A DNA stretch of 26,439 nt. It comes from a virus (taxonomy: Duplodnaviria; Heunggongvirae; Uroviricota; Caudoviricetes). The notes beneath the pieces were generated by a model, which was given only the letters and a program-made list of their open reading frames with translations, did not search any database and was not told where the DNA came from. Positions 1 to 26,439 of this stretch are shown here, piece after piece. Within the stretch, counting starts at the first letter, position 1; the number at the start of each line of letters is the position of its first letter. The translations under genes were made by a program, and so were the position numbers. Where the stretch lies: the IMG/VR virus record IMGVR_UViG_2651869691_000005; one strand, given 5' to 3'.

Positions 1-739
1 CCACTTTTTCGGCAAACATCCGGCGCGCCGCATCAATGCGCTGCTGCATGTCCTGGCGAACCTCTGCCGGTAAGGCTTCAAACTGATTGCCATCCACCTT
101 GTGCGCCCCTGAGTAAATCAGCGTGATATCCACACCGGCCTGCGCCAGATGACCGGCATAGCTGACATGGCTCATCATCACGCCAATGGAGCCGATACGG
201 GATGTCTGGGTAACCAGCCGTCGGGAGCAGGCCGACGCCAGCAGCATGGCTGCAGAACAGGCCGTGTCATTGCACAGTGCCCAGACCGGCTTCTGCTGAC
301 GGAGGCGGTAAATCATGTCAGCGCAGTCAAACGCGCCGGCGGCCTGCCCGCCCGGACTGTCAATGTCCAGCAGTATGCCCCGCACCTGGCTATCTGCCAT
401 TGCCTGCTGAAGACAGGCGACAATGCCGTCATAGCCAGTCATTCCGGAAAATGGCCGCATCCCCCCCAGCCGGTGCACCAGCGTGCCGGTCACCGGCAGT
501 ACCGCAATACCGTTCACCACCCGGTAAACACGGGCCGGTCGTTTACCTCCGGCCATGTACTCGTCCGTTTCAGCCAGCATTCCGGGAGCATCAAACTGTA
601 CCTGCTGTTGTGGTACCGAAAGACTTGATGCCCCCATCTCGCGCCCGAGCGCGCAAAAGAAAACCCGCGCATAGGCGGGCTCCAGAAGCAGCGGTTCATT
701 GAATGCTGCGGCAATAATGTGTGAAAGATTACGTCTCAC
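1..739 (-). CDS. C: Prohead protease/scaffold (lambda C-like, S49 peptidase), partial; C-terminus lies beyond the window start
   Basis: Manual minus-strand translation from GTG at 737-739 gives VRRNLSHIIAAAFNEPLLLEPAYARVFFCAL... and later ...SRIGSIGVMMSH..., matching lambda gpC as recalled. Frame stays open to position 1. Not in the ORF track, which appears to omit edge-truncated ORFs. Confidence 0.8.
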   Translation of the reverse strand, partial: MRRNLSHIIAAAFNEPLLLEPAYARVFFCALGREMGASSLSVPQQQVQFDAPGMLAETDEYMAGGKRPARVYRVVNGIAVLPVTGTLVHRLGGMRPFSGMTGYDGIVACLQQAMADSQVRGILLDIDSPGGQAAGAFDCADMIYRLRQQKPVWALCNDTACSAAMLLASACSRRLVTQTSRIGSIGVMMSHVSYAGHLAQAGVDITLIYSGAHKVDGNQFEALPAEVRQDMQQRIDAARRMFAEKV

Positions 740-2321
740 GGGGTGTTGTCTCCTCTTCCGGCCTGCGACTCTCCGCTATCTGCTGCTCATACGCCTGCGC
801 TATCCACACCGGACGTGAGAGTCCGGCTTTTTGTCGCTCAGCAGATTCCCTGACCTGCTGGCGGAAAATGTCCTGATAATCCTCGCCCATCAGCGCCAGC
901 TCTTTCTCATACGTGCTCAGTCCGGCCTCAATGCGCATCACTGATTCCTGAACCTCCTTGAGCCCGTCAATGGCCATTCTTCCGGCTCCAATCCACTCAG
1001 CCCGTGACCAGGCTGATCGCGCCTGATAAAAATCAAAACGCGCCCGTGGCGGACGAATAATCCCCCGAAGAAGTGCCTCTTCCAGCCAGCAGGAAAACAT
1101 CTGCGTGGCCAGCCGGGACGCAATAAATTTTCGTCGTCCCATAAAATAGCGCCACGACTCATTGGCGGAGGCGCGGGCACTTGAATAACTGACCTTCGAG
1201 TAATCCCGGGACAACTGTTCGTAGGAAACGCCAAGACCGGCGGCGATATACCGCAGCAGCGCCTGTTCAAGCGCCGAAAATCCATTGTCTGAATCCTGCG
1301 CGGTCTGAAGTTTCAGATCATCACCGGGGAAAAGGTGCGGAATTTTGACACCACCCAGCGTCACGCTATTCGTGTCATACCAGGTGGAGAACTTATCCAG
1401 AATATTAATAAGCGGATTATCCTTCTGCCCCTGCGGCGCACCGGCGATATATTCAAAGGCCTTTTCGGTATCAAGGTCACTTTCAATCGTCGCTGCATAC
1501 ATCGCCTTCACTATGGCCGACTGAAGCTGTGTTGCCTGCAGGGAATCGAGCATCTTCAGCCGTTCCATTACGCTGTAAAACTGATTGGCCCCACGGGTCT
1601 GCCCGTCCTCCACCGGCTCGAAAATATGCAGCATGGCCGGACGCCCGGTGGGAAGTTCACGCGGGATCCGTTCCCATCGTCCACTCCCGGAGAACGGAAA
1701 ATCATCCTCACAGATATGGTACGCAACGGCACGACCATATCGATCGACCTCCACACCGGCCCGCAGAAAACGGTTCCCCATACCGTGTCCTGGCGTGTCC
1801 ACCCGTTTCGGACTCACGGCTTTAAAACGCGTACGAAACAGTTGCGTGCTCTCCGTATCCCAGACCGGCTGCACAAAGATTTCGCCGTTAAACGCATGAA
1901 CGCCCACACCTTCACGGATAAATTCCGTAAACGTGCGTTTCCCTTCCACGTCGATCTCGCCAGACATCCCTTCGGCGTATTCCGACCAGGCCGCCTCCAC
2001 CTCATCGACAAAACTTTTTGCTGCAGTCTCCCGCATCCCCAGCCAGCGCCAGTTCGGACGGTAGCTGATCAGAAACATATGCCCGACAATATGATCCTTA
2101 TGCAGGGCCACCGCATTGGCCGCTATCCCGTTATTGCGCACCAGATCATCTGCACGGGCATTGCCCAGACGCAACGCGGGCAACAGGGCCGCATCGGCAC
2201 TCTGCGCCGGTGGCAACCACTCCGCCATTTGCCCGCCAAATCCTGCACCGCCCCCGTTGTAGCTGAGGCTCTCCCGAAGCGGAACACCGTTCACATCAAT
2301 CAGGACAGGCGTTCGTTTCAT
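729..2321 (-). CDS. B: Portal protein (lambda B-like)
   Basis: 530-aa ORF beginning MKRTPVLIDVNGVPLRESLSYNGGGAGFGGQMAEW, near-identical to the lambda gpB N-terminus as recalled. Sits between W and C as in lambda. Confidence 0.9.
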   Translation of the reverse strand: MKRTPVLIDVNGVPLRESLSYNGGGAGFGGQMAEWLPPAQSADAALLPALRLGNARADDLVRNNGIAANAVALHKDHIVGHMFLISYRPNWRWLGMRETAAKSFVDEVEAAWSEYAEGMSGEIDVEGKRTFTEFIREGVGVHAFNGEIFVQPVWDTESTQLFRTRFKAVSPKRVDTPGHGMGNRFLRAGVEVDRYGRAVAYHICEDDFPFSGSGRWERIPRELPTGRPAMLHIFEPVEDGQTRGANQFYSVMERLKMLDSLQATQLQSAIVKAMYAATIESDLDTEKAFEYIAGAPQGQKDNPLINILDKFSTWYDTNSVTLGGVKIPHLFPGDDLKLQTAQDSDNGFSALEQALLRYIAAGLGVSYEQLSRDYSKVSYSSARASANESWRYFMGRRKFIASRLATQMFSCWLEEALLRGIIRPPRARFDFYQARSAWSRAEWIGAGRMAIDGLKEVQESVMRIEAGLSTYEKELALMGEDYQDIFRQQVRESAERQKAGLSRPVWIAQAYEQQIAESRRPEEETTPRET

Positions 2322-2524
2322 AACCTCACTCCCAGCGGACGACGGCGACGTCGGGTTGTCCCCAGTACCGACTCCGCATCATTGATCGCCCGGTTAAGCT
2401 CATCCAGAGAAGCCGCCGTATATTCAATTCTGCGACCATCTTTCTGGACAGACACCACCCGTTTACCGGTTAATAAATCAAGGCGCGCCTGACGCAGCGC
2501 CTGCAGTTCAGCGACTGTAACCAT
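2318..2524 (-). CDS. W: Head-tail joining protein W
   Basis: 68-aa ORF containing TGKRVVSVQKDGRRIEYTAASL, resembling lambda gpW (68 aa). Overlaps the terminase stop and portal start as in lambda. Confidence 0.85.
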   Translation of the reverse strand: MVTVAELQALRQARLDLLTGKRVVSVQKDGRRIEYTAASLDELNRAINDAESVLGTTRRRRRPLGVRL

Positions 2525-4436
2525 TCACTCCTCCGGACAGCTTCGCTGCCAGTTCTTTCAGGGTTGGCCGGGTCGTCTCTTCTTCCCGGGATTTTGCCAG
2601 TACAGCCAGATCAAGCTGCCAGCGTTGCACGGACACACGTAATGCCGCGTAGGCATACACCAGGCAGTCCAGCGCTTCGTTACGCCGCTTTTTGTTATCC
2701 CACAGCAGACGCATCTTTCCTTTTTCCCACTTCTCCACAAGCTCTTCCGCGACCAGTTGCTGCGCCTCTGTCTGCGAAAAAATCTCCGGATCATCAGGAA
2801 AACGGATGGCATACGACGTGGCTTCATCCGCAGGAGTGGGATCGGCTTTCATACGGGCATAGAGAATTTCTTTTGCGGTGTCCGTCCCCACTTCACACAG
2901 ATACACGCCCCGCTGATTGCGGGTTTTCGGCATGGTGATCACCGGCTTGCCATAGACAGATGCGCCTTTTACCGGCAGCACCCGGAAAACACCGTGTTTT
3001 TTTGACCTCTGATAGACAATTTCACCATCGATCCCCCCGGTGTCCCAGCAGACACGGGAAATGGTCATTTCGGTTCCGTCTGCATGGCAGTATTTTTTGT
3101 TGATCGCCGCATCCACACGTAACAGCGTCTCTTCCTCATCGGGACGGCCCATAATGATGATTTTATCCACCAGAAAAGCTTCCTCTCCCGGTGCCCATCC
3201 CCAGACATACATCTCAAAACGGTTTCGCTGCGAGTCAATGCCCGCCGTCAGATAAACCACCCGGGCAGGTACCGCCGCCGTGTAATGCACGACCTTATCC
3301 ATCAGTACCTGGTGATCGAGTTTTTCGCCCACGGCTTCTTCCCAGGTCTCGCCCAGCGTGGTGTTCACAAAGGTTTTCAGGCCGTTGGGATCTTTCAGTG
3401 CATCCAGCCAGTCATAGACTATCTGTACCCAGGTGGTAAACGGACTGTACGCCGTCCAGATATGGAACGTGATGGAGCGCGGCGGCGGAATTTCATCACC
3501 CCGGGCGCTGAAAAACGTCAGACCGTCACGGGTCCACATGCCCGTGTTTTCACAGATCCACCGCCCGTTGCTCTGGTCCAGTTCAGACTGATGGATCACG
3601 CAGCCATGATGTTCACAGAGGTAGAAAACACTTTCGGGGCTGTCCTTCTCCCATTTAAGCCCAAAAGGCGTGGACTCATCGCCAAATTTCAGATACTGCG
3701 CCTCCCCACAGTGCGGGCAGGGCACATAAAAACGCATAAAATGCGCCGACTCGTTAGCGGCTTTTTCGATCTGGCAGGTGCCTTTGATTTTAGGCGTCGA
3801 GCCGCGAATGGATTTTGGCCACACCGACCCCTCAATACGCTTATCCCCCAGCAGGGTTGGCGAGCCCTCTTTTTCGACATCCGGCTCGAACGAGGAAAGT
3901 TCGTCATAGCAGACCACGTCCACGGATTTTTCACGGTAGTTTTTGGCGGCAGCGCCGCCCAGGCACCAGAAACCGACGCCCGATGAAAAGCGTTTCAGCG
4001 TGAGGGTATTATCACGATGTTTACGCCCAAACCACGGTGCAAGATCGAGTAAAACCGGCACATCCCTGATCGTGGGTTCCACATGAGATTTCATAAAATC
4101 TTCAGCAGCAGAATCCGTGGGCTGGAAAAGAAGGCTGTTGCGTGATTTATGCTCAATAAAATAAGCCTCCACTCCCAGCAACATCTTTGTATAACCAACA
4201 CGGGCAGATTTAATCAGATTAACAGTGCGGATCCGGTCATTCCCCATGCTGTTCATGATGGCAACCTGAAACGGCAGTGTTTCCCACCGCCCCGGGGTGT
4301 AAGATGACTCTTTCGGAAGGTAATAATGTCGATCTGCCCACTGAACTGTCGTCAGAGGGACAGGAATTTTTAGCGCAAGGAGGCCGGTTGCTATCGCTCC
4401 TGCAGAATTAGCCGCCCTCAGTTCGTCTGAAATCAT
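2508..4436 (-). CDS. A: Terminase large subunit (lambda A-like)
   Basis: Long ORF with [45 protein letters not shown] and [13 protein letters not shown] blocks matching lambda gpA as recalled. Start placed at ATG 4434-4436, which has the best SD (AGGTGG, 5 nt upstream) and a lambda-like Nu1/A overlap; in-frame alternatives at 4454 and 4478. Confidence 0.88.
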
Positions 4437-4956
4437 CAATCCACCTGCGCACATTCTCACCGGCTTCAGAAGCCACATCGGATGCTTTCGCGATTTCAGT
4501 TTTCACAGCATCAAGATGTGCGGGTGATATATCAGGGTATTTACGCTGCAGTGTCTGAGGGACACGGACAAGGCTCCCTGATATATTCTGTGCCACTCGC
4601 TGAAAGATGTAGGTAAATAACTCCGTCTCGAGGACAAGGCCTTCCTCACGAGCATTTTTCAGCTCCTGTGCATCGGCCTGTGCCTTCGTCAGTCGGTAAC
4701 GTTCGTAATCAATGGTGCCGGGCTGAAGGTCTGATTCGCTGGCAGCCCTCAAATCCTCGATCTCTTTACGGAGTTTTTCGTTTTCAATATCAGCTTCCCT
4801 CTGCGCATACCACTGAATGGCAGCAGTTGTATCAAAAACTGATTCAGTCCCTTTCCCTCCACCAGAAACTAGTGGTAACCCCTGACTCTGCCAGGCGGTG
4901 ATGGTCCTGACATCAACGCCAAAAATATCGGCCAGTTTTTTCTTATTGACGTTCAT
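4408..4956 (-). CDS. Nu1: Terminase small subunit (lambda Nu1-like)
   Basis: 182-aa [39 protein letters not shown]...[49 protein letters not shown], closely matching lambda Nu1 as recalled. Immediately downstream of cos. Confidence 0.9.
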
Positions 4957-4978
4957 ACACTCCCCCGGGAACCAGAAA

Positions 4979-5085
4979 GGATCTGAAAATGGCGTTTTCT
5001 AACAAAAACAGCCTTTGTCAGATCCTTTTATATTTTTAAAATTCTATTGATAATCAAACAGTTAAAAAAAGAAGAACGGATCTGA
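4979..5085. repeat. cosB-like repeats: three copies of GGATCTGA (4979-4986 and 5078-5085 direct, 5018-5025 inverted) between Nu1 start and cosN
   Basis: Exact 8-mer seen three times with A/T-rich flanks. The position corresponds to the lambda cosB R-elements bound by the small terminase subunit; that role is inferred. Confidence 0.5.
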
Positions 5086-5124
5086 TTTTTCCCTAAAAAT
5101 TTTCATAAATAGCGAAAACCCGCG

Positions 5125-5136
5125 AGGTCGCCGCCC
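5125..5136 (-). other. cosN cohesive-end site (12-nt GGGCGGCGACCT read on the minus strand)
   Basis: Reverse complement of 5091-5170 reads ...TTTCCGGCGATCCGGCAGGCTAC|GGGGCGGCGACCTCGCGGGTTTTCGCTATTTATGAAAATTTT, almost base for base the lambda right-end/left-end cos junction as recalled. A lambda right-end-like stretch continues at 5280-5335 (cosQ region). Confidence 0.85.
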
Positions 5137-5647
5137 CGTAGCCTGCCGGATCGCCGGAAAGGACCCAATAAAATGATAATAATTATCATTTATATAAATA
5201 CCATCACACATCCCACGTACACCATAAAACCACGACAAATAATCAATTTTGTCCAAGTCATGCATTAATTGATCTGTGTCAACTTAACGTAAAGACATCT
5301 TAAGACAATACAAATCAGCAGCACTGAACACGGAAAAACACAATGTCATCAAAAAATAAAGCTTCCCAAACCAGATGATTAATCAAATCCATATTGCCCT
5401 TGAACGTAAGGGATCGGGTAATTTTTCGGCATGGGTTATTGAAGCCTGCAGGAGAAGGCTGGCAACAGATGCAAAGCACCTGCGCCCGGCCAGCATGAAA
5501 AATAACGAGAAATGAACGTTCGGTTACAGGAACCGGTAGCTACTGTCTTCTAACAATATTTCATCTTCATATCCGGCGAAACAAGACTTTACCCTGCAGG
5601 GATGTACTGAATAGCAACAGAGTGATAATTAACTTCTGATAAAATAA

Positions 5648-5974
5648 TCAGGGTGCTGAAGGACTAAAGATAAATGTTTTCTTCACGCCTTTACGCGGCT
5701 TGTCCTTCTCAAATCGCCATTTTGCCATCGCCTTTACAACCTGCTCATCAAACAGATGGTGCGGCTCTGAACGGATAAACTCAATTCGGGTGACAGTACC
5801 ATCAGCACCAATATCAAACTTCACATCAACCCGTCCCTTTATATAATTTGCCGCGGCATAGGCCGGATATTGTGGTAATGCCTTAACCAACTGTCGAGGC
5901 ATATCTGTTTTATGTTGCGTACAGCCCATAACCAAAGAAGACAACAAAATAATTAACGGAAGATTTCTTTTCAT
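5648..5974 (-). CDS. Small lipoprotein with TonB C-terminal-like domain (moron between lysis genes and cos)
   Basis: From ATG 5972-5974: MKRNLPLIILLSSLVMGC... (signal peptide with lipobox-like Cys), then YPAYAAANYIKGRVDVKFDIGADGTVTRIEFIRSEPHHLFDEQVVKAMAKWRF, which fits the TonB_C pattern. Not lambda Bor. Confidence 0.55.
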   Translation of the reverse strand: MKRNLPLIILLSSLVMGCTQHKTDMPRQLVKALPQYPAYAAANYIKGRVDVKFDIGADGTVTRIEFIRSEPHHLFDEQVVKAMAKWRFEKDKPRKGVKKTFIFSPSAP

Positions 5975-6649
5975 TTTTATTCCCGGCATAGATAAGAATA
6001 AGTCTTATTCTAACAATGCAGCCCTGTCGGTCATCAATCCTCTGCTTAATGGCAATGACAATTATCCGACTTAAATCACAAATCAGACACATGACATAAC
6101 AGAGCTTGCGAGGTAACACATCGTCCGGTTTCTTCCACCATCGCACCGGACCAGCGACCATGAGGGGACAACGCCGCGCTCCGTTAACACGGTAAACCCC
6201 GGTGTGTATCGTTTTTGATTATCCCCGCACACTCGCGCAGAGGAGTCTCCCTCTCGGGCTGTGGTCTCTGTTGATGCGGGAATACGGCGACGATACAGTG
6301 CATAGTTATGTCAGGCTAAAATGCCTTTATCAAATCTGGGTAACGCAATCTGCCATTGTTGGCTCCGGTTGTGGTGATGATGTCAAGCAAGCCCATCTTG
6401 ACTATCTCAACTAGTCGATTCATGACATATGTCACATTTATACCAACCAGATCATTGCGTTGAGTTTACAACTCAATAATTCTTGGTTGGACGTCAAGTT
6501 TTGACGGTATTCGGGTGGCAGTTGATAGCAATCTTGGAACCGTCCACCTAATAGCTGCTTGTGTGGCGTTTAAATTGTGGAGTGCTCGCAACAGAACTTT
6601 TCTTTCTTGTTTGCGAGCGATGTTTAGCAACTTTTAAGAGAGTTAAGTC

Positions 6650-6880
6650 ATGGAGTTTTTGAAAGAGCATCATTTGCCTTCAATAATTTTTGGAATTTTT
6701 TCCGCCATTTTTTGGATTATTTCATGTTTTGCATCTTCCAAAGAACACCCACCAAAAACGGAACAAGGCAGTTTCTCATCACTGGGTTGTTTTAAAGCCA
6801 TTGAAATACAAAGTAAATGGAATAAACGGGCTGCTTTTTGCGCAGCGTTAGCTGTTCTTGCTCAAGTATTTAGCTTTTAG
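6650..6880 (+). CDS. Hypothetical small membrane protein (76 aa)
   Basis: ORF with a hydrophobic segment (LPSIIFGIFSAIFWIISCFA), opposite in orientation to the late genes, followed by an intrinsic terminator. Upstream region is rich in palindromes. Confidence 0.4.
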   Translation: MEFLKEHHLPSIIFGIFSAIFWIISCFASSKEHPPKTEQGSFSSLGCFKAIEIQSKWNKRAAFCAALAVLAQVFSF

Positions 6881-6897
6881 TTTCAAAAGTGTAAATC

Positions 6898-6931
6898 AGA
6901 ACCACTCGTATAGCGGGTGGTTCTCTGTTTT
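6898..6931 (+). terminator. Rho-independent terminator downstream of the 6650-6880 gene
   Basis: AGAACCAC...GTGGTTCT stem followed by a T-rich tract (CTGTTTTATT). Confidence 0.55.
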
Positions 6932-6996
6932 ATTCGTGTTGCGACTAAAACTAACTAAAATCACGCATATGAAAGATAATGGGAAAATTATCGCTA

Positions 6997-7434
6997 TCAT
7001 CGAAGGCATTGCGTCCTAATGTACTCCTGCAAGTAGTTAACCTGCGCGGTTATCCTGTCGATTCCACTTCGGAGACGGTAATAATTGAGTTCAGCATCTG
7101 CTGTAAGTCCTGGGGTTTCTCCATTGCCCATGCCGCTGGCTCCGGTCGTTGACTTTGCACAGGTGGCGGCGACTTGCAGGCGCTTACGCCCAGCAGAAAC
7201 ATCAGCACGGAGACTTTCGATAGTCGCATTAGCATCAGCAAGCTCCTTTGTGTATCTGGCGTCAAGTTCTGCTACATCACGTTGCCGCTTCTGCATATCA
7301 GCGATGATGGATGTGGCTTTATCGCGCTGCTCTTTGTAGGCGATGGCGTTATCACGGTAATGATTAACAGCCCATGAAAGGCAGACGATGAGGCAGATGA
7401 CCAGAACGTAGATAATCGCGGTTACTCTGCTCAT
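6997..7434 (-). CDS. Rz: Spanin, inner-membrane subunit (Rz)
   Basis: [39 protein letters not shown]... closely matches the lambda Rz N-terminus as recalled. Start ATG 7432-7434 overlaps the endolysin stop. Confidence 0.85.
7050..7235 (-). CDS. Rz1: Spanin, outer-membrane lipoprotein subunit (Rz1), embedded in Rz in the +1 frame
   Basis: Embedded ORF; from ATG 7233-7235 it reads [33 protein letters not shown]..., a lipobox followed by a proline-rich segment, the classic Rz1 arrangement. Confidence 0.75.
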
Positions 7435-7928
7435 TGTTGCCCCCACAAACAGACTTCACGCTCAATCTCACGGCGAGTCATCAGCCCTTTCCATTGCTTA
7501 CCGCCAGCGTATGTCCAGCGCCGTAGCTGATCACATGCGCCTTTGATATCGCCCTGGTTTATTTTGCGAAGAAGCGTCGATGTTCTGAAATTGCCAGCGC
7601 CCACGTTGTAAACGAACGAGTAAAGAGCGCCGCGCGTTGTTTCCGGTATATCGACGTTGATGTACGGGTTTATTTGTCTGGCGACCGTGGCAAGGTCTTT
7701 ATTCAGGAGGGCTTTGCATTCTGCTTCGGTATACGTTTTACCGGGCATGATGTCTTTTCCGGTGTGTCCGTGACATACAGTCCATACGCCAACGATATCT
7801 TCGTATGGTATGTAGCTGACACCTTCCAGGCCATCGTCACCACTCGGACCAGTGATGAGCACAGACGCTATGGCAACAGCCCCACCACCAATAGCAGCAG
7901 CAACAGCCTTGCGTAATGACGGCGACAT
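7431..7928 (-). CDS. R: SAR endolysin (phage 21 R21-like lysozyme)
   Basis: 165-aa [62 protein letters not shown]..., near-identical to the P21 SAR endolysin as recalled. N-terminal Gly/Ala-rich signal-anchor-release domain. Confidence 0.9.
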
Positions 7929-8134
7929 TATTCACCTCTCGCAGCCTTACGCTTATCTTCTTTAATCTTGAAATAAAGGTTTGTCAGATACGTCAGCAGG
8001 CCAAACAGCAGACTCCCCAGCACACCTATTGCCACCCACTGGGACGGAGAGACTTTGTCCAGCAGCTGCAGTAACCAGTATCCCGTCCCCACCGCTGACG
8101 TGGTGTATGACACACCTGTTGTGATTTTTTCCAT
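7928..8134 (-). CDS. S: Pinholin (phage 21 S21-like)
   Basis: 68-aa [71 protein letters not shown], matching S21 pinholin as recalled. Its stop overlaps the R start (TAATG). Confidence 0.85.
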
Positions 8135-8390
8135 CTGATGTATGTCTCCGTCACCGCCGACAGAAAATGAAAGTAAAGAAAAACAAAAAAGCCGCCAGTG
8201 TCACCCACTGACGGCCAACGCCGGGAGCCGTGATTATGGCATTCAGGCTCTGCTAAAAATGCCAGATAACATTCCGGCCAACCCCTGATTCAGGTTATAA
8301 ATGACACAATATCTTGACAACATCCGTCACTGTCTGTCAGAAAATGTACTGCCAAGTATAAGTATCATGTGAAGTACATCTACCCGTTTT

Positions 8391-8427
8391 AGCCAGCGTC
8401 CTTCAGAGTGGGCGCTGGCTTTTTTTA
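8391..8427 (+). terminator. Plus-strand-oriented intrinsic terminator hairpin between nanS-p and S
   Basis: AGCCAGCG...CGCTGGCT stem followed by TTTTTTT on the plus strand. On the minus (late) strand the hairpin is not followed by a U-run, so late transcription is not expected to stop here. Confidence 0.45.
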
Positions 8428-10278
8428 TTATGCTGCCGGTGCATTTATCTCCAGCACCAGACTTTCTATCTCAACGCCATACGCTGCATTTTTGGTAATA
8501 TCCGTCAGCGTCAGCGCATTCAGCCCCAGTGTCAGACTGTCTTTTATGACCTGGAATGCCGGGCCAGCCACTCCATTCAGTTTCGGAGTAACCGTGGCAC
8601 TGCCGGCGGTGAACACCAGTTCCAGCGTCTGCCAGTCATTACTGTAATTCCCGAACTCGCCCAACTTTGTGTTTCCTGCTTTCTTGTGATGCATCAGATT
8701 CAGTTTGCCGTCTGTGGTCTGGGTGAAGAACGACATCAGGAACGGGTTACCAGTCCCGGTCATCGCCACGACGTCAGGTAACGCTACATCGGTATACAGA
8801 TAAATTCCCAGGCCGAACTGGTTGTTGGTCAGTGCGCCTGACAGTCGAAACTTACAGCTCAGTCTGCCACCCCGTGTCAGCAGGGAGACTGCGTCATCCA
8901 CCGGATGCATCAGGGACCAGGTTTTATTGCTCTGCTTGGCGATCTTAAATACACCACCCGACAACTGAATTCCGCCGTCCTTAATGGTCCAGCCCTGCGC
9001 AGCAGCCTCTCCGGCTGTCGGCAACAGGGAGATTGTGCGTACGGATGCATCTTCAGACGGCCCCGATGGCGTGTTGCCGCCGGGCGAGGGTTTGATTTCC
9101 GGTGCCTTACCACTGATGAAAGCTGAGGTGCGCCCGGCTGCGTTCAGAATAGCGGTTGCCATACGATCCGGAATAATGCTCCTGCGCGCCCATGAACTGA
9201 AATGTGTCGGGCGGTTTGATGATACCTGGTTTCCATTCGTTCTCGATGCCGCACCGTAATATCCTGATGCCGGAATATCCGGATCTTCTGCCGGTGCGTT
9301 AGTGGCGGTATTGACGCCGTTACCGTCTGTCATGAAGGGCACAAAATAAACGCCCTCACTCTCCCTGTTTTTATACCCGCCGTACACGGTGTCGTACTGG
9401 GTAGCGTATGTATTTTTCCAGTAATACGTCGTGTCACCACAAATCCACGGCACATTTACAGCACTGCCACCATGACACTGCGCGTTAAACACAGTGAGGT
9501 CAGCACGAAACTGCTTCAGCATGGCTGTAAACAGCGCAGGTTGCTGTGCGTAGGTGGCGGCGCTCATGTCAAACTCTCCCTGCATCCAGCACACCGCCAG
9601 CAACACATTTTTCGGGTTCTTCTGTAATGCAGCTTTAGTGCGCGCAATCAGGTCCTGATATAACGGTTTACCCACCCCCCAGCGCGCCGAATCCTGGCTG
9701 GCCCCCGCGTCCGCACTGAATGTCCCCTCCGCGCCCTGGGTGAATGCCGAACCACCACGACAGCATGGTACCAGCAGGATCCCCGCGTTATTCGGGATAT
9801 ACGGGAGCAGTTTTTTGGCAATATGTAAGCCCTGGCCGACACAGCCGTACTGCCCTTTGCTCAGGTCTGCCTTCGGATGATTCAGCGTACTCATATCCTG
9901 CACATCATGCAGACAGTGGTCAGCCGGGATGATGTCGTTATACGTACAACTCTCTCCACCCGGAGTTACCGTGCTGCGGCGCGCCAGCTGTTTAATGCGC
10001 GGATCCGGAGCATCGTAAGAATCCGGTAACGGAAGCCCTTCACCGTAGGCCATGCCGTTGGACTGTCCGGCAAGCACAACCACGTAGAACCAGTCCGGCT
10101 CAGTTGCACCACTGACGACCACATCACCTTCTGCTGCAATCGCCTGCATCAGGGTATAAGGGGTTATGGCCACCGGACTACCAAACGGCTGCCAGCCCTC
10201 TTTCAGTTTATGTGTCAGCTTTTCCGCAAGATCTGACGGCGACGCCGCCCTGACAACATCATAGTGTTTAAATGCCAT
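8428..10278 (-). CDS. nanS-p: Prophage sialate O-acetylesterase (NanS-p-like; N-terminal DUF1737-like segment plus SGNH/SASA esterase domain)
   Basis: Large ORF; N-terminus MAFKHYDVVRAASPSDLAEKL... and a GQSN esterase motif (VVVLAGQSNGMAYGEG). Sits immediately upstream of S, as the nanS-p genes do in EHEC Stx prophages. Start chosen at ATG 10276-10278 for its better SD. Confidence 0.8.
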   Translation of the reverse strand: MAFKHYDVVRAASPSDLAEKLTHKLKEGWQPFGSPVAITPYTLMQAIAAEGDVVVSGATEPDWFYVVVLAGQSNGMAYGEGLPLPDSYDAPDPRIKQLARRSTVTPGGESCTYNDIIPADHCLHDVQDMSTLNHPKADLSKGQYGCVGQGLHIAKKLLPYIPNNAGILLVPCCRGGSAFTQGAEGTFSADAGASQDSARWGVGKPLYQDLIARTKAALQKNPKNVLLAVCWMQGEFDMSAATYAQQPALFTAMLKQFRADLTVFNAQCHGGSAVNVPWICGDTTYYWKNTYATQYDTVYGGYKNRESEGVYFVPFMTDGNGVNTATNAPAEDPDIPASGYYGAASRTNGNQVSSNRPTHFSSWARRSIIPDRMATAILNAAGRTSAFISGKAPEIKPSPGGNTPSGPSEDASVRTISLLPTAGEAAAQGWTIKDGGIQLSGGVFKIAKQSNKTWSLMHPVDDAVSLLTRGGRLSCKFRLSGALTNNQFGLGIYLYTDVALPDVVAMTGTGNPFLMSFFTQTTDGKLNLMHHKKAGNTKLGEFGNYSNDWQTLELVFTAGSATVTPKLNGVAGPAFQVIKDSLTLGLNALTLTDITKNAAYGVEIESLVLEINAPAA

Positions 10279-10538
10279 GGTTCTTTCCACCATCTGAAAA
10301 ATAATTCTTTAAAATACCTGACATGTAATACAGAAAAAACACAAAACCATACCTTAAATAAAAACCTCATCATCAAGCAGATATGCATGGATAAACTACA
10401 AGACGAGATATAAACCACCCTGCATTTAAATAAACAATAAACAACATCAGAAAAATAATTCTGCTCTATGGTTTACAATCAAAAATATCATTTATACTTT
10501 TCAGAACATCACCAGCAAGGCATAAACAAGGAAACTAA

Positions 10539-10874
10539 ATGAAGTGGATTGTGATTGATACAGTTATCCAGCCATCATGCGGAATATCTTTTTCAGTCAT
10601 ATGGAGTAAAATAAAATTAATAATCTGGTATCAATCGGATGCTTTCTTACCTCCTGAAAGTATATTTACACTGACTCACACAGGTATCATGCTCAATAAC
10701 AAAGTGCTACCTGTAACCATTTACAACGTAGTACCATTCAATAAAACATTCTGGAATTTAATCAAAAACAGCCAGGAATGCCCTACAAATACAGATAACG
10801 TATTGAATGAATGCTTTAATAACCGTTGCACTCTGCAAATATGTCCTTATGGGCTAAAACAACAAAATCCATAA
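10539..10874 (+). CDS. Hypothetical protein (111 aa) in AT-rich cargo segment
   Basis: ORF with a good SD (AAGGAAACTAAATG); Cys-containing C-terminus. No family recognised. Antisense to the late operon. Confidence 0.35.
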
Positions 10875-11306
10875 GGAGTTTACTCACATCTGACAAAATC
10901 AATATAAACAGCCCCTCCGGAGAGGGGCTGGAGAGTGGCGCTATGTGCCATTGCATGGTGCCGGGTGCCTCCCGGTGAATTCAGTACCAGCACCTGAATC
11001 CGCGATTATCCCATATACCTACTCGCTGATTGCCCCTCCGCACAGGGGGATTCACCATGCCAGTTTCTTTTAACAAACTCCCCGCAAACCAGACAACAGT
11101 CAACCGCCTGAATTGTGAAGTATTTAAAAATTTCTCCGGCTAACAGTCTGGCGTTTTCTTTTTCAGCAACGGGAAAGCAACAACCACCACACCCGCCACC
11201 AGTACACAGTCAGCCAGCACTGACATTATCCGGCTGCTGCAATGCCATTCACAAAAACAGTAAGCAATCACTTTTTACCGTAACAGGTGATAATCCAGAT
11301 ATGTAT

Positions 11307-11633
11307 CTACCCCAGATGAGTAATCCGAAGTTCATCCATACCACAGGTCCTGGCTATTCTGTTGTACTCCTGAACAAGAGCAAATAATTCTGAATTAGCA
11401 ACCATGAACTCATCGCAAACCCTCTGTATAGCATCACTATTCAGAATAATAACGTCTCTTCCCAAAAGACGATCAGGAGTACAGAACAAAACTGTCAAAC
11501 GGCTGAAGGCCTTTGCTCGTGCTGCATTGACTATATCAATACGCTGCCTAAGGATGAAACACCCCGACGCCTCATCAATATTCACTCTACCCACACCATA
11601 TGAATGATAAATATTTAATACTGAAAAAACCAT
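11307..11633 (-). CDS. Hypothetical protein (~108 aa from first ATG) in AT-rich cargo segment
   Basis: Minus-strand ORF directly downstream of the tRNA cluster, at the position stxA occupies in Stx phages. Hydrophobic N-terminus; weak RBS; no family recognised. Confidence 0.3.
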   Translation of the reverse strand: MVFSVLNIYHSYGVGRVNIDEASGCFILRQRIDIVNAARAKAFSRLTVLFCTPDRLLGRDVIILNSDAIQRVCDEFMVANSELFALVQEYNRIARTCGMDELRITHLG

Positions 11634-11770
11634 TAGACCGTATAACAAACACTCAATCAATACTTAACAGAACTTTTATTTTTGACAAACATATAATATT
11701 TTCAACAATATCCTGAGCCAGGTATATTCCAGTATAAGGCTCTGCCGGAAGAAATCTGGAAGAATGAATA

Positions 11771-11847
11771 TGGCGCGTTGTACTGGATTCGAACCAGTGA
11801 CCGATTGCTTAGAAGGCAATTGCTCTGTCCGGCTGAGCTAACAACGC
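11771..11847 (-). tRNA. tRNA-Arg (anticodon UCU)
   Basis: Reverse complement GCGTTGTTAGCTCAGCCGGACAGAGCAATTGCCTTCTAAGCAATCGGTCACTGGTTCGAATCCAGTACAACGCGCCA folds as a canonical cloverleaf with a TCT anticodon, TTCGAAT T-loop and encoded CCA. Confidence 0.8.
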
Positions 11848-11860
11848 ATAATGCAGATAA

Positions 11861-11937
11861 TGGATTGCCATCGGGGACCCGGGCCCCACACAGCCAGTTT
11901 CGAAAGCTGACGCTCTCTGCCGATGAGCTAATGGCGG
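11861..11937 (-). tRNA. tRNA-like element, possibly a degenerate tRNA (candidate anticodon UCG)
   Basis: Lies between two clear tRNAs with a D-arm-like GCTC...GAGC, but the acceptor stem has two terminal mismatches and the T-loop is CCCGGGT rather than TTCRANY. Confidence 0.35.
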
Positions 11938-11944
11938 TATGTGA

Positions 11945-12020
11945 TGGTGGCCCTTGCTGGATTTGAACCAGCGACCTGGCGATTATGAGTCGCTCGCTCT
12001 CACCACTGAGCTAAAGGGCC
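11945..12020 (-). tRNA. tRNA-Ile2 type (anticodon CAU, ileX/ileZ-like; elongator Met cannot be excluded from sequence alone)
   Basis: Reverse complement GGCCCTTTAGCTCAGTGGTGAGAGCGAGCGACTCATAATCGCCAGGTCGCTGGTTCAAATCCAGCAAGGGCCACCA; canonical cloverleaf, closely resembling E. coli ileX as recalled. Confidence 0.8.
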
Positions 12021-12069
12021 GGTAGCAGAATAATAATGGTGCGTAATTAATTCTGCAATCCCATCCGTT

Positions 12070-13119
12070 TCAAACGATTAAATCCTGAACTTCCCTGACT
12101 GTCTGTTCAAAACGTCCTGTCTCCAGCTCAACACCAATCGCACAACGCCCCAGTGCCATCGCCGCTTTTACCGTTGAACCTGAACCCATAAAAAAATCTG
12201 CAACCAGGTCTCCCGGACGACTGCTCGCGTTGATTATCTGCTGCAGCATTTCTGCCGGTTTTTCGCACGGATGTTTCCCTGGATAGTACTGCACCGGTTT
12301 ATGCGTCCAGACATCGGTGTACGGAACCTGCGCCGTCACACCGAAATACCGCCGCAAATTTTTATATTCACTCAGCAGTTCCGTATACTGCCGGTTCAGC
12401 TCACTGTATGTGCTGACCAGCTGGTGGTGTGGCTTTTCCAGTTCCCCGCGCTGATGTTTTTCTGCCGCAACACGCGCAAACAACGCCTGCAATTTGTTGT
12501 AATTACCCTCGTTCGGTAACTGCCACTGACTGGTACCAAACCAGTGCGAAGCCATGTTTTTCTTTCCGGTGGCTTCCGCTATCTGTTTTGACGTTATTCC
12601 CAGTGATTTACGCGCATCACGAAAGTAAGAAATCAGCGGGGCCATGACGTGCTGTTTTAGCTCGCGCCCCTGTGCCACATAGCCATCATCTTTCGGGCGA
12701 TACGGTCCCTGATAATGTTCTGCAAACAGAATGCGCTCTGTTGCCGGAAAATACGCCCGCAGACTTTCCTTATTGCACCCGTTCCAGCGTCCGGACGGCT
12801 TCGCCCAGATAATGTGGTTCAGCACATTAAAGCGCTCACGCATCATGATTTCGGTGTCAGATGCCAGGCGATGACCACAGAACAGGTAAAGACTTCCGGC
12901 AGGCTTCAGTACCCGCCAGAACTGCGCCAGACACTGGTCCAGCCATTTCAGGTAATCATCGTCGCCCTCCCACTGGTTATCCCAGCCCTCGGGCTTCACT
13001 TTAAAGTATGGCGGGTCTGTGACTATCAGATCGACAGAGTTTTCCGGTAAGGTCTGGATAAATTCCAGGCAATCAGCGTTGATTAACTCACAACTGGATA
13101 TTTTTACAGTATTAATCAT
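12070..13119 (-). CDS. Orphan DNA methyltransferase (beta-class amino-MTase, probably N6-adenine)
   Basis: 349-aa ORF with motif IV DPPY near the N-terminus (LIVTDPPYF) and motif I FxGxG near the C-terminus (DFFMGSGST). No restriction endonuclease ORF is adjacent. Confidence 0.85.
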   Translation of the reverse strand: MINTVKISSCELINADCLEFIQTLPENSVDLIVTDPPYFKVKPEGWDNQWEGDDDYLKWLDQCLAQFWRVLKPAGSLYLFCGHRLASDTEIMMRERFNVLNHIIWAKPSGRWNGCNKESLRAYFPATERILFAEHYQGPYRPKDDGYVAQGRELKQHVMAPLISYFRDARKSLGITSKQIAEATGKKNMASHWFGTSQWQLPNEGNYNKLQALFARVAAEKHQRGELEKPHHQLVSTYSELNRQYTELLSEYKNLRRYFGVTAQVPYTDVWTHKPVQYYPGKHPCEKPAEMLQQIINASSRPGDLVADFFMGSGSTVKAAMALGRCAIGVELETGRFEQTVREVQDLIV

Positions 13120-13269
13120 AGATCAATAAGCACTTCTCTGATAGGCTCATACCGCTTTTGCGCAAAGCAGATGGGCCTGAGGTTTGCTTGTGACCCCAAC
13201 GCATGAGCAGATGGCTGGCAGGTGCCGCTAACACCCACCAGCCGCCCATTACCACAAATTAAAAAGCCT

Positions 13270-13467
13270 TCACTGCGGAAGGCGTCTGTAACAACCGAAC
13301 TGATAATCTGCCAGACCCGCCATAACAAGCTGAGTCAGTATTAACTGGCAGCGTTCGCGTGAAAGGTAAGTATTCTGCGCAATTTCCCCGACGGTCGCCG
13401 GTTCGGTGACGCTTAATTCATTAAACACCACTCTGGCGGTTTCGGTCATATCCTGCTGTTTTAGCAT
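13270..13467 (-). CDS. Hypothetical small winged-helix-like protein (65 aa)
   Basis: Internal ATG at 13465-13467 chosen within track ORF 13270..13590; MLKQQDMTETARVVFNELSVTEPATVGEIAQNTYLSRERCQLILTQLVMAGLADYQ looks like an HTH. Lies just downstream of the terminator after Q. Confidence 0.35.
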   Translation of the reverse strand: MLKQQDMTETARVVFNELSVTEPATVGEIAQNTYLSRERCQLILTQLVMAGLADYQFGCYRRLPQ

Positions 13468-13589
13468 GCTTTTTTCCCTTTTCCGGTTAACGTGACATAC
13501 CAATACCTCTTGTCGAAAAAGCCAGCAAGCTGAAAGACCAGTATTCACAACTACCAGCGCGTTTAATGTTCTGTGCCGTTTTTCAGACA

Positions 13590-13616
13590 TAAAAAAACCC
13601 GCATAAAGCGGGTTCT
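13590..13616 (-). terminator. Intrinsic terminator downstream of Q (candidate tR')
   Basis: Minus strand reads AACCCGCTTTATGCGGGTTTTTTTAT: a 7-bp GC-rich stem, 5-nt loop and U-run, about 80 nt after the Q-like stop. Confidence 0.65.
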
Positions 13617-13698
13617 TTCAGGTGTCCATGTCTGCTATTCGCCTCGCGGTATAGCTTTGCGAAGCGTAGCTGGATTGAAACAGTTTATGCGTAAAAAA

Positions 13699-14241
13699 TC
13701 AAGACATTTTTTGAGCAAACGATTCTCGCATAGGGATGTATAGCGCATATTCAGCAACAGCCAACCAATTAGCAATTCGCTTTTCGCATGTACTAAAACA
13801 CCATTCCGGGTGCACCTCATTCAACAATTCAGCCATTTTGCGTTTACTCATCCCCCGCCCTTCGTACCTTTGCCGCAGGATATCAATCAATCCAGGATAA
13901 CGTGCAAGCGCTTTACTTATCACCCCATCAATGCGTAACGCCTCTGCATCAGTACAGTGAGACAACCAGCTCTTCTGTCTGCCAGCGATCATCTCTCGCA
14001 AGAATGCTTCCAGCTCTGGTTTATCAATCCCTGACTCCCTGATTCTACGCAGGGCTTCATTGATTGCGGTTTTTGTCAGTTTTTTGGATGCCAGCAACTG
14101 ATTGAACATATTTCCTGGTTTGCCACCACCTATATACGACCAACGCCCCCACATCCGTAATTTCCCCTGGATCCAGACGGCTTCCAGCGTTTTTAGACGT
14201 AAATGCTCGCCGCTTTTGCCTGTAATTTCCGGGTATATCAT
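13699..14241 (-). CDS. Putative late antiterminator (Q-like)
   Basis: Assigned mainly by position: directly downstream of rusA and upstream of a strong terminator and the late genes. I do not recognise the sequence with certainty. Start ambiguous (ATG 14239-14241 or GTG 14251-14253). Confidence 0.5.
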   Translation of the reverse strand: MIYPEITGKSGEHLRLKTLEAVWIQGKLRMWGRWSYIGGGKPGNMFNQLLASKKLTKTAINEALRRIRESGIDKPELEAFLREMIAGRQKSWLSHCTDAEALRIDGVISKALARYPGLIDILRQRYEGRGMSKRKMAELLNEVHPEWCFSTCEKRIANWLAVAEYALYIPMRESFAQKMS

Positions 14242-14249
14242 ATTTACGA

Positions 14250-14615
14250 TCACTCACTCTCAATTTTGTAAATCTTCACGCCCAGCCGTCCCCCAGGAAC
14301 GCGCTGACCGCGCACAATATTGATTTCATCAAACTGCTCGTCGTCTATGAGAAGTCCGGCATGCGTCAGCGCATCCAGTGGTGCTTTCAGGATATTGTCC
14401 AGGTCACGACGACGTTTATCCGGTGGCTCTGCAATAATCTTTATCGCCAGCCTTCCGGACAGGTTTAATTTCAGCCGCTGCTGGCGAACAATAAGCGCCA
14501 CATCACGGCGATAACGCTCACCGGCTTTTGATACAAAATATGTGCTGCCACGACGTCGCCAGTAAGTGTTCACCGTTGGCGGGTAAGGCAAAACAAATTC
14601 TATGCGTTCAGTCAT
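14250..14615 (-). CDS. rusA: Holliday junction resolvase RusA
   Basis: 121-aa ORF MTERIEFVLPYPPTVNTYWRRRG...PDKRRRDLDNILKAPLDAL...; RusA-like length, catalytic DLDN region and nin-region position. Confidence 0.85.
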   Translation of the reverse strand: MTERIEFVLPYPPTVNTYWRRRGSTYFVSKAGERYRRDVALIVRQQRLKLNLSGRLAIKIIAEPPDKRRRDLDNILKAPLDALTHAGLLIDDEQFDEINIVRGQRVPGGRLGVKIYKIESE

Positions 14616-15743
14616 TCATGCTTTCCACTTCAGGACACCCGAATTTCTCGCGTGCATTAAAAAACGAATCAGCAACAACAGCTGGCTGCCGTGTTTTTCT
14701 TCAAAATCTTTTACCCCGGCGTGTAGTTCGCTATGGCATTTACGGCACAGCGGAATAACAAACAAATCATCAGCCTTTGTTCCCATCCCTCCCAGTCCAT
14801 GACCAATGATGTGATGCGGATCATCTGCCTGATTACCACACGTCATGCATTTCTGCGTTTTTACCCAACGCGTGTATACAGGCATCTCTTCCCGTCGTGG
14901 TTTCTGGCGCTGGAGATACTGAGCCGGTGACTCCGGATCAACGGCAATGCTTACCACCGTCTTTTCCTGTGGCGGGTTTTGCTGGTGGGCGTGAGGCAGT
15001 AGCGCAATATTTTTTGTGCGCTGCTTCAGCATGCTGGTGGCGGTCTGCTCTCCCGGCACGATGTCGCTCTCGCGGTATACTGAGCGAATTTTTTCCGCGC
15101 GTAATCCCAGTGAACGACGTAACACCGTCTCCGGTAGTGCGTCCGCTACGTTATTTATGGTTGCCCACCAGGATAATTCAGCCAGCGATAATTCCCGCTC
15201 CTGCGTGCCATTCATTGCGTGGCGGATGACATCAATCATCCATGCTGACAGGTTTTGGTGAGCAAGCTGCCCGAGTGATTCGGAAGTCTGGTTACGCAGC
15301 TGGTTGTCGCAGTGCCAGCACAACACCATCGCGCCGGTACCGTAACAATGTATGACGGTTTCACTGTGATGGTAGTCACCATGAGGCCACTGGCAGGATT
15401 TAATGTGGCGTAACAGCCAGTCAGACAATGCACCAGCACCACCAGCAGCACGAATCACCCGCTCATCGCTGAAAAATGGCAGTAATGATTTATCCTCCGC
15501 CAGCGGCTGGCGAACAGCAGGAACGACTCCGGACGGCAGACCGCGCATGCTTTTCGGTTCCGGCTCCACCAGAACTCGAGGGTTATGAAATACCTGCATG
15601 GATTCACGGCCCGGTTTTAGCACCACCAGCCCAAGTTCCGGTACCGGAACAGGTCGAAGTAATACCCGCACGTTACCTCCAGATGCGTTGCTGGAATGTG
15701 CGGGACGGACGCGGTGGGCGTTCGGAATAAGGGAGCCTGACAT
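14616..15743 (-). CDS. DUF968-family prophage protein with C-terminal HNH-like zinc-binding motif
   Basis: C-terminus CMTCGNQADDPHHIIGHGLGGMGTKADDLFVIPLCRKCHSELH (two Cys pairs plus HH). Same position as ydfU-type genes in Qin-like prophages as recalled. Start uncertain; internal ATG at 15597-15599 is an alternative. Confidence 0.65.
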   Translation of the reverse strand: MSGSLIPNAHRVRPAHSSNASGGNVRVLLRPVPVPELGLVVLKPGRESMQVFHNPRVLVEPEPKSMRGLPSGVVPAVRQPLAEDKSLLPFFSDERVIRAAGGAGALSDWLLRHIKSCQWPHGDYHHSETVIHCYGTGAMVLCWHCDNQLRNQTSESLGQLAHQNLSAWMIDVIRHAMNGTQERELSLAELSWWATINNVADALPETVLRRSLGLRAEKIRSVYRESDIVPGEQTATSMLKQRTKNIALLPHAHQQNPPQEKTVVSIAVDPESPAQYLQRQKPRREEMPVYTRWVKTQKCMTCGNQADDPHHIIGHGLGGMGTKADDLFVIPLCRKCHSELHAGVKDFEEKHGSQLLLLIRFLMHARNSGVLKWKA

Positions 15744-16017
15744 AGATTATCCAGTGACGATAATCGAGGCTGAGGGCTTTCTTAATCTCGTATCCGCGTC
15801 TGCGGTAGTTATGAATTAGCCATTCGGCCTGTTCTTCAGTACATGGTGGGTGTTGGTACCAGTCGGTTTTAAATGCGTGTGAACGCCGCCCATGCCGGAT
15901 GGCAAGGTCGGTATCAGAATTGTGAAATTTGGTTTTGTGCACCATCTGTTTTCTCTGCTGGCGCAGCAGGTGTCAGGTGTTCAGGCTGACGTGCGAATTG
16001 TAAACCAGAATGCCAGG

Positions 16018-16045
16018 AAAAAACAAAACCCGCCGAAGCGGGTTA
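16018..16045 (-). terminator. Intrinsic terminator at the 3' end of the hok transcript
   Basis: Minus strand reads AACCCGCTTCGGCGGGTTTTGTTTTTTCC: stem-loop with GC-rich stem and U-run, about 70 nt downstream of the hok stop. Confidence 0.65.
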
Positions 16046-16112
16046 AGTGCGGGTGCGTTGAGGATGCCTGACTCATCAGAGGTGGCGAGGGATTTCTCCC
16101 TCGCCTGGTCTC

Positions 16113-16268
16113 TTACTCCTCAGGTTCGTAAGCTGTGAAGACAGCGACCTCCGTCTGGCCGGTTCGGATTCGTACCTCGCAGAGGTCTTTCCTCGTTACC
16201 AGTGCCGTCACTATGACGGTTAAACAGATGACGATCAGGGCGATTAACATCGCCTTTTGCTGCTTCAT
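16113..16268 (-). CDS. hok: Hok/Gef-family type I toxin (51 aa; HokD/RelF-like)
   Basis: Found by manual translation (below the ORF-track size cutoff): MKQQKAMLIALIVICLTVIVTALVTRKDLCEVRIRTGQTEVAVFTAYEPEE, matching Hok/Gef family sequence as recalled. SD AAGGAG 8 nt upstream. A 19-codon upstream ORF (from 16322-16324) ends in ATGA overlap with the hok start. Confidence 0.8.
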   Translation of the reverse strand: MKQQKAMLIALIVICLTVIVTALVTRKDLCEVRIRTGQTEVAVFTAYEPEE

Positions 16269-16526
16269 AGCCTGCTTCTCCTTGACCTTTCGGTCCGTAA
16301 GAGGCTAATCTCTATGTGTCGCATAGATATGGCCTCAGATTAATGTTAAGCGTCTTGCAGGACGCGTAATGTTAACTGGGGCTTTTCTCTATCTGCCTTT
16401 TGGTGTTCATGCCTGAGACAGATAGCCTCAAGCACCCGCAGTCATTCTACTTAACTAAGATTTCCCCGCAAACCGTTTTTGTCCGGCACAGTAAATATCC
16501 AACTAAACCAATGGCGTTCGCTGTAT

Positions 16527-16706
16527 TTACCGCCAGTATTCAATGCACATGACCGCCATGAACACCCCTAAAAAAAGGGCATTTATATGTCCAAACATTA
16601 ATATCAAAACATCAACTTTTTCCATATACCTTGCTGTGAAGATGATGGGCATACATGATGCGAACAACCAGAACGCAACAAACAAAAACTGCAATGCGTT
16701 TTTCAT
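16527..16706 (-). CDS. Hypothetical small membrane protein (59 aa, two predicted TM segments)
   Basis: Internal ATG 16704-16706 with strong SD (TAGGGGGAATAATG); MKNALQFLFVAFWLFASCMPIIFTARYMEKVDVLILMFGHINALFLGVFMAVMCIEYWR. Sits in an AT-rich segment directly upstream of the hok locus. Confidence 0.45.
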   Translation of the reverse strand: MKNALQFLFVAFWLFASCMPIIFTARYMEKVDVLILMFGHINALFLGVFMAVMCIEYWR

Positions 16707-17179
16707 TATTCCCCCTACAATCAATGTGCAATAACATTTAAACACACCTCAATTTAGCCGGACATATAAATATCTAAACCAGAAAAAATCACTTACATAG
16801 CGTTACAAACTCTTTAGTCTAAATATTCATCGCAAAACATTCCCCATACTTATCAGCCCGTTCTGCGCCAGGTAGCTCATTGCCTTATCTGGGAATCTGT
16901 AATCAGGTTTCCGGATGCTGGTGGATTTTCGCATTTTAGTTGTTCATAAAAGTGCACAGCTTTAACCAGTTCTTCTGATGTAACCGGGACTGGCGGGGCA
17001 GTGAATAAGGCCTGAATTTCATAGTTCGGCCTGTCGTTACAATCCTCTTTTTTCGGTACATATTTCCAGTCACCAGACCACTACTTCCCCTGAAAGTCCG
17101 TAACGCCTTTTTTTCACGTAGCGATATCGCCATGCCACTGTTTTTGCTTGCCCCGCCGTTTCATGCCCTTCCTGATAAT

Positions 17180-17365
17180 TAACCTCGCTCATTCATCGCC
17201 CCACTCATCACAATATGCTTCGACCGGAGTTTTTCCTGCTTCATAATCATCACGCCATGCTTCAGCATCAGCAGCACTGCCACCACGTAACTCTGCATAG
17301 TCCATTAACAGTTCATGCCATTCTTCAAAACCGACGTTGTATTTAGTTGAACCAAAATCAGCCAT
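17180..17365 (-). CDS. Hypothetical small acidic protein (61 aa)
   Basis: Manual translation from ATG 17363-17365 with strong SD (GAGGAAGAACAAAATG): MADFGSTKYNVGFEEWHELLMDYAELRGGSAADAEAWRDDYEAGKTPVEHIVMSGAMNERG. Not in the ORF track although it is above the apparent size cutoff; start overlaps the upstream gene stop. Confidence 0.4.
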
Positions 17366-17540
17366 TTTGTTCTTCCTCTTCGTCTTTTATTTCGTGATAT
17401 GAGTAATTGCAGTAGTTAAAGAAAATATCTTTTGCTTCGTCATGTATTTCATCAGGCGTCGCATCATCATCCACTTCGAATTCATCCTCGAAATCTCCAC
17501 CGGCTATTCCCGTTTCAATAATTATTTTAAACTTTCGCAT
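17358..17540 (-). CDS. Hypothetical highly acidic small protein (60 aa)
   Basis: ORF MRKFKIIIETGIAGGDFEDEFEVDDDATPDEIHDEAKDIFFNYCNYSYHEIKDEEEEQNG, preceded by the conserved SD-hairpin element. Confidence 0.45.
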   Translation of the reverse strand: MRKFKIIIETGIAGGDFEDEFEVDDDATPDEIHDEAKDIFFNYCNYSYHEIKDEEEEQNG

Positions 17541-17545
17541 TTAAC

Positions 17546-17570
17546 TACCGCCCTTTCGGGCGGCCTCCTG
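17546..17570 (-). promoter_or_regulatory. Hairpin-split ribosome-binding element, copy 1
   Basis: Minus strand reads TCAGGAGG-CCGCCC-GAAA-GGGCGG-TAGTTAA-ATG: an SD, then a 6-bp GC stem with GAAA loop, then the start codon of the 17358-17540 gene. Confidence 0.5.
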
Positions 17571-17596
17571 ATGTTCTGAGGGTGCAGAAATCCCTC

Positions 17597-17650
17597 CGGT
17601 TAAGGATTAAATTTTTAACAGAGCTAAATTTAATTATTCAGTTCTGGATT
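17597..17650. repeat. ~55-bp intergenic direct repeat, copy A
   Basis: CCGGTTAAGGATTAAATTTTTAACAGAGCTAAATTTAATTATTCAGTTCTGGATT aligns with copy B at 18861-18918 apart from small indels and substitutions. Confidence 0.5.
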
Positions 17651-17990
17651 TTGTCGCCCTGCGTATCCGCGCTTTCGCGTTACGCTCAATCTGAATTAGC
17701 TTTTCTATATTTTTTCGCCTTTCCCGCTCCTCCTGACGCAAGAGCCTTACATCATCTGCCAGTCTGGTTTCTCTTTTCGCCACAGAGAGCATCCAGTCAA
17801 ATGGTTCCACAACTGCACCGCAGATTTTACAGCGGACCTGACGCTCTTTTTCGTCAACCCGGACAGAGGCGTGATGACAATATGGTCTTTCCGATGGCTC
17901 ATAAAGAAAATTAACCTGATTACGAGGGTCATCCTCTTTTACCGGAAATAAAACGATATTGCTTAACTCATCCTCTGGTTTTATTTCCAT
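17634..17990 (-). CDS. Hypothetical zinc-ribbon-containing protein (118 aa from ATG 17990)
   Basis: Start ATG 17988-17990 with strong SD (AAGGAGAGGAGC). Contains PYCHH...CKICG; C-terminal basic coiled-coil-like segment. Confidence 0.5.
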   Translation of the reverse strand: MEIKPEDELSNIVLFPVKEDDPRNQVNFLYEPSERPYCHHASVRVDEKERQVRCKICGAVVEPFDWMLSVAKRETRLADDVRLLRQEERERRKNIEKLIQIERNAKARIRRATKSRTE

Positions 17991-18111
17991 GCTCCTCTCC
18001 TTTGATGCGAATGCCAGCGGTAATTGAAGCCTGATAGCTAATTTCACTCACAGTACCGCCTCCTGAAAATTTAATGAACAATTCAATACGTTCTTTGGTA
18101 ATAGTGGTCAT
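17968..18111 (-). CDS. Possible small ORF (47 aa)
   Basis: Manual translation from ATG 18109-18111 with SD AAGGAG 8 nt upstream: MTTITKERIELFIKFSGGGTVSEISYQASITAGIRIKGEEHGNKTRG. Overlaps the start of the downstream gene. Confidence 0.3.
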   Translation of the reverse strand: MTTITKERIELFIKFSGGGTVSEISYQASITAGIRIKGEEHGNKTRG

Positions 18112-18121
18112 GTGTTACTCC

Positions 18122-18385
18122 TTAACCCGCAGTGCTTTCAACTGATGAGGGGAACAAAATCTTTTCATCAAACCCTGCATTCATATCATGAACAGCAACA
18201 CACCAATCCATCGACGAACGATTATCAAGAGCCTCCATGATTTCATCCATGCGGCGTAGGTCATACAGGTAAATGCTTTTATCGCCAATGGTGTAAAAGC
18301 CAATTTTTTTCGGTGATGGACAGCGATCAAGAACTTCCTGTAATTCGTTCAACCATGCCCGTTCTTTTTTTGTCAAAGTTGCCAT
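18122..18385 (-). CDS. Hypothetical protein (87 aa)
   Basis: Internal ATG 18383-18385 with SD (TAAGGAAAACTGATATG), 1 nt after the upstream gene stop: MATLTKKERAWLNELQEVLDRCPSPKKIGFYTIGDK... Confidence 0.45.
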   Translation of the reverse strand: MATLTKKERAWLNELQEVLDRCPSPKKIGFYTIGDKSIYLYDLRRMDEIMEALDNRSSMDWCVAVHDMNAGFDEKILFPSSVESTAG

Positions 18386-18386
18386 A

Positions 18387-18605
18387 TCAGTTTTCCTTAT
18401 ACGGATTAATTTTATTGTGCAGTGTGTTGAATGACGCCCATACCACGTCGTTATACAATTCAGTAACTGGCTCAATTATTTTCCCGATTGCCCAGACAAA
18501 AATTAGAGGGGATATCGGTATCATCAATACGATAAACAGAATGAGAAACAAAAATTCTGTCGCCCTACTTTTTTGCGGATATTCTTTTCTGAATAATGTA
18601 GTCAT
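18387..18605 (-). CDS. Hypothetical small membrane protein (72 aa)
   Basis: ORF with one hydrophobic segment (FLFLILFIVLMIPISPLIFVWAIG); preceded by the second copy of the SD-hairpin element. Confidence 0.45.
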   Translation of the reverse strand: MTTLFRKEYPQKSRATEFLFLILFIVLMIPISPLIFVWAIGKIIEPVTELYNDVVWASFNTLHNKINPYKEN

Positions 18606-18609
18606 TTCT

Positions 18610-18635
18610 TACCGCCCTTTCGGGCGGCCTCCCGA
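18610..18635 (-). promoter_or_regulatory. Hairpin-split ribosome-binding element, copy 2
   Basis: Minus strand reads TCGGGAGG-CCGCCC-GAAA-GGGCGG-TAAGAA-ATG, the same core as copy 1, directly upstream of the 18387-18605 gene. Confidence 0.5.
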
Positions 18636-18637
18636 CA

Positions 18638-18850
18638 TTAATCGTTGTGGTAACTCATGGCTTCATTTGCAGCATCAACCGGATCAACCTCCCACCAGCA
18701 ATAATTTGGTGCGTTTCCTTCAGGTGTCCACGGTTCCAATTCATTTTTTGCCACATTCTCGTCGCCAGTAATTTTAAAAATCTGCTCAGAGAATTTTTTC
18801 ACCCACTCGTTATATTTTTCAGTGTTAATAATTTTCTGTGTATTTGACAT
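18638..18850 (-). CDS. Hypothetical protein (70 aa)
   Basis: ORF with strong SD (CTGGAGGTATATCTATG): MSNTQKIINTEKYNEWVKKFSEQIFKITGDENVAKNELEPWTPEGNAPNYCWWEVDPVDAANEAMSYHND. Confidence 0.45.
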   Translation of the reverse strand: MSNTQKIINTEKYNEWVKKFSEQIFKITGDENVAKNELEPWTPEGNAPNYCWWEVDPVDAANEAMSYHND

Positions 18851-18860
18851 AGATATACCT

Positions 18861-18918
18861 CCAGTTAAGGATTAAATTTTATTTACAGTGCTGAACTTAA
18901 TTATTCAGATTTGGATTA
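18861..18918. repeat. ~55-bp intergenic direct repeat, copy B
   Basis: CCAGTTAAGGATTAAATTTTATTTACAGTGCTGAACTTAATTATTCAGATTTGGATT; pairs with copy A at 17597-17650. Confidence 0.5.
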
Positions 18919-18955
18919 TGCTTTCTCTTCACGAAGTTCCGATTGTTAATTTGGC

Positions 18956-19378
18956 TCACAACAGCACCTTCTGAAAATTACCCTGATAGAAAGCCAGTAC
19001 ACGCTGCATAGCTTCGCTCTTCCGGCACTCGCTACAGATTATGTTTTGACGCCTGTCGTAGCGGCGTATTTCTCCGTCTGGTAATGGCCAGATAAGGTCA
19101 GGATCAACCACAGATGGTTTCTTCAGATTTGCCCTTGAGAGTTTTTTGCGGGCGTTTTGCCAGTCCTTACGCGCCTGTTCAGACGGGAATAACCCGTAAC
19201 CAGAGTTGTATACATCGCCACTGGCAACCAGCTCTCTGGCGAGAACACTCATCAGATATCTTGTCGCACCTGTCTTGGCTTCCAGTTGCCGTAACGTCTC
19301 GCGCCCACTCCGGCGTACTAGCTCAACAACCTGCCCTTTAATTTTTTCCCGCTCTTCTTGTGTAAATACTTTTGCCAT
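18956..19378 (-). CDS. Hypothetical protein (140 aa), possible HTH
   Basis: Start ATG 19376-19378 with SD GGAGG 6 nt upstream: MAKVFTQEEREKIKGQVVELVRRSGRETLRQLEAKTGATRYLMSVLARELVASGD... Confidence 0.5.
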   Translation of the reverse strand: MAKVFTQEEREKIKGQVVELVRRSGRETLRQLEAKTGATRYLMSVLARELVASGDVYNSGYGLFPSEQARKDWQNARKKLSRANLKKPSVVDPDLIWPLPDGEIRRYDRRQNIICSECRKSEAMQRVLAFYQGNFQKVLL

Positions 19379-19393
19379 AAGCGCCTCCGGCAA

Positions 19394-20164
19394 TCACTTT
19401 TCCGATACAACACGGCGGGAAGAATCAGTAATCTGTCGAACAATATCCCGGTGCTTGTTCAGCTCCCGCAGCGCGGCGCAGACTCGCTCCCACTTCTGAA
19501 CATCACTTTTCGCCCTGCGCAGCGCCAGGTTTGCCCTGCGCAGGGACGGAAAAATCAGCTCATCTGCTTGCGTTTCGGTAAACGATGGCAACGACTGCAC
19601 AATGTCCGCCACAGTTTCTGTTTTAATTTCTTCCTGTGTTGCGGCTTCCCGGCCTGGTAACGCAGCACCTGCTGGCTGAGGAAAGGCCTTACCATCACTT
19701 TCCGTTACCAGCGCGGCCTTCGGCTCTGCTGGTAAATTATCGCCCGGCATGCAGTAACGAAATTTACCGTTCTGATTAACGCGTGCCAGCCGCCCCGTTG
19801 CGGTTACCACCGCCAGCGTGGAAGCAACCTTGCGAGTACTGACACCGAACTTACCCGCCAGTTCCTCACACGTTTTAGCCCCATCCTGACCGATAAACTC
19901 AATCATCATGTCTGCGGTAACTTTTTGTTCGACCTCCCCGGTCAGCATATCCTGTGCTTCAGATTTTACTGGCCGCTCTTCGGTTACCCGGGATTCACCT
20001 TCGCCAGCCAGAAACCAGGTGTGACCAGTTTTATCAACGACGCCATTTCTTTTGAGTTCCCACAGCTCGTTGACAGCCTCTTCACGACTGATTCCAAGGC
20101 GAGCTGCCACCACATGTGAAGAGGCTTTTTTCAGTGCTTTCAGTGCGTCAGATACGGTTTCCAT
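19394..20164 (-). CDS. Hypothetical protein (256 aa) with two HTH-like segments
   Basis: ORF METVSDALKALKKASSHVVAARLGISREEAVNELWELKRNGVV... and a second HTH-like stretch (CEELAGKFGVSTRKVASTLAVVTATGRLARV). Located between the replication and nin-like genes. Confidence 0.55.
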   Translation of the reverse strand: METVSDALKALKKASSHVVAARLGISREEAVNELWELKRNGVVDKTGHTWFLAGEGESRVTEERPVKSEAQDMLTGEVEQKVTADMMIEFIGQDGAKTCEELAGKFGVSTRKVASTLAVVTATGRLARVNQNGKFRYCMPGDNLPAEPKAALVTESDGKAFPQPAGAALPGREAATQEEIKTETVADIVQSLPSFTETQADELIFPSLRRANLALRRAKSDVQKWERVCAALRELNKHRDIVRQITDSSRRVVSEK

Positions 20165-20185
20165 TAAAATTTCCTCCGGACAAAA

Positions 20186-20932
20186 TTACTTCACAACCCT
20201 CATATTGCTGACATTTGGACGCCAGCTATCCCAGTTAAACGTCACCCATCGACCACCGTTCATGGTCATGCGGTCCATAATCCTCTCACCAAGAAGCGTA
20301 CTCATTGCGGCATGATTCAGGTTTGTTAACATCCCGACACTGCACAGTGATGCTGTCCGGCGATCAATTATCTGGTGCAATACCACCTGCTCGTTTTTCG
20401 TCTCCCGCTGAACGCCTATTTCATCCAGGACCAGCAAATCAACCCCGCAAAGCTCCTGTAAAAATTTTTCCCCGGATTTGCCGTTGTCGTAGCTGTCATG
20501 CAACACGCTCATGACGTCAGACACGGTGACGATAATCACGCTGCGCCCCTTCACCATCAGCCGGTTGCCCATCGCCGCTGCAAGGTGATTTTTCCCGGTG
20601 CCGGTTTTACCGCTGAACACAAAATTCGTGCACCCGGTCATCAGTTCGTCAGCTATGGATTTGGCCTGGCTCAGCGCGTATTTTTGCCCGTCGTTCTGCA
20701 CCTGATAATTTGCAAACGAGCATTTGCTGTGCAGAGGCTGGATGCCCGAACGATTCAGGATTTTTTCCACCCGCAACTGGCGATTCTGGCGGTTAATCTC
20801 CTCGCTGCGTTTTCGTCCTTCAGCAAGTTGCCATTCCCGCCACTCCTCCACCGTCCGGTACGGTGGAACCGACCCCTGTGGTGCAAGTCTGCGAATACGT
20901 TCAAGAACCCCAACTGCCGCAATGTTTTTCAT
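20186..20932 (-). CDS. DnaC-like helicase loader (IstB-type AAA+ ATPase)
   Basis: 248-aa ORF with Walker A FSGKTGTGKNHLAAAMGNRL and Walker B LLVLDEIG; SD GGGGGTGA. Occupies the lambda P position after the O-like gene. Confidence 0.85.
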   Translation of the reverse strand: MKNIAAVGVLERIRRLAPQGSVPPYRTVEEWREWQLAEGRKRSEEINRQNRQLRVEKILNRSGIQPLHSKCSFANYQVQNDGQKYALSQAKSIADELMTGCTNFVFSGKTGTGKNHLAAAMGNRLMVKGRSVIIVTVSDVMSVLHDSYDNGKSGEKFLQELCGVDLLVLDEIGVQRETKNEQVVLHQIIDRRTASLCSVGMLTNLNHAAMSTLLGERIMDRMTMNGGRWVTFNWDSWRPNVSNMRVVK

Positions 20933-20938
20933 GACACG

Positions 20939-21901
20939 TCACCCCCTGAATCCCGGCGGTATTTCAGTGTCCGGTTCAGAAATGTGATTCACGCAACGCT
21001 GCGCAGGCGAACGCCCCAGGCGGATAACCAGTTCATCCCATTTTTCCCGGAGTTTTGCCGGACTCATGATGTTTTTTACCCAGAACGAATCCCGCTGGAG
21101 ACGCCCAAACATTTCACAAATTTGTCTGTGAGTTCTGCCATCCAGCATCCGCATTGTGCGAACGTCATTGGCCCATGCTGTCCAGTTGGGTTCTTTCGGT
21201 CTAGTGATCTCGCCATCATCGCTGGCCGCCTGCTCGTAAAGACTCACGATTCGTCCCCAGATCCACTGTGCGCACACCAAATCTTCCTGACTTCCCCACT
21301 GGCGTTTTTTCGCACTGAACACAACCGCGTCAGGGTGTCGGGTTAAAAAATCCTGTTCAGCCGTCTGCGGGTCCGGTTGCGAAGCGTCCGGACAAGAAGA
21401 TCTTTTATCTGACGGATCAGGTTTTAATACTGACGGATCGGGGTCAATCATCGCCCCCCTAATCGGCAGTTTTTTATCAACAGTTGATCCATCAAAATTT
21501 GACGGGTCAACCGTTGAGGGGTCAATATTTGACGGGTCAACTGTTAACGGGTCATTTTTTGCCGGGCTAATTTTTCTTTTCGGTTTATATGACTCACGCG
21601 CCGCCGCCGCAGCTGCTTCGAGTTTTTCCACATTAAGCCGATAGATATTGCTTACATTACGCCCACCGACCTTACGCTCTTCCTTCGTCAGCCAGCCCTC
21701 TTTCGCCAGTTCTGCAATAGCCGATTTCACTGTGGATTCACTTCTTGCACCGATCTGACGCCGGATAGTTTCAATGGCAGGCCATGACACGCCCTCGTCA
21801 TTGCTGTAGTCTGCAAGACGGGCCATAACCGCCACCCTGGATAAGATCATGCCGGTGAAGGCGCACCCTTCCCAGACAAGACCATGAAGCTTGCTGCTCA
21901 T
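20939..21901 (-). CDS. Replication initiator (lambda O-like) with internal iterons
   Basis: N-terminal winged-helix-like region (ILSRVAVMARLADYSNDEGVSWPAIETIRRQIGARSESTVKSAIAELAKEGWL) and a central repetitive DPSxV segment encoded by the iterons. Start ATG 21899-21901 (alternative GTG 21914-21916). Confidence 0.8.
   Translation of the reverse strand: MSSKLHGLVWEGCAFTGMILSRVAVMARLADYSNDEGVSWPAIETIRRQIGARSESTVKSAIAELAKEGWLTKEERKVGGRNVSNIYRLNVEKLEAAAAAARESYKPKRKISPAKNDPLTVDPSNIDPSTVDPSNFDGSTVDKKLPIRGAMIDPDPSVLKPDPSDKRSSCPDASQPDPQTAEQDFLTRHPDAVVFSAKKRQWGSQEDLVCAQWIWGRIVSLYEQAASDDGEITRPKEPNWTAWANDVRTMRMLDGRTHRQICEMFGRLQRDSFWVKNIMSPAKLREKWDELVIRLGRSPAQRCVNHISEPDTEIPPGFRG
21409..21571. repeat. Origin iterons (TTGACGGGTCAA-like), five copies at exact 15-bp spacing plus two upstream copies; adjacent AT-rich tract
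   Basis: Copies start at 21499, 21514, 21529, 21544 and 21559, with two more at 21409 and 21430. Each copy is a dyad-symmetric TTGAC-GG-GTCAA core. A/T-rich stretch at 21553-21595. Confidence 0.75.
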
Positions 21902-21923
21902 AAAACCCCCGAACACCGTGCTT

Positions 21924-22349
21924 TTAGTGCATCACCACAGCATTCCCTGCCGGGCCGCCGCGATTCATCTGGTCATACAAAACAACCGCTGACGCAACAA
22001 AATCATCGACATCCTTCACCAGCCGATCCCTCCGTTCGACGATCTCACGGTAATATTCAGAACTGTGGCTGCGCATACGGGCCACCAGCAAAGGCGGCAT
22101 CGCCTTTTCGATCGCCGGTAACAGAGCCTGCATTTTTTCAACAGCATCAGGGGTGTCTTTATCCAGCCAACGGAAAATTTTCTGGGTATTACGGGCCAGG
22201 GCTTCCGGATGGCTGTCGTCGTACAGTTCAGGGAACGTCATCCCCAGTTCGAAATAAGTCCGGGCTATTTCAGCTGCAGGAACTTTCTCACCATCAGGGT
22301 ATGCCCAGGCATTCATCGCCATGCGGATGTGCTCATGTTTGATTTTCAT
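21924..22349 (-). CDS. YdaT-like protein (cII-position regulator of Rac-type immunity regions)
   Basis: 141-aa ORF starting MKIKHEHI..., which I recall as the YdaT N-terminus; the size matches. Immediately downstream of the Cro-like gene. Confidence 0.65.
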   Translation of the reverse strand: MKIKHEHIRMAMNAWAYPDGEKVPAAEIARTYFELGMTFPELYDDSHPEALARNTQKIFRWLDKDTPDAVEKMQALLPAIEKAMPPLLVARMRSHSSEYYREIVERRDRLVKDVDDFVASAVVLYDQMNRGGPAGNAVVMH

Positions 22350-22656
22350 GAATCATTTGCCTCTTGATGCTTCGGGTATGATCGTTTTCGTCATTTGGTT
22401 GCTTCATCGACATATTCTGCGAATAACATGACGAGCGTCGTAAGTATGTCCAATCAACATCAGGACGAAGTTCTTCACACAGGACACCACCTTTTGTTGC
22501 TCGTTCAATCGCAGGACATCTCTCAGCAGGTAACTGACGTACACCTTTGATCCATTGATTTACGCTTGGAGGAGATACACCTAAAAGCCTAGCCATTGCT
22601 GATTGCCCACCGACAACAGCACAAGCTCGTTTGAATGAATAGTTATCTTTTTTCAT
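22333..22656 (-). CDS. Cro/YdaS-like HTH regulator
   Basis: From ATG 22654-22656: MKKDNYSFKRACAVVGGQSAMARLLGVSPPSVNQWIKGVRQLPAERCPAIERATKGGVLCEELRPDV, a Cro/YdaS-type HTH. Divergent from the repressor gene. Confidence 0.7.
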   Translation of the reverse strand: MKKDNYSFKRACAVVGGQSAMARLLGVSPPSVNQWIKGVRQLPAERCPAIERATKGGVLCEELRPDVDWTYLRRSSCYSQNMSMKQPNDENDHTRSIKRQMIHENQT

Positions 22657-22683
22657 CGAATGAACTCCAAAAAACACGCAACA

Positions 22684-22730
22684 ATATTAGGCTTAGCCTA
22701 ATGAAATTGTCAATAGGCTAAGCCTAATAC
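22684..22730. promoter_or_regulatory. OR-like operator/promoter region: two TAGGC-N3-GCCTA palindromes overlapping a minus-strand promoter (TTGACA-18-TAATAT)
   Basis: Palindromes at 22688-22700 (TAGGCTTAGCCTA) and 22714-22726 (TAGGCTAAGCCTA). On the minus strand, TTGACA (rc of 22708-22713) and TAATAT (rc of 22684-22689) are 18 nt apart and overlap them. Confidence 0.7.
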
Positions 22731-22780
22731 ATCGAGAGTAGGGATTGCCTAACGCGATGCGCATAGGAGACTATTAAGCA

Positions 22781-23257
22781 ATGCTTAGTGGTAAAGATTT
22801 AGGCCGAGCGATAGAGCAGGCCATTAACAAAAAAATTGCATCAGGAGCCGTCAAATCAAAGGCGGAAATCGCACGTCATTTCAAAGTCCAACCACCATCA
22901 ATCCATGACTGGATTAAGAAAGGTTCGATAAGTAAAGACAAACTTCCAGAACTATGGCGTTTCTTTTCTGATGTGGTTGGTCCAGAGCATTGGGGGCTTA
23001 ACGAATACCCCATACCAACCCCATCCACTTCAGATACAAAAAGTGAACTTTTAGACATAAACAGCCTTTATCAAGCCGCCTCTGATGAAAAAAGAGCAAT
23101 TGTGGCTTTCATCTTATCTGGAAATGCTACGGAGCCTAGTTGGGTTGATCATGACGTTCGCGCCTACATTGCCGCAATGGAAATGAAGGTAGCTAACTAT
23201 CTGAAAAATCAAGCATCAAAACGGAAAAGCCAGAACATCACCAAGACAGGAACTTAA
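22781..23257 (+). CDS. Prophage repressor (cI position; N-terminal HTH; no recognisable LexA/S24 autocleavage motifs)
   Basis: 158-aa ORF; N-terminal HTH (KSKAEIARHFKVQPPSIHDWIKKG). No Ala-Gly / Ser-Lys peptidase signature seen. Flanked by operator palindromes on both sides. Confidence 0.7.
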   Translation: MLSGKDLGRAIEQAINKKIASGAVKSKAEIARHFKVQPPSIHDWIKKGSISKDKLPELWRFFSDVVGPEHWGLNEYPIPTPSTSDTKSELLDINSLYQAASDEKRAIVAFILSGNATEPSWVDHDVRAYIAAMEMKVANYLKNQASKRKSQNITKTGT

Positions 23258-23352
23258 ACTTATATGGTCCGACGGGAAATTCCTAGTTCCCGTTAGTTAA
23301 CTCCTACTACCTCTTCCACAAACCATCACCTATTAGGTTGCGCCCAAATTAT

Positions 23353-23394
23353 TAGGCATAGCCTATTGACAAGTAATTAGGCATTTCCTATAGT
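23353..23394 (+). promoter_or_regulatory. OL-like operator/promoter: TAGGC-N3-GCCTA palindromes overlapping a plus-strand promoter (TTGACA-17-TATAGT)
   Basis: TAGGCATAGCCTA at 23353-23365 abuts TTGACA (23366-23371); a second, imperfect site TAGGCATTTCCTA (23378-23390) lies in the spacer; -10 TATAGT at 23389-23394. Reads into the early-left genes. Confidence 0.7.
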
Positions 23395-23575
23395 TTTCCC
23401 ATACCAACCCATCCCGTCCCACACAATACAGGGCAATACCTCGAGTTACCAGGCAGTGGTCACGGGTTAAGTAGCCAGCCCGAGGCGTAAGAACATGACG
23501 GCAGGGTTCAACTTTAATAACTATGCAGCAGGTTTTTGTTCCGCTACCCCGGCGTTAAGGGGAAATGAGGTCAGC

Positions 23576-23731
23576 ATGGATACTATCGATCTTGGCAACA
23601 GCGAATCTCTGGTATGTGGCGTGTTCCCCAACCAGTACGGTACGTTCACCGCAATGACGTATACCAAAAGCAAAACGTTTAAAACCGAATCTGGAGCGCG
23701 TCGCTGGCTGGAAAGAAATTCAGGTGGGTGA
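23576..23731 (+). CDS. Small early-left protein (51 aa; YdfA/YdaF-sized)
   Basis: ATG 23576 with SD GAGG 5 nt upstream: MDTIDLGNSESLVCGVFPNQYGTFTAMTYTKSKTFKTESGARRWLERNSGG. Size and position match the first gene of the Qin dicB operon as recalled. Confidence 0.45.
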   Translation: MDTIDLGNSESLVCGVFPNQYGTFTAMTYTKSKTFKTESGARRWLERNSGG

Positions 23732-23732
23732 T

Positions 23733-23861
23733 ATGGATTTCGACACAATCATGGAAAAGGCTTACGAAGAATACTTCGAAGGCCTTGCCGAAGGCGAAGA
23801 AGCTCACAGCTTCAACGAATTTAAACAGGTGCTTTCCAGTTCGGCAAAATCTAATGGCTGA
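23733..23861 (+). CDS. Small early-left protein (42 aa; YdfB/YdaG-sized)
   Basis: Manual translation from ATG 23733 (SD GGTGG): MDFDTIMEKAYEEYFEGLAEGEEAHSFNEFKQVLSSSAKSNG. Below the ORF-track size cutoff. Confidence 0.45.
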   Translation: MDFDTIMEKAYEEYFEGLAEGEEAHSFNEFKQVLSSSAKSNG

Positions 23862-23890
23862 TAAGCGAAACAGCACCGCGAGGAATCAGT

Positions 23891-24109
23891 ATGCAGAAAC
23901 GAGAACCCGTCATCATCGCGCCAGACTATACCAATGATGAACTTTATGAGTGGATGCACCAGAAAATTAATGCAGCGCAGGATCTGAAATGGGCTAATGA
24001 AGTCAGGGCTAAGCAGGCTGAAAATCTGTCCTCTCTGGAGCAGGATATCACCAATCTGGAAAAAGCAGCGGCATTAACCATTGCCAGAATGATTACATAC
24101 CCGCGTTAA
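23891..24109 (+). CDS. Small early-left protein (72 aa; YdfC-sized)
   Basis: ORF with SD GAGGAA 6 nt upstream: MQKREPVIIAPDYTNDELYEWMHQKINAAQDLKWANEVRAKQAENLSSLEQDITNLEKAAALTIARMITYPR. Confidence 0.5.
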   Translation: MQKREPVIIAPDYTNDELYEWMHQKINAAQDLKWANEVRAKQAENLSSLEQDITNLEKAAALTIARMITYPR

Positions 24110-24450
24110 TAGCTAACCAACGAAGCTAAGGTTGGTAATTAAGGAGTTCTCCACGGGTGAGGTGGAGTGCTTGCGCCGGACACGGGTGAGCATCCGGCAC
24201 TGACAGTTTACTGAAAGGATATTTCCCTGAAAAGTCAGACCATAACGCGAAAGCGCACGGCGAGGTAGCTGGTTCATAGATAGCCTGTCGTTAAATTTTC
24301 GTCGACCGTGCGCTTCCGGTTGTGGCAATCCGCGAAATGGCGCGGCGGTAAGTATGGCGGGGTTATTCCTTCCCCCGTTGAGGACACCGGGTTGTCAGGT
24401 TGACCATACGCTTAAGTGACAACCCCGCTGCAACGCCCTCTGTTATCAAT

Positions 24451-24508
24451 TTTCTGGTGACGTTTGGCGGTATCAGTTTTACTCCGTGACTGGTCTGCCG
24501 CCCTTTTT
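24451..24508 (+). ncRNA. dicF: DicF sRNA homologue
   Basis: TTTCTGGTGACGTTTGGCGGTATCAGTTTTACTCCGTGACTGGTCTGCCGCCCTTTTT matches the ~53-nt E. coli DicF sequence as I recall it, with one or two substitutions. Lies in a ~550-nt noncoding stretch of the early-left operon, as dicF does in Qin. Confidence 0.7.
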
Positions 24509-24682
24509 AAAGTGAGTTTTGTGATGCGGTGAATGCGGCTGAGCGCACGCGGAACAGTTAAAACCAAAAACAGTGTTATGGGTGGGCTCTCTGTATCCGG
24601 CGTTAATTGTTAACTGGTTAACGTCACCTGGAGGCACCAGGCACCGCATCAACAAAGTTCATTTGTAAAAATGGAGATAATT

Positions 24683-24904
24683 ATGATTGCTCATCACTTC
24701 GGAACTGATGAGATTCCTCGTCAGTGCGTGACTCCCGGTGATTATGTTATTCATAAAGGAAGAACATATATTGCTTCGGTAAACAACATTAAAAAACAAC
24801 GGCTCTATATTCGTGATTTTTCCACACAACACTGTATTAAGGAAACCATGATTAAAGTCTTCCTTGGTCGTGATGGTTTACCTGTAAAAGCAGAGTCATG
24901 GTGA
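24683..24904 (+). CDS. Small protein downstream of dicF (73 aa; at the DicB/KilR position, possible cell-division inhibitor)
   Basis: ATG 24683 with SD GGAG: [73 protein letters not shown]. Does not match DicB as I recall it; function inferred from position only. Confidence 0.4.
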
Positions 24905-25027
24905 GCAGTAATAAAATAACTGCCACAATACGACATTCAGCTTAATGAATACATCAGATTTGATTCTTATATGCCAGCAATGGCAGGGATTTGTTCATCC
25001 TTAAATCTGTCATGAGGTTAAAACAAA

Positions 25028-26347
25028 ATGAGTAAAGTCTTTATTTGCGCCGCCATTCCGGACGAACAGGCAATAAAGGAAGAAGGTGCAGTTGCTGTAG
25101 CCACTGCCATTGAAGCCGGTGACGAACGCCGCGCCCGTGCCAAATTTACCTGGCAATTCCTGGAGCAATATCCGGCTGCTCAGGACTGCGCTTATAAATT
25201 TCTTATCTGCGAGGATAAACCCGGCATGCCCCGCCCTGCTATCGACTCCTGGGATACCGAATATATGCAGGAAAACCGCTGGGATGAGGAATCCGCTTCC
25301 TTTATTCCGGTCGAACCAGAATCCGAACCGATGAACGTCAATTTTGACAAACTGTCCCTTGAAGTACAGAACGCTGTCATGGTTAAGTTCGACACATGTG
25401 AAAACATCACCGTTGATATGGTGATTAGCGCGCAGGAATTGTTGCAGGAAGACATGGCAACATTCGACGGACATATCGTTGAAGCGTTGATGAAAATGCC
25501 AGAAGTTAACGCCATGTATCCGGAGCTTAAGCTGCATGCCATCGGGTGGGTTAAGCATAAATGTAAGCCTGGTGCCAAATGGCCCGAAATTCAGGCAGAA
25601 ATGCGCATCTGGAAAAAACGTCGCGAAGGTGAACGCAAGGAAACCGGAAAATACACGTCTGTTGTTGATCTCGCCCGCGCCAGAGTCCACCGACAGCACA
25701 CTGAAAACTCAGCAGAAAAAATCCCCCCTGTCACTGCAGTCATTCGTCGCGAATATAAGCAGACATGGAAAACACTGGATGACGAACTGGCCTACGCTCT
25801 CTGGCCTGGTGATGTGGATGCCGGAAACATTGACGGCAGCATCCATCGCTGGGCAAAAAATGAAGTTATCGACAACGACCGCGAAGACTGGAAGCGTATC
25901 TCGGCATCGATGCGCAAACAGCCTGATGCCCTTCGCTACGACCGCCAGACTATTTTTGGCCTTGTCCGTGAACGTCCGATCGACATTCACAAAGACCCTG
26001 TGGCACTGAACAAATACATTACTGAATACCTGACTACAAAGGGCGTGTTTGAAGATGAAGGAACAAATCAGAGCGCAACTGATACTCTCTCGTCGCCAGT
26101 ACCAGAAACTGATGCAGTGGAAACGGCAATTCCGGACAACGAAAAAACCGAATGCAAAGTGGAAGTCGAACCATCTGTAGAGCGTGAGGGGCCGTTCTAC
26201 TTCCTCTTCACCGACAAGGATGGCGAAAAATACGGTCGCGCAAACAAACTTTCTGGTCTGGATAAGGCGCTGGCTGCCGGGGCTACTGAAATCACGAAAG
26301 AAGAATATTTCGCCCGCAAAAACAGTACATACTCAGGTTCACGGTAA
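25028..26347 (+). CDS. Hypothetical acidic early-left protein (439 aa), probably C-terminally truncated by IS1 insertion
   Basis: Long ORF with SD; its TAA stop (26345-26347) lies inside the IS1 terminal repeat GGTAATGCTGCC..., so the native 3' end is probably missing. No family recognised. Confidence 0.6.
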   Translation: MSKVFICAAIPDEQAIKEEGAVAVATAIEAGDERRARAKFTWQFLEQYPAAQDCAYKFLICEDKPGMPRPAIDSWDTEYMQENRWDEESASFIPVEPESEPMNVNFDKLSLEVQNAVMVKFDTCENITVDMVISAQELLQEDMATFDGHIVEALMKMPEVNAMYPELKLHAIGWVKHKCKPGAKWPEIQAEMRIWKKRREGERKETGKYTSVVDLARARVHRQHTENSAEKIPPVTAVIRREYKQTWKTLDDELAYALWPGDVDAGNIDGSIHRWAKNEVIDNDREDWKRISASMRKQPDALRYDRQTIFGLVRERPIDIHKDPVALNKYITEYLTTKGVFEDEGTNQSATDTLSSPVPETDAVETAIPDNEKTECKVEVEPSVEREGPFYFLFTDKDGEKYGRANKLSGLDKALAAGATEITKEEYFARKNSTYSGSR

Positions 26348-26439
26348 TGCTGCCAACTTACTGATTTAGTGTATGATGGTGATTTTAAGGTGCTTGCGTG
26401 GCTTCCATTTCCATCAGATGTCCTTCCTGCTCCGCTACT
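26343..26439 (+). mobile_element. IS1 insertion sequence, left end only (continues beyond window)
   Basis: GGTAATGCTGCCAACTTACTGATTTAGTGTATGATGGTG... matches the IS1 terminal inverted repeat and leader as recalled, with several substitutions relative to the K-12 copies. The insA frame follows. Confidence 0.8.
26396..26439 (+). CDS. insA: IS1 InsA, N-terminal fragment (window edge)
   Basis: GTG at 26396 followed by ASISIRCPSCSAT, matching the InsA N-terminus (zinc-finger CPSC) as recalled. Confidence 0.7.

What the first reader, a model, noticed from the sequence alone, without database searches (positions are those of the whole stretch)
17597..18918. ~55-bp direct repeats bounding a block of small early genes
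Two copies of a ~55-bp AT-rich sequence (17597-17650 and 18861-18918) lie about 1.26 kb apart with the same orientation. Copy B supplies the SD of the 18638-18850 gene; copy A overlaps the stop of the zinc-ribbon gene, and its equivalent SD is not followed by a start codon. This looks like a linker or boundary sequence left by modular exchange or duplication of gene cassettes, and it could mediate recombination that gains or loses the intervening small genes.
Basis: seen in the sequence. Interest (0 to 1): 0.45.

Follow-up and report, generated by a model that had tools for sequence, protein, structure and literature searches.

The report
Conserved intergenic linker between prophage genes
The two repeats are copies of a roughly 100-base spacer that sits between many different small genes in E. 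coli lambda-like prophages, a clear but ordinary example of the "boundary sequences" at which such viruses swap genes.

Summary
The repeat is real: 17586-17653 and 18851-18920, about 68 nt, 83% identical, on the coding (minus) strand. It is the 5' half of a ~100-nt intergenic linker of Escherichia/Shigella lambdoid prophages. The 3' half is a second repeat, GGAGG followed by the hairpin CCGCCC-GAAA-GGGCGG, at 17546-17571 and 18610-18635.

Copy A is the empty linker, between the Zn-ribbon gene and DUF7167. Copy B is the same linker split by a 70-aa gene. The empty form occurs in 2,394 of 5,426 complete E. coli genomes, up to 7 places per genome. In 132 viral-contig instances it joins at least 4 upstream gene families to at least 5 downstream families, in many combinations. 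Polymorphisms in its left part follow the upstream gene; those in its right part follow the downstream gene.

However, the indel separating the window from its nearest relatives is bounded by a different repeat and by an illegitimate joint inside a gene. No recent deletion derivative exists.

No promoter, terminator, Rfam family or covariation was found. The hairpin probably shortens an SD-to-AUG gap of 22-23 nt to 6-7 nt.

Verdict: a new member of a known kind, of modest interest.

The parts
17541..17641 (-). Complete 'empty' linker (form F2), running from CTGAATAA (last codons and stop of the Zn-ribbon gene) to the base before the ATG of DUF7167
   Evidence: An identical 101-nt sequence occurs in many E. 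coli genomes; 2,394 of 5,426 genomes have a match.
17586..17653 (-).
17593..17597 (-). Orphan Shine-Dalgarno GGAGG with no start codon after it. It can pair with CCCTC at 17578-17582 in a 5-bp hairpin.
   Evidence: present in both the MFE and centroid structures
17546..17571 (-). 3' half of the linker, copy HA: SD GGAGG 17568-17564, then hairpin CCGCCC-GAAA-GGGCGG 17563-17548, then the ATG at 17540. The SD-AUG gap is 23 nt linear and 7 nt with the hairpin looped out.
   Evidence: (repeat D5)
18851..18920 (-).
18638..18850 (-). 70-aa gene (phrog_4659, no Pfam match) nested between the two halves of the linker. It is the only gene found in that position in 30 occupied instances.
   Evidence: Found in 580 E. 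coli genomes at 80% coverage or more.
18606..18637 (-). 3' half of the linker, copy HB: SD 18632-18628, hairpin 18627-18612, ATG of DUF4014 at 18605. The gap is 22 nt linear and 6 nt with the hairpin looped out.
   Evidence: z = -2.84
17634..17990 (-). Zn-ribbon gene (118 aa, phrog_1621). It is the commonest upstream neighbour of the linker, and its last codons lie inside the linker.
   Evidence: (73 of 132 instances)
17358..17540 (-). DUF7167 gene, the commonest downstream neighbour of the linker
   Evidence: (53 of 132 instances)
18387..18605 (-). DUF4014 gene, a downstream neighbour of the occupied linker
18916..18930 (-). Vestigial gene end (GAAGAGAAAGCATAA, '...EEKA*') just upstream of, and overlapping, copy B. 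In other prophages an intact 91-aa gene ends there.
   Evidence: family U53
18033..18071 (-). Remnant of the 3' end of a DUF977 gene inside the 47-aa ORF. It is one arm of the 39-nt repeat that bounds the ~908-bp indel relative to L002 and L003.
   Evidence: (repeat D3)
18941..18979 (-). Authentic 3' end of the DUF977 (LygF) gene plus the start of its downstream spacer; the other arm of the D3 repeat

Best explanation
The two repeats are two copies of the 5' half of one conserved intergenic element. I call it the linker. It is about 100 nt long and is found in the accessory early-gene region of Escherichia/Shigella lambdoid prophages (Rac-, Qin- and Stx-like).

On the transcribed strand the linker reads, in order:
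- CTGAATAA, the last two codons and stop of whatever gene lies upstream;
- an A/T-rich leader;
- TTAATCCTTAACYGGAGG, the first Shine-Dalgarno (SD);
- about 24 nt;
- GGAGG, the second SD;
- the hairpin CCGCCC-GAAA-GGGCGG;
- 5-9 nt, then the ATG of whatever gene lies downstream.

It exists in two forms. Copy A at 17541-17641 is the empty form. In the occupied form a 70-aa gene starts 7 nt after the first SD and ends 5-6 nt before the second. That is copy B, the gene 18638-18850 and the hairpin at 18610-18635.

Shown:
- The element is a portable gene boundary. The same sequence joins many different upstream and downstream genes.
- Its left-hand polymorphisms follow the upstream gene and its right-hand polymorphisms follow the downstream gene.
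- The window holds two copies because it is a mosaic. A segment like that of an O111:H8 prophage (linker 5' half, 70-aa gene, linker 3' half, DUF4014, 87-aa gene, part of a 55-aa gene) lies within an arrangement of DUF977, Zn-ribbon, empty linker and DUF7167.

Inferred:
- The linker works at two levels. As RNA it is a ready-made translation-initiation region. For the 70-aa gene it supplies an A/U-rich leader and an SD. For the next gene it supplies a split ribosome-binding site in which the hairpin loops out 16 nt, bringing an SD that lies 22-23 nt upstream to 6-7 nt from the AUG.
- As DNA its conservation gives phage Rad52-type recombinases (Red-beta, RecT) a short patch of homology at a harmless position. 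Crossovers there would reassort the flanking genes without damaging them. That would explain why five unrelated genes all end in the same CTGAATAA.
- Inside this genome the two 5' halves share at most 17 nt of unbroken identity and the two hairpin halves 23 nt. Intramolecular deletion should therefore be rare.
For: Repeat and second repeat.

Related arrangements with an intact cassette:
- ArgO145: Zn-ribbon, 5' half, 70-aa gene, 3' half, DUF7167.
- O111:H8 prophage: the same, followed by DUF4014.
- Empty form after a different upstream gene in AVS0283.

Searches give 132 instances: 102 classed empty (three of them chance matches to the core; a few more are occupied copies cut by a contig end or frameshifted) and 30 occupied.
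- Upstream families: Zn-ribbon 73, Ea22-like 13, and two further protein families.
- Downstream families: DUF7167 53, DUF4014-type 30, Ea22-like 28, a 178-aa family 4, and others.
- Flank classes defined by sequence: 29 combinations out of 10 upstream x 16 downstream classes.

Column-wise association. Alignment columns 14-28 are explained mainly by the upstream class (0.46-0.78, against 0.24-0.52 for the downstream class; column 20 is the exception, about equal at 0.35-0.36). Columns 69-72 and 98-109 are explained mainly by the downstream class (0.54-1.0).

The hairpin half never occurs without the 5' half or the 70-aa gene in 135 instances.

Distribution:
- Empty form in 2,394 of 5,426 complete E. 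coli genomes, 3,397 places, up to 7 per genome.
- Occupied form in 580 genomes.
- In Rac, ArgO145, Stx2a phages and mEp460.
- Among species representatives, only E. coli and Shigella flexneri.

Single hybrid copy between DUF977 and DUF7167 in N18-04097.

The hairpin is present in the MFE and centroid folds. GGAG before the hairpin is invariant in 52 unique variants.

Literature:
- Split ribosome-binding sites of T4 genes 38 (22 to 5 nt) and 25 (27 to 11 nt): PMC3014915.
- Rad52-like recombinases make lambda x Rac/Qin mosaics on diverged homology, independently of RecA: PMC3945230.
- Conserved ~100-bp intergenic cassettes driving gene shuffling in T4-type phages: PMC2839356.
Against: - No experiment shows crossovers inside the linker. 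The association pattern would also arise if the linker were simply inherited with one neighbour and the other neighbour replaced.
- Vestigial gene ends lie just upstream of several linkers ('EEKA*' before copy B; an Ea22-like end in Rac 442/2). The left joint of the inserted segment in this window lies inside a gene at 2-3 nt of microhomology. Illegitimate recombination therefore also shapes the region.
- The three hairpins are 97% paired but show no covariation beyond shuffled controls (169 of 500 shuffles did as well; one compensatory change in all). Selection for structure is not demonstrated.
- The central core is invariant partly by ascertainment, because it was the search pattern.
- No deletion derivative at 99% identity or more exists among 5,426 genomes.
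- The 5' half alone has no significant fold (z = 0.06).
Confidence: 0.75

Rival explanations
1. Passive remnant. The sequence is just the untranslated leader of the 70-aa and DUF7167 genes. Gene replacement happens by illegitimate recombination anywhere, and only products that keep the leader intact survive, because the downstream gene needs it for translation. On this view the linker marks boundaries but does not promote exchange.
For: - Vestigial 3' gene ends upstream of linkers.
- A microhomology joint inside the 55-aa gene created the 47-aa chimera.
- De Paepe et al. found flanking homology at only about 30% of recent mosaics.
- No covariation and no recent recombinant.
Against: - At least four unrelated upstream genes (Zn-ribbon, Ea22-like, U34, U40-type) end in the identical CTGAATAA. 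Random joints filtered only by downstream-gene function would not do this.
- Hybrid linkers have a 5' part of one haplotype and a 3' part of another.
- There are 29 flank combinations.
Confidence: 0.2
2. Regulatory cassette of the T4 PeSL type: each copy would carry its own promoter and/or terminator, or encode a small RNA, so that the repeats are selected as transcription signals.
For: - Intergenic position, A/T-rich segment, stem-loop, SD at the 3' end, about 100 nt, and association with gene presence/absence. All of these resemble PeSLs.
Against: - The consensus scan finds no sigma-70-like promoter and no terminator-like site in either copy on either strand.
- The hairpin is followed by AGTTAAATG or AAGAAATG, not a U-tract.
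- No Rfam family at gathering threshold or at E up to 5.
- The element lies inside a co-oriented early operon of tightly packed genes.
Confidence: 0.04
3. Recent in-situ duplication of a cassette within this prophage, with the copies since diverged.
For: Same orientation and 1.27 kb spacing. Both the 5'-half and hairpin repeats are duplicated in the same order.
Against: - The copies are only 83% identical, while each has 100% identical counterparts in other prophages in different contexts.
- The sequences between and beside the copies are not paralogous.
- Copy B carries the vestige of a different upstream gene.
- The segment 18070-18920 matches an O111:H8 prophage at 93%.
Confidence: 0.01

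Closest known systems
Conserved boundary ('linker') sequences between modules of lambdoid phages. This is the Susskind-Botstein modular model, with boundary sequences reported for the HK620/lambdoid nin regions by Clark et al. 2001. The attribution to those papers is from my own knowledge; the model itself is summarised in PMC3233612.
   Same: A short conserved sequence between genes, flanked by unrelated genes in different phages. Homology-to-non-homology transitions fall at it. It occurs in temperate lambdoid phages of enterobacteria, in the accessory early region.
   Different: - This particular sequence was not found described in the library I searched (the search was not exhaustive).
- It includes the last two codons of the upstream gene.
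- It has an internal slot occupied by one specific 70-aa gene.
- It carries an SD-hairpin-AUG arrangement.
PeSL (promoter-early stem-loop) cassettes of T4-type phages phi1 and RB49 (Arbiol et al. 2010, PMC2839356)
   Same: - Repeated intergenic cassettes of about 100 bp in plastic regions rich in small genes of unknown function.
- They begin at the stop codon of the upstream gene in an A/T-rich stretch, contain a stem-loop, and end with an SD and a start codon.
- They flank genes that are present or absent between relatives.
- A single chimeric copy is left where the gene is missing.
   Different: - No sigma-70 promoter and no terminator function is predicted here.
- The host is a temperate lambdoid prophage, not a virulent myovirus.
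- The element sits inside an antiterminated operon.
- No mini-circles have been looked for.
Split ribosome-binding sites of T4 genes 38 and 25 (Nivinskas et al. 1999; Malys and Nivinskas 2009; reviewed in PMC3014915)
   Same: The SD and AUG are too far apart in the linear sequence (22-23 nt here; 22 and 27 nt in T4). A stable hairpin between them reduces the distance to a functional 6-7 nt (5 and 11 nt in T4).
   Different: - Unrelated sequence.
- Here the same SD-hairpin unit precedes several unrelated genes.
- Function is untested, and covariation does not yet support selection for the stem.
Integron attC gene cassettes
   Same: A repeated boundary element associated with single small promoterless genes that are present or absent at a given slot.
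   Different: - No integrase or other site-specific recombinase is associated.
- No attC-like imperfect palindrome spans the element.
- Exchange points are spread along the element and not at one fixed position.

Membership tests
Lambdoid-phage boundary/linker sequence | A short conserved sequence located between genes, not inside them | tested here: met
   It lies between the stop of the upstream gene and the start of the downstream gene in all true instances. Only the last 2-6 codons of the upstream gene are included.
Lambdoid-phage boundary/linker sequence | The same sequence is flanked by non-homologous genes in different phages | tested here: met
   At least 4 upstream protein families and at least 5 downstream protein families; 29 combinations of flank classes.
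Lambdoid-phage boundary/linker sequence | Recombination joints fall within it (hybrid copies) | tested here: inconclusive
   Left-hand polymorphisms track the upstream gene and right-hand ones the downstream gene. There is a hybrid copy in N18-04097. However, no formal breakpoint test against control spacers was run, and illegitimate joints also occur nearby.
PeSL-type regulatory cassette | Strong sigma-70-like early promoter within the element | tested here: not met
   No promoter-like site in either copy on either strand. There were 4 sites in 3.5 kb, all elsewhere, fewer than the 6.1 expected from shuffles.
PeSL-type regulatory cassette | Stem-loop acting as a transcription terminator or attenuator | tested here: not met
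   A stable G+C hairpin is present but has no U-tract, and the terminator scan did not report it. Activity is not testable here.
PeSL-type regulatory cassette | Flanks genes that differ in presence between close relatives, with one chimeric copy left at the empty site | tested here: met
   Occupied and empty forms at the same junctions; a single hybrid copy in N18-04097.
Split ribosome-binding site (T4 gene 38/25 type) | SD-AUG spacing beyond the functional range, with no alternative SD near the AUG | tested here: met
   23 nt (DUF7167) and 22 nt (DUF4014). The spacers AGTTAA and AAGAA contain no SD. The same holds for the Ea22-like downstream family. The 178-aa family has its own GGAG after the hairpin.
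Split ribosome-binding site (T4 gene 38/25 type) | A stable intervening hairpin that brings the SD to 5-11 nt from the AUG | tested here: met
   A stem of 6 G-C pairs, extended to 7 by a G.U pair, with a GAAA loop, is present in both the MFE and centroid structures. Looped-out spacing is 7 and 6 nt.
Split ribosome-binding site (T4 gene 38/25 type) | Stem integrity is required for translation (mutational or covariation evidence) | tested here: inconclusive
   95.6% of cells are paired in this helix, but there is only one compensatory change and no excess over shuffles. Mutational evidence is not obtainable with these tools.
Antitermination nut site (boxA + boxB) | A conserved boxA about 8 nt upstream of a boxB hairpin with a GNRA-like loop, located just downstream of the early promoters | tested here: not met
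   The loop is GNRA (GAAA or GGCA), but the sequence before the hairpin is CAGAACATCAGGAGG, with no boxA. The only boxA-like string (GCTCTGTTA) is about 60 nt away, in the most variable columns. The element lies distal to the replication genes and is present in several copies.
Integron-like site-specific cassette site / MITE | An associated site-specific recombinase and a fixed crossover point, or terminal inverted repeats with target-site duplication | tested here: not met
   No inverted repeat spans the element. The neighbouring genes are small accessory proteins with no integrase. Haplotype switches are spread over the element.

The most novel reading that the evidence does not exclude
The linker could be the temperate-phage counterpart of the T4 PeSL: a dedicated, selected 'plug-and-play' junction. 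On this reading, every accessory gene that lands behind it receives a working split ribosome-binding site. Its conserved core would be a preferred crossover point for Red/RecET-type recombinases. Genes or gene groups lying between two linkers, such as the 1.27-kb block here or the 70-aa gene alone, could then be excised as circles and reinserted at any other linker in any co-resident lambdoid prophage. E. coli genomes carry up to 7 such places.
Probability: 0.2. Interest if true: 0.6.

Novelty: new member of a known kind. Interest (0 to 1): 0.35.

Why it matters
How phage genomes become mosaics is a long-standing question. One view is homologous exchange at conserved boundary sequences. The other is random illegitimate joining followed by selection.

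This locus shows both signatures within 1.3 kb. There is a widely shared linker that joins dozens of gene combinations. There is also, next to it, a microhomology joint inside a gene and vestigial gene ends.

The linker is present in nearly half of complete E. coli genomes, often in several prophages of one cell. That makes it a convenient natural substrate for measuring how much short, diverged homology contributes to gene flow between prophages, including Stx phages.

The SD-hairpin-AUG unit would also extend the split ribosome-binding site, known from two T4 genes, to a portable element serving several unrelated genes.

None of this is surprising in kind. It does not change the annotation of any gene, except to flag the 47-aa ORF as a chimera.

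Tried and rejected
- Rfam, at gathering threshold over the whole window and at E up to 5 over 17300-19100: nothing at either copy or hairpin.
- Promoter and terminator scan: nothing in the copies.
- Covariation test of three candidate hairpins on 52 unique variants: compatible, but not better than shuffles. I therefore do not claim a selected RNA structure.
- Whether the empty form is a deletion scar of the occupied form. Aligning its 22-nt middle to the start and end of the 70-aa gene scores no better than shuffles (681 and 1,202 of 2,000). The direction is left open.
- nut-site reading of the GNRA hairpin: rejected, because there is no boxA, the position is wrong and there are several copies.
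- In-situ duplication: rejected (83% between copies against 100% to copies elsewhere).
- Simple deletion between copies A and B as the difference from the nearest relatives: rejected. That indel is about 908 bp and is bounded by the D3 repeat.
- Literature searches for a description of this specific element ('boundary sequences' with lambdoid, 'linker sequences', lygF, 'conserved intergenic'): only the general models were found.
- Pfam and PHROG searches of the neighbouring small proteins gave only DUF or unknown-function families.
- The protein-database, structure-prediction and metagenome tools were not used, because the question is about non-coding DNA.
Full report
**Context.** The window is part of an E. 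coli lambdoid prophage of the Rac/Qin type.
- Region 17300-19200 is 100% identical to E. coli FDAARGOS_1059.
- Rfam finds DicF, the sok antitoxin RNA (next to an annotated hokD-type ORF), STnc100 and two tRNAs elsewhere in the window.
- All genes around the finding are on the minus strand, downstream of the replication genes.
- In transcription order they are: O-like, DnaC-like, DUF1627, DUF977 (LygF; 19378-18956), a 70-aa gene (18850-18638), DUF4014 (18605-18387), an 87-aa gene (18385-18122), a 47-aa ORF (18111-17968), a Zn-ribbon gene (17990-17634), DUF7167 (17540-17358) and a 58-aa gene.

**Observation.** The repeat is real.
- The two copies align over 17586-17653 and 18851-18920.
- My count on the alignment gives 57 of 69 columns identical (83%), with one 2-nt indel.
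- A 24-nt degenerate core matches only these two sites, and no shuffle of the window gave a match.
- On the coding strand, copy B ends in GGAGG-TATATCT-ATG, the start of the 70-aa gene.
- Copy A begins with the last six codons and the TAA of the Zn-ribbon gene. Its GGAGG is followed by GATTTCTGCA, with no start codon.

There is a second direct repeat, GGAGGCCGCCCGAAAGGGCGGTA, present as two exact 23-nt copies.
- One lies 13 nt downstream of copy A and 5 nt before the ATG of DUF7167.
- The other lies directly after the stop of the 70-aa gene and 5 nt before the ATG of DUF4014.

**What it is.** Relatives resolve the picture.
- In phage ArgO145 the order is Zn-ribbon, copy-type leader, 70-aa gene, GGAGG-hairpin, DUF7167.
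- In an O111:H8 prophage the order is the same, but followed by DUF4014.
- In strain SCEC020023 and phage 813R8 the order is DUF977, Zn-ribbon, leader, 13 nt, GGAGG-hairpin, DUF7167, identical to copy A.
- In strain AVS0283 a different upstream gene is followed by the 3' part of the same element and DUF7167.
- Copy A is the empty form (F2). Copy B plus the hairpin at 18610-18635 is the same element with the 70-aa gene sitting between its halves (F1).

**Population evidence from viral contigs.** Together with the annotated loci this gave 132 instances.
- 102 were classed as empty. Three of these are chance matches to the core, and a few others are occupied copies cut by a contig end or frameshifted.
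- 30 were classed as occupied.
- The gene inside occupied copies is always the same 70-aa family.
- In 135 occurrences, the hairpin half is never seen without either the 5' half or the 70-aa gene before it.
- Upstream genes fall into several unrelated families: Zn-ribbon (73 instances), Ea22-like (13), a 151-aa family, a 91-aa family and short vestiges.
- Downstream genes include DUF7167 (53), DUF4014-type (30), an Ea22-like family (28), a 178-aa family (4) and others.
- With flanks classified by sequence there are 29 upstream x downstream combinations, out of 10 x 16 classes.
- The unrelated upstream genes all end in the same CTGAATAA, so the element reaches two codons into whatever precedes it.

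**Population evidence from complete genomes.**
- The empty form matches 2,394 of 5,426 complete E. coli genomes at 3,397 places, up to 7 per genome.
- The occupied form covers at least 80% of the query in 580 genomes.
- The element is present in Rac, ArgO145, several Stx2a phages and mEp460.
- Among one-genome-per-species representatives, the 19-nt core occurs only in E. coli and Shigella flexneri. The other two hits are a Collinsella MAG scaffold, which is evidently E. coli prophage DNA, and one chance match.

**Does it mark or make recombination?** Three observations favour exchange within the element.
- In the alignment of 52 unique empty variants, polymorphisms in columns 14-28 are mostly explained by the upstream flank class. 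Those in columns 69-72 and 98-109 are mostly explained by the downstream class.
- The shared CTGAATAA ending of unrelated genes is hard to obtain from random joints.

Four observations count against a purely homology-driven picture.
- N18-04097 is only about 90% identical, and no derivative at 99% or more exists among 5,426 genomes.
- Several linkers are preceded by vestigial gene ends: '...EEKA*' at 18930-18916 before copy B, and an Ea22-like end in Rac 442/2.
- The segment that distinguishes the window from its nearest relatives is not the block between the copies. It is about 908 bp, bounded by another 39-nt repeat (18033-18071 / 18941-18979, the 3' end of DUF977).
- The left joint of that segment lies inside a 55-aa gene at 2-3 nt of microhomology, which creates the chimeric 47-aa ORF.

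The window's arrangement is best read as a mosaic.
- An O111:H8-like segment (18070-18920, 93% identity) sits in a background of DUF977, Zn-ribbon, empty linker and DUF7167.
- The two copies derive from two lineages, not from a duplication.
- Published work shows that Red-beta and RecT recombinases make lambda x Rac/Qin mosaics on diverged homology without RecA. It also found flanking homology at only about 30% of recent mosaics (PMC3945230). Both processes are therefore expected.

**Function as RNA.**
- No sigma-70-like promoter or intrinsic terminator is predicted in either copy.
- There is no Rfam match, even at E up to 5.
- The 5' half has no significant fold (z = 0.06). The hairpin regions fold stably and appear in both MFE and centroid structures (z = -2.8 and -1.8).
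- The SD before the hairpin (GGAG) is invariant in all 52 variants, and no SD lies between the hairpin and the AUG of DUF7167, DUF4014 or the Ea22-like family.
- The linear SD-AUG gap is 22-23 nt; with the 16-nt hairpin looped out it is 6-7 nt.
- This is the arrangement shown experimentally for T4 genes 38 (22 to 5 nt) and 25 (27 to 11 nt) (PMC3014915).
- I therefore infer a split ribosome-binding site. The inference rests on anatomy alone: the three candidate helices are 97% paired, but with one compensatory change and no excess over shuffles.
- In the empty form the first SD is orphaned and can pair with CCCTC 10 nt downstream. Whether that matters is unknown.
- Whether the empty form is a deletion scar of the occupied form could not be decided.

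**Comparison with known systems.**
- The element meets the defining features of a lambdoid boundary (linker) sequence as summarised in PMC3233612.
- It works much like the PeSL cassettes of T4-type phages (PMC2839356). Both are about 100 bp, begin at the upstream stop codon, contain a stem-loop and end with an SD and a start codon. Both flank genes that are present or absent, and leave one chimeric copy at the empty site.
- It fails the two defining PeSL features, promoter and terminator, so it is not a PeSL.
- It is not a nut site, an attC site or a MITE.
- I found no description of this particular element in the searchable library. That search is not exhaustive.

**Verdict.**
- It is a new member of a known kind.
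- It is a good natural test-bed for the homologous-versus-illegitimate debate on phage mosaicism and for portable split ribosome-binding sites, but it is not surprising to a specialist.
- Interest: 0.35.

Noticed in passing
window 17968-18111 (-): The annotated 47-aa ORF (WP_000207966.1) is a chimera. Its first 54 nt are the start of a 55-aa gene seen intact in AVS0283. At about 18071 it switches to the 3' end of a DUF977 gene, read in another frame, plus the DUF977/Zn-ribbon spacer. It is a recombination joint rather than a genuine gene.
   Followed up: yes
window 18916-18930 (-): A vestigial gene end, GAAGAGAAAGCATAA ('...EEKA*'), lies between DUF977 and copy B. In other prophages an intact 91-aa gene ends with this sequence right before the linker.
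   Followed up: partly
L081, L092, L097, L101, L107, L119 (viral contigs), linker positions after the first GGAGG: In some variants a run of 8-9 G replaces GATTT (GGAGGGGGGGGCTGCACCC). Its length differs between contigs, so it is either a slippage-prone tract or a sequencing artefact.
   Followed up: no
L135 (JAIHTM010000290.1, 'Collinsella sp.' MAG scaffold, 3 kb): It carries a Zn-ribbon end, linker and DUF7167 start nearly identical to those of E. coli prophages. This is almost certainly E. coli prophage DNA mis-binned into a Collinsella MAG.
   Followed up: partly
PP818812.1 'Actinobacillus phage vB_Apl-pPE4' 11316-11413: A phage labelled as infecting Actinobacillus pleuropneumoniae carries the linker at 94% identity, along with other pieces of this region at about 93%. 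The host label looks odd for such E. coli-like DNA.
   Followed up: no
window 24452-24503 (+); 16266-16437 (-); 10900-11089 (-); 11774-11847 and 11948-12020 (-): Rfam hits above gathering score: DicF antisense RNA, sok antitoxin RNA (adjacent to the hokD-like ORF 16113-16268), STnc100 sRNA and two tRNA genes. These are typical Qin/Rac-type prophage cargo.
   Followed up: no
L001 (NZ_CP066032.1) locus 1-2230, compared with window about 14300-16529: In FDAARGOS_1059 an IS679/IS66-family element is annotated just left of the region, where the window has other ORFs and hok/sok. The window is therefore not from that strain, although 17300-19200 is 100% identical.
   Followed up: no
L130 (N18-04097) 1522-1653, L128 (Rac 442/2): In these two prophages the ATG of DUF7167 behind the linker is mutated to ATA (GTGAAATACGAAAA). 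RefSeq annotates a shorter protein in N18-04097 from an internal start, so the gene may be decaying there.
   Followed up: no

Follow-up and report, generated by a model that had tools for sequence, protein, structure and literature searches.

The locus between positions 22,684 and 23,394 raises the question of how a prophage repressor with no recognisable self-cleavage module keeps the genes on both of its sides silent, and what releases them. We analysed it within the window, i.e. the whole stretch of 26,439 nucleotides. The region very probably belongs to an E. coli lambdoid prophage of the Rac/Sp6 type and serves as its immunity switch in the style of lambda. The main features have been described before in near-identical prophages, and the first-pass annotation had read the region correctly, but what it had read is ordinary. 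Sequences, domains, conservation and family relations come from the present analysis. For binding, promoter mapping, toxicity, the octamer and SOS-insensitivity we rely on published work on orthologues. The features are as follows.

21924..22349, minus strand: ydaT-like gene of a CII-type regulator (Pfam YdaT_toxin 2.8e-10; PHROG CII-like activator 2e-47)
22333..22656, minus strand: ydaS-like gene of a Cro-type HTH protein, first gene of PR (Pfam YdaS_toxin 3.8e-30, P22_Cro 1e-8)
22684..22713, minus strand: PR-equivalent promoter (PydaS), TTGACA-18-TAATAT, 10/12, leading to ydaS, ydaT and the replication genes
22688..22700, unstranded: OR site 1, TAGGCTTAGCCTA, perfect, within the PydaS (PR) spacer with a 2-nt overlap with the -10
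22714..22726, unstranded: OR site 2, TAGGCTAAGCCTA, perfect, directly abutting the -35 of PR
22739..22751, unstranded: OR site 3, TAGGGATTGCCTA, 1 mismatch, covering the upstream promoter region of racR
22767..22772, plus strand: putative -10 (GAGACT) of a leaderless racR promoter, proposed from alignment with K-12 PracR3 (PMC9638921)
22775..22787, unstranded: OR site 4, TAAGCAATGCTTA, 2 symmetric mismatches; its N3 spacer is the racR ATG and its right half-site encodes Leu2
22781..23257, plus strand: racR, prophage repressor of 158 aa (ORF list and translation), with an N-terminal HTH at about residues 1-73, a disordered linker at 74-92, a helical C-terminal domain at 93-152 and a basic tail ending in KTGT
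23334..23346, unstranded: OL site 3, TAGGTTGCGCCCA, 2 mismatches, weak, distal and doubtful
23353..23365, unstranded: OL site 2, TAGGCATAGCCTA, perfect, directly abutting the -35 of PL
23366..23394, plus strand: predicted PL-equivalent promoter, TTGACA-17-TATAGT, 11/12, leading to the early-left operon
23378..23390, unstranded: OL site 1, TAGGCATTTCCTA, 1 mismatch, in the PL spacer with a 2-nt overlap with the -10
23576..24904, plus strand: PL operon cargo as a whole
23576-23731, plus strand: ydfA-like gene (DUF1391), PL cargo
23733-23861, plus strand: ydfB-like gene, PL cargo
23891-24109, plus strand: ydfC-like gene, PL cargo
24452-24503, plus strand: DicF sRNA, PL cargo
24671-24904, plus strand: gene of a KilR-family FtsZ inhibitor, PL cargo

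The annotated 158-aa repressor with an N-terminal HTH proved to be a RacR equivalog. It scored 245.8 bits against NCBIfam NF049929 over residues 1-145, where the curated equivalog cutoff is a whole-protein score of 200 bits. Its identity with the listed RacR proteins of E. coli, among them the orthologue at the K-12-like Rac locus, is 91 %, and it shares 156 of its 158 residues (99 %) with ECs_1506, the repressor of prophage Sp6 in strain Sakai. The AlphaFold2 (AF2) model is all-helical, with helices at residues 4-71 and again at 93-152, separated by a linker of low confidence (pLDDT below 50 at residues 80-90), and agrees with the two-domain architecture published for K-12 RacR (PMC9638921, PMC11014345). 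A sequence-profile search of the PDB with RacR returned 0 matches. The K-12 protein was described as an octamer from a single Superdex 75 size-exclusion run, which its authors interpreted as four dimers occupying the four upstream sites and not as a loop (PMC11014345).

Regarding the operators, the 26.4-kb window holds three perfect copies of the palindrome TAGGC-N3-GCCTA (22688, 22714 and 23353), while 0.00 are expected in the shuffled window and none of the shuffles reaches even one. Sites with one mismatch lie at 22739 and 23378, and sites with two mismatches at 22775 and 23334. This gives seven sites, four upstream of or over the racR ATG and three downstream. The four copies annotated earlier as flanking the gene were thus placed correctly but miscounted, as three sites are perfect, two carry one mismatch and two carry two. 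The palindrome extends to ATTAGGC-N3-GCCTAAT. In K-12, DNase I footprints defined the RacR operators as (T/A)TAGGC-n3-GCCTA(T/A) (PMC9638921), complemented by EMSA and promoter mapping (PMC9638921, PMC5700373), and judging by their sequence the palindromes of the window are these published operators. OR site 1 is the counterpart of the K-12 site for which the least RacR sufficed for protection, and OR site 4 that of the published operator overlapping the racR start codon (PMC9638921). Sequence-specific binding and repression of PydaS were demonstrated for K-12 RacR only (PMC5700373, PMC9638921). The downstream sites appear to form an OL cluster around PL, which would be a further RacR target.

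Both near-consensus promoters of the first-pass annotation, the minus-strand TTGACA-18-TAATAT and the plus-strand TTGACA-17-TATAGT, were recovered with palindromes overlapping each of them. They lie one on each side of racR and point away from it, as lambda PR and PL do, and are not back to back. Sites 22688 and 22714 bracket the -35 of PR and overlap its -10. Promoter-like matches in the region are not above chance (2 found, 3.0 expected), so the support for the two promoters comes not from their number but from the quality of the matches, their conservation in 13 loci and the mapping of the ydaS promoter in K-12, where PydaS with identical hexamers was established by primer extension and mutagenesis (PMC9638921). 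Moreover, RNA-seq in K-12 showed that ydaG, ydaF, kilR and racC rise 40-70-fold when RacR falls (PMC6765115). The PR and PL cassettes are joined by a 23-nt inverted repeat, of which OL site 2 is a part. A hairpin at 23271-23294, after the racR stop codon, was considered as a terminator, but with a folding z-score of -1.74 and no U-tract we do not claim it as one.

The arrangement is conserved well beyond E. coli. Operators at -66, -41 and -6 relative to the ATG are found in most of the 28 loci compared, from Enterobacterales to Burkholderiales, and OR site 3 reappears in the majority of family loci as TAGGAATTGCCTA, near -41. The PL/OL cassette is conserved in 13 loci over the same taxonomic range, with the majority base averaging 97 % in the half-sites and 97 % in the -35, as against 55 % for the N3 spacers and 54 % for the flanks. 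The context of OL site 3 is also found in K-12 but is not conserved outside Escherichia. A divergent YdaS-like gene accompanies the repressor in 23 of 26 family loci, and the HTH segment of the YdaS-like protein in the window is 41 % identical to RacR residues 18-46. The Pfam and PHROG matches listed above bear out the YdaS/YdaT-like identity of the repressed genes, and the toxicity of ydaS/ydaT derepression, which the annotation had cited for the equivalent Rac genes, is already published (PMC5700373, PMC5700377).

The closest described relatives are the K-12 Rac prophage and Sp6. The window is 87 % identical in DNA to the K-12-like Rac locus, with the same gene order, including ydaS, ydaT, an O-like and a DnaC-like gene on the PR side. 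It also shares the PydaS hexamers, a matching upstream operator layout and the same two downstream sites. The remaining divergence of about 13 % includes the N3 spacers of the operators and the -10 of the leaderless racR promoter (GAGACT in the window, GAGAAT in K-12). The PL cargo also differs, being of the Qin type (ydfABC-like, DicF) in the window and ydaG-ydaF-sieB in K-12 Rac, and the window prophage, unlike K-12 Rac, retains late genes (terminase, portal, lysis). Sp6 of Sakai O157:H7 is integrated next to potC, and the closest genome match to the window has the same integration neighbourhood. Besides its repressor, Sp6 shares with the window ydaS- and ydaT-sized neighbours and the five best operators in the same layout, but it has three perfect OR sites and its left operon is largely deleted. 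Another Sakai prophage, Sp10, is the comparator that the literature names, but it was rejected in favour of Sp6. Its repressor also lacks S24, but only a 33-residue HTH stretch is common to it and RacR, and TAGGC-N3-GCCTA sites are absent from Sp10. What has been stated about Sp10 is therefore not applicable to the window.

We then consider whether the repressor could cleave itself. The annotated lack of recognisable LexA-like motifs held in Pfam, in motif reading, in the AF2 model and in hhalign, and the domain search for a cryptic S24 module that had been suggested as a check was negative throughout. Peptidase_S24 (PF00717) gave no Pfam match to RacR even at E≤1, and NCBIfam and PHROGs were likewise negative for an S24/LexA-type domain. 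Direct reading of the translation found no GxSM motif with catalytic Ser/Lys and no Ala-Gly or Cys-Gly scissile dipeptide after residue 75, and a scripted scan found the GxSM and A/C-G motifs equally absent from the RacR-type relatives. Profile-profile alignment with S24-bearing relatives was confined to residues 1-84. The presence of genuine S24 proteins among the close relatives that share the DNA-binding domain of RacR could suggest that RacR conceals a cryptic LexA-like autocleavage activity. However, the modelled C-terminal domain consists of three helices, as opposed to the all-beta S24 fold, and the roughly 65 residues after the linker are too few for the S24 domain of about 120 residues of the relatives. 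Together with the missing motifs, the unmatched PF00717, the end of homology at residue 84 and the behaviour of Sp6, this already contradicts such an activity, to which we give practically no credence. Sp6 was found to be spontaneously inducible but not mitomycin C inducible, which its authors attributed to a repressor without a peptidase motif (PMC2669165), and Rac excision is not induced by mitomycin C either (PMC4632033). The earlier suggestion that induction may not follow RecA-mediated self-cleavage is thus supported.

The family offers a context for this absence. PF00717 is present in 13 of 24 family members, and the Ser and Lys are invariant across the 16 aligned S24-type members, whereas RacR-type members have neither. 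The S24-bearing relatives include proteins from Achromobacter, Pigmentiphaga, Bordetella, Herbaspirillum and Pectobacterium (e.g. P0101, P0102 and L014-L031). Their N-terminal domain is near-identical to that of RacR (consensus 71 % identical over residues 1-84), and their loci have operators at -66, -41 and -6, the same PR/PL cassettes and a divergent YdaS-like Cro gene. They differ in having PF00717, the GxSM serine, the conserved lysine and a near-invariant linker glycine, features because of which we expect them to be SOS-cleavable, while RacR-type proteins carry an orphan three-helix domain in place of the S24. As the DNA-binding domain and the operators are common to both groups, RacR looks like a member of an SOS-cleavable repressor family in which the C-terminal domain has been swapped. 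A search of 1.84 billion representative proteins for relatives of the C-terminal domain recovered only RacR fragments and homologues and two repeat-protein artefacts, so the domain is not a widespread module. Wherever it was found, it was joined to the N-terminal domain of RacR, and its occurrence was confined to Enterobacterales.

From these observations we propose the following mechanism. RacR dimers would bind ATTAGGC-N3-GCCTAAT via a lambda-cI-like five-helix HTH domain, at mirror-image cassettes of the form [operator]-TTGACA-6/7 nt-[operator overlapping -10] on both sides of racR. The left cassette (22684-22726) would silence PR and keep the Cro-like ydaS, the CII-like ydaT and the replication genes off. 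The right cassette (23353-23394) would in the same way silence PL with the ydfABC-like genes, DicF, the KilR-like division inhibitor, an exonuclease and, further on, xis/int; repression at this promoter is what we infer from the cassette. The two further upstream sites, covering the racR promoters and the start codon, may provide negative autoregulation of a largely leaderless mRNA. With oligomerisation through the helical C-terminal domain, sites 25-26 bp apart could be filled cooperatively, and RacR oligomers might also hold OL and OR together in a loop of about 650 bp. Because RacR lacks the S24 autopeptidase module, the switch would be unresponsive to RecA/SOS. It would flip as the RacR level falls, be it spontaneously, by effects of growth phase and host factors, or through YdaS; any of these could be the natural trigger.

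The switch resembles that of lambda in that the repressor gene lies between two operator clusters overlapping outward promoters, with Cro-like and CII-like genes downstream of PR, a leaderless repressor mRNA and a reported octamer. The 25-26 bp between adjacent operators compare with 23-24 bp in lambda. Unlike lambda CI, RacR has no S24 C-terminal domain and no RecA-mediated cleavage, and it recognises another operator sequence. Moreover, OL lies only about 100 bp past the RacR stop codon with no rexAB-like genes between, and one operator covers the start codon. The analogy with Cro is incomplete, as YdaS of K-12 reportedly does not repress racR (PMC9638921). PaaR2-YdaS-YdaT of CP-933P and DicA-DicC of Qin are, like the RacR system, non-S24 HTH repressors with divergent Cro-like genes in lambdoid cryptic prophages, but both belong to other repressor families with other operator sequences. 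PaaR2 lacks the peptidase motif and is unresponsive to mitomycin C (PMC8630535).

What lowers RacR in nature is the point on which explanations diverge. We come closest to an even chance with a bistable circuit that has no dedicated inducer, flips stochastically or when host physiology (RpoS, H-NS, OxyR, Rho, growth phase) lowers racR or raises xis expression, and is locked in the lytic state by YdaS. This would fit the classification of Sp6 as spontaneously inducible (PMC2669165), the increase of Rac excision in stationary phase via RpoS and its dependence on H-NS (PMC4632033), the excision that follows RacR depletion alone or YdaS overexpression (PMC11014345), and the bistability of the related non-S24 PaaR2/YdaS switch of CP-933P (PMC8630535). 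Neither an antirepressor nor a LexA box was found in the window scans, which fits as well. The account is compatible with, and not opposed to, the lambda-style switch, but it does not account for the persistence across Enterobacterales of an orphan C-terminal domain whose KTGT tail is conserved. This domain may instead do more than serve as an oligomerisation scaffold and take a dedicated non-SOS input (antirepressor, protease or small molecule), with the octamer bridging OR and OL so that racR itself lies inside a loop of about 650 bp, a combination that we regard as conceivable but rather doubtful.

Taken separately, a dedicated antirepressor comparable to those of the Gifsy prophages, 186 (Tum) or P22 (Ant) seems unlikely. 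It would bind the C-terminal or HTH domain, and its gene would lie in another part of this prophage or in a second prophage of the same cell. RacR does lack S24, as do the repressors of antirepressor-controlled systems, its C-terminal domain is lineage-restricted with no other known role beyond oligomerisation, and near-identical Sp6 has two genes annotated as phage antirepressor (ECs_1533 and ECs_1557). These lie in a lysis cassette region absent from the window or in the tail region outside it. However, a scan of the 20 larger ORFs of the late and nin regions gave no match to an antirepressor family; it covered the 26-kb window, which stops short of the tail and int ends of the prophage. Antirepressor genes of this kind are usually under LexA control. 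The LexA box CTGT-N8-ACAG is absent from the window and from 49 kb of Sp6, and none was found in the 900 bp around the start of the tail-region ant gene of Sp6 with one mismatch allowed. Within ±2.5 kb, no gene co-varies with the RacR-type C-terminal domain, the only differences being in cII-like and replication modules, and the lack of mitomycin C induction of Sp6 (PMC2669165) also speaks against an antirepressor. One-mismatch, AT-rich matches to the LexA box at 7355, 10318, 10711 and 13094 were set aside as unconvincing; three are inside ORFs, and the one at 10318 immediately precedes the start of an ORF. Removal of RacR by a host protease (ClpXP, Lon or similar) through its disordered basic tail, as in Mu repressor variants, is less probable still. 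The last seven or so residues have low pLDDT in the AF2 model, and the K-T-G-T end is kept in homologues from E. coli, Mixta, Morganella and Erwinia that otherwise diverge by about 40 %. On the other hand, the proposal is pure inference, KTGT fits no citable degron class and is missing in Klebsiella, Proteus and some other RacR-type homologues, and K-12 RacR was readily detected in both log and stationary phase (PMC5700373).

Most of the elements of the proposed lambda-style switch are on record, i.e. the K-12 operator consensus, the absence of a peptidase motif and of mitomycin C induction in Sp6, and the toxicity of ydaS/ydaT. Beyond the published accounts consulted, our comparisons point to the conserved PL/OL cassette and to a RacR DNA-binding domain and operators in common with S24-bearing relatives. 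A paper by Conter et al. (1996) may describe the kil promoter/operator of Rac, and hence possibly the PL/OL sites. The cassette is now precisely defined and makes the division-inhibitor operon a predicted direct target of RacR. The S24-bearing relatives with the same operators would form a natural domain-swap pair with RacR, suited to asking how the induction input of a phage switch may be exchanged while the immunity specificity stays the same. RacR-type regions control lethal functions (YdaS/YdaT, KilR, DicF) and also govern prophage mobility in Shiga-toxin-producing strains, and the lack of an SOS response in such a prophage bears on predicting its mobilisation by DNA-damaging antibiotics. 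We identified RacR-type immunity regions, counted where at least 80 % of the 1.2-kb query was matched, in 1085 of 5426 complete E. coli genomes.

RacR, the 158-aa repressor of the E. coli lambdoid prophage to which the window belongs, is encoded on the plus strand at 22781-23257 and scored 245.8 bits against the NCBIfam RacR equivalog model (cutoff 200 bits). The 1.2 kb around racR is 99.7 % identical to a potC-adjoining prophage of STEC strain 2011C-4251 and shares 87 % identity with the Rac locus of strain CIT, whose chromosome is K-12-sized. Of 5426 complete E. coli genomes, 1085 match at least 80 % of this query. The cargo of PL, the early-left promoter, is a set of Qin-type division-inhibitor genes under Rac-type immunity. 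The features of the region are the following:

10900-11089, minus strand, STnc100 sRNA, downstream of the Q antiterminator gene
11771-11847 and 11945-12020, minus strand, two tRNA genes (Arg-tct and a CAT-anticodon Met/Ile2 type), downstream of Q
16266-16437, minus strand, sok antitoxin RNA of a hok/sok module, nin region, upstream of Q
20186-20932, minus strand, DnaC-like replication gene, left of racR
20939-21916, minus strand, O-like replication gene, left of racR
21924-22349, minus strand, YdaT/CII-like gene, left of racR
22333-22656, minus strand, YdaS/P22-Cro-like HTH gene, left of racR
22713..22684, minus strand, PR (ydaS) promoter TTGACA-18-TAATAT, from promoter scan
23366..23394, plus strand, PL promoter TTGACA-17-TATAGT, from promoter scan
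23576-24109, plus strand, ydfA-, ydfB- and ydfC-like ORFs, right of racR
24452-24503, plus strand, DicF sRNA (Rfam RF00039, 74.2 bits), right of racR
24671-24904, plus strand, KilR-family FtsZ-inhibitor ORF, right of racR
25028-26347, plus strand, exonuclease gene, right of racR

DicF thus sits after the ydfA/B/C-like ORFs and before the KilR-family ORF in the putatively RacR-controlled PL operon. The exonuclease ORF (25028-26347) stops after 439 aa and matches a PHROG profile of 823 positions only over positions 1-438; its counterpart in the closest genome is an 823-aa gene, and the window's copy has probably been cut short or interrupted close to the end of the window. The tRNA pair and STnc100 downstream of Q form an arrangement typical of STEC lambdoid prophages.

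Three perfect TAGGC-N3-GCCTA palindromes were found in the 26.4 kb (22688, 22714 and 23353), with 0.00 expected in shuffled sequence. The same two clusters contain one-mismatch sites at 22739 and 23378 and two-mismatch sites at 22775 and 23334. The palindromes reported by the first-pass annotation are therefore present, but they number seven with mismatches allowed and not four. The fuller motif is ATTAGGC-N3-GCCTAAT. From centre to centre, the left-hand sites are spaced by 26, 25 and 36 bp and the right-hand ones by 19 and 25 bp. The fourth left site (22775-22787) holds the racR ATG inside its N3 spacer, and Leu2 is encoded by GCTTA, the right half-site; the stretch coding for the family's conserved Met-Leu N-terminus therefore doubles as a repressor site. 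This fits the invariance of Met1 and near-invariance of Leu2 across the family. In Escherichia, the start-codon operator is the symmetric variant TAAGC-AAT-GCTTA.

Both promoters were recovered exactly as that annotation had described them, and both are near-consensus. Since the scan gave no more hits than expected by chance, the case for them rests on their quality, their conservation and mapping in K-12, where a ydaS promoter identical to the window's was mapped and mutated (PMC9638921). The two cassettes, some 640-690 bp apart, are mirror images flanking racR. In each, the first operator abuts the upstream side of the -35 and the second lies 6-7 nt downstream of it, its final two bases being the first two of the -10. 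This mirrored arrangement is reflected in a 23-nt inverted repeat (22707-22729 / 23350-23372, 96 % complementary).

Scanning a single genome for each species, we identified 28 RacR-family loci. In most, sites recur near -66, -41 and -6 relative to the ATG, whichever type of C-terminal domain is encoded, and E. coli Rac-type loci have one additional upstream site. The downstream operator pair with TTGACA and a -10 is kept in 13 loci, where the mean majority base reaches 97 % in the half-sites and 97 % in the -35, versus 55 % in the N3 spacers and 54 % in the flanks. In Enterobacterales this cassette is found 60-135 bp beyond the stop codon; in several S24-type or other non-enterobacterial loci (including L014, L017, L018 and L019) the distance is 0.8-1.9 kb, which leaves space for cargo genes ahead of OL, comparable to lambda rexAB. 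A divergent YdaS-like gene is present in 23 of 26 loci. Over its HTH segment, YdaS shares 41 % identity with residues 18-46 of RacR, a resemblance to be expected if the two recognise common operators.

RacR itself lacks an autocleavage module. Relaxing the Pfam threshold to E<=1 still gave no S24 match, the only matches being weak HTH ones at residues 22-61, and neither a GxSM motif nor an Ala/Cys-Gly after residue 75 occurs in RacR by direct reading or, by scripted scan, in the RacR-type relatives. In an AlphaFold2 model (mean pLDDT 80) built from a 42-sequence alignment, five N-terminal helices are followed by a low-confidence linker (pLDDT <50 at residues 80-90) and three C-terminal helices. 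The proposal of a repressor lacking LexA-like motifs was thus borne out, and no cryptic S24 domain was found.

A protein search recovered a near-identical N-terminal domain fused to Peptidase_S24, for example in P0101, P0102 and P0114 (PF00717 E-values 1e-19 to 1e-21). PF00717 is present in 13 of 24 distinct family members, all 13 outside Enterobacterales (Achromobacter, Pigmentiphaga, Bordetella, Herbaspirillum, Hydrogenophaga, Azoarcus, Aeromonas and others), and an alignment of the 16 S24-type proteins shows an invariant Ser and Lys and a nearly invariant linker glycine. The helical C-terminal domain was found in Enterobacterales loci and one unclassified Pseudomonadota MAG. Profile-profile alignment joined the two types over residues 1-84 only (71 % consensus identity), and the C-terminal domain alone, searched against 1.84 billion representative proteins, matched only RacR fragments or homologues. 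Judging from these alignments, RacR is therefore a C-terminal domain-swap variant in a family whose other members look SOS-cleavable.

Asadulghani et al. reported that the Sakai repressors of Sp4, Sp6, Sp9 and Sp10 have no peptidase domain and that mitomycin C does not induce Sp6, Sp9 and Sp10, which are spontaneously inducible (PMC2669165). Sp6 is the relevant comparator, as its repressor is identical to RacR at 156 of 158 residues and its operator layout is shared, whereas Sp10 has another repressor and no TAGGC-N3-GCCTA sites. In the mechanism with the best support, RacR dimers on both sites of each cassette would occlude RNA polymerase at PR and PL, and at higher concentration the two sites over the racR promoters and start codon would fill, giving negative autoregulation. 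The helical C-terminal domain would provide cooperativity and possibly an OL-OR loop. Lacking S24, the switch would not respond to RecA and would flip when the RacR level drops. Three parts of this scheme, namely RacR binding at OL, the loop and the trigger, are inferred for the window sequence.

Inactivation of RacR by an antirepressor would be another route, and Sp6 does carry two genes annotated as phage antirepressor (L033 19318-19887 in the lysis cassette and 36554-38209 in the tail region, the latter adjoining a small divergent regulator). They lie in regions that the window lacks or does not cover, and no ant gene separates the window's neighbouring endolysin and Rz genes. Neither the window nor the 49-kb Sp6 locus, including the surroundings of the tail-region ant gene, yielded a LexA box; none of the larger window ORFs scanned matched an ant family, and no gene within 2.5 kb co-varies with C-terminal domain type. 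We consider this route improbable.

The first-pass interpretation is correct and has already been published for orthologues and near-identical prophages. RacR binding and three upstream repeats were reported in 2017 (PMC5700373). The consensus (T/A)TAGGC-n3-GCCTA(T/A) with DNase I footprints, the TAATAT/TTGACA ydaS promoter, the leaderless racR promoter, the operator over the racR ATG and a two-domain helical model followed in 2022 (PMC9638921). In 2023, RacR was reported to be an octamer by SEC, with a C-terminal domain unlike that of lambda CI that nevertheless serves oligomerisation (PMC11014345). The toxicity of derepressed ydaS/ydaT, to which the annotation had pointed, is established (PMC5700373, PMC5700377); Jobling regards the two as Cro/CII analogues, not toxins (PMC5917428). 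A fall in RacR raises ydaF, ydaG, kilR and racC 40-70-fold by RNA-seq (PMC6765115).

Useful, incremental additions are the conserved PL/OL cassette, a candidate site for direct control of the division-inhibitor and recombination operon by RacR, and the sharing of the DNA-binding domain, operators and both cassettes with S24-bearing repressors of Betaproteobacteria and other Gammaproteobacteria. Neither was found in the literature examined, which did not extend to older work on the Rac kil promoter.

Two smaller observations concern the PL leader and the RacR tail. A 13-nt exact direct repeat, CCCATACCAACCC, occurs at 23009-23021 (RacR linker codons, PIPTP) and at 23398-23410, within the C-rich leader that immediately follows the PL -10, with a chance expectation estimated at ~0.01 in 1.1 kb. 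This C-rich, G-poor leader is a possible Rho-loading site. The disordered, basic tail of RacR ends in K-T-G-T (residues 155-158; 23243-23254), an ending absent from Klebsiella and Proteus homologues and common to RacR-type proteins of Escherichia, Mixta, Morganella and Erwinia (including L008, L009, L010 and L013) despite ~40 % divergence elsewhere; it might serve as a degron or contact motif.

Follow-up and report, generated by a model that had tools for sequence, protein, structure and literature searches.

The early-left operon in the virus record IMGVR_UViG_2651869691_000005 (Caudoviricetes), of which a stretch of 26,439 nt was analysed (the window), contains a long noncoding leader that carries a homologue of the small RNA (sRNA) DicF. 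Upstream of DicF are two adjacent hairpins with the same loop sequence, and the original prediction was that these identical loops form a protein- or RNase-recognition site in the DicF precursor. The question that the locus raises is whether the tandem hairpins direct the maturation of DicF or whether other parts of the leader do so. The DicF locus itself is already well known and there is little new in its re-identification.

The operon has the order promoter, ydfA, ydfB, ydfC, leader, kil and exonuclease. Its part upstream of the leader consists of the following:

23366-23394, + strand, promoter-like site TTGACA-17-TATAGT with 11/12 consensus matches, 5′ of ydfA
23576-23731, + strand, ydfA homologue (DUF1391; Pfam PF07151, E = 4e-26)
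23733-23861, + strand, ydfB homologue, matching the annotated ydfB of two relatives in position and length
23891-24109, + strand, ydfC homologue, 72 aa (PHROG 1744, E = 2e-38)

The position of the ydfA homologue also matches that of ydfA in two annotated relatives, one of which is 99.8% identical, and the ydfC homologue is annotated as ydfC in a 99.8% identical locus. Beyond ydfA, further upstream, are a repressor gene (22781-23257) and divergent genes of the YdaS/YdaT type. The promoter-like site, the sole one detected in 23200-24750, lies between the repressor gene and ydfA, which is the Qin layout; it is probably the equivalent of dicBp, a pL-type promoter. The arrangement of Qin-type dicBF operons, with ydfA-ydfB-ydfC 5′ of dicF under a repressor-controlled promoter, was thus found in full on the 5′ side, while on the 3′ side dicB (and ydfD) were missing and the downstream ORF encodes Kil.

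The noncoding stretch extends for 573 nt from the ydfC stop codon (24107-24109) to the kil ATG (24683). A long (~550 nt), structured, noncoding leader had been predicted here and this description holds, as the whole-leader fold is unusually structured (z = -4.85); no ORF of at least 30 aa is present on the + strand in 24110-24307. The leader (24110-24663) is 96.9% identical to the ydfC-dicF-dicB intergenic region of the E. coli K-12 prophage Qin and up to 98% identical to those of other Qin-type prophages. Of 5426 complete E. coli genomes, more than 3500 contain most of it. Alignments of diverse copies reveal a chain of modules with conserved helices and variable apices. The region is very likely a polycistronic leader that belongs to the dicBF-type early-left operon in a defective lambdoid prophage of E. 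coli and is equivalent to the DicF precursor of K-12 Qin.

The sRNA itself is located in the 3′ half of the leader:

24452-24508, + strand, DicF sRNA, comprising the seed region, the intrinsic terminator hairpin and a U-run (Rfam RF00039)

A near-exact DicF homologue had been predicted at 24451-24508, and alignment to Rfam and to the Qin dicB operon bears this out. The RF00039 match (24452-24503, + strand) is full-length (model positions 1-52) and scores 74.2 bits, the gathering score being 48. The terminator hairpin (24466-24503) is followed by TTTTT (24504-24508). One base differs from K-12 DicF, a C to G change at 24493 within the hairpin, and the 5′ region, with the target-pairing sequence, is identical to that of K-12; every feature of DicF that could be tested was present.

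In K-12, the 5′ end of a 190-nt DicF species depends on RNase III and that of the 53-nt DicF on RNase E, an internal promoter for DicF was not found, terminated and read-through transcripts were both detected, and the ydfA transcript disappears in a strain without RNase III (Ragunathan et al., PMC10448788). Balasubramanian et al. (PMC5069750) cite a 72-nt DicF, the 3′ end of which RNase III produces from the full-length mRNA. The production of DicF through RNase E as well as RNase III and its repression of ftsZ are known for K-12 only (PMC10448788 and PMC5069750). The 190-, 72- and 53-nt species of these sources, with their nuclease dependence, map by length onto helices of the leader. The RNase III sites are placed here by the RNA lengths and by the sequence in a supplementary figure of PMC10448788, and not by the '813/814' numbering of that paper.

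24241-24324, + strand, helix S1, interrupted, in which 24241-24260 pairs with 24306-24324 around a variable apex (24261-24305)

The original prediction included a long-range pairing of GCGCACGG (24253-24260) with CCGTGCGC (24307-24314). The pairing is real and is a segment of the longer, interrupted helix S1. RNAalifold of 19 diverse copies recovers 18 conserved pairs in S1, of which four show changes on both sides. Nucleotide diversity is 0.004-0.007 (pi) in the arms compared with 0.10 in the hypervariable apex. A distance of 190 nt from the terminator end (24508) leads back to ~24319, in the 3′ arm of S1, and the sequence in Fig. S1 of PMC10448788 begins in the S1 apex and continues through the 3′ arm. 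Based on this count and this sequence, the predicted pairing very probably corresponds to the known RNase III site, and S1 is probably the substrate from which RNase III generates the 190-nt pre-DicF with its 5′ end. By the same mapping of lengths, RNase E would create the 5′ end of DicF within the AU-rich linker directly 5′ of 24452. Downstream of DicF the leader continues as a further structured module, which is followed by two genes:

24509-24669, + strand, tail module, in which an outer helix of 21 bp (24511-24531 paired with 24642-24663) surrounds three hairpins
24683-24904, + strand, kil, KilR-type FtsZ/division inhibitor, 73 aa (PHROG 294, E = 8e-33, residues 1-72)
25028-26347, + strand, RecE-like exonuclease, the N-terminal 439 of 823 aa, with 97% identity to residues 1-439 of the homologue in a 99.8% identical locus

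The tail module ends at the ribosome-binding site of kil. Its consensus fold from eight copies contains 41 pairs and the outer helix is fully conserved. Counting 72 nt from 24451 leads to ~24522, within the outer helix. The tail is probably a second substrate of RNase III, and cleavage at ~24522 would create the 3′ end of the 72-nt DicF. The tail resembles the sRNA STnc100 (RF02076; E = 1.9e-6), though its 37.6 bits are below the gathering score of 47 and the match covers model positions 26-154 only, so that it is related to this family and not a member. The same module of ~160 nt is found 5′ of dicB in Qin and 5′ of kilR in K-12 Rac, and the homology to Qin stops at ~24663.

The 73-aa gene downstream had been suspected not to be dicB and the locus to be a variant dicF cassette. 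Both suspicions were well founded: the product is Kil according to PHROG 294 ('Kil protein for bacterial septation inhibition'; E = 8e-33) and to the PGAP annotation 'kil' in a 99.8% identical locus, and kil stands in place of dicB. The kil DNA is ~85% identical to K-12 kilR, the Rac homologue being annotated 'kilR', and the 73-aa protein matched no Pfam model. A 'DicB' fragment that PGAP places over 24573-24656 in relatives lies inside the tail RNA module and looks spurious. The RecE-like exonuclease is truncated at residue 439 by sequence that, from ~26344, we take to be an IS1-type terminal repeat. The DicF-kil arrangement recurs: 148 of the 5426 complete genomes have it, O121:H19 strains being the best matches (99.7%), and so do 17 of the 221 classifiable loci on viral contigs, compared with 194 that have dicB. 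Since Qin and Rac share the tail module, recombination inside it is the simplest origin of the cassette, and the tail appears, from these comparisons, to act both as a recombination joint and as an RNase III site. With Rac-type kil in the place of dicB, the cassette would still deliver two FtsZ-directed division inhibitors. DicF can be coupled, via the shared tail, to either of two unrelated FtsZ-directed inhibitors, DicB or Kil.

The tandem hairpins are found at the other end of the leader:

24149-24167, + strand, hairpin 1, a 6-bp stem (CTCCAC/GTGGAG) with the 7-nt loop GGGTGAG (local fold)
24175-24198, + strand, hairpin 2, a 6-bp stem (GCCGGA/TCCGGC) with the 12-nt loop CACGGGTGAGCA (local fold)

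Two hairpins exist as predicted, with coordinates that differ slightly from those first given (24148-24166 and ~24171-24194). The 9-mer said to be shared by their loops is present and is really a 10-mer, CACGGGTGAG, at 24152-24161 and 24181-24190; exact copies of the 9-mer occur nowhere else in the window. The setting of the motif is unequal, its CAC being stem in hairpin 1 but lying inside the 12-nt loop of hairpin 2. In the local fold the hairpins are of ordinary stability (-25.7 kcal/mol, z = -1.78; 10 of 200 shuffles as stable), and in the whole-leader fold an alternative pairing competes with hairpin 2.

Copies of the hairpin module were gathered independently of the hairpins, using YdfC and the domain M (described below) as anchors, together with annotated phages (BLAST), and viral contigs were additionally searched for the double motif. 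Among 52 unique full-length leaders, substitutions occur at eight of the 19 loop sites and at two of the 24 stem sites. The hairpin 1 stem is invariant in 51 of these 52 leaders while its loop varies at four of seven sites. In the copies gathered, the loop variants of hairpin 1 include GGATGAG, GGGTCAG, TGGTCAG and AGGCGAA, and those of hairpin 2 include GGATAAG (~32 loci), GGGTGAA, GGGTAAG and GGGTGCG. The stem of hairpin 2 varies by wobble (TCCGGT, TTCGGC) or by mismatch (TACGGC, TCCGGA), none of which is compensated, and a clade of 14 loci tolerates a mismatch. Covariation across related prophages had been proposed as a check on the hairpins and gave no support for them: no compensatory change was found in either hairpin in the viral contigs, the ydfC-anchored loci, the M-anchored loci or the phages found by BLAST, and the stems change by wobble and mismatch only. 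The hairpin structure is thus not proven by covariation. Of the strand-informative variants, most (TCCGGT, TTCGGC) form G-U pairs in the RNA of the + strand.

The hairpins are also not constant companions of DicF. In K-12 Qin the two loops differ from each other and the basal pair of hairpin 2 is broken. Hairpin 2 is conserved in the Qin-type leaders and is present outside them in phi367, TL-2011c and PA2. In Stx phages such as TL-2011c and PA2, hairpin 2 alone is retained; it carries the loop GGGTAAA and belongs to the 5′ UTR of a different gene. Hairpin 1 is absent from the Stx-phage copies of the module, and phage phi367 has the 73-nt hairpin module alone. Some leaders with DicF-type terminators are missing hairpin 1 or have one different hairpin instead, and in Rac-type leaders another, single hairpin takes this position. 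The hairpins are ~120 nt 5′ of the 5′ end of the 190-nt pre-DicF and thus outside the precursor. An Rfam search of 23850-24750 at permissive thresholds yielded DicF, the weak STnc100 match and one chance match, and none for the hairpins or for M. Loops with a CsrA-type GGA were considered and rejected, being confined to minority variants of the hairpin loops. The anti-sRNAs AgvB and AsxR belong to the late region and are unrelated to the leader.

Between S1 and DicF is a further structured element, which we call M:

24317-24443, + strand, M domain, which forms the structured 5′ part of pre-DicF (190 nt; covariance model of M, 148 bits)
24319-26/24427-34, + strand, helix P1 of M
24330-34/24341-45, + strand, helix P2 of M
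24358-62/24373-77, + strand, helix P3 of M
24389-97/24417-25, + strand, helix P4 of M
24352-57/24404-09, + strand, pseudoknot of M, GUAUGG with CCAUAC, a hairpin loop pairing with an upstream strand

M folds into a closing helix, two hairpins, a short helix and a long hairpin with a pseudoknotted loop; one of its hairpins is hypervariable in sequence and constant in form. In 21 diverse copies, 97.1% of the cells are paired compared with 34-53% when the partners are slid, and seven pairs have changes on both sides. The minimum free energy fold of the single sequence reproduces the same helices. A search of the 26-kb window with the covariance model found one copy only, and M had no match in Rfam even at E <= 10. 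It is found in the Pban leader of phage P1, in phage Ayreon, in Stx2c phages and in Citrobacter, Trabulsiella and Erwinia prophages, and in those of Citrobacter and Erwinia it is between a repressor gene and the downstream genes (xis-int-like in Citrobacter). An intrinsic terminator follows at 49-141 nt in 97 of 100 unique copies. At least ten unrelated linker/terminator sequences follow M, and DicF is one of them. The strand GUUGUGG has two possible partners, the 5′ arm of S1 or the 3′ strand of M, which suggests that cleavage of S1 by RNase III would free GUUGUGG to close M.

M could serve as a handle for the release or stability of an sRNA, or as a cis-acting read-through device. That it represents an undescribed class of functional RNA is possible, and we put this forward tentatively; an earlier description in the literature may exist. 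In this reading M would recur 3′ of early promoters in temperate phages of enterobacteria, with a variable single-stranded 'seed' and an intrinsic terminator nearly always behind it. Its action might be in cis, on terminator read-through, or in the RNase E-dependent release and stability of interchangeable DicF-like sRNAs. The domain merits separate study: it is supported by covariation from P1 to the Erwinia prophages, and expression past the DicF terminator into dicB or kil becomes directly testable. The leader as a whole appears to be composed of separately mobile RNA modules, each structurally conserved.

Several explanations of the hairpins, and of the leader around them, can be weighed against these observations. 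The original one, a bipartite site in which the identical loops of both hairpins are recognised by a protein or an RNase on the DicF precursor, draws on an exact 10-mer that is repeated 29 nt apart and unique in the window, on the identity of both loops in most ydfC-linked copies, and on a chance of ~0.02, by our own estimate, for a 10-mer repeat within 30 nt in 570 nt. The loops nevertheless vary freely among natural relatives while the stems are stable, and they differ in K-12 Qin, where processing was demonstrated. The mapped processing sites are elsewhere, in S1, in the AU-rich linker that precedes 24452 and in the helix 3′ of the terminator (PMC10448788 and PMC5069750), half of the motif is stem in hairpin 1 and all of it is loop in hairpin 2, and the Stx-type copies retain hairpin 2 only. 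A loop-specific site for DicF maturation is disfavoured by the loop variation, the partial occurrence elsewhere and the ~120-nt distance from the precursor, and we consider it quite improbable; the identity of the two loops is best read, from the alignments, as a lineage-specific coincidence and not as a conserved signal. Still less credible is a 10-codon leader peptide, with a Shine-Dalgarno sequence AAGGAG, a GTG start at 24157 in loop 1 and a TGA stop at 24187 in loop 2. The reading frame is present, one loop 1 variant changes GTG to ATG and loop 2 variants retain the stop (TGA to TAA), but the common variants GGGTCAG and TGGTCAG abolish the start codon, the stop is lost in K-12, an in-frame stop follows the first two codons in the B20105 type and the spacing from Shine-Dalgarno to start is 10 nt. 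Loop variation led us to reject this mini-ORF.

A constraint from the opposite strand is somewhat easier to entertain, though unlikely. The module would then be the upstream or 5′-UTR region of minus-strand 'moron' genes that related phages have at this position, comparable to sieB in Rac; here the gene would have been lost and the module left beside ydfC as a remnant. A minus-strand ORF, with a shared Shine-Dalgarno sequence AGGAGGGTGA, begins immediately beside the module in ~35-40 of 207 loci; these ORFs encode at least three unrelated proteins, of which two belong to PHROG families; the module of phi367 is between divergent genes; and K-12 Rac has minus-strand sieB at the same place. Yet 167 of the 207 copies abut ydfC with no minus-strand gene and are conserved all the same, hairpin 2 of the Stx phages is between + strand genes and the G-U variants slightly favour + strand RNA. 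No consensus minus-strand sigma-70 promoter was found in the window, in N25 or in Rac, and a weak site noticed by eye, TTTTCA-17-TAAACT (8/12), is unconvincing. A minus-strand ORF of 71 aa that is open across the module here is interrupted in N25, and the loop substitutions are non-synonymous in it; it was judged non-coding. A similarly low probability is given to a protein-independent antiterminator in cis, like put of HK022, by which the hairpins, or more plausibly M, would enable read-through of the DicF terminator into kil or dicB. The operon has neither an N-like gene nor a boxA, and M has an early promoter on its 5′ side and an intrinsic terminator on its 3′ side in Qin-type prophages, the P1 Pban leader, Ayreon and prophages of Citrobacter and Erwinia. 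A terminator follows those 97 of 100 unique copies of M despite unrelated linker/terminator sequences, the occurrence of both terminated and read-through transcripts in K-12 (PMC10448788) fits such a device, and two N-encoding phages with the same leader are without M. Against this, neither sequence nor architecture is like putL or putR, the rightward operon has no second copy, Rac has neither N nor M and yet has a terminator and kilR, and a family of processed sRNAs with a common 5′ handle would equally be expected to combine M with a terminator. For the hairpins we tentatively prefer the reading that they are plain structural elements of the + strand RNA, in which the stems matter and the loops do not, and whose role would be that of a stability or processing boundary; the conservation of the stems could equally reflect a constraint on the DNA or on the minus strand.

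If the leader is processed like the Qin precursor, a course of events can be proposed that rests on homology and on the literature on K-12. Transcription from the repressor-controlled promoter would pass through ydfABC into the leader. RNase III would cleave S1 and give an RNA of ~190 nt with its 5′ end at the base of M, and cleavage of the AU-rich linker by RNase E would then yield the 53-nt DicF, ending at its own intrinsic terminator. On read-through transcripts, RNase III would cleave the outer helix of the tail and produce the 72-nt DicF, a cut that may also leave a processed 5′ end on the downstream mRNA. DicF would repress the translation of ftsZ. After the cleavage of S1, the ydfABC fragment would end just 3′ of the tandem hairpins, and these might protect the 3′ end that RNase III has released, a role proposed with low confidence. 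The loss of the ydfA transcript without RNase III (PMC10448788) suggests that processing stabilises the upstream part. Where the module stands alone upstream of other genes, the hairpins would be a 5′-UTR hairpin.

The locus is most similar to dicBF of K-12 Qin, with which it shares the upstream gene order, the long helices and the tail module up to the ribosome-binding site. It differs in having kil (73 aa) downstream, where Qin has dicB-ydfD, in the loop of hairpin 2 (GGGTGAG with an intact basal pair here, GGGTGCG with a basal mismatch in Qin) and in its repressor and anti-repressor genes, which are of the YdaS/YdaT (Rac-like) type. The Rac kilR locus (sieB - leader - kilR - ydaE - racC - recE) has the same Kil family and the tail module directly 5′ of kil, and its S1-type long helix and its intrinsic terminator come in the same order. 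Unlike the present leader, that of Rac is without the DicF seed, M and the tandem hairpins and has a single hairpin, ACCACC...GGTGGT; its upstream neighbour is sieB, on the opposite strand, instead of ydfC.

The STnc100/PasD prophage sRNAs (RF02076; Zhu, Shabalina and Storz preprint, 2026) have in common with the tail a GGTGAAT motif, the TCACCNGGAGGCACCNGGCACC hairpin and an overall plan in which a long closing helix surrounds several hairpins. The tail is part of an operon leader and precedes a start codon, whereas STnc100 is free-standing and in the late region. A full STnc100 copy is present elsewhere in the window (10900-11089).

HK022 putL and putR are similar in outline, either as two adjacent stem-loops (the hairpins) or as a compact multi-helix RNA (M) on a nascent early transcript, in a phage without N and with the RNA upstream of a terminator that needs read-through. 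However, putL and putR (from NC_002166) have no sequence similarity to the hairpins or to M, and the M covariance model found no match in the HK022 immunity region. The present hairpins are 19 and 24 nt long, compared with ~35 nt each in put, and are 750 nt from the promoter, while M is a four-helix pseudoknot of ~125 nt. The put RNAs bind the zinc-binding domain of RNA polymerase beta′ and suppress termination. A put site is present in each early operon of HK022; here the 26-kb window has a single copy of M and a single pair of hairpins. With regard to lambda, no CGCTCTTTA-like boxA of the nut type was found in 23200-24700 and no N-like ORF from the promoter to kil. An identity with HK022 put or with lambda N/nut was rejected on sequence, copy number and boxA.

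The P1 Pban leader, in which M is annotated merely as a 'dicF-like region', provides the remaining comparison. It is without the DicF seed, the tandem hairpins, S1 and the tail, and tRNA genes and the ban operon are downstream of it. As in the present operon, M (88.7 bits with the model built here) is followed by an intrinsic terminator, and in P1 it is found directly 3′ of a repressor-controlled early promoter.

The exonuclease open reading frame (RecE-like) ends at residue 439 of 823, stopping where a sequence begins (26344-26439) that we take to resemble an IS1 terminal inverted repeat; cut at this residue by the IS1-like end, it marks the prophage as defective. Other Rfam matches lie elsewhere in the window, all on the minus strand:

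10900-11089 (-), full STnc100 sRNA
16266-16437 (-), sok antitoxin RNA (hok/sok-type)
11774-11847 and 11948-12020 (-), two tRNA genes

Two viral contigs, L306 and L215, carry a 29-nt deletion equivalent to window positions 24152-24180 that fuses the two CACGGGTGAG repeats of the tandem hairpins, which indicates that these direct repeats have recombined with each other. In related phages, small, mutually unrelated minus-strand ORFs begin immediately next to the hairpin module; those at three related loci have the ribosome-binding site AGGAGGGTGA in common, and two of these ORFs belong to PHROG families 18692 and 2605.

L208 1208-1486 (-), ORF at hairpin module
L210 1272-1481 (-), ORF at hairpin module
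L003 3756-3977 (-), ORF at hairpin module

The DicF 5′ seed, GGTGACGTT (24456-24464), has a perfect complement, AACGTCACC (24620-24628), within the tail module, and pairing between the two could hide the seed in RNAs that extend past the terminator. In RefSeq, near-identical genomes carry a partial ‘DicB’ pseudogene over this tail RNA, 5′ of kil (equivalent to 24573-24656; 3464-3547 in the near-identical locus L001), a call that seems to be an artefact of annotation.

The M domain makes up the 5′ portion of pre-DicF:

24317-24443, M domain, four helices and a pseudoknot, conserved

GUUGUGG (24319-24325) has two possible partners: 24241-24246, in the 5′ arm of the long helix that is the probable RNase III substrate, and 24428-24434, in the 3′ strand of the helix that closes M. 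These pairings are mutually exclusive, and cleavage would settle the choice between them. An Rfam search with the M domain returned no match. The domain is followed by an intrinsic terminator in 97 of 100 unique copies; the P1 Pban leader, Ayreon and prophages of Citrobacter, Trabulsiella and Erwinia carry it too.

What the first reader, a model, noticed from the sequence alone, without database searches (positions are those of the whole stretch)
26343..26439. IS1 inserted into the early-left operon, truncating a 439-aa gene
The window ends in the left terminal repeat and insA start of an IS1 element. The 439-aa ORF upstream uses a TAA stop that lies inside the IS1 terminal repeat, so its C-terminus has probably been replaced. 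The insertion may inactivate downstream early-left functions (recombination, excision) and help immobilise the prophage. The IS1 copy has several substitutions relative to the K-12 sequence as I recall it, suggesting a divergent isoform.
Basis: partly seen in the sequence, partly recalled or inferred. Interest (0 to 1): 0.5.

Follow-up and report, generated by a model that had tools for sequence, protein, structure and literature searches.

The report
IS1 insertion truncating a prophage exonuclease gene
A common E. coli jumping gene (IS1, the IS1F variant) has landed in the middle of a prophage exonuclease gene and cut it to about half its length; this is an ordinary case of prophage decay, and the window stops inside the IS1 because the draft-genome contig ends there.

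Summary
Window 26343-26439 matches the left end of K-12 IS1F at 97 of 97 bases. It holds the terminal repeat GGTAATGCTGCCAACTTACTGAT and the first 14 codons of insA.

The 439-aa ORF (25028-26347) is residues 1-438 of an 823-aa lambdoid-prophage exonuclease, plus one altered residue (Q439R). Its TAA stop is bases 3-5 of the IS1 repeat. Homology to uninterrupted alleles (99.8% DNA identity) breaks exactly at 26342|26343. The lost 385 residues carry the only recognisable catalytic domain, an Rv2179c-like 3'-5' exonuclease.

The gene is the full-length form of K-12 ydfE, the last gene of the dicBF-type early-left operon. In relatives only xis and int follow it, then potC.

The "divergent isoform" is simply IS1F, a known variant that K-12 also carries.

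The window is a whole draft contig (JHTA01000063.1). The right IS1 end, the 9-bp duplication (predicted CAGGTTCAC) and the fate of the 3' gene half, xis and int therefore cannot be seen. Polarity on excision genes is a reasonable inference but is untested.

Verdict: real, already known in kind, low interest.

The parts
25028..26347 (+). Truncated exonuclease gene, the ydfE-family and phrog_2082 type. It gives a 439-aa product: residues 1-438 of an 823-aa protein, then Q439R, then a stop supplied by IS1.
   Evidence: ORF list. 438/439 identical to residues 1-439 of WP_061330130.1, 823 aa. phrog_2082 profile positions 1-438 of 823 are matched. Precomputed Pfam hits are YdfE_N and YdfE_C. 89% identical to K-12 YdfE over residues 1-257.
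26334..26342 (+). CAGGTTCAC: the 9 bases next to the IS1 end. This is the predicted target-site duplication, of which only the left copy is visible.
   Evidence: The uninterrupted allele reads CAGGTTCAC|AACAAAAT and the window reads CAGGTTCAC|GGTAATG. IS1 makes 8- or 9-bp duplications (PMC12428005). A comparator IS1 in the same gene in strain TOE17 has the 9-bp duplication CCAGAGCCG.
26343..26439 (+). Left end of an IS1 element of IS1F type, cut off by the end of the contig.
   Evidence: 97/97 identical to K-12 IS1F and 84/97 to IS1A. 100% matches in thousands of E. coli records annotated as IS1 or IS1F family transposase.
26343..26365 (+). IS1 left terminal inverted repeat (IRL): GGTAATGCTGCCAACTTACTGAT.
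   Evidence: Single exact match to the IS1 repeat consensus in the window; none in 100 shuffles.
26398..26439 (+). First 14 codons of insA (GTG start; VASISIRCPSCSAT), in the same direction as the exonuclease gene.
   Evidence: Translation identical to the IS1F InsA N-terminus.
23366..23394 (+). Context: sigma-70-like site TTGACA-17-TATAGT upstream of the ydfA homologue. It is the likely equivalent of dicBp, the early-left promoter.
   Evidence: Consensus scan, 11 of 12 positions. Position by analogy with Qin dicBp. Consensus match only; not shown to be functional.
24452..24503 (+). Context: DicF small RNA gene within the same operon.
   Evidence: Rfam RF00039, 74.2 bits against a gathering score of 48.
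24671..24904 (+). Context: kil (Rac KilR-type) gene immediately upstream of the exonuclease gene.
   Evidence: Precomputed Pfam PF27398 KilR on the called gene 24683-24904. Annotated kil at the same position in NZ_CP074756.1.

Best explanation
An IS1 element of the IS1F sequence type transposed into codon 439 of an 823-aa exonuclease gene. That gene is the last one before xis and int in the early-left (dicBF-type) operon of a lambdoid prophage.

Shown:
- The junction lies exactly at the first base of the IS1 left repeat.
- The reading frame runs one residue into IS1 and stops at the TAA inside the repeat.
- The product keeps the whole N-terminal YdfE-type module.
- The product loses 385 residues: the linker, a CxxC...CxxC segment and the Rv2179c-like DEDDh 3'-5' exonuclease domain. 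The nuclease function is therefore lost.

Inferred:
- The insertion is simple, with the rest of IS1 (768 bp in all), a second copy of CAGGTTCAC, the 3' half of the gene, xis and int on another contig of the same draft assembly.
- The untranslated IS1 reduces early-left transcription reaching xis and int, by classical IS1 polarity. Induction would then give poor excision.
- Because insA points the same way as the operon, read-through from the prophage promoter could feed IS1 transposase expression.
For: IS1 identity: 97/97 to K-12 IS1F, a unique repeat match and thousands of identical IS1 ends.

Exact breakpoint against a 99.8%-identical uninterrupted allele.

Protein: 438/439 identity to residues 1-439 of an 823-aa protein. 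The Rv2179c-like domain lies at residues 642-813 of the full-length protein. phrog_2082 has a profile length of 823, of which only positions 1-438 are matched.

Full-length copies: 17 phage records, and 3533 of 5426 complete E. coli genomes at 80% length or more.

In three related prophages the gene is followed by xis (a 61-bp gap), int and potC.

A complete IS1 with a 9-bp duplication sits 44 bp downstream in the same gene in strain TOE17, so simple IS1 insertion into this gene does occur.

Operon structure and DicA-repressed promoter are taken from bioRxiv 10.1101/2023.04.14.536235. IS1 anatomy, the 8/9-bp duplication, IS1F as a K-12 type and the effect of upstream read-through on IS1 are taken from PMC12428005.
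Against: The window is the whole contig JHTA01000063.1. Nothing beyond base 97 of IS1 is visible: no right end, no duplication, no 3' gene half, no xis or int.

Exact scans for both predicted junctions found nothing in the genome-representative and metagenome collections. The predicted 359-aa C-terminal ORF, built from the closest relative's sequence, is not in the protein collection.

Polarity of IS1 rests on classical genetics recalled from background knowledge, not on anything tested here. A literature search for it returned nothing useful. Antitermination or an internal promoter could bypass it.
Confidence: 0.9

Rival explanations
1. The IS1 marks a rearrangement rather than a simple insertion. 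Examples are an IS1-mediated adjacent deletion or inversion, or recombination between two IS1 copies. In that case the DNA beyond the IS1 is not the rest of the gene, and the 3' half, xis and int may be deleted or moved.
For: Only the left junction is visible, because the contig ends inside IS1. E. coli genomes carry a median of 10 matches to this IS1 end, so partners for recombination are available. Related prophages show compound decay of this same gene: IS1A plus IS3 in TW10573, and IS2E with loss of the gene's 3' part and a damaged intQ in K-12 Qin.
Against: Simple insertion is the default outcome of transposition and is documented in this gene (TOE17, 9-bp duplication). Short-read contigs break at any multicopy IS, so the contig end is not in itself a sign of rearrangement.
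Confidence: 0.2
2. Assembly artefact: the 97 IS1 bases were joined wrongly to the end of the contig, and the gene is intact in the real genome.
For: The junction lies at the very end of a draft contig, where graph-based assemblers can add repeat sequence.
Against: The join falls exactly on the first base of the IS1 terminal repeat, and homology to the uninterrupted allele stops at that same base. A chimeric join has no reason to respect the transposon terminus. Ending inside a repeat is what a real IS copy produces in short-read assemblies.
Confidence: 0.02
3. The 439-aa protein is a natural stand-alone gene whose end merely abuts an IS1.
For: The retained part is almost exactly one exchangeable module. 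Other alleles swap the N-terminal ~453 residues for an unrelated one and share only nt 1359/1360-2472.
Against: An allele with no amino-acid difference over residues 1-438 continues for 385 more residues. The phage-family profile is 823 long. The exact 439-aa sequence occurs on a single contig in the whole protein collection. Its last residue and its stop are made of IS1 bases.
Confidence: 0.01

Closest known systems
IS1F of E. coli K-12 MG1655 (NC_000913.3 4518472-4519239; insA7/insB7)
   Same: Identical over all 97 visible bases: the left repeat beginning GGTAATG, the promoter region and the first 14 insA codons.
   Different: Only 97 of 768 bp can be compared. The K-12 copy lies downstream of fecIR and its insB is annotated as a pseudogene. 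In K-12 this IS1 type transposes very rarely (PMC12428005), yet the copy here has evidently moved, or was moved in trans.
ydfE pseudogene of the K-12 Qin cryptic prophage, truncated by IS2E
   Same: Same gene at the same place, the last gene of the dicBF operon before int. It is 89% identical over residues 1-257, and it is also cut by an insertion sequence.
   Different: A different IS (IS2 rather than IS1) at a different position (residue 257 rather than 438). Qin has also lost the 3' gene part, and its int is a pseudogene. Here the downstream state is unknown.
IS1 insertion in the same exonuclease gene in E. coli TOE17 (NZ_CP069093.1)
   Same: IS1 in the same orientation in the same gene, only 44 bp downstream. 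It is complete (768 bp) with the 9-bp duplication CCAGAGCCG, and it is followed by the 3' gene half, xis, int and potC.
   Different: An independent event: a different site and a different IS1 sequence type (8/97 mismatches to the window's IS1 end).
Full-length 823-aa prophage/phage exonuclease (WP_061330130.1; phrog_2082; phage mEp460 'exodeoxyribonuclease encoded by cryptic prophage CP-933P')
   Same: The N-terminal 438 residues are identical or nearly so.
   Different: The window copy lacks residues 439-823, including the Rv2179c-like 3'-5' exonuclease domain.

Membership tests
IS1 family insertion sequence | Terminal inverted repeat beginning GGT(A/G)ATG, about 23-30 bp. | tested here: met
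   Exact consensus match at 26343-26365; none in 100 shuffles. Identical to the K-12 IS1F left repeat.
IS1 family insertion sequence | insA reading frame starting about 55 bp inside the left end. | tested here: met
   GTG at 26398. The 14 visible codons are identical to IS1F InsA. The remaining 77 codons lie beyond the contig end.
IS1 family insertion sequence | 768-bp element with insB, an A6C -1 frameshift site and a right inverted repeat. | not testable with these tools
   The window (whole contig JHTA01000063.1) ends at IS1 base 97.
IS1 family insertion sequence | 8- or 9-bp direct duplication of the target. | not testable with these tools
   Only the left copy (CAGGTTCAC, 26334-26342) is visible. 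Scans for the predicted right junction found nothing in the collections available.
IS1 family insertion sequence | Empty-site allele: an uninterrupted homologue whose sequence is continuous across the insertion point. | tested here: met
   NZ_CP074756.1 is 99.8% identical up to 26342 and continues with AACAAAATACTGG.
IS1F sequence type | Sequence identity to IS1F rather than to IS1A/E, B/C or D. | tested here: met
   0/97 mismatches to IS1F and 13/97 to IS1A. This holds for the visible 97 bp only, and IS1B/C and IS1D were not compared.
ydfE-family prophage exonuclease (phrog_2082) | N-terminal YdfE_N and YdfE_C region. | tested here: met
   Precomputed Pfam hits PF27430 and PF27432. phrog_2082 positions 1-438 matched. 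89% identity to K-12 YdfE. The local Pfam copy gave no hit; the hits are the collection's precomputed ones.
ydfE-family prophage exonuclease (phrog_2082) | C-terminal Rv2179c-like (DEDDh) 3'-5' exonuclease domain. | tested here: not met
   The domain lies at residues 642-813 of the intact protein. The window ORF ends at residue 439, so this copy is a truncated pseudogene and not a functional member.
dicBF-type early-left operon of lambdoid prophages | Gene order repressor, ydfA, ydfB, ydfC, dicF, division inhibitor, ydfE-type gene, all in the repressor's direction and ending at xis/int. | tested here: met
   Called genes and Pfam hits, DicF, and comparison with Qin and related prophages. Here kil replaces dicB-ydfD. 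xis and int are not visible.
dicBF-type early-left operon of lambdoid prophages | Single repressor-controlled polycistronic transcript reaching the last gene. | not testable with these tools
   There is only a consensus promoter match at 23366-23394. Even in K-12 the longest species was not detected on Northern blots.

The most novel reading that the evidence does not exclude
Insertion sequences hit this exonuclease gene repeatedly. The cases seen are IS1F here at residue 438, another IS1 44 bp away in TOE17, IS1A plus IS3 in TW10573, IS1203 in SD134209 and IS2 in K-12. These hits might be selected rather than neutral. They could lock the prophage in place by blocking early-left transcription of xis and int, while keeping an intact N-terminal YdfE-type module as a domesticated stand-alone protein. 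The two IS1 sites lie at or within 15 codons of the natural module joint of the gene.
Probability: 0.07. Interest if true: 0.35.

Novelty: already known. Interest (0 to 1): 0.08.

Why it matters
It matters little beyond annotation.

- The ORF should be annotated as a pseudogene fragment of an 823-aa exonuclease, not as a 439-aa protein.
- The contig end is explained by a multicopy IS1.
- For this strain, the prophage may be impaired in excision if IS1 is polar on xis and int. This is a routine step in prophage domestication and is already seen for the same gene in K-12 Qin.

Tried and rejected
(1) Extending the sequence. The exact 439-aa protein maps to a single contig that is the window itself, so no flank is available.

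(2) Exact scans for the left junction and the predicted right junction in genome contigs and metagenome contigs. All four were empty. This was expected, because those collections hold one genome per species or hold metagenomes.

(3) Looking for the same junction in 5426 complete E. coli genomes. No record covers the junction in one piece. The only full-coverage hits are multi-piece, with IS1 at other sites.

(4) Exact look-up of the predicted 359-aa C-terminal ORF. This is the first ATG after the in-frame stop in the IS1 right end, built from the closest relative. It is not in the collection. The real allele may differ by a residue, so this says nothing either way.

(5) The search for homologous proteins was deliberately not run. 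It returns only cluster representatives. The relevant cluster has 2141 members, so it could not lead to the one contig of interest. The question about homologue length was already answered.

(6) Literature search for the assembly accession: no paper found.

(7) Literature search for IS1 polarity: nothing useful, so that step is marked as background knowledge.

(8) Local Pfam scan of the 439-aa ORF: no family. NCBIfam gave only a weak partial match to RecE (50 bits against a cutoff of 1269). The protein is therefore not RecE, although its middle region is related to RecE's.

(9) PDB sequence search of the full-length protein. Only the C-terminal nuclease domain has solved relatives (8kel and 8ken, E = 1e-6 to 1e-5). 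There are none for the retained N-terminal part.

Full report
**1. What is at the coordinates**

The last 97 bases of the window (26343-26439) read GGTAATGCTGCCAACTTACTGATTTAGTGTATGATGGTGATTTTAAGGTGCTTGCGTGGCTTCC.... They are identical at 97 of 97 positions to the left end of IS1F of E. coli K-12 MG1655. They differ at 13 of 97 positions from IS1A, and at 8 of 97 from a third IS1 type found in strain TOE17.

The IS1 terminal-repeat consensus occurs once in the window, at 26343-26365, with no mismatch. It never occurred in 100 shuffles. A GTG at 26398 opens a frame whose 14 visible codons, VASISIRCPSCSAT, equal the IS1F InsA N-terminus. The same 97 bases occur at 99% identity or more in 4319 E. 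coli records, where they are annotated as IS1 or IS1F family transposase.

So the IS1 is real. IS1F is one of four IS1 types carried by K-12 itself (PMC12428005).

**2. The truncated gene**

ORF 25028-26347 encodes 439 aa. Codon 439 is C|GG, with its last two bases from IS1. The stop TAA at 26345-26347 is bases 3-5 of the IS1 repeat.

Against complete E. coli genomes, window 25000-26342 is 99.8% identical to an uninterrupted gene in NZ_CP074756.1 and NZ_CP074819.1. The match stops at 26342. That gene is 2472 bp, or 823 aa (WP_061330130.1, "exonuclease"). Where the window reads CAGGTTCAC|GGTAATG, the intact gene reads CAGGTTCAC|AACAAAATACTGG.

The proteins are identical over residues 1-438 and differ only at residue 439, Q to R. 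The intact protein has an Rv2179c-like 3'-5' exo(ribo)nuclease domain at residues 642-813 (Pfam PF16473, E = 2.4e-67). It matches phrog_2082 end to end, positions 1-823 of 823. The window ORF matches only profile positions 1-438.

Full-length homologues exist in 17 phage records, for example mEp460 at 92% identity over residues 1-822. They also exist in 3533 of 5426 complete E. coli genomes. It is therefore not met: the gene is truncated, 385 residues are lost, and one residue is altered.

**3. What the gene is and where it sits**

The retained half carries the Pfam families YdfE_N and YdfE_C, as precomputed hits. It is 89% identical to K-12 YdfE over residues 1-257, after which the K-12 copy runs into IS2E. 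K-12 ydfE is thus itself an IS-truncated copy of the same gene.

On the + strand the window has this order:
- a 158-aa repressor-like gene (22781-23257)
- the ydfA homologue (DUF1391)
- two small ORFs at the positions of ydfB and ydfC
- DicF (24452-24503; Rfam 74 bits)
- kil
- the exonuclease gene

A cro/ydaS-like gene, ydaT and replication genes diverge on the - strand.

This is the layout of the Qin dicBF operon. That operon's polycistronic transcript starts upstream of ydfA at a DicA-repressed promoter, next to a lambda-like immunity locus (bioRxiv 10.1101/2023.04.14.536235). A strong consensus promoter match (TTGACA-17-TATAGT) lies at 23366-23394, upstream of the ydfA homologue. It is a consensus match only.

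In three related prophages the exonuclease gene is followed after 61 bp by xis, then by an overlapping int, then by potC. "Early-left operon" is therefore an apt description. The only genes that could suffer polarity are xis and int.

**4. Limits: the window is a whole contig**

The exact 439-aa protein is recorded on one contig only, JHTA01000063.1 of GCA_001266255.1. That contig is 26439 bp long, so it is the window. The contig ends inside a multicopy repeat, as short-read assemblies typically do.

As a result, the following cannot be seen:
- the right IS1 end
- the predicted second copy of CAGGTTCAC
- the 3' half of the gene
- xis and int

Attempts to get round this all failed:
- Exact scans for both junctions found nothing in the species-representative genome set or in the metagenome set.
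- No complete E. coli genome has this junction.
- The predicted 359-aa downstream ORF, built from the closest relative, is not in the protein collection.

The junction itself is not an artefact. It falls precisely on the first base of the IS1 repeat and on the last base of homology to the empty site.

**5. Mechanism and consequences**

Shown: an IS1F-type element is joined by its left terminus to codon 439. Translation ends in the repeat. The nuclease domain is absent from the product.

Inferred, with about 75-80% confidence: this is a simple insertion, and the remainder of the locus is intact on another contig. Strain TOE17 gives an exact precedent. It has a complete 768-bp IS1 in the same orientation 44 bp downstream, flanked by the 9-bp duplication CCAGAGCCG, and followed by the 3' gene half, xis, int and potC.

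The main rival, at about 20%, is an IS1-associated deletion or rearrangement. This is plausible because the same gene shows compound decay elsewhere: IS1A plus IS3 in TW10573, and IS2E with loss of downstream sequence in K-12 Qin.

A polar effect on xis and int is also inferred. It follows from the classical behaviour of IS1 in operons, which is background knowledge not verified here. It also follows from the short 61-bp gap to xis in relatives. It would reduce excision on induction but has not been tested.

Because insA points the same way as the operon, read-through from the prophage promoter could raise IS1 transposase expression. Upstream transcription has been shown to do this for K-12 IS1 copies (PMC12428005).

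**6. Side observation on gene architecture**

Some alleles of the exonuclease gene share only nt 1359/1360-2472 with the window-type allele. An example is WP_000102136.1, 813 aa. Their N-terminal half aligns only weakly with the window type, and only from about residue 245.

The gene is therefore built from two exchangeable modules, joined near residue 454. The window's IS1 lies 15 codons upstream of that joint, and the TOE17 IS1 lies exactly on it. The truncated product here is almost exactly the complete N-terminal module.

In an evenly spaced sample of 60 best matches, only 5 were IS-broken, and 4 of those were K-12 derivatives. IS disruption of this gene is therefore a minority event, consistent with ordinary decay. 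A selected "lock-in" or domestication reading is not excluded, but nothing here supports it.

**7. Verdict**

The finding is correct in observation and in its core interpretation. It describes a routine event: an IS1 insertion that makes a prophage gene a pseudogene at the end of a draft contig. In kind it is already known. The same gene is IS-truncated in K-12, and IS1F is a catalogued isoform. Interest is low.

Noticed in passing
window 1-26439: The window is the entire contig JHTA01000063.1 of draft assembly GCA_001266255.1. Its right end is inside IS1. By comparison with strain 12A, its left end lies in the head-protease/portal region of the same lambdoid prophage. Both ends are probably assembly breaks at repeated sequence.
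   Followed up: partly
window 24452-24503 (+): A DicF small RNA gene (Rfam RF00039, 74 bits) lies between the ydfC homologue and kil, as in the Qin dicBF operon.
   Followed up: partly
window ~24663-24904: There is a mosaic joint here. Window 1-24663 is 99.4% identical to a potC-integrated prophage of E. coli O111:H2 strain 12A, which carries dicB plus a DUF1482 gene. From ~24663 on, the window instead carries a Rac-type kil gene and matches bovine strains F2_407_2_2 and 7_33_46A at 99.8%.
   Followed up: partly
window 16113-16437 (-): A hok/sok type I toxin-antitoxin module: the hok gene at 16113-16268 (Pfam HOK_GEF) and sok RNA at 16266-16437 (Rfam RF01794, 107 bits).
   Followed up: no
window 10900-11089 (-): A full-length match to the sRNA family STnc100 (Rfam RF02076, 132 bits), upstream of the SASA-family esterase gene and lysis region.
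   Followed up: no
window 11771-11847 and 11945-12020 (-): Two prophage tRNA genes: tRNA-Arg (TCT), and a CAT-anticodon tRNA. ARAGORN calls the second Met, while the annotation of the near-identical prophage calls it Ile. They lie downstream of a DNA methyltransferase gene.
   Followed up: no
L010 2172-4613 and L011 2176-4614 versus L001 4029-6500: The exonuclease gene is modular. Alleles of 812-813 aa share only nt 1359/1360-2472 with the window type and have a different N-terminal half. The IS1 of strain TOE17 sits exactly on this joint, and the window's IS1 sits 15 codons upstream of it.
   Followed up: partly
L007 5079-5999 (K-12 Qin ydfE): K-12 YdfE, after which the Pfam families YdfE_N and YdfE_C are named, is the same exonuclease gene truncated at residue 257 by IS2E. 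PHROG family phrog_5943 (257 positions) appears to correspond to that truncated form.
   Followed up: partly
window 22781-23257 (+): The repressor-position gene (158 aa) differs in length from those of otherwise close relatives: a 238-aa LexA-family protein in strain 12A, and a 139-aa protein in F2_407_2_2. This suggests a swapped immunity module.
   Followed up: no
window 25028-26344, residues 245-374: The middle of the retained protein shows weak similarity to the central region of RecE (NCBIfam PRK09709 positions 270-401; 50 bits against a cutoff of 1269). RecE and this exonuclease therefore share a non-catalytic segment although their nuclease domains differ.
   Followed up: no
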